Source: Leptolyngbyaceae cyanobacterium
GTDB lineage: Bacteria; Cyanobacteriota; Cyanobacteriia; Phormidesmidales; Phormidesmidaceae
NCBI GenBank assembly: GCA_050331235.1
Contig: JBHJHA010000100.1
Coordinates: forward strand, 1-31,240
Direction of reading: 5' to 3'
DNA length: 31,240 nt
In this document: in pieces, positions 1-31,240 of the stretch
How positions within the stretch are numbered: the stretch's first letter is position 1
Layout of the letters: each line of letters starts with the position of its first letter
The notes under the pieces: model-generated
Database searches by the model: none
Seen by the model: the letters and a program-made list of their open reading frames with translations, nothing else
Told to the model about the DNA's origin: nothing
Made by a program: the position numbers and the translations under genes

Positions 1-94
1 ATGCGGAATGATTGACTCACCTCAGTCTCTGGCGGCCTGACGACACGGCTTCAATGGCTTTTTCTCGAAGGTCTTGGCTGTAGGGGGCTGGCAT
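1..94 (-). pseudogene. IS630-family transposase N-terminal HTH fragment, frameshifted
   Basis: Manual translation from ATG 94 gives MPAPYSQDLREKAIEAVSSGRQ, matching the MPAPYSxDLRxKAIxAV start of cyanobacterial IS630 transposases. This frame stops at TGA 19-17. The shifted frame continues TEVSQSFR(I), like the expected (K)TEVSxxFxI, so a 1-nt deletion near 27-29 is implied. Confidence 0.75.
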
Positions 95-146
95 CGGTAA
101 AAAGTGGACATAACTCCTTCACTATGGCTCAACCTTAATACTGCTA
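1..146 (-). mobile_element. Left end of a degenerate IS630/Tc1-family insertion sequence, running off the window edge
   Basis: The minus strand reads TA (148-147) then TAGCAGTATTAAGG..., a TA target followed by a TAG-starting end as in cyanobacterial IS630 elements. An IS630-like transposase N-terminus starts about 50 bp inside, at 94. Confidence 0.6.
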
Positions 147-172
147 TACTTGCAAGCTGGTGATAAATAAGT

Positions 173-274
173 TTACGCCGGGCCGAGCAGGTAAAACGCA
201 GACATTATCAGCAATGCCCACAGGGTTAATCCCAGGAGCAGCATCGGTAATGGGGGGCGTAATGGGGTCAGCAT
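173..274 (-). CDS. Putative 33-aa single-pass membrane small protein (MLTPLRPPLPMLLLGLTLWALLIMSAFYLLGPA)
   Basis: ATG at 274, TAA at 175-173. A Pro-rich N-terminus is followed by an uncharged ~20-aa hydrophobic stretch. A CATAAT -10-like hexamer lies at 301-296. It is below the ORF-track size cutoff and has no clear SD. Confidence 0.5.
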   Translation of the reverse strand: MLTPLRPPLPMLLLGLTLWALLIMSAFYLLGPA

Positions 275-431
275 AGGTCGGGCAAACTGAGGGGAATTAT
301 GCAAGGCGGCTCAAATGCCAGTTGTGCAGCTAGAGGGTCGATAAGGAGTAAGCGCGCACAGGAAAGTCTCCAATGAACGCGGCCTTGGCGAATCCAACTA
401 GGCTAATGACAAGCACTCAAACATTTTAGCT

Positions 432-1562
432 TTAGTTCCAAAGTCGCCGACGCTTTGGCCCATTAAGGCGGCTGTGGGTATCGCGCAGGAGTTTTGGAAT
501 ATCTAAGTTGCTCGGACAGCGTGGTAGGCAATCACCACAATCGGTACAGCGATCGCCCTTGCGTCCTGGAAACCAGTGTCCAGCATTTTCAAACATCCGA
601 TAGCGATAGTTGCCGTACAGGGTCATATCGTGGGCGATCGCCAGGTTACGCAATCGCAGAACTTCAGGGATATTGATTGCTTCGGGGCAGGGCAAGCAGC
701 GATAGCATTGCTGACAGAGGTCTGTTCCCAATGTGTCGGTTTGGGTGACGGCAAGGCGCTCCAGTGCTGCCGTTTCTCCTGGGGTTAAAGGTGCGGTGTT
801 ATCAGCAACCGTCAACGGTAGGGCTAGCTCTAACGGCTCAGCCGGGCCGACACTCAACGTCGTTACTGCCGGTTGGCTCAACAGCCAACGGTAGGTCAGA
901 TGCAGCGGCTCAAAGGGATGACACAGCTGGCGCAGACGCTCCGGTGGAGCATATAGCAGCCCACCCTTGTCGGCTGGGGAAATAATAAACACGCCCATGT
1001 CATGCGCATGGGCTAGGTTCACAGCTGCTGCATGACGGGGAAAAAAGTAGTAGTAGTGCAGATTAACAAATGAGAACAGGCCGGTCTCAATTGCCGCCAG
1101 GATAAGGGCCTGTTCGCCATGGGTCGAAAACCCCACATGGCGAACTTTGCCCGCTCTCTGGGCCGCTTTGACGGCTGACATACAGCCCTGGGGTGACTTG
1201 ACCCAAGTGAGGTGTTCGAGGGTGTTGAGCCCGTGAATGGCTAGGCAGTCAATCGTCTCAATCTGTAACCGCTTCAGGGACTCATCAATGTGCGCGGCTA
1301 TGGTAGCCGCATCGACGGTGGGCAAAAGTTTGGTGGTGATGTAAATCTGCGATCGCAGACTGCCCCCCAATCGGCGGAGCGCCTGACCCAGCAGGAACTC
1401 GCTCTGGCCATAGCCCCGCGCAGTTTCCACATGGTTGATACCGGCATCAACGGCAGCCTCCAAGGTAGCGGTAAAGGTGTCCGCTGAGGCCAGCGATCGC
1501 ATTGACCCTAGCGAAAAAACGGATAGCGGCAGCTCCGTCTGGCCAAATCGGCGATAGTGCAT
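432..1562 (-). CDS. Aldo/keto reductase with C-terminal 4Fe-4S dicluster domain
   Basis: AKR motifs: YRRFGQT, GINHVETARGYG, IYITTK, GFSTHG. C-terminal CQQCYRCLPCP and CTDCGDCLPRCP ferredoxin-type motifs. Confidence 0.9.
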   Translation of the reverse strand: MHYRRFGQTELPLSVFSLGSMRSLASADTFTATLEAAVDAGINHVETARGYGQSEFLLGQALRRLGGSLRSQIYITTKLLPTVDAATIAAHIDESLKRLQIETIDCLAIHGLNTLEHLTWVKSPQGCMSAVKAAQRAGKVRHVGFSTHGEQALILAAIETGLFSFVNLHYYYFFPRHAAAVNLAHAHDMGVFIISPADKGGLLYAPPERLRQLCHPFEPLHLTYRWLLSQPAVTTLSVGPAEPLELALPLTVADNTAPLTPGETAALERLAVTQTDTLGTDLCQQCYRCLPCPEAINIPEVLRLRNLAIAHDMTLYGNYRYRMFENAGHWFPGRKGDRCTDCGDCLPRCPSNLDIPKLLRDTHSRLNGPKRRRLWN

Positions 1563-1604
1563 AGTAACCTTCTACGATCAGGAGAGTGCGGCCTGCCCGC
1601 CTCC

Positions 1605-2114
1605 TTACTGCTCAAAGGTATCGTTACTAATGCCATCCTGTTGAGTGAAGTCAGAGGGACTAAGGTTAGAAATAAATTCCCGAAAAGCCTGTTTCTCGGC
1701 TTCATCGGCGGCGCGATCAACGGGAATAGATGCATCGGCGATGACTTCTTCCATCACCCAAATGGGGGCATCTAGTCGCAGCGCAATGGCGATCGCATCG
1801 CTGGGGCGAGCATCTAAGGCTTTGCGAGTTTCCCCAGAACGGAGGGTCAGTAGAGCAAAAAAGGTGTTGTCTTTGAGCGCATGAATCACAATCCGCTCTA
1901 GGGTCATGTTCCATTCATCAATGAGATTGACAAATAGGTCATGGGTAAGCGGCCGTGGAGCCCGCTGATTTTCTAATGCACTCATGATGGATTTGGCCTG
2001 GTCCTGCCCGATGTATATCGGTAAGGCGCGACGGTCTTCAATGTCTCGCAAGAGCACCACGGGATTGCGAGAAATCGCGTCGAGTGCAATACCAGCGACT
2101 TTCATCTCAATCAT
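1605..2114 (-). CDS. Bifunctional nuclease family protein (DUF151)
   Basis: Motifs LPIYIG, PRPLTHDL and LDARPSDAIAIA, plus a C-terminal FREFI..LSPSDF. Co-oriented with the AKR gene across a 42-bp gap. Confidence 0.9.
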   Translation of the reverse strand: MIEMKVAGIALDAISRNPVVLLRDIEDRRALPIYIGQDQAKSIMSALENQRAPRPLTHDLFVNLIDEWNMTLERIVIHALKDNTFFALLTLRSGETRKALDARPSDAIAIALRLDAPIWVMEEVIADASIPVDRAADEAEKQAFREFISNLSPSDFTQQDGISNDTFEQ

Positions 2115-2411
2115 TTGCTTGGCCTCTACAGCTGGCAGGACGGGAAGTGGAACGTAACATCACGACGATTTAGCAGTGATTTTAAGCGACTATAGCAGCT
2201 TTGAATGGGGCTTTTCCTTCTGAGCGAATTGACTGCGAGTAAGGCTGAAAGGTTCAATCGCTGTTACTTGACCGATGTTCACCTCGGGGGTAAACCAATC
2301 ATGCATCTGTAATAGATGTGAGAGGAAAGAAAAATCGGTATCGTCTTTAAGTATGCCCTTATCTAAAGCGGTATGGGGCGAGTTGTCGCGAATATTTCGG
2401 ATGTAAGGTTT

Positions 2412-3074
2412 GTGTTTACAGGCTTAATACAATCGCTAGGAAACTTTACACGGCTAGACCCCAATCATCTCAAGGTGGAGTGCTGGGGGGGTAGCAGCGA
2501 TCGCCTGCTGCAGGATATGGCCATTGGCGACAGTATTGCTGTTGATGGGGTTTGTTTGACCGTCGAGACCGCCCTCACCAATGGCTTCATCGCTACCGCC
2601 TCACCAGAGACCCTAACCCGCTCAACACTGGGACAATTATCCGATGGTGCCATTGTGAACCTAGAAGGATCACTGCGGGTGGGCAGCAAAATTGGTGGCC
2701 ACTTTGTCACGGGCCACGTTGACGGGTTGGGGCAGGTGGACGCAATTACAGCCACAGCTACCTCTTGGGAATTTCGGTTTGCGGTAGCGGCAGCTCCAGT
2801 GGCGCGTTATATCGTACCGAAAGGCAGCATTTCGGTTAATGGGATCAGCCTGACCGTTGCTGACTGTAGCGCCAGTGGCGACTGGTTTACCATTGCGGTG
2901 ATCCCGGTAACCTATCGGGAGACTAATCTACATACACTACAGCTGCAACAAAGCGTTAATCTGGAAGGCGATATCTTAGGCAAGTACGCGGAAAAGTTTT
3001 TGAATTTAGCTCCCCATGCCGCTAAATCAGCCGATGTCTCCTTTGATTTTCTAGCTGAGCATGGATATACCTAG
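2412..3074 (+). CDS. ribE: Riboflavin synthase (alpha chain)
   Basis: The canonical MFTG N-terminus from GTG 2412 indicates the track start at 2373 is too early. Two lumazine-binding repeats: GDSIAVDGVCLT/VNLEGSL/GGHFVTGHVD and KGSISVNGISLT/VNLEGDILGKY. Confidence 0.95.
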   Translation: MFTGLIQSLGNFTRLDPNHLKVECWGGSSDRLLQDMAIGDSIAVDGVCLTVETALTNGFIATASPETLTRSTLGQLSDGAIVNLEGSLRVGSKIGGHFVTGHVDGLGQVDAITATATSWEFRFAVAAAPVARYIVPKGSISVNGISLTVADCSASGDWFTIAVIPVTYRETNLHTLQLQQSVNLEGDILGKYAEKFLNLAPHAAKSADVSFDFLAEHGYT

Positions 3075-3123
3075 GCTCAGACAGCAGGGTGATTTGGCAG
3101 CAGTTTCAGGGAGACGGACTGCA

Positions 3124-3723
3124 ATGCGAGGAATTATCATTAGCGTTGGCCTCATGATTGGTACGGTAATGGCGTCTATGATGCCAGCCGCCGCGATCGC
3201 CCGCGTTTGTCGAGCAGTGCCGTCAATCCCTCCTAGCGACGAGTTGCAAGACTTTCAAGTAGACGCCTACGACTTGTCACTCAAGATTCCGCGCAATTAC
3301 CGCTCAATGTTACGCAGCAGCGGCCACATTACTTTTCACGACCCAGCCGCTTTTGACCTGATTCAATGTATGGTCCGCACTGGAGAATATGCCACGATTC
3401 CCCCTTACAGCGCTTTAGAAATTTACCAAGGAGTGAATAATGCTGCCGCTCTGGTAGATACCATACGACTCAAGCGCCCGTGGCTCGATTATTACAGCCC
3501 CACATACGAGCCGGTACAGTTTGTTGGACAGCCGGCCCTACTCTATGAGTACACCAACCAGTTTTATGGGCTGACGATCGCCAACATCTCGTTTTTATCC
3601 TTTGACGGTCGCACGCTGCTGACCTTGACCGGCCCTGCTTCATCTCCCCTGATGGAGAATGCCCTGCTGTTGGTAGAAGCTGCACCGTTTACGGCCCCTG
3701 AGCCAGCAGAGCCGCGCGATTAA
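3124..3723 (+). CDS. Hypothetical secreted/periplasmic protein
   Basis: ATG 3124 is preceded by GGGAG. N-terminus looks like a signal peptide (MRGIIISVGLMIGTVMASMMPAAAIA). No family recognised. Confidence 0.7.
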   Translation: MRGIIISVGLMIGTVMASMMPAAAIARVCRAVPSIPPSDELQDFQVDAYDLSLKIPRNYRSMLRSSGHITFHDPAAFDLIQCMVRTGEYATIPPYSALEIYQGVNNAAALVDTIRLKRPWLDYYSPTYEPVQFVGQPALLYEYTNQFYGLTIANISFLSFDGRTLLTLTGPASSPLMENALLLVEAAPFTAPEPAEPRD

Positions 3724-3837
3724 AGGGGCGGTCCAATGTGCGATCGGGCACAGGAACTTTCAACCGAGCAACGGCAAAATCAGCGAAAACTCGACGGTGA
3801 GCTGAGTGGGGATCATTGCCCAGAGTGATATTCGGAT

Positions 3838-4767
3838 CTAACCCAGGGTGCAGTGCGCCTCCCCCCCCTGCTCGATCCAGCCGCAAATCAGCCCCGTGGT
3901 CGATTGGGCCGAGGCACACCGCCCCAAGGGGTCGATGACAATGACGCCGCCCTCTCCCTGCACTCGATTGACTAAGTAATCGATGCCTGCCTGAGCCGCA
4001 GTTCGAACGTCCATATCACGGTACTGCACATACATCCCGATGGTTTTGCCCAATACCGTTCTCAAAAACTCTTCGCCATATCCAGTGGCTGACACGGCAC
4101 AAGATTCATTATCGGCGTAGACTCCGGCTCCGATGATGGGCGTGTCGCCCACCCGACCCCAATGATTATTGACTAGGCCACCAGTAGATGTGGCGGCGGC
4201 CAAGTTTCCTTTGACATCCCGGGCGACAGCACCGACGGTACCCAGCTTTTCAGACGGGCTGACGCGCTCGTGGTCTAAGGTAATCCGACCAGCCACTTGG
4301 GCCTCTTTTAACTGTGCAATGCGAGCCGGGGTGATGAAATAAGCTTCTGGACAGAGCTCCAGATGGTTGAGCTTGGCAAACTCCAGTGCGCCTTGGCCCA
4401 TGAGGAGAACATGCTTGCCATGCTCCAAAATTTTGCGAGCTAAGGCAATCGGGTTCTTGACTTGCGAAATGCAGGCAACGGAGCCGGCGCGCAAATCAGC
4501 ACCATTCATAAGGGCGGCATCCATCTCAACCTGACCATTCGCGTTGAGCACCGAGCCCCGGCCAGCATTGTATAGCGGATCGTCTTCTAATAAAGTTACG
4601 CAAAATTCGACTACTTCTAGGGCGCTATACCCCCGAGAAAGTAGTTCTCGACCCTGCTCTAAGACAGTGTGAATGCTAGCGCGAAACTCAGCTTCTCCAG
4701 CTTCATATTTGAGGTCTTCGAGGGAGCCAGAGCCGCCGTGAATCATCAAGGAGTAGGGTTCAGTCAT
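3838..4767 (-). CDS. iaaA: Isoaspartyl peptidase / L-asparaginase (plant-type, Ntn-hydrolase)
   Basis: Motifs IHGGSG, LEDDPLYNAGRGS and EMDAALM. Autocleavage nucleophile in G-TVGAVA. Also AATSTGG, GRVGDTPIIGAG and SATGYGE. Confidence 0.92.
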   Translation of the reverse strand: MTEPYSLMIHGGSGSLEDLKYEAGEAEFRASIHTVLEQGRELLSRGYSALEVVEFCVTLLEDDPLYNAGRGSVLNANGQVEMDAALMNGADLRAGSVACISQVKNPIALARKILEHGKHVLLMGQGALEFAKLNHLELCPEAYFITPARIAQLKEAQVAGRITLDHERVSPSEKLGTVGAVARDVKGNLAAATSTGGLVNNHWGRVGDTPIIGAGVYADNESCAVSATGYGEEFLRTVLGKTIGMYVQYRDMDVRTAAQAGIDYLVNRVQGEGGVIVIDPLGRCASAQSTTGLICGWIEQGGEAHCTLG

Positions 4768-4863
4768 GGAATTGTGTCGCCCAGGAATGTAAGCAAAAGC
4801 AAACTTAAGTTTACGTTACAAAACAAATCTTAAGAAAGCTTTCGGCTAGTGGCTAAAAAATCT

Positions 4864-4890
4864 AGCTGAACCTCAGCCGAACCTCAACTG
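4864..4890 (+). repeat. Short tandem 11-mer repeat
   Basis: AGCTGAACCTC AGCCGAACCTC AACTG (two units plus a partial third). Confidence 0.5.
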
Positions 4891-4912
4891 GGCCAAGCCA
4901 AGACCGGTCAAT

Positions 4913-4947
4913 GTTCCCCTCGTGGGAAGGGGTAGAGGGGGAAACCC
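4913..4947. repeat. GC-rich palindromic element resembling cyanobacterial small dispersed repeats
   Basis: TTCCCCTCGTGGGAAGGGGTAGAGGGGGAA, with CCCCTC/GAGGGG arms. It resembles the TCCCCTCC..GGAGGGG..AGGGG class of intergenic repeats. Confidence 0.4.
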
Positions 4948-5117
4948 GGCTGCTGAACCATCCTGCGGATGCCTCTTGCTTAGGGCAGTCGATCGCTTCA
5001 CTGGGGGGCAGCAGGCTCAAATGTCTTATCCCGAATTTACGTTGATGAGAATCTGCAGGCAGATTAGTCTCATCTCGTCAGCGTTATAGAGGCTCGACAG
5101 GCTGATCTCACTGAACT

Positions 5118-6818
5118 TTAGGCGGTGGATGACGGATTATCCGCTTGGGCGATCGCGGCCCCTGGTGAGAGTTCGTCTATGATTCGAAACCGGATGTGGT
5201 TGATCGCCAAATCACTGACCGAAAGCTTTTCTGGCTTATTAGTGGCGCTCATTTTACTAAAGGAAATGCCTTTGCCAATTTCGGTGTGATACCAAGCTAG
5301 CCCCATGAAGAACCTGTTCGGATAAGGCCCCCGCTCGATAATGTCATCAACATTGGACTCCATGGGTAACCAGCCTACGCCGGGAACATAGAACTCCAGC
5401 CAGACGTGGTTAAAGTCTGGCTCCAACGGCAAATGACGCCGCTCAGGATGGGGGGGACACTTATAGCGACCGATGGTGCGGCAGGCGATGCCATTGAGAC
5501 GTGCCAAAGCCAGCAACACGCCGACGTACTCGCCACAGGAGGCAATACCTCGTTCGAGGGCAACATCTGGGGTGTCGATTTTGGGTCGAATACCGTAGGC
5601 GAGGCGATCGTAGACGTAGTTGCGAATTTTAAGCATTTTTCGCAAGACGTTGGTCTCGGTGCCAGCGCTCTCGCGGGCGGCGTGCTTGATGGTGGCTGTA
5701 TCCATCGACAGCTCATCATCATCAATCAGATAGTGATGAAACTCAGGGGCCAAGGGCAGAGCGCCGTCGATGTCGTCGGGGGTCAGATGGTATTTGAGGC
5801 TATACATCTCAACGATCGCCTTCCAACCTACTAGTCCCCCTTGAAAGGGCTTGATCTGGTCAAACCGAAAGACTGCTACCTGCTGTCCTTCCTGTTCTTC
5901 GATGGTAAAAGGATGACCGATGGATTCGACGTGGCGAACTCGCTGACGCAAAGTGTTGGACGGTAGCGCGATGCGCCATTCCACATGGTCGAGGGCGATC
6001 GCATCTAGGGGCAGCAACTCCTCAACATAGGAAAGCTCGATCAAAAAGCCGTTCGAGAGGGTGTAGTTTTCAGTCGCGTCGGTCTGAAAGTACAGTGGAT
6101 GTATAAACGTGCGATCGCGGAAAGTCAGCTCATAGGGCGATTCGCTGTTAGGGTCATCGCGAATGTAGGGTTCCTCGCTGGCATAGACCACATAACAGAC
6201 CGGGGCTTGGTCGGCGGCAGGGGTATAAAAGGTGATGCCAGTGGGCGATGGATAGGGGGTAAGGGCGCTGAATTGAATCTTGCCGGTTGCCCGATCTATA
6301 CAGTAAACCGTTTGCTCAGTCTGATCGCAGACCCACAGCCCGGTTTCGTTTGCACTCAAGGTTTCGGGTCCGACCCCTGGTTGAGGAAGCTTGTCAAGGG
6401 ACTGGCCCGTGCGGCGGTCAAATAGATGGATATAGCCCGATTTTTGACAACTAATGTACACCGTGGTGTCCCAAACGGCGACACCGTTGACATCATAGGG
6501 AAGTCGGGCGAAAACGGCTGGTTCTAGTGTTTTGCGATCGCACCAAAAGACTTCCTGGCCCTGGGCAAACCAGAAGGTGTCTTGCCAGAGCGATAACCCC
6601 ACAACATCGATCCATGCATCTTCGGCCAGCTGATGCGAATTTAGAATGATGGTGTTGTTGGTCGCTGGGTCGATAGCGACTAAATAGCCCCTCACGACAT
6701 CAACGGAAAATAAAGAGTCGCTGTCAGCAGCTAGTCCTGACAGGGCATAGACCCCAATGGGGAGAATGGTCGATGGTTGCAATGTTCCATTAAGGGACCC
6801 GTGCTCATGCAAAGACAT
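5118..6818 (-). CDS. Transglutaminase-like domain protein with N-terminal beta-propeller-like region
   Basis: Catalytic Cys motif ASCGEYVGVLLALARLNGIACR and His motif NHVWLEFYVPGVGWLPME. The N-terminal half has repeated beta-strand blades (GLAAD, GVAVWD, GLWVCD, PTGITF). Confidence 0.85.
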   Translation of the reverse strand: MSLHEHGSLNGTLQPSTILPIGVYALSGLAADSDSLFSVDVVRGYLVAIDPATNNTIILNSHQLAEDAWIDVVGLSLWQDTFWFAQGQEVFWCDRKTLEPAVFARLPYDVNGVAVWDTTVYISCQKSGYIHLFDRRTGQSLDKLPQPGVGPETLSANETGLWVCDQTEQTVYCIDRATGKIQFSALTPYPSPTGITFYTPAADQAPVCYVVYASEEPYIRDDPNSESPYELTFRDRTFIHPLYFQTDATENYTLSNGFLIELSYVEELLPLDAIALDHVEWRIALPSNTLRQRVRHVESIGHPFTIEEQEGQQVAVFRFDQIKPFQGGLVGWKAIVEMYSLKYHLTPDDIDGALPLAPEFHHYLIDDDELSMDTATIKHAARESAGTETNVLRKMLKIRNYVYDRLAYGIRPKIDTPDVALERGIASCGEYVGVLLALARLNGIACRTIGRYKCPPHPERRHLPLEPDFNHVWLEFYVPGVGWLPMESNVDDIIERGPYPNRFFMGLAWYHTEIGKGISFSKMSATNKPEKLSVSDLAINHIRFRIIDELSPGAAIAQADNPSSTA

Positions 6819-7406
6819 AGGTGCACTCGGCTAACAAGACTGTGTACGGGCTTGATCAAGCTGTTACGGCCCTCATTATAGGGATAGTTGTCCCTTTTAC
6901 ACTGCCAGTTCTGATACTCGTTCAAGCCACTGAAGCTTCACGCAAAGGGATGCCATTTTCTCGTATATAGCGACAGGTGAGTAGATCCGGCGCAGGTTTT
7001 CGCAGGGCGGGTTCGAGGTTTCTGGGTTTTGAACCCTACGGCAAGCTGCATCACTTCATTAGCAGATTCTGTGCCTTCCTGTAATAGGGCTGATTCCGCA
7101 TATAGTTCGATCACCAACGCCGGCAAATATGAGCCGTGTGAAGCCGAAAAAGCCATTCCTATGAATTGTTGAAGGAGGGTTCCGAATCCGGAATCTGGAT
7201 TGGGACGACTGTAGTAAGGTACTGTTGCACCTTAATGCCCCAATCTTGCTTGTCAGGACTAACGTGGATGAATCCGACTTTGCCCTGCCCCCAAAATTCG
7301 GGCTGTTCGGATTCATCATTTTTTTGCGTAGTTAATGAAGGGCGATCAGTTTGGAGGAAGGTATGTCAAACCTTCTCACTTGGCCTTGTTTCACGCGGTA
7401 ATCTGT

Positions 7407-8468
7407 ATGAGCTATTGTTCTTCGCGCTCCTTGTGTTTGGTCGCTGTGGCCTTGGCCAGCTTTGTCGCGGCGGGCGAAGGGTCATCGGCGATCGCCTCGG
7501 GCCAAACGACTCTAGTTGCCTCCATATCGCCATCGTCGGAGCAAGCAGAAGCCGACACTGATGACTCAGCACAAGGAGAGATTGACTGCACTTCTTGGTC
7601 AACCTATCGGGAAACCTTCCCAGAACCAGCCCTACTGCCAGCGATGCCGTTGTGGTTTCAAGGGGGGTGCATATTCGGCACTGAGACAAGGGAACACAAC
7701 CGCATCTATATTCTTCGAGACGGAATTGCACTTGACCAGGTATTTGACACGGCGATATTGGCTTCCGCCCCCCAGGCTGACGGCTTAGTATATCTGCCTG
7801 AGACCGCCATCGACGCTCCTTCTGGGGTTGTCAACGAGCTAATTGAAAGGGGCCACATGATGATTTTTCAGCCTTTTGATCAGCGGGCTTGTGCGATCGC
7901 TAGCGACCCAAGAGATCCAGGTGAAAATGATGCCACCTTTGGGTATTGCGACTTCGCCTCGCCTCATCGGGCCTATTCTATTGCGACCACAGAGGATAAA
8001 TTGACCGCTTGCTTTGGCCCCCATTGCTTAGAGACCTACAGCGACGTTTCTGACGAGGCCTTGCTTGCCCTATGGCAACCTTGGCAGGCGTCTACCCCAA
8101 ATCCCGCGGTGAATGAAATCCGCAGTCAATACCAAACTCTCGACTTGGAGAAGTTGCCCTCAGATCTGCGCCAAGCCAATCACTGGTTTGATATCAAGTC
8201 GATATTGCTGGAAGAATTTGGTCGTACCATTTTGGAAGAAGGAGAACAGCCGACGGTGATCTCAGACCCTGACTATACGGGGGGAGACTACAGTTTCTTG
8301 AATGTGGTCACATTGACCAACGAAGGCTTGGCCGACGACTCAGTGGGCGGTTTCCGCTATCGATTTGAGTTTGATGCCTTTGATGGCGATACGATGATTT
8401 TGGTCTGGGCCGGTATGCAGCAATATTGCTGGCGCACACAGGAATGGACGGCCGAGCCGTGTCCTTGA
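7407..8468 (+). CDS. Hypothetical secreted, Cys-containing acidic protein
   Basis: Long open frame. Likely start ATG 7407 gives a signal peptide (LCLVAVALASFVAA). The C-terminal VVTLTNEGLADDSVGGFRYRFEF..WAG.Q..C module resembles a module I recall from cyanobacterial hypothetical proteins. Confidence 0.7.
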   Translation: MSYCSSRSLCLVAVALASFVAAGEGSSAIASGQTTLVASISPSSEQAEADTDDSAQGEIDCTSWSTYRETFPEPALLPAMPLWFQGGCIFGTETREHNRIYILRDGIALDQVFDTAILASAPQADGLVYLPETAIDAPSGVVNELIERGHMMIFQPFDQRACAIASDPRDPGENDATFGYCDFASPHRAYSIATTEDKLTACFGPHCLETYSDVSDEALLALWQPWQASTPNPAVNEIRSQYQTLDLEKLPSDLRQANHWFDIKSILLEEFGRTILEEGEQPTVISDPDYTGGDYSFLNVVTLTNEGLADDSVGGFRYRFEFDAFDGDTMILVWAGMQQYCWRTQEWTAEPCP

Positions 8469-8648
8469 TTTAAGGAATAGAAGATGTTGCCGTAGCCCCT
8501 CAGTTCCCTTTGCTGAGAGATACGAGCCCAACTTGTTCTAAGCAATGGGAGGCTCGTTAAGACTTTATCGATCTGCGGCGATTCACGGAGTGGTCTGTTA
8601 TGATGGCTCGGCACATTCGTGTTGGTGCGATCGCCACTCAAATTTTTC

Positions 8649-9878
8649 ATGGCTTGGTCTGACGTTTGGCTACTGATAGCGCCGCCTGTAATCGGAGGCA
8701 TCATTGGCTATTGCACCAATGACCTAGCCATTAAGATGCTATTTCGGCCTTATCGGCCCTACTCCTTATTGGGTCGACGGCTGCCCCTGACGCCCGGGCT
8801 GATTCCTAGCAATCAGGAACGCTTAGCCCGGCGAGTGGCTGATACCATTATGGGCTCGCTGCTCACCCCAGCTGAGCTTGAAAATTTAGCGCGGCGTTTA
8901 TTGCAGACGGAGCGTACCCAGCAGGCAATTCGCTGGTTGCTGGAAATGACACTAGAGCAAGTGCAGTCGCGGAACCAAGCTCGCACCGCCAAAATTGTGG
9001 GCAAGGTGCTACAGGATTTATTGGGCACATCACTGCCGCGACTGCTGCGGGTATGGGCGCGCCGAGATGATTTTTTAAAGGCTCAAATCGACCAGATTTT
9101 TGATCAAGCGCTTTTAGATTTCCAGCTTTCTCCTCATCAGGCTCAGCAATTATCAAGTTGGCTGCTCATTTCAGTGCTGCCTCCGGATCGTATCCGCCGT
9201 ATCCTGATCGACTTTTTGACCGATCGCAACATTCAGACCATTGACGAAATCTTTCGTTCTCGCACCAGTGGTACTTATTGGGTTGTGGCTAACTTATTTG
9301 GCATTCGCAACGCACTCACCCGGCTGCGGACGTTTTGCTTAGATGAGCGCAACATTACCAACACCCGCATTGCCGAATTGGTAGAGGCGCTGAATGCCAA
9401 CGCCCGACTGCAAGAAATCTTGCAGCAACTCACCCTGCAGCGATTACCAGTATCAACGGTGCGGGGGCTGCGCCAGACTATCCGCGAGACGGTGCGCAGT
9501 TACATCCAGGCTTTGGGGCCCGATTTGCTCCAGGGACTCAGCACGACAATTAACTGGGAAATGCTTGCTACACAGCTGCTTAATCGTTTGCAAAATTCAC
9601 GGGTGATTACTGACTCCCTAGATCCGGTGAGTGAAGAGTTAGCAATGATTTTGGAACGCTATCTCGAAAAGGACTTGGAAAATTTAGTAGCTCAAGTGAT
9701 TCCAATTTTGGATATCGATCAAGTCATTGTGGAACGAGTGAATGCCACCAATCCGAAAGAGCTTGAGGTTGCGGTGCAGGGCATCGTTCGCAACGAGCTG
9801 CAGGCCATTGTCAATTTGGGCGGAGCGCTAGGTTTCTTGATCGGTGCTCTGCAGGCTATCTTTTACTACTTGAGATGA
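8649..9878 (+). CDS. DUF445 family membrane-anchored protein
   Basis: N-terminal [35 protein letters not shown] and C-terminal [17 protein letters not shown]. Likely start ATG 8649. Confidence 0.9.
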
Positions 9879-10184
9879 CCTTCACACCAGCAGTTGAGCT
9901 TAGCTCTTTGTCGTGAGGCTGCACCCAGCCAAAAATAGTTGCCATCAAAACTGGCTGACCTAATCCGACCAAGTTGACCCAAACGGTCTTGAAATGTTGT
10001 TCGCTGACCAATCGTTTAGCTGACTACAGCGCGGATTCTCTGGCCAATCCAACAAAATCAGAAAATTCCATTGATCGATAGACAGACAATCTCACTTTTG
10101 AGAGGTGTATCATTCCCCACACTTCTATTCAATAAATAGTAGGAAATCAAAGTAATTGAATTTTTGGTGGGCTATTGGAATCCT

Positions 10185-11504
10185 ATGACTCGATCGCGCA
10201 GTGGTTGGTTGATCCCAATAGAGCGACGTTTAGGGCGCTGGCTGGCCCTGGCGATCGCGGTTTTTGCGCTGCTAGTGCTAGGTGGCGGCGGTGTTTGGTC
10301 ACAACAGCAGACCGCCTCGCCCGTCACGATTAGCTTTTTGGTGCGAGCGGTCGAAGCCCAGCAACTCCAAGTTTTGGCGGACCAGTTTGAAGAAGCCAAT
10401 CCCGATATTAAGATCGATATCGTGGAAGGCCCTAACGCCGCTGACAATGTCGAAAACCTCTACACAACCTCGTTTTTGCTGGGTGACTCGCCCTATGATC
10501 TGGTTTATTCCGATGTGGTGTGGATTCCCAAATTGGCGGCGGCGGGCTGGCTCAGCGATTTGAGCGATCGCGTTGATGAGGCTACGCTGTCGGCATTTCT
10601 GGATGCTGATGTAGCAGCTGGCCGCTACCAATCAGGGCTCTATCGCATGCCGTTTCGCTCCGCCATGGGCATGCTTTACTACCGCACAGACTTACTAGAT
10701 GAAATCGGTGCCGCGCCGCCCGAAACGTTTGATGAGTTGATTCAAGCGTCACAGACTATCCAAGAGACTACCGACGTGCCCTATGGCTATGTCTGGCAGG
10801 GGCTTCAGTACGAAGGTCTAATCACAAATTTTGTTGAAATCATTGCTGGCTATGGCGGCTTTTGGGTTAACCCTGACACCTTAGAGGTGGGCTTAGACAG
10901 CGAAGCTGGCATCCAGGCAGTCGACTTCATGCGGCAGGTCATCGACCAAGGCATCACGCCTACAGGCGTCACTAATTATTTGGAAGAAGACTCCCTCAGA
11001 GTGTTTGAAAATGGCAACGCGGTCTTCCTGCGCAACTGGCCCTACGTTTGGGCTGAGGCCAACAAGGAGGGGTCGCCTGTGCAAGACAAGATCGCCCTGA
11101 AGCCCATGGTGCATGCCGCTGGAGCTTCGCCAGCGGCATGCCTGGGTGGTTGGGGTTTTGGGATCTCGGCCACGACTCCCCACCCCGAAGCGGCATGGCA
11201 AGTGGTGGAATATTTCACCAGCGAGGCGGCCCAAAAGCAGTTTGCCCAGGAGTTTTCCTATGTACCGAGTCGCCGAGCTTTGTTTACCGATGCCGATATT
11301 TTGGGCAAGTTTCCCCACTACGAGCAGCTATTAGAAGTGGCAGAAACGACGGTGCCCCGGCCGCCAGTGGGGCAATATGCGCAGATTTCTGATATTTTGC
11401 AGCGGTATTTAAGTGCTGCCATTACGGATCAAATGTCGTCTTCGGTGGCGATGACGGCAGCTGCCCGTGAGACCCGCCGCGTTTTGGGGGATGAGAATGT
11501 CTAG
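10185..11504 (+). CDS. Carbohydrate ABC transporter substrate-binding protein
   Basis: N-terminal TM/signal, then DVVWIPKLAAAGWL, LYYRTDLL, QGLQYEGL, FLRNWPY and LGGWGFGIS. First gene of a four-gene operon; likely start ATG 10185. Confidence 0.92.
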   Translation: MTRSRSGWLIPIERRLGRWLALAIAVFALLVLGGGGVWSQQQTASPVTISFLVRAVEAQQLQVLADQFEEANPDIKIDIVEGPNAADNVENLYTTSFLLGDSPYDLVYSDVVWIPKLAAAGWLSDLSDRVDEATLSAFLDADVAAGRYQSGLYRMPFRSAMGMLYYRTDLLDEIGAAPPETFDELIQASQTIQETTDVPYGYVWQGLQYEGLITNFVEIIAGYGGFWVNPDTLEVGLDSEAGIQAVDFMRQVIDQGITPTGVTNYLEEDSLRVFENGNAVFLRNWPYVWAEANKEGSPVQDKIALKPMVHAAGASPAACLGGWGFGISATTPHPEAAWQVVEYFTSEAAQKQFAQEFSYVPSRRALFTDADILGKFPHYEQLLEVAETTVPRPPVGQYAQISDILQRYLSAAITDQMSSSVAMTAAARETRRVLGDENV

Positions 11505-11551
11505 CTTAGCGAGCGATTGGCCGCTCAGATTAGATTAACCGTCACTGATTT

Positions 11552-12460
11552 ATGACTCAAGACTATCTTCGTCAACGGGAAAAACGCACGGGCTGGTGGC
11601 TGACCTTGCCAGCCATGTTAGTGTTGCTGCTGGTTTATGCTTATCCAATCGCCAGTGCCTTTGTGCAAAGCTTTACGACGGAAAACCTGAGCACCAATTT
11701 GGAACCGGCGTTTGCCGGCGTCGAAAATTATACGCGCATGGCTCAAGACGGTCGATTTTGGGCCAGTTTGAGAAATACTGCCATCTTTACAACGGCGTCA
11801 TTGGTCATAGAGTTGGTGCTGGGCATGGCGATCGCCCTCACCCTCAATCAAGCGTTTCGAGGCCGGGGCTGGGTCAGAACCTCGGCGATCTTGCCTTGGG
11901 CCTTACCGACCGCTTTGATTGCACTTGCCTGGCGGTGGATTTTCAATGACGAATTTGGCGTCTGGATTGACATGCTTCTGCGCGTGGGCATCATTGCTGA
12001 GCCCGTCAGTTGGCTCGGCGACCCTCTCTGGGCAATGGTGGCGGTGGTGGCGGCTGACGTGTGGAAAACTACTTCATTCGTCGCAATTTTGCTGCTAGCC
12101 GGATTGCAATCAATCCCTAAAGACTTATACGAAGCCCATCAAATTGATGGAGCGACTCCCTGGCAAAGCTTTAGACAAATTACGTTGCCCCTAGTGCTGC
12201 CCCAAATCTTAATTGCAATGTTATTTCGCTTTGCCCAGGCGTTCGGCATTTTCGATCTGATCCAAGTGATGACGGGGGGGGGACCTGGCGGTGCCACCGA
12301 GATGGTATCGCTGTATATCTACGCTACGGTGATGCGCTACCTCGACTTTGGCTATGGGGCGGCGCTAGTTGTGGTGACCTTTTTGGTCTTGATTGCGGTG
12401 GTGGCGATCGCCGCTGTTGTACTGACGCGCCTGAGAACCGCTACCGGCATCGACGACTAA
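11552..12460 (+). CDS. Carbohydrate ABC transporter permease (MalF-like)
   Basis: Multiple TM segments; EAA motif LAGLQSIPKDLYEAHQIDGATPWQSFRQITLP. Confidence 0.93.
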   Translation: MTQDYLRQREKRTGWWLTLPAMLVLLLVYAYPIASAFVQSFTTENLSTNLEPAFAGVENYTRMAQDGRFWASLRNTAIFTTASLVIELVLGMAIALTLNQAFRGRGWVRTSAILPWALPTALIALAWRWIFNDEFGVWIDMLLRVGIIAEPVSWLGDPLWAMVAVVAADVWKTTSFVAILLLAGLQSIPKDLYEAHQIDGATPWQSFRQITLPLVLPQILIAMLFRFAQAFGIFDLIQVMTGGGPGGATEMVSLYIYATVMRYLDFGYGAALVVVTFLVLIAVVAIAAVVLTRLRTATGIDD

Positions 12461-12484
12461 AGGCTGCTAACTGCTAACGACTAA
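12454..12484 (+). repeat. Heptamer tandem repeat (STRR-like) in the permease intergenic spacer
   Basis: CGACTAA-AGG-CTGCTAA CTGCTAA CGACTAA. Confidence 0.5.
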
Positions 12485-12492
12485 TCGGAGCT

Positions 12493-13377
12493 ATGACAAC
12501 GACCGACATTGATCCTAATCAAACCAGTGCACAATCGACGGGTATTCCCTGGCGGCAGATTTTGCTATGGACGGCAGTTATCTTGACGGTTGTGTTCAGC
12601 TTGGGTCCGCCCATGTGGGAACTGCTGACCTCCATTAAGGCCAATCAGGCCATTACCGCTGACCCAACCGTTTATTTTCCGAGTTTGGATCAGCTCACAT
12701 TAGAGCATTACATCCAGCTCTTTCAGCGCAATCGGTTTTATATCTATATCCTCAACAGTGGATTTGTCGCGATCGTCTCTACGGCGCTCTGCCTGGCGAT
12801 CGGGTCGCCGGCGGCCTACGCTCTGGCCAGGTTGCGCATACCGGGAGAGCAAATTGTCTTGTCCTGCGTCTTAGTGGTCACGCTGTTTCCTTACATTTTG
12901 CTGTTTTTAGGTCTATTAGACTTAGTTCGGGCCACCGGCCTTGCCAATAACTACCTGGCGTTGATCGTGCCTTATACGGCCATCAATTTGCCCCTGACGA
13001 TTTTGGTCATGCGCAGCTTTTTTCAACAGTTGCCCAAAGATCTAGAGGATTCTGCCAAGGTTGACGGTTACAACATCGTGCAAATGCTGTGGCAAATTGT
13101 GCTGCCGTTGACCCTACCAGCCCTGGTAACCACCGGAATTTTGGCGTTCATCTTTGCTTGGAACGAGTTTATTTTTGCCCTGACGTTTATCACCCGCGAG
13201 TCCATGAAAACGATCCCGGTAGCAGCGGCTCAGTTAGGCGGTACTAGTACTTTCGAAATTCCCTACGGACCGCTGGCGGCGGCAACTGTAGTCGGGACCT
13301 TACCCCTGGTATTCTTAGTGCTGTTTTTCCAACGCAAGATTGTGCAAGGACTCACTTCAGGCTCTGTCAAAGGCTGA
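12493..13377 (+). CDS. Carbohydrate ABC transporter permease (MalG-like)
   Basis: EAA motif FFQQLPKDLEDSAKVDG, AWNEF, and C-terminal FQRKIVQGLTSGSVKG. GGAG SD upstream. Confidence 0.93.
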   Translation: MTTTDIDPNQTSAQSTGIPWRQILLWTAVILTVVFSLGPPMWELLTSIKANQAITADPTVYFPSLDQLTLEHYIQLFQRNRFYIYILNSGFVAIVSTALCLAIGSPAAYALARLRIPGEQIVLSCVLVVTLFPYILLFLGLLDLVRATGLANNYLALIVPYTAINLPLTILVMRSFFQQLPKDLEDSAKVDGYNIVQMLWQIVLPLTLPALVTTGILAFIFAWNEFIFALTFITRESMKTIPVAAAQLGGTSTFEIPYGPLAAATVVGTLPLVFLVLFFQRKIVQGLTSGSVKG

Positions 13378-13438
13378 TCGCATTCTCTGGATGCCGCATT
13401 TTTCCGACAGTCTCGCCCCATCACATTAAAGCAAACCC

Positions 13439-14506
13439 ATGTCTCAGCTGGAATTACAAAACATCACCAAAGCCTACAGCCGCAAAGTTGTGCCGGTCAA
13501 AGATCTTAATCTAGTGGTCGACAACAACGAGTTTTTAACGCTGGTGGGTCCATCTGGGTGTGGCAAATCCACTATTTTGCGCATGATTGCCGGCCTAGAA
13601 CAGCCTACGAAAGGTCGGGTGGTCATCAATGATAAAGATGTGACGCCATTGCCAGCGGGCGATCGCAACATCGCCATGGTGTTTCAAAGCTATGCACTGT
13701 ACCCCCACATGACCGTATATGAAAATATGGCGTCGGGGCTTAAGCTTCGCAACTTGCCAGCGGGCGAAATTCAAGACCGGATTCAGCATGCTTCCGATAT
13801 ACTTGGCCTCGATGCTTTGCATGATCGCCTACCCGCAAAGCTCTCCGGGGGGCAACGTCAGCGGGTCGCTTTGGGGCGAGCCCTCGTTCGTGAACCTGAT
13901 GTCTTTTTATTGGATGAACCGCTAAGTAACCTGGATGCGCTGCTACGGGAACAGGTACGAGCTGATCTCAAACAAATATTTGAGCGGCAGCAGTCTCCCG
14001 TTGTGTATGTCACCCATGACCAGACGGAAGCCATGACCTTATCTTCAAAAGTGGCGGTTTTGAGCGAGGGTTATTTGCAGCAGTTAGGGACTCCCAACGA
14101 AATCTATCAAACGCCAGCCAATCGCTTTGTGGCCGGATTTATCGGTAGTCCTCAAATGAATCTGATCGAGGTGGAGCAGGTTGGGGGGGCAGTTCTCCTG
14201 GGAGACTTCAAAATTCACTTGCCTGATGCAGCGCAGTCTCACGGCTCAATGGTGTTAGGCATTCGCCCGGAGCATGTGAGGCTGCCGGCGGAAGGCGATA
14301 GCCAAATCGTGCGGGGAGACGTATTTTTGGTCGAAAATTTGGGGATGAGTGACTTGGTGAGCCTGCGGGTTCACGGCGATGAGAATCTGGTTCTGCGATC
14401 GCTCATTCCTGCAGACGCCACATGGGAGCGGGAAAATCTAGAGTTAGCAATTCCACCCCAGTCAATTCACTGGTTTAACTCGGACACAGGTGCTCGCATT
14501 GAGTAG
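13439..14506 (+). CDS. Carbohydrate ABC transporter ATP-binding protein (MalK-like)
   Basis: Walker A GPSGCGKS, VFQSYALYPHM, signature LSGGQRQR, Walker B FLLDEPLSNLD, H-loop YVTHDQ and GIRPEH. Confidence 0.95.
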   Translation: MSQLELQNITKAYSRKVVPVKDLNLVVDNNEFLTLVGPSGCGKSTILRMIAGLEQPTKGRVVINDKDVTPLPAGDRNIAMVFQSYALYPHMTVYENMASGLKLRNLPAGEIQDRIQHASDILGLDALHDRLPAKLSGGQRQRVALGRALVREPDVFLLDEPLSNLDALLREQVRADLKQIFERQQSPVVYVTHDQTEAMTLSSKVAVLSEGYLQQLGTPNEIYQTPANRFVAGFIGSPQMNLIEVEQVGGAVLLGDFKIHLPDAAQSHGSMVLGIRPEHVRLPAEGDSQIVRGDVFLVENLGMSDLVSLRVHGDENLVLRSLIPADATWERENLELAIPPQSIHWFNSDTGARIE

Positions 14507-14632
14507 TGGAGCTGTGTAGATCGGTCCGGTCATGATGCTGCATGGGCAAAAGTGCTGCTATCACCGCCAGCCCGCCTGCGATCGCGGCCCCATCCGCTCC
14601 CTTTGCAGTTACGAACAGCGTCTGGGCAGCGC

Positions 14633-15889
14633 CTAAAAAATTTCGGCAAACCGTTCAATCAGGCGATCACACTCTTCCAAAGTGTTGTAGTGCACCATGC
14701 TAACCCGCACTGCCCCATTGTAGGGGCCGAGGTCGAGGGCATTAGTCAGGCGTATAGCGTTGAAATGTCCAGACCGAATGCCAATCTGATGGGGGGCAAG
14801 TCGAGGCGGAATCTGGTCGCTGGTCATGTCTTCGACCACAAATGCAATGGTCGGGACACGCTGGGAAGCCGCCGCCTGGGACGTCCCGATAATGCGAACA
14901 TTGGGCTTACTACGGAGAAAGGTGAGCAGGCGATCGCTCAAGGCGGTTTCGTGGGCGCTAATCAAGTCAAACGCCTGAACAATCTGGTCGGCGGGGGGCT
15001 CCATCTGCTGGTCGAAATGATGTCGAGCCAAGGCTTGTAAGTATTGGGGCAGGGCGATCGCGCTATAGGTCAATTCATAGCTGGTGCCCCCTGGTTGAAA
15101 CTTGTAAGGAATAGCCGTAGGTTCGACAAAATAGTTGTTATAGCCGGGGAGTGCCACTAGGTGCTCGCGTTTGCCATAGAGCATGGCCATGTGCGGACCG
15201 TAGACTTTGTAAACGCTTAAGGCATAAAAATCGACATCCAGCGCCTGCACATCCACTCGTCGATGAGCCGCATAGGCTACTCCGTCAACACAGATCAGGG
15301 CACCATGCTGATGCACCAAGTCAGCGATCGCCCGAATCGGGTTGATCATACCCAACACATTAGAAGTATGGGTGACAGCGACCAGACGGGTGCGATCGGT
15401 CAGTAGCGCTGCTAAATCCTCTAACTGCAGCTCAAAGGAATCGGGCTCAACGCCCCAGGTTTTGATGACAATACCCTGCCGCTCTAGCTCTACCCAGGGC
15501 GTGATATGACATTCGTGATCGCAGTTGGTGACGATAATTTCGTCCCCCGGCTGCAGCGTTTGGCCAAAGCAGTAGGCCAGCATGCGAAACAGCGCCGAAG
15601 CACTCGCCCCCAAGACGACAGTGCTAGGGTCAGGGGCGTTGATCAATTGAGCGATCGCTGCACTCCCTTGGGCGACACGTTTGCCGGCAAGTTGGGAAAC
15701 CTCATAGGGAGCCCCTAGCTGCACATTGGAATCAACCAAAAATTCGGCGATGCGCTCAATCACCGACTGCAAAGTCTGCGAGCCCCCTGCGTTATCGAAA
15801 AATGCCCACTCCTGCGCTAACGCCGGAAAGTGAGAGCGCACAAAGTCAAGGTCAAGGGTCGGAGTTGTCTGCTGGGTAGGGTCTGTCAT
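14633..15889 (-). CDS. Cysteine desulfurase-like class V PLP enzyme
   Basis: FFDNAGGSQ, THTSNVLG, VDGVAY, PLP lysine in SVYKVYGPH, and VRVSMVHYN. Likely start ATG 15889 (15919 also possible). Confidence 0.88.
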   Translation of the reverse strand: MTDPTQQTTPTLDLDFVRSHFPALAQEWAFFDNAGGSQTLQSVIERIAEFLVDSNVQLGAPYEVSQLAGKRVAQGSAAIAQLINAPDPSTVVLGASASALFRMLAYCFGQTLQPGDEIIVTNCDHECHITPWVELERQGIVIKTWGVEPDSFELQLEDLAALLTDRTRLVAVTHTSNVLGMINPIRAIADLVHQHGALICVDGVAYAAHRRVDVQALDVDFYALSVYKVYGPHMAMLYGKREHLVALPGYNNYFVEPTAIPYKFQPGGTSYELTYSAIALPQYLQALARHHFDQQMEPPADQIVQAFDLISAHETALSDRLLTFLRSKPNVRIIGTSQAAASQRVPTIAFVVEDMTSDQIPPRLAPHQIGIRSGHFNAIRLTNALDLGPYNGAVRVSMVHYNTLEECDRLIERFAEIF

Positions 15890-16024
15890 GGGGACCAAAT
15901 AACTGCAAAACTTAGCCATATTATGACGAGCGGTTGAAGATTTCGTTAATTGGCCTCAGATCGCCCCACTCAGTATTAATACTGTGCAAAATAATACCGT
16001 GTTCATTAGTGATGAGTAAGTACT

Positions 16025-16213
16025 ATGGCATCTCAAAATCTTGCCCTTGCTTTGGCTGAGCTATCTGCCCGCCGTGTCGAAACTGGCCATATTAGCGATG
16101 GTCACCGCTATGTGCTGAGTCAAGCGCTGAATTCTGCTGCGCTAAAAGAAGCCGAGTGTATCGCTATTAGCCGGTTACTTAAGGCACCTAGCTGGTTTAG
16201 CGGCCGCAAGTAA
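16025..16213 (+). CDS. Small hypothetical protein resembling a conserved cyanobacterial family (G.IT..DRY.L..ALL...L.E.E...I.RLL)
   Basis: TGHISDGHRYVLSQALNSAALKEAECIAISRLL fits that recalled pattern. It fills the gap between two minus-strand genes and has an AT-rich upstream region. Confidence 0.6.
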   Translation: MASQNLALALAELSARRVETGHISDGHRYVLSQALNSAALKEAECIAISRLLKAPSWFSGRK

Positions 16214-16224
16214 ATAAGGACGGC

Positions 16225-17520
<1,296 letters not shown>

Positions 17521-17673
17521 GACGACTAGCAGAAAACAACCGATCCATTCTACATATCGACGCTTCCCAGCAGACATGTAGTCGGCAATCTGTATTAAAA
17601 CGATGACAAAAAGGGGAGGCTGTCGAATCGACAACGTCCCCTTCGCTACAGGCTATGCGTGGAATAGAGGATG

Positions 17674-18693
17674 CTACGTCGCGCTGATGCTCTCCTCGTG
17701 GCGAGGATTCCAACGCGATCGCGACTCTTCAATGTGCATGTTCTTGCGCTCTTTTTTGAGATGCCGGGGGCTGCTCTCAAAGGAGAGGGAAGACGGCAAA
17801 GCGTCGCCATACTCAGCCTGAATAAACGCTGAAACCGCTTCGTAGCTGGGGGAGAATGGCTCATCGATCAAGACTGCTGCTGCCTGCCCAGCTTTGAGCG
17901 CTGCCGAAAACAGACCAGTGCCGTCGTCAAAGAAGCGTTCCGTGGTCGCACCGTAGGCCGCATAAGGATGGAAAGACAAATCCTCCGGGGCGATCGCCGC
18001 AACCCAGGATGAGTAAATCCAATATTCGCCAAAGGTGCCAAACTCATTAGCCGTCCGCATCATTAGCTTGAGCCAATGTTCGTCAGACTGATAGTAGGCC
18101 TGCACCCGTTGAGCCATGGCTTTGAGATGGGCTTGTTTAAACCACATATGATGGGGAATAAACGTACCTGAGGGGTCGGCAACCGGTTCCACCTTGAGAA
18201 CGGAACGAATCCAGCTCGCCCAGGTATCGACGATTTTGGCATTGCCTGTCTCATTACTTTGCAGCAGCGCAAAGGAGTGCTTGAGCGTGCCACCCAACTC
18301 CTGAAAAATCGGCCAAGTTGCCACTGGCAGTAAGTCACTGTCCCAGACCATGTACCACTCAGAAAGATTGGGAATGCCCTCATAGGCGCCAACCTTTAGC
18401 AGCTGTTGGTAAAACCAACCGGGGGTATAAAGCGACTCACCCAAATCGAGCTCGCCACAGATCGTTTCTTTGGAGAGGTTCACCGGTTGAAAAAACGGTT
18501 CCTCGGCATGAACGAACAGGGGAGCCACTGCCCAATGCTGGGCTTGCTCCCGCAGCAACTCAACCTCTGTCCCCGGCGTCACGATATGAATCGCTCGCGG
18601 CTGATAGTGGTGGGTCAATCCTTCCATTACGGCGCGGGTATTCCACCGCGCCTTATAGAGCGGAATAACGAAGTCAAAAGCTGCTTTCGCCAT
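17674..18693 (-). CDS. Putative GT-A-fold glycosyltransferase-like protein (DUF6492-like)
   Basis: ATG 18693 lies 4 bp after the cyclase stop, with AGGAGG upstream inside the cyclase 3' end. N-terminal DFVIP, GWFYQQLLK, DxD motif YMVWDSD, FIPHHMWF and FGEYWIY. Confidence 0.65.
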   Translation of the reverse strand: MAKAAFDFVIPLYKARWNTRAVMEGLTHHYQPRAIHIVTPGTEVELLREQAQHWAVAPLFVHAEEPFFQPVNLSKETICGELDLGESLYTPGWFYQQLLKVGAYEGIPNLSEWYMVWDSDLLPVATWPIFQELGGTLKHSFALLQSNETGNAKIVDTWASWIRSVLKVEPVADPSGTFIPHHMWFKQAHLKAMAQRVQAYYQSDEHWLKLMMRTANEFGTFGEYWIYSSWVAAIAPEDLSFHPYAAYGATTERFFDDGTGLFSAALKAGQAAAVLIDEPFSPSYEAVSAFIQAEYGDALPSSLSFESSPRHLKKERKNMHIEESRSRWNPRHEESISAT

Positions 18694-18697
18694 AACC

Positions 18698-20464
18698 TTA
18701 CGCGATTGCCTCCTGAATGCTGGAGAGCACGTCTTCTTCAACGCTGGTTTGGTGGGCCACAGTCGAAGGATCTTCAAGGCCAACGTCACTACACAGGGGC
18801 TCAATCCCCACACCCGCGCGGGGATATTCACCACAAATCGCCTGGTATTCCGAAATTGCGATAATCAGCTCATCCTGCGTTATGACGTTGAGATAGCCAC
18901 ACTTGCCAATGGAGCCTTTGGGGAGAGGCGCAACCAGATTGTTACCCCGCTTTTGCACCATCTTTTCCTGCGCTGCCCACATGAGATCGCGGTCAAGCAG
19001 CACATCGCTCCACAGACTGAGGCCAAAGGAGCTGATCAGTCTCAAGATGCGATGAAAGTCGGTTTTGTTGATCCACTGGTGACGGTAGCTGAGATAGGCC
19101 CCAAAGCCCATGCCAATGGCGACAGCATGGCCATGGAGTAAACCAGCGGCAATTTCAAACCCAGGCGACCAGGTGTGTCCGTAAGCGTGGGGGCGACACT
19201 GGTGCGTTTCGTACAGATTGTCATACTCGGCTTCGACATAGCTGCGCATCGCCGCCGCTAAGATCTTTTGAGACAGATCGCAAATAGGAGCCTCAGCCTG
19301 ACAATCAAGGGTGCCAAAGCGAGTGGTGATTAACTCAGGCCCGGCCTGCTCCAGATAAGCAAACAGCTCGGCATCTTTAACCGTAGCCATCTTGATAATT
19401 TCGGCAATGCCGTGGCGGAGCCAGCCTTCCTTTAGGGTCTTAAAGAAAGCGCGGTCAGTAATCGAAAGGACAGGTGCGTGATAGGCACCAAACAGGTTTT
19501 TGTAGCCAAAGCCATCGCAGCAGGTGCGAGGAGAAGGACCGGCATCAATCCCCGCCACGATGGACGTTGACAACATGACATAGGGAGTATTGCGGTGATA
19601 AAGGGCGCAGGCCAAACCGCCGGTGTCAGTCAAGACCCCGCCGCCGATGATCAAAACCGGCTCATTCCGAGAAACCCCTAGGCGCTTGAAATCACCGAGC
19701 ATGCGCTCGACAGTGTGAATGCCCTTATCCACCTCCATGGCACGATAGACCAGTTTGTCTAGCTGAATGCCATGGTGAGAGAAGTAGTGCTCAATTTGCT
19801 CGCCGTAAAAACGCTCCACGTTTTGATCAATTAGACAAACGCATCGTCCTGCCGAAATGTACATATCGCGGAGGAGGGTTTCTTGGGGATCGAGGGAGTT
19901 TTCCAATACGCGAATCGACGTAAAGGTGCTAGAGGTCATTACCGCTTCGACTGTTTGATCATCGTCAGTGCTCACCACAAATCCTCGGCTTTGCCGATAG
20001 CTTGAAGTGGGATAAATCGCGTGGTGATCAGTTTCCACTAAATGAGCAGCTAAATCTCGATAGTACTCACCCTCAGGACCATGTACCAAAACCTGTAGCA
20101 GCTTCTCTTTTCCCAGAGACGACCGTCGAATCCGACTCGCAAAGTTTGACCAAGTAATGCCCGCTTCAACGTCAAACGCTGCAAGCAGTTCCGACAGCAA
20201 GCCGAAAAAGTTACTCAGTGGAGTGTTTAAACAACTCCGTAACCGACGGCAAGCAGAGAGCCCCTGAATCGCTCCGACCAGAGCAAACTCTTGACCCAAC
20301 TCAGGGGAAAAGGCGGGGGCGTTGATCAGCGCCAATAGCAGTTCTCGAAAGTCTGAACTGGCAAACAACTGTTCAGAACTTTTTTCTAATTCTTGCTCCT
20401 TCAAGGATTGGCTATCATACGCTGCAATAAAAGCCTTTACTGCTGAAGTAGTCGATGTCATCAC
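18698..20464 (-). CDS. Sedoheptulose 7-phosphate cyclase, divergent DDGS (desmethyl-4-deoxygadusol synthase, MysA-like) type with long N-terminal extension
   Basis: DHQS-superfamily motifs IGGGVLTDTGG, STSIVAGIDAG, KNLFGAYH, GIAEIIKMA and LLHGHAVAIGMG. DDGS-type AYGHTWSP lies within MRSYVEAEYDNLYETHQCRPHAYGHTWSP. Start is GTG 20464 or ATG 20461. Confidence 0.88.
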   Translation of the reverse strand: MMTSTTSAVKAFIAAYDSQSLKEQELEKSSEQLFASSDFRELLLALINAPAFSPELGQEFALVGAIQGLSACRRLRSCLNTPLSNFFGLLSELLAAFDVEAGITWSNFASRIRRSSLGKEKLLQVLVHGPEGEYYRDLAAHLVETDHHAIYPTSSYRQSRGFVVSTDDDQTVEAVMTSSTFTSIRVLENSLDPQETLLRDMYISAGRCVCLIDQNVERFYGEQIEHYFSHHGIQLDKLVYRAMEVDKGIHTVERMLGDFKRLGVSRNEPVLIIGGGVLTDTGGLACALYHRNTPYVMLSTSIVAGIDAGPSPRTCCDGFGYKNLFGAYHAPVLSITDRAFFKTLKEGWLRHGIAEIIKMATVKDAELFAYLEQAGPELITTRFGTLDCQAEAPICDLSQKILAAAMRSYVEAEYDNLYETHQCRPHAYGHTWSPGFEIAAGLLHGHAVAIGMGFGAYLSYRHQWINKTDFHRILRLISSFGLSLWSDVLLDRDLMWAAQEKMVQKRGNNLVAPLPKGSIGKCGYLNVITQDELIIAISEYQAICGEYPRAGVGIEPLCSDVGLEDPSTVAHQTSVEEDVLSSIQEAIA

Positions 20465-20557
20465 AAGTTCCCGAAAAGACGTAGGCGATAAACAAAAGGG
20501 GGATCACCCCATACTTCATGCAAGTTAACACAATAGTCCTAAAAAATCTTAAAAGAA

Positions 20558-20578
20558 CATTACAGAAACGGTGTAATG
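20558..20578. promoter_or_regulatory. Candidate operator: 7-7-7 inverted repeat upstream of the cyclase operon
   Basis: CATTACA-GAAACGG-TGTAATG, about 95 bp upstream of the cyclase start in AT-rich DNA. Confidence 0.35.
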
Positions 20579-20971
20579 GCAAATGTTATGCTGTGGAGTC
20601 AAGGCTTGGTAAGCCTGTTCTTGAATTCTAGTTGTTTTTTCTGTAATTTCCTAGAATTCCTGAATTTGCGGCAAGAATGCCGTTTTGCACGACTTTTTTG
20701 ATTTTTTGTCCATTTTTGTGGCTTTATGAAACCTCATGCTGTGAGCAATTGGCTCATGATTTAGAAAGCCGTCAGGGCATAGAACTCAAAAAAAATTGCT
20801 GTTGCTAAGCGCAGGATCTGTGCGAGTAATCAATCTCAATAGATGAGATAGCCATCGAAACTGTGAACAACTCCTGCATTTTTAGTGGGGCTACTAAGGC
20901 GGAGCCTTGACTCGGGGGGATTGACATCTTCCCAATTACGATGGGAGGGTCGCGATTAACGGGAGCCACCA

Positions 20972-22090
20972 ATGTCCGAAGGTGTTGCTATGGATTCAGA
21001 TGCAATTTGGATGCAGCGATGCCGACAGTTGGCGAGTCAAGCCGCTGGAAAAACGGCTCCTAATCCTTTGGTTGGCTCAGTCATTGTGCAGGGTGGCGTT
21101 AACGTTGGGGAGGGGTTTCATCCAGCAGCGGGCCAATCCCATGCGGAAGTGTTCGCGTTGCGGGCAGCGGGCGATCGCGCTCGGGGGGCGACACTTTACG
21201 TCAATTTAGAGCCCTGTAACCATACCGGCCGCACCCCTCCCTGTACCGAGGCCATTATGGCAGCGGGGATCACCCGCGTTGTCATCGGCATGGTTGATCC
21301 GGATCCCAGAGTGGCGGGAGCGGGGGTGCAGCGGTTACGGCAGGCTGGTATTGATGTCAAGGTCGGTGTTGATGAAGCTGCTTGTCAGCGGCTGAATGAG
21401 GCGTTTACTCACAGCGTTTTGCACCATCGGCCCTTTGGCATTTTGAAATATGCTATGACGCTGGATGGCAAAATTGCGGCATCTAGCGGTCATAGCGCCT
21501 GGGTCACAGGCCCAGAGTCGCGAGCTTGGGTCCACCAGTTGCGCAGTCGGTGTGATGCAGTGATCGTAGGTGGGCAGACGGTGCGGCGAGACAACCCCCG
21601 GCTAACGAGCCACGGCCACAGCGATCGCAATCCGGTGCGCGTGGTGATGAGCCGCCACTTAGACTTACCCGTACAGGCCAATTTGTGGCACACAGCCATT
21701 GCTAAGACATTGGTCTTTTGTTTGCCAGAACGCTGTGTAGAAACTCAGCAACAGCTACAAGAACAAGGGATAGAAGTAACGGTCTTACCCATCTTGGAGC
21801 CGCTCACAGTGCTTCAGCAGCTTCAACATCGGGGAATGCGATCAGTGCTATGGGAATGTGGTGGAACCCTAGCAGCCAGCACGATCGCCCAAAGTTGCGT
21901 ACAAAAGGTCTATGCCTTTATTGCTCCCAAAATTGTGGGCGGCAAACAAGCCCCGACTCCCGTCGGCGACCTAAGCATTGAGCGCATGGATGCAGCCCAG
22001 CAGCTCAGCAACGTGACTTATCAACAAGTTGCCTCTGACTTGCTAATTGAAGGCTACATCCCTGTTCAAAGGTCTGAAGATTCGGGCTGA
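20972..22090 (+). CDS. ribD: Bifunctional diaminohydroxyphosphoribosylaminopyrimidine deaminase / reductase
   Basis: PNPLVGSV, HAEVFAL, Zn motif LEPCNHTGRTPPC, KYAMTLDGKIA, DNPRLT and ECGGTLA. Start is 20972 (GGGAG upstream) or 20990. Confidence 0.96.
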   Translation: MSEGVAMDSDAIWMQRCRQLASQAAGKTAPNPLVGSVIVQGGVNVGEGFHPAAGQSHAEVFALRAAGDRARGATLYVNLEPCNHTGRTPPCTEAIMAAGITRVVIGMVDPDPRVAGAGVQRLRQAGIDVKVGVDEAACQRLNEAFTHSVLHHRPFGILKYAMTLDGKIAASSGHSAWVTGPESRAWVHQLRSRCDAVIVGGQTVRRDNPRLTSHGHSDRNPVRVVMSRHLDLPVQANLWHTAIAKTLVFCLPERCVETQQQLQEQGIEVTVLPILEPLTVLQQLQHRGMRSVLWECGGTLAASTIAQSCVQKVYAFIAPKIVGGKQAPTPVGDLSIERMDAAQQLSNVTYQQVASDLLIEGYIPVQRSEDSG

Positions 22091-22470
22091 GCCTCAACGA
22101 AATGAGGAATCCGCAGGGCGCGCTCCAAAGAAGTCAAGTTCAGTGCCATATTCTGCGTGTAGGAGACTAACGTTGACCGCAGCTCATCGCGGCTCGTCAT
22201 CCCTTCGATACGATGACAGACGCTGCCGTTTTTAAATATCAACAATGTAGGGAGTGTCTTTAAACGGTATTGGTTCGCCAGCTTGAAGTTTTCATCGGCG
22301 TTAACGTCAACCAGGCGAAAACCGTCCAACCACTCGTTTTGTAAGCTCAGCAACAGAGGCTCTACTAGCCGACAGACCCCACACCAAGGAGCCCAAAAGT
22401 GCACAACAACGGGAACAGGTGACTGTAGAACCTGATTCTCAAAAGTCGTTTCGTCAGCCGTCAGGGACAT
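22066..22470 (-). CDS. trxC: Atypical thioredoxin (TrxC-like)
   Basis: Thioredoxin fold with HFWAPWCGVC instead of WCGPC; cyanobacterial TrxC has WCGLC. Also LANQYRLKTLPTL. Overlaps the ribD 3' end by 25 bp. Confidence 0.8.
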   Translation of the reverse strand: MSLTADETTFENQVLQSPVPVVVHFWAPWCGVCRLVEPLLLSLQNEWLDGFRLVDVNADENFKLANQYRLKTLPTLLIFKNGSVCHRIEGMTSRDELRSTLVSYTQNMALNLTSLERALRIPHFVEAQPESSDL

Positions 22471-23038
22471 AGGTTTGTAGTTGTGTTTCGTAAAAATATA
22501 CTTTGTAATTATTGTATCGGAATTATGACCCTGTAATCGAAGTCCTGGCCGTCATTGTGGGCTTCCGATAACATCGTCGATGAGAATAATTGTTGAGTTC
22601 AGTATCGGCACTCTGGATGTCAGGCAATGCTGAATTGAGTTGATCCCCCCTCGTTATCTAACGGTTACCCGCAAACTACTGGTGATCTCTCAATGGACTA
22701 CTGTTTATCGGAGTCGAGGTATCTACCCGTTTTCTAAGGTGGGTCTACGGTTACTGAGAAGATGATCCCACTAAAGCCCAAAATCTTCACAGAAAGTAAA
22801 TTGTCCACTGGTTTACTAGTCGATCAGTCAAGACTGTTACAGATAGTCTTGTGGCCTGAAAAGCCTTAAGCCAATGCGGCGAGTTGCGACTACAGGTCTA
22901 AACGCGAGGGTTTCCGCAGGCAGGAGAGCCGAATAGGATCGGCTTAAGGCTGAAAATTGGGAATCACGGCTGAGGGTGTTATAGGCGGAAATACGCTCAA
23001 TGGAAATAAATCCAGAGGTGATCTCTAACGGGGTATGA

Positions 23039-23563
23039 CTAAACCTTTTCTGGCGTCTTGGCCCGATTAGGCAAGTCAGTGATTTGCATGCGCTCATATT
23101 TTTCAAACGGTTGATGAATCCACGGGCTGTCTTCCAGAAACTGGCCGTAAAAGTCTGGTGTGGCTGTAGAGCAAGACTTTTGCCAAAGGACAGCGCTACG
23201 AATTTCATCGATATAGAAGCCGTAATGGTGATGGAGCCACTGGATGCTACGTTCTAGGGTGTTGCCCGAATCCACCAAATCATCGACTAGCAGAATCCGG
23301 TTGCCGATATTGGCCGTAGTCATCGTCAGATCTCGGGAGAAAGTGATTTTGCCTCGCTGCTGATTGTTTTCGCCGCTGTAGGAGGCGGTTGCCAAAATAG
23401 CGAGGGGAACGTCATAAAGACGGCAGAGAATATCGCCAACGCGTAGCCCTCCCTTGGCCAAACAAACAATTTGGTTGAACTGCCAGCCTGATTGATGGAT
23501 CTTGAGGGCAAGGGTTTCAATCAGGGCGTGATAATCGTCCCAGGTGACGTAAAGGTCAGACAT
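23039..23563 (-). CDS. Type I phosphoribosyltransferase (xanthine/guanine PRT-like)
   Basis: YVTWDDY, CLAKGGL, PRPP-binding ILLVDDLVDSGNT and WIHQPFE. Confidence 0.9.
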   Translation of the reverse strand: MSDLYVTWDDYHALIETLALKIHQSGWQFNQIVCLAKGGLRVGDILCRLYDVPLAILATASYSGENNQQRGKITFSRDLTMTTANIGNRILLVDDLVDSGNTLERSIQWLHHHYGFYIDEIRSAVLWQKSCSTATPDFYGQFLEDSPWIHQPFEKYERMQITDLPNRAKTPEKV

Positions 23564-23655
23564 AATGGCGATCGCAACAGCGCTAAGGGCATGAGAAGAA
23601 GATTGGAGCCATGATACAACTTGATAGGCTCATCCTACTGACGTGAGAAGCACTG

Positions 23656-25143
23656 ATGACCCATGAGTTTTCTGAATCTGCCGACGCCGTAAAATTCCCC
23701 GCCGAGCTCTCAATCTGGACCAAGCTGGCCTACGGTGCCGGAGACATGGGGGCCGGCATGACATCTAATTTGATTGCGTTTTCCTTCCTCATCTTTTTGA
23801 CCGAGGTGGCAGGCATTCGCCCCGCGGCGGCAGGGACGATTTTGCTCATTGGTAAGGTGTGGGATGCGGTCAATGATCCTCTCGTGGGGGTTTTGAGCGA
23901 TCGCACTCAAACCCGGTGGGGACGTCGCTATCCCTGGATCTTGCTCAGTGCTATCCCATTTGGCATCACCTTTTTTTTGATGTGGCTAGTCCCGCCAGGG
24001 GGAGCTGGCTTTCGGTTTTGGTATTACGTGGCGACATCGGTGCTGTTCCAGATTTTCTTTACGACGGCCAATTTGCCCTATGCCACCCTGACAGCAGAGC
24101 TCACCCAGGATTACGACGAACGCACGGATCTGAATAGTTTTCGATTGGGCTTTTCGTTATTGGGAGCGATTATGGCGCTGGCTCTAGGACTCGTGGTGAC
24201 GTCTGTGATTGATCGCGCGGCGCTCCAATACACCGTGCTGGGGGGCATTTGTGCGATCGCGTCGGTCATTCCCCTACTGGTTTGTGTCTTTGGCACCTAT
24301 CCCCAAGCGCAGCGCACAGCTTCGGTTACCCAGGCCGAAACTGACCCCGGAACCGAACTGCCCTTTTTTGAGCAGATTCGGATTGCCCTGCAAAACCGAG
24401 CGTTTCTCTACGTTGTGGGCATTTATCTGTTTGCCTGGCTAGCCTTGCAGATTACAGCCAGCATCATTCCGTTTTATGTCACCTTTTGGATGGGGCTTGA
24501 CTCTTACTTTTTACCCGCGTTGCTGGTACAGGGAACGGCCATCATTATGATGTGGCCCTGTAACTTGCTGAGTCGCCGAGTGGGCAAACAGGGGCTATTT
24601 TTTATTGGCACTGGCGCCTGGCTAGCGGTGCAGATTGGTCTGTTCTTTTTACAGCCGGAACAGGTGACGCTGTTGTATTTGCTATGCGTGGCGGCCAGTT
24701 TTGGCGTGGCGACGGCCTATGTGGTGCCGTGGGCGATGTTACCCGATGTGATTGAGCTAGATGAACTCAACACAGGCAAACGGCGAGAAGGGATCTTCTA
24801 CTCGTTCATGACGCTTTTGCAAAAGTTTGGCCTCGCGGGGGGGCTATTTTTGGTAGGCATTTTTCTAGAAGCCGCCAACTTTTTGGCTGAGTCTGACATC
24901 CGCATTGTGGCTAGGCGATTTGTTTTAGGGGCTACGTTAGATGGGACGGGTTTCCCTCCGGAGCAGGCGATTCAGCCGGATTCTGCATTGTTGGCAATCC
25001 GCGCCTTCATGGGTCTCGTGCCCTTGACGCTGCTCTGTGGCGCCCTAGTTCTCTGCTATTTCTATCCCCTCACCCGTGAAGTGCACGGCGAAATCGTGCT
25101 TAAGCTAGCCGAGAAACGGCGATCGCGAACAGAACAGGAATAG
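23656..25143 (+). CDS. MFS glycoside-pentoside-hexuronide (MelB-like) cation symporter
   Basis: KLAYGAGD, WDAVNDPLVGVLSDRT.TRWGRRYPW, LTQDYDERT, WAMLPDVIE.DE..TGKRREG and YPLTRE; multiple TM helices. Confidence 0.93.
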   Translation: MTHEFSESADAVKFPAELSIWTKLAYGAGDMGAGMTSNLIAFSFLIFLTEVAGIRPAAAGTILLIGKVWDAVNDPLVGVLSDRTQTRWGRRYPWILLSAIPFGITFFLMWLVPPGGAGFRFWYYVATSVLFQIFFTTANLPYATLTAELTQDYDERTDLNSFRLGFSLLGAIMALALGLVVTSVIDRAALQYTVLGGICAIASVIPLLVCVFGTYPQAQRTASVTQAETDPGTELPFFEQIRIALQNRAFLYVVGIYLFAWLALQITASIIPFYVTFWMGLDSYFLPALLVQGTAIIMMWPCNLLSRRVGKQGLFFIGTGAWLAVQIGLFFLQPEQVTLLYLLCVAASFGVATAYVVPWAMLPDVIELDELNTGKRREGIFYSFMTLLQKFGLAGGLFLVGIFLEAANFLAESDIRIVARRFVLGATLDGTGFPPEQAIQPDSALLAIRAFMGLVPLTLLCGALVLCYFYPLTREVHGEIVLKLAEKRRSRTEQE

Positions 25144-25159
25144 CGCATCACCGCATTAA

Positions 25160-25411
25160 CTAGGAAGAGCGCAGCTCGGTTAGCTTGTTTGCGACCCAAC
25201 GCCCGCCGCCAATCATGATGGCTCCGGCCATCAAAATTCCAATTGCCGGTTGAAAGATTGGTGTCCAAAAGCTGTACCAAACCTCCAAACCCAAATCTAC
25301 ATTCATACTGCGCCCAACCACTGCCGCGGCAAACCAGCCAAAGCTAGCTAACACAAAGAATAGATTTACCACGAGTAGCCAGTTCAAACCGTTAAGAATG
25401 CGATTCCACAT
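25160..25411 (-). CDS. Small two-TM hypothetical membrane protein
   Basis: 83 aa with two hydrophobic segments and W..FW.PIFQPAIGILMAGA. Non-overlapping and convergent with the MFS gene. Confidence 0.75.
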   Translation of the reverse strand: MWNRILNGLNWLLVVNLFFVLASFGWFAAAVVGRSMNVDLGLEVWYSFWTPIFQPAIGILMAGAIMIGGGRWVANKLTELRSS

Positions 25412-25722
25412 AGTCGTTGAAGGTTGCTCTTGAGAATTACTAAGTCTGATTGTGGATTTTATCTCAACCCAGTTTACAAACAGCGCTCATTGAGAGGTCA
25501 TGGCTGGTCGCCATTGGAGCAAAGCAAATCGTTATTCTGTAAGCATTAACGATGATTTGAGAGGGCTCCGGCGATCGCGACAGCAGGTTAACCAATGTAT
25601 CTTGCCGTAAAAAAATGTAATAAAAACTCTCATCAAAACACACTACTGTAGCGGTTATAACCTAAATCCCTGTTTTGTACCCTCGCCAATTTTTGGCCTG
25701 AATACACGTTGGAATCTTTAGC

Positions 25723-26436
25723 ATGAGTAACTTAGCAAGTCAGCTTCGAGAAGGTACCAAGAAAGCACACACCACGGCGGAAAACGTCGGCTTTGTGCGC
25801 TGCTTTTTGCGAGGTGTGGTCGAGAAAAATTCCTATCGCAAACTCGTCGCTAACTTCTACTTCGCCTACACCGCTATGGAAGAAGAGTTAGAGCGACACA
25901 AAGAGCATCCAGTCGTTTCTAAGATTTATTTTCCTGAGCTGCACCGTAAACAAAGCCTGGAAGAGGATTTGCAATACTACTATGGAGCAAACTGGCGCGA
26001 GCAAATCAGTACGTCCACTGCTGGCCAGCAGTATGTAGATCGAATTCGCGAAGTGTCGAATACTCAGCCTGAGCTACTTGTTGGTCACTCCTATACCCGC
26101 TACTTAGGTGATTTGTCCGGTGGGCAAATTCTCAAGGGTATTGCCCAGCGAGCGATGAACCTATCCGAAGGTGAAGGCACGGCGTTTTACGAATTTGACG
26201 CCATCGAAGACGAAAAGGCGTTCAAGGTGACCTATCGTCAATCCCTCGATGAAATTGAGGTTAATGATGAGATGGCGGACCTGATCGTCGAAGAAGCCAA
26301 TGATGCCTTTGCCATCAATATGGAAATGTTTAAAGAGCTAGAAGGTAACTTGGTAAAAGCGATCGGTCAAATGTTATTCAACACATTGACTAGCCGCCGT
26401 CGCCGGGGCAGCACTGAGTTGGCAACGGCTGAATAA
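25723..26436 (+). CDS. ho1: Heme oxygenase (biliverdin-producing)
   Basis: LREGTKKAHTTAEN (proximal His), HSYTRYLGDLSGGQIL, and the C-terminal RRRGSTELATAE typical of cyanobacterial HO1. Confidence 0.95.
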   Translation: MSNLASQLREGTKKAHTTAENVGFVRCFLRGVVEKNSYRKLVANFYFAYTAMEEELERHKEHPVVSKIYFPELHRKQSLEEDLQYYYGANWREQISTSTAGQQYVDRIREVSNTQPELLVGHSYTRYLGDLSGGQILKGIAQRAMNLSEGEGTAFYEFDAIEDEKAFKVTYRQSLDEIEVNDEMADLIVEEANDAFAINMEMFKELEGNLVKAIGQMLFNTLTSRRRRGSTELATAE

Positions 26437-26473
26437 ATCGCTCAGTCTTTCCACTTTTGATACTAAAACCGTA

Positions 26474-26510
26474 AAAAGCAGGGTCGTAGCAATTTGGCGA
26501 CTCTGCTTTT
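26474..26510 (+). terminator. Rho-independent terminator after ho1, possibly bidirectional
   Basis: AAAAGCAGGGTCG-(11 nt)-CGACTCTGCTTTT hairpin with an A-run before and a T-run after, between convergent ho1 and cphA. Confidence 0.8.
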
Positions 26511-26758
26511 GTGGTTTCTTATCCCGATTTTTAATGGGCTGACTAAACAAAAGAAGAACAGTTTCGATTTTGTCAATTACGTTGAGCTAATCTCTAATTC
26601 AACCCTCTTCATATATTGAAAGAGTGGCATTCTCCATTTAGTCAGCGATTTCTGAGAAAACAAATTTGGCCTGCAACCACCCAAATCCCCCCAATATTCC
26701 TGACATGACGCCAGAGGAGAGATGAAGGCGATTTCTGCGTTGAACGATTAGTTAGCCG

Positions 26759-29452
26759 CTACTGGCCAGCAACTGTCATTTGCTCAATTGAGGATGAATC
26801 GATTGGAGCATCCAGGTCGGTTTCTTCCTCGATTTCAACAATAGGGTTACGCCCTTTAATGAGCTCGATGACACGACTGACTTGCTCCGGGAAAATAACC
26901 ACGAGGGCATCTTCGGGAGCCTTTTCCAACGCAGTCTCGATCGCGGTTAGCTCATCTAACTCAACGGTATAGGGTATCGCTGATTGAGCACCTTCAGTGA
27001 TGCCTTGCACAATCAGCTCGGCGGCCTCACCCACAGGACGCCCGCGACCGTCATCGTCCTCTTTGACAATGATTTGATTAAAAAAGCTAGCGGATAATTT
27101 GCCCAGCCCAATCAAGTCTTCATCGCGACGATCGCCAGGACCACCGACGACGCCAATAGTGGTGCCTGACCACTTTTGCACAAAGCTGCCGACGGCTTCG
27201 TAGCCAGCTAGGTTATGGGCATAGTCAACCAACACGTGATAGTGTCCCATGTTGAAAAGGTTCATCCGGCCAGGGGCCTGCTCTGGCGATGCCTCAAAGG
27301 TGCGCAAAGCTGCTCGAATATACTCAACTTTGATGCCCTGCACGAAAGCAGCTAAGCTAGCGGCCAAAACATTGGCAATCATGAACGATACTCGACCGCC
27401 CAAGGTAACCGGGACCCGACGCACGTCCTCAATCCGGTAAACCCAATCCTGTTGTAAGATAACGAGCTGTCGATCATCGTAAACAGCGGCAATACCGCCC
27501 TGGCGGACATGTTCCTGAATGAGGGGATTTTGCGGATTCATTGAGAAGTAAGCAACTTTGCTGACCGCTTTGTCAGCCATGGCGGCGACGCGCTCATCGT
27601 CAGCATTGAGTACGGCATACCCATCGGCGTGGACAGCCTCGGCAATGACTCCTTTGACCCGAGCCATTTGGTCGATGGTGTCGATATCGCCCAGCCCTAG
27701 GTGATCAGCCGCTACATTTAGCACCACACCTACGTCACACTGTGGAAAAGCGAGTCCGGAGCGCAAGATGCCGCCGCGAGCCGTTTCGAGTACGGCAATT
27801 TCCACAGTGGGATCTTGCAAAATCACCTGGGCACTCTGGGGACCAGTCGTATCCCCTTTTTCAATTAGGCGATCGTTGATGTAGATGCCATCGGTAGTCG
27901 TAAAGCCAACCGCGTTGTAGACCTGCTTAGCGATGTGAGCAATCAAACGGGTCGTAGTCGTTTTACCATTAGTGCCGGTGATGGCCACCACTGGAATGCG
28001 TGTCGGCGTTCCCGGTGGGAACAGCATCTGCAAAATCGGGGCCGCCACATTACGGGCGATGCCGTGACTAGGAGCTAAGTGCATGCGGAGGCCAGGGGCT
28101 GCATTCACCTCGACAATGACGCCATCCGCTTCAGACAGCGGCTTCGAAATGTCGGTGGTGATCACGTCGATGCCCGCAATATCCAAATCGATAATGCGGG
28201 AGACCCGTTCTGCTAGCCACACGGTTTCTGGGTGGATGTCGTCGGTGCGATCTACCGCTGTGCCCCCCGTGCTGAGATTGGCCGTCGCGCGCAGGTAGCC
28301 AATCTCACCGGGGTTGAGCACTGTGTCCAAAGTTAACCCTTGGCGGTCTAACATTTCGTCGGTAGAGGCATCAAGCTGAATTTGGGTCAGCACCTTATCG
28401 TGGCCATTGCCGCGACGGCTATCTTGGTTTTCTCGCTCGACGAGATCCGCGATGGTGTTACGACCATTGCCCACCACGTGAGCGGGTACCCGCTCTGCCA
28501 CCGCCACAACTTGATGGTTGACGACTAAAATGCGGTGATCACGCCCCGCATAGAAGTGTTCAACAATAATCCCTCGGGAAACTTCCTTAGCGAGATCGTA
28601 AGCTGTCTCTGCGGCCTGCCAAGAGCAAATATCTGTGGTGATGCCGCGACCATGATTGCCACCCAAAGGTTTGATGACAATCGGGTAGCCCCCTAGGCGG
28701 TCGATCGCAGATTCGAGCTCATCCAGGGAGTAAATCAGCAAACCAGCAGGAACGGGCGCACCCATATTTTCTAGAATGGCTTTGGTCCGTTCCTTGTCGC
28801 AGGCGAGTTCCACTCCTAATACGTTACTAAACGAAGTCAAAGCGGCCTGTACTCGCTTTTGATACTTGCCGTAACCCAATTGAAAGAGATCGCAATTTTC
28901 AATTTCTATCCAGGGGATGCCGCGGTCTTCGGCTTCGCGAACCAACGCTTCCGTGGTTGCTCCCAATGAGGCTTCGGCCCTTAGGTCTTGGAGATCCCGT
29001 AGATCTATTTCTAACTCCCGCTGAGGATAGCTGCCGGTTTCCACGATGCTTTGGCACAGGCGTACGGCGGCCCGCATTGCATAGCGCCCTGCTGCTTCGT
29101 TCTGGCACTCGATCACCACCTGATAAATTCCAGCAGTGCTGGTTTCGCGGGTTCGGCCAAACCCCACGGGCATATCGGCTAACGTTTGCAACTCGAGGGC
29201 GACATGCTCAACGATATGCCCCATCATTGTGCCTTCACGAACTCGACTCAAGAAGCCGCCGCGACATCCAGGTGAACAAAAATGTTCTTCGAGGCTCGGT
29301 AAGGTTTGTACTAAGGCGTCATAAAAACCGGGTAGCGTATCAGAGGGACTATCCATTAAGTCTTCCAAATCAAGCCGAACAACAATCAGCTTTTGGCGGC
29401 GAATACTCCAGTAGTTGGGGCCGCGGAGCGTTCGAGTTTGAAGAATTTTCAT
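26759..29452 (-). CDS. cphA: Cyanophycin synthetase (CphA1 type)
   Basis: N-domain MKILQTRTLRGPNYWS..HFCS..GHIVEHVALEL, ATP-grasp domain (VIKPLGGNHGRG, EVNAAPGLRMH) and Mur-ligase domain (ITGTNGKTTT, ETARGG, DYAHN); 897 aa. Confidence 0.97.
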   Translation of the reverse strand: MKILQTRTLRGPNYWSIRRQKLIVVRLDLEDLMDSPSDTLPGFYDALVQTLPSLEEHFCSPGCRGGFLSRVREGTMMGHIVEHVALELQTLADMPVGFGRTRETSTAGIYQVVIECQNEAAGRYAMRAAVRLCQSIVETGSYPQRELEIDLRDLQDLRAEASLGATTEALVREAEDRGIPWIEIENCDLFQLGYGKYQKRVQAALTSFSNVLGVELACDKERTKAILENMGAPVPAGLLIYSLDELESAIDRLGGYPIVIKPLGGNHGRGITTDICSWQAAETAYDLAKEVSRGIIVEHFYAGRDHRILVVNHQVVAVAERVPAHVVGNGRNTIADLVERENQDSRRGNGHDKVLTQIQLDASTDEMLDRQGLTLDTVLNPGEIGYLRATANLSTGGTAVDRTDDIHPETVWLAERVSRIIDLDIAGIDVITTDISKPLSEADGVIVEVNAAPGLRMHLAPSHGIARNVAAPILQMLFPPGTPTRIPVVAITGTNGKTTTTRLIAHIAKQVYNAVGFTTTDGIYINDRLIEKGDTTGPQSAQVILQDPTVEIAVLETARGGILRSGLAFPQCDVGVVLNVAADHLGLGDIDTIDQMARVKGVIAEAVHADGYAVLNADDERVAAMADKAVSKVAYFSMNPQNPLIQEHVRQGGIAAVYDDRQLVILQQDWVYRIEDVRRVPVTLGGRVSFMIANVLAASLAAFVQGIKVEYIRAALRTFEASPEQAPGRMNLFNMGHYHVLVDYAHNLAGYEAVGSFVQKWSGTTIGVVGGPGDRRDEDLIGLGKLSASFFNQIIVKEDDDGRGRPVGEAAELIVQGITEGAQSAIPYTVELDELTAIETALEKAPEDALVVIFPEQVSRVIELIKGRNPIVEIEEETDLDAPIDSSSIEQMTVAGQ

Positions 29453-29769
29453 AGTCAGATAAAGGAGTTGACTCAGGTTTTAACGGAATAGTGTTGTTAG
29501 TACAGTTTTTGAATTTCTAACAGAAGAAGCTAGTCAAATCTTCCCTCAAAGGATGGGAGTTGCGCAGCATAGAGCGGTTGATACTGACGATTAGTTAATA
29601 CATTCAGCTTACGCGCACCGGGGAATTAATTTATGGATTCTATTGAACAGTTTTGAACCCGACGGTTGATTTTTTGATATTGCTCCTGAAAGAGAATCAA
29701 TCCAAAAATCTTTATTGTGAATGACTCACTCAACCCTGGAATGGGATCATTAGAAGTTGAGAAGTAACT

Positions 29770-29783
29770 GTAGTAGATAATAC
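29770..29783. promoter_or_regulatory. NtcA-consensus site in the cphB-cphA spacer
   Basis: GTA-GTAGATAA-TAC matches GTA-N8-TAC. I found no perfect TAN3T -10 box 22 nt downstream. Confidence 0.45.
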
Positions 29784-29933
29784 CAATCGGGTTGCGTTAG
29801 GGAAGAATGTCTTTGTTATCAGTCTATGACATTTGCCTGATTGTCTTTGTCCTAAAGCTAACTTTGTGTATTGGAAACAGCTTTGATAGTTTGAAGCCTT
29901 TAGCGGCCGCGCAGTTATGAAATAGTAGGCGGC

Positions 29934-30767
29934 TTAGAACCTAGACACCATTTCTAAACTGGGTAAAAGAACTGACCGCTTTTTATAGTTGTAGAAATCT
30001 CCTGCACTCAAGATGTGGACTCGGAGATTATGTAGGCTCAATGGGGTCGTCACATCAGAAAAACGATGGTTGGTATAGGTGAGCTCACCGGCATCAATCA
30101 CGGTAATCGTTCCTTTGCCAATGACTTCAAAAGTTCCGTCCGTTTTAAATGCTGCACAGGTATCTTCATCGATGCCGATACCGAGCTTGTCAGGATAGGC
30201 CGCGATCGCGCTTACCAAGCGAGCCATCCGATTACGATTCTGAAAATGTTGATCAACAAGTAGCTCTGGGATGAGACCGAGACCATCCATTAGATCTACG
30301 AGGGAACGATTGGGAGACTCACCACTACTGCCACCTGAAATCATTCGTTCACCCATGACGGCGGCACCCGCACTAGTACCGGCTAGCACCAGCGACCCCA
30401 TCAAGCGCCGCCGCTTAATCTGTGAGATAAAGACACTGTCGTGAATTAAGTTGAAGAGACGCACTTGATCTCCCCCAGAGAGAAAGATGCCAGTGCAGTC
30501 ATTCAACAAATCTAACCAGCGGGGCTGGTCACATTCGCCTGACTGACGAATGTCAAGGACATGGACGGCTCTGGCGCCCAAATCAGTAAAGATGCGGTGA
30601 TAACGAGCACCGACTACTCCCGGCTCTTGAGACGCGCAGGGAACAATTCCAATAGTGGCCTCTTTCCCACCGGCACTTTCAAAAAAAGCGTTCAAAATAG
30701 CCCGCGTGCCGACCTTGTCTTCTGCCCCTCCAATCACAATGACGGGGTATTGGGTCGGATCTGCCAT
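29934..30767 (-). CDS. cphB: Cyanophycinase
   Basis: IGGAEDK, SGGDQ, catalytic Ser in GTSAGA, DQHFQNRNRMARL and GIGIDEDT. Likely start ATG 30767 (30809 also possible). Confidence 0.95.
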   Translation of the reverse strand: MADPTQYPVIVIGGAEDKVGTRAILNAFFESAGGKEATIGIVPCASQEPGVVGARYHRIFTDLGARAVHVLDIRQSGECDQPRWLDLLNDCTGIFLSGGDQVRLFNLIHDSVFISQIKRRRLMGSLVLAGTSAGAAVMGERMISGGSSGESPNRSLVDLMDGLGLIPELLVDQHFQNRNRMARLVSAIAAYPDKLGIGIDEDTCAAFKTDGTFEVIGKGTITVIDAGELTYTNHRFSDVTTPLSLHNLRVHILSAGDFYNYKKRSVLLPSLEMVSRF

Positions 30768-30989
30768 AACGGATTTTAAGAGAGTCGAACTACAAACAGG
30801 GAAGGACATGCAAAAAATGCATTTATAAACAATAGCTTAAATATTTGCAAGGTCAACAACAATATTTTTCCCGCGCTACTGGGCTAGGCGATCTTAGAGC
30901 TTTTAAAGCTGTGTTTCAATTCTTCATGATGCATATTGCCAGCTCCGAGTCATATTCCCTGAGTCATGTCAATGTGCAATGAGCTGACT

Positions 30990-31003
30990 GTACACATTTG
31001 TAC
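30990..31003. promoter_or_regulatory. NtcA-consensus site upstream of cphB
   Basis: (T)GTA-CACATTTG-TAC matches GTA-N8-TAC, about 220 bp upstream of cphB. Confidence 0.5.
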
Positions 31004-31240
31004 TGATTGACTCTGCCCTGATCGCCACCGATGTAGCGGTTATGTGAATATTCGGTGGAGGGAAGATACCCTCTTGTGCAGGGTTGATTCATTGTAAGAA
31101 ACGGAAAATTGGCTCTACCTGATTGGCAAGCTCTCGTAGAGCGGAAGTGAGCGAATTGAATCCATTCAATCGAAGCAAGTTAATCGTAATGGACCGAAAC
31201 AGCGACGCATTGAGCAAAGCATTCGAGTCTCGACCATAGG

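Follow-up and report, generated by a model that had tools for sequence, protein, structure and literature searches.

A long MysA-type cyclase gene paired with a DUF6492 gene: a candidate branch off the mycosporine pathway in cyanobacteria

A gene for a long MysA-type cyclase and a gene for an uncharacterised transferase of the DUF6492 family form a side branch of a known pathway, one that is real, conserved and apparently new to the literature, and the two-gene unit likely makes a protective molecule that has so far not been described. The pair was found in a 31,240-nucleotide stretch (the window) of the genome of a Leptolyngbyaceae cyanobacterium. In the reading preferred here, to which we give a probability of roughly 0.5, sedoheptulose 7-phosphate (SH7P) is cyclised to desmethyl-4-deoxygadusol (DDG), and the DUF6492 protein, aided by a divalent metal, transfers the sugar of an NDP-sugar to a hydroxyl of the ring, the product being a DDG glycoside and not an MAA. 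Full-text searching, covering the main text of journals outside subscription, returned no mention of DUF6492 and no description of the cyclase–DUF6492 pair; the accessible parts of PMC7826186 and PMC4426668 likewise hold nothing on the pair.

The locus and its long cyclase

Both genes are encoded on the minus strand between purB (Lyase_1 and ADSL_C domains) and ribD (dCMP deaminase and RibD_C domains). Gene 1 (18698..20461, minus strand), a long MysA/DDGS-type sedoheptulose-7-phosphate cyclase of 587 aa, starts with an ATG at 20461, with an alternative in-frame GTG at 20464. Its stop is separated by 4 bp (18694..18697, minus strand) from the ATG of gene 2 (17674..18693, minus strand), which encodes a 339-aa DUF6492 (PF20102) protein, predicted to be a GT-A-fold nucleotide-sugar-dependent transferase. 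ORF coordinates and flanking domains agree with the original prediction of a two-gene minus-strand unit with a 4-bp gap between purB and ribD, and the signature motifs that it named (YVEAEYDNLYETHQCRPHAYGHTWSP, WDSD and GWFYQQLLK) are all located in the translations. It had also assigned gene 2 an AGGAGG embedded in the end of gene 1. This hexamer is present at 18714-18709, where it codes for part of the gene 1 C-terminus, but its role as the ribosome site is doubtful because it lies 15 nt ahead of the gene 2 ATG, beyond the usual spacing of 5–10 nt. The GC content of both genes is 53%, the same as that of the window. No sigma-70-like promoter was found for the pair, terminator-like matches were at chance level only, and Rfam gave no match. 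Elsewhere the window encodes an MFS_2 sugar transporter (23656-25143), different from the GPH symporter of loci L120 and L126 described below, an ordinary pair of cyanophycinase and cyanophycin synthetase (cphB/cphA, 26759-30809), and a 566-aa protein (5118-6818) with a transglutaminase-like domain at its C-terminus and an N-terminal region without assignment.

The gene 1 protein is composed of DHQ_synthase and DHQS_C domains. Its proposed identity as a DDGS/MysA-type enzyme is borne out by its best PDB match, the DDGS 5TPR (E 1e-77), ahead of ValA (1e-51) and DHQS (1e-23 or weaker). Assignment as a DHQS was rejected on this ranking, on a score of 138 bits against the aroB profile, below the cut-off of 305, and on the presence of a separate aroB of the genome on C57. 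The enzyme had been called divergent, which does not hold against characterised MysA: it shares 72% identity with P0208 of Halothece sp. PCC 7418, a MysA of 587 aa with the same N-terminal extension and active-site segment, which was assigned to mysA PCC7418_1590 by organism, name and protein length. Judged by its sequence, the cyclase is a typical long MysA of the Halothece-type clade. In Halothece, mysA stands apart from mysB-D (PCC7418_1078-1076), and together with mysBCD it yields mycosporine-2-glycine in Synechococcus (PMC12981126). Unlike in Halothece, mysB, mysC and mysD were not found in the present genome, where DUF6492 is the partner of the cyclase. The canonical mysABC(D/E) clusters (Ava_3858, PDB 5TPR) share the cyclase family and the DDGS fingerprint residues, but their MysA has ~410 aa and is ~38% identical to gene 1. 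The N-terminal all-helical domain of the long cyclase (~aa 1-150; 20012..20461, minus strand) had no match in fold searches, which does not establish a new fold.

The active-site segment, residues 408-433 (19163..19240, minus strand), was placed by alignment to 5TPR and contains the DDGS-type residues E412 and A426 together with the conserved H429. E412 and A426 align with Glu254 and Ala268 of 5TPR, whose roles, relative to Leu267 and Asp281 of EEVS, have been described (PMC10666671), and both are invariant in 73/73 long and mid-length cyclases. K504 occupies the position of DDGS Thr347 (EEVS His360) and is of neither type; a lysine is also present there in Halothece MysA and in all 73 long and mid-length cyclases. 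The active-site segment is identical between mysBC-linked and DUF6492-linked copies, and the mysBC-linked long cyclases are not a single clade (AU p 0.0006). By orthology with Halothece MysA, gene 1 would convert SH7P into DDG, the first step of the proposed pathway. It is highly improbable that the long cyclase yields 2-epi-5-epi-valiolone or another cyclitol, which DUF6492 would then glycosylate as in streptol glucoside pathways. Such a product would fit K504 in place of Thr347, the description of MysA as a 2-epi-5-epi-valiolone producer in the accessible part of PMC11378024, and the active-site loop of Pelagibacter-type copies, which differs; against these stand both mutagenesis-confirmed positions, which are DDGS-type, and the occurrence of the same segment, K504 included, in Halothece MysA and in copies from mysABC clusters.

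The DUF6492 protein and its predicted fold

DUF6492 (E 3.5e-11) is the sole Pfam match of gene 2 at E<=1, with no GT4 or beta-1,6-GlcNAc-transferase (core-2/branch) domain. DUF6492 profiles gave 0 matches to PDB sequences besides one chance match at E 2, PHROGs and NCBIfam contain nothing meaningful for gene 2, and its relatives are absent from the phage, plasmid and viral-contig collections searched. The AF2 model (pLDDT 88.7, pTM 0.89) has a GT-A fold according to Foldseek and other fold searches, as the original prediction had supposed; Foldseek returned 135 PDB matches at E<=0.001, and those listed comprise GT8/GT6-type glycosyltransferases and Stealth enzymes.

In the model, the core strand of residues 113-117 is followed by the DxD motif D118-S119-D120 (18334..18342, minus strand), predicted to bind metal and diphosphate, both aspartates of which are invariant in 37/37 diverse family members, as are W93, Q96, Q97 and K100 of the GWFYQQLLK motif (residues 92-100; 18394..18420, minus strand). 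E223 is also invariant, and position 306, part of an FES at 305-307, is acidic in all 37; by position only, this acid may match the third metal-binding aspartate of UGGT (PMC8913297). The predicted fold and these conserved residues are consistent with a metal-dependent glycosyl transfer via D118/D120, K100, E223 and E306, the third step of the proposed pathway.

Of the transfer reaction put forward for gene 2, the glycosyltransferase side gains from the GT-A fold; plain glycosylation is likely but unsettled, because the nearest solved folds are those of Stealth sugar-1-phosphate transferases. If DUF6492 acted like Stealth, it would split an NDP-sugar so that the sugar-1-phosphate is passed to a hydroxyl of DDG and NMP is released, resulting in an anionic, osmolyte-like cyclitol-phosphodiester-sugar, which we regard as somewhat unlikely. 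The predicted model does show the Stealth-domain fold, and H181/H182 and R253 are candidates, though only that, for the CR3 His and Arg of Stealth (GNPTAB H956, R986). The hallmarks of Stealth, however, are N-x-D, the CR2 Glu, the CR3 Arg and CLND/CIND (PMC10668966), whereas DUF6492 has D-x-D, K100 and FES (305-307) in place of the CR2 N-D-D and Glu and the CR4 CLND/CIND, with neither an invariant Glu in the helix preceding D-x-D nor a conserved Arg ahead of the FSEY helix. Stealth Pfam profiles match none of the 37 DUF6492 members at E<=1, and gene 2 is 8-12% identical to the Stealth phosphotransferases CpsY and GNPTAB, with the CR motifs unconserved; Stealth, moreover, acts on glycans. In Foldseek the GT8 enzyme XXYLT1 ranks level with CpsY, and in the viral structure library Stealth is outranked by a GT8-type name and by four others that are GT-type or otherwise non-Stealth. 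Stealth genes were not found in 151 cyanobacterial genomes, in a search whose positive control was equally silent. Complex prediction of the cyclase with DUF6492 scored 0.00, which gives no answer and is not counted as evidence.

Linkage of the pair in cyanobacteria and marine metagenomes

The neighbourhood survey revealed tight linkage of gene 2 homologues to cyclases. Among 41 relatives examined, gene 2 is located directly behind the long cyclase in 18 of the 19 that carry one, and in the 19th a contig end cuts the locus, an association well outside what chance would give. The long cyclase is directly upstream of gene 2 in 63 of the best 80 of 183 GTDB loci, which were the ones analysed; 3 of these 80 have a mid-length (~450 aa) cyclase convergent with gene 2, and 14 have no cyclase in the locus, 3 of them at contig ends. 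Five of these 14 genomes were tested, and all five contain a mid-length cyclase elsewhere (one match partial), with MysC present in three.

Across the class, 401 evenly sampled genomes were searched for the cyclase classes, gene 2, MysB and MysC; the tally leaves out weak cyclase rows (G100, G309), the decayed gene 2 fragment of G314 and weak MysC-like rows of 29-34% identity (G156, G352 and the second G394 match). Long cyclases are present in 51 genomes, mid-length ones in 8 (one genome having both) and canonical ones in 48; the three classes are almost mutually exclusive per genome, two of them occurring together only in G151. All 38 genomes with gene 2 carry the long cyclase, adjacent in 35, split at contig ends in one and unlinked in two, and gene 2 occurs in 0/350 sampled genomes without a long cyclase. 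The pairwise identities of gene 1 and gene 2 are correlated over 108 loci (rho 0.69, 0/200 permutations), a comparison with no control gene and with duplicates included, which at the sequence level is a sign of shared ancestry only.

Beyond cyanobacteria, 80 metagenome loci with gene 2 were kept from 86; the cyclase is directly upstream in 63, none is present in 8, and 9 do not extend far enough for a decision. In nine complete cassettes, identity to the window falls to 40-47% for gene 2 and 49-56% for the cyclase. Four of the nine have moderate GC, and five, AT-rich and marine (L183, L201, L211-L213), have 26-28% GC and the same 4-bp gap as the window. The L138 cyclase is a sequence labelled Coraliomargarita sp. 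TMED73 at NCBI, and two entries labelled Ca. Pelagibacter sp. cluster with the L212 protein at 90%, both labels coming from metagenome-assembled genomes. Trees of both genes, a quick one among them, recover the same two groups outside the main cyanobacterial clade, with long branches from which no direction of transfer is claimed. Neither mysB nor mysC was found on the remote marine cassette contigs, all of them short. Beside one Pelagibacter-type cassette, and not in the others, lies a divergent mannosyl-3-phosphoglycerate-phosphatase-like HAD gene (L211:246-725), an osmolyte context.

The two genes might merely be inherited together, with DUF6492 glycosylating an unrelated target under shared stress regulation and DDG being either the final product or what is left of an MAA pathway since lost. 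This is improbable in view of the 0/350 count, the coupling of the pair across three phyla at 40-56% identity, and the cyclases without mysBC, which remain intact with an invariant active site; pointing the other way are the unlinked genes of G345 and G363, the 11 of the best 80 of 183 GTDB loci in which gene 2 has ample flank but no cyclase, and the decayed gene 2 beside the intact cyclase of G314.

Relation to MAA genes and the proposed product

Neither mysB, mysC nor mysD was found in the window, in agreement with the original prediction, and the search extended to the remaining genome (G000, 95.5% complete) returned no MysC, MysD or MysB, the closest protein to MysB being a 223-aa generic O-methyltransferase (40%). 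Three ATP-grasp_3 matches, read from their N-termini, we take to be RimK-, CarB- and PurD-like proteins, and no linked FkbM methyltransferase was found in this genome. The glycosylated MAA that had been suggested as a product is ruled out here, since mysC was not found.

This absence is common to most carriers of the pair: 30/38 gene 2 genomes in the 401-genome sample have neither MysB nor MysC. The long-cyclase genomes without gene 2, from only three genera, contain MysC in 13/13 and MysB in 12/13, adjacent to the cyclase in 11. Canonical-MysA genomes, serving as the control, have MysC in 47/48, MysB in 47/48 and a DUF6492 orthologue in 0/48, so the missing mysBC of gene 2 carriers is unlikely to be an assembly artefact. 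Every sampled long cyclase is accompanied by MysC, DUF6492 or both, the pattern expected if MysC and DUF6492 are alternative routes for using one product. In the second step of the proposed pathway, DUF6492 would act on the cyclase product, as gene linkage and the complementary distribution with mysB/mysC suggest. In G314, a decayed DUF6492 gene (L125:3802-5026) lies directly behind an intact long cyclase, with mysB/mysC elsewhere in the genome; this remnant suggests that gene 2 disappears when MAA genes take its place. In loci L127, L129 and L131, mysBCD clusters lack mysA and have genes for a HAD hydrolase and a TauD-like dioxygenase linked to them; the sole SH7P cyclase found in these genomes is the DUF6492-linked long one, which may account for some of the ‘mysA-less’ clusters.

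In L072, L079 and L120, gene 2 lies within an MAA cluster, adjoining and divergent from mysB, and an FkbM-type methyltransferase follows gene 2 in 10 of the best 80 of 183 GTDB loci. Hormoscilla, Dapis, Okeania and Trichodesmium loci (L072:7965-9557, L096:8001-9596, L101, L105, L112, L194 and L200) encode a DUF6492 protein with a ~180-aa C-terminal extension, which in L072 has a weak Methyltransf_11 (SAM-methyltransferase) match, below the cut-off. An MFS transporter and a sulfotransferase are located just downstream in the Okeania loci. A glycoside-pentoside-hexuronide (GPH) symporter, which could move a glycoside, ends the DUF6492–FkbM run in the MAA cluster of L120 (L120:11982-13352) and stands behind the long cyclase in another MAA cluster (L126:1758-3152). 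Several marine MAA clusters also contain a sodium:solute symporter (SSF) between mysC and mysD or adjoining mysC (L072:3316-4896, L079:4040-5461, L219, L220).

The placement inside MAA clusters, the FkbM-type methyltransferase, the extension in L072, L096, L101, L105 and L112, and distant DUF6492 fusions of glycan type would suit a DUF6492 that tailors or anchors a bulkier acceptor, either a completed MAA or a glycan of the cell surface, for example by fixing the chromophore in sheath polysaccharide, with no free DDG glycoside. We consider this unlikely: MysB and MysC were not found in those 30 carrier genomes, the present one included, so likely no MAA is made there, and no exopolysaccharide, kinase or nucleotidyltransferase gene recurs near the pair.

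For a DDG glycoside, two hydroxyls are candidate sugar sites: the enol hydroxyl that MysB methylates, where on chemical grounds a cap would stabilise the oxidation-prone ring, and the C7 hydroxymethyl, which is glycosylated in known MAAs. Precedents are found in glycosylated MAAs and in streptol glucoside, according to the accessible parts of PMC11378024 and PMC12904256, respectively. The same part of PMC11378024 describes MysG (GT4) and MysJ (beta-1,6-GlcNAc-transferase-like) of Nostoc sp. UHCC 0302, which add sugar to the same cyclohexenone scaffold, MysG1 placing a hexose at C7; unlike gene 2, they belong to other protein families and act on finished MAAs in full clusters. The ebo cluster, whose end product is likewise not known (PMC12904256), and the Burkholderia streptol-glucoside cluster similarly combine a cyclase and a transferase to make a modified cyclitol, but with cyclases of the DEIS and EEVS classes and larger gene sets, and DUF6492 is not reported in the accessible parts of this literature (PMC12904256, bioRxiv 2022.09.27.509721). 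What the product does can only be guessed from its scaffold, the options being a UV absorber, an antioxidant store or a compatible solute.

More broadly, and tentatively, the long MysA and DUF6492 may on their own make up a complete pathway of two enzymes, one that probably predates the use of the long cyclase in MAA clusters. Its product, a DDG glycoside or sugar-phosphodiester not yet described, would serve as sunscreen, antioxidant store or osmolyte in cyanobacteria of benthic and marine habitats, in marine Verrucomicrobia and in some SAR11. As a two-gene system, the pathway is easily tested in E. coli or in vitro.

In the literature searched, MysA is the entry to mycosporines only. That 30/51 sampled long-MysA cyanobacteria have DUF6492 instead of mysB/mysC, which were not found, suggests that the sunscreen precursor has a second, as yet unnamed product; mysA counts taken as a sign of MAA production overestimate it. 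The pair suggests a first substrate for the DUF6492 family and extends this chemistry to contigs labelled Pelagibacter and Coraliomargarita. If the pathway is indeed self-contained, DUF6492 would represent a new family of transferases, intermediate between Stealth phosphotransferases and GT-A glycosyltransferases, and its product would be a marine metabolite so far unrecognised.
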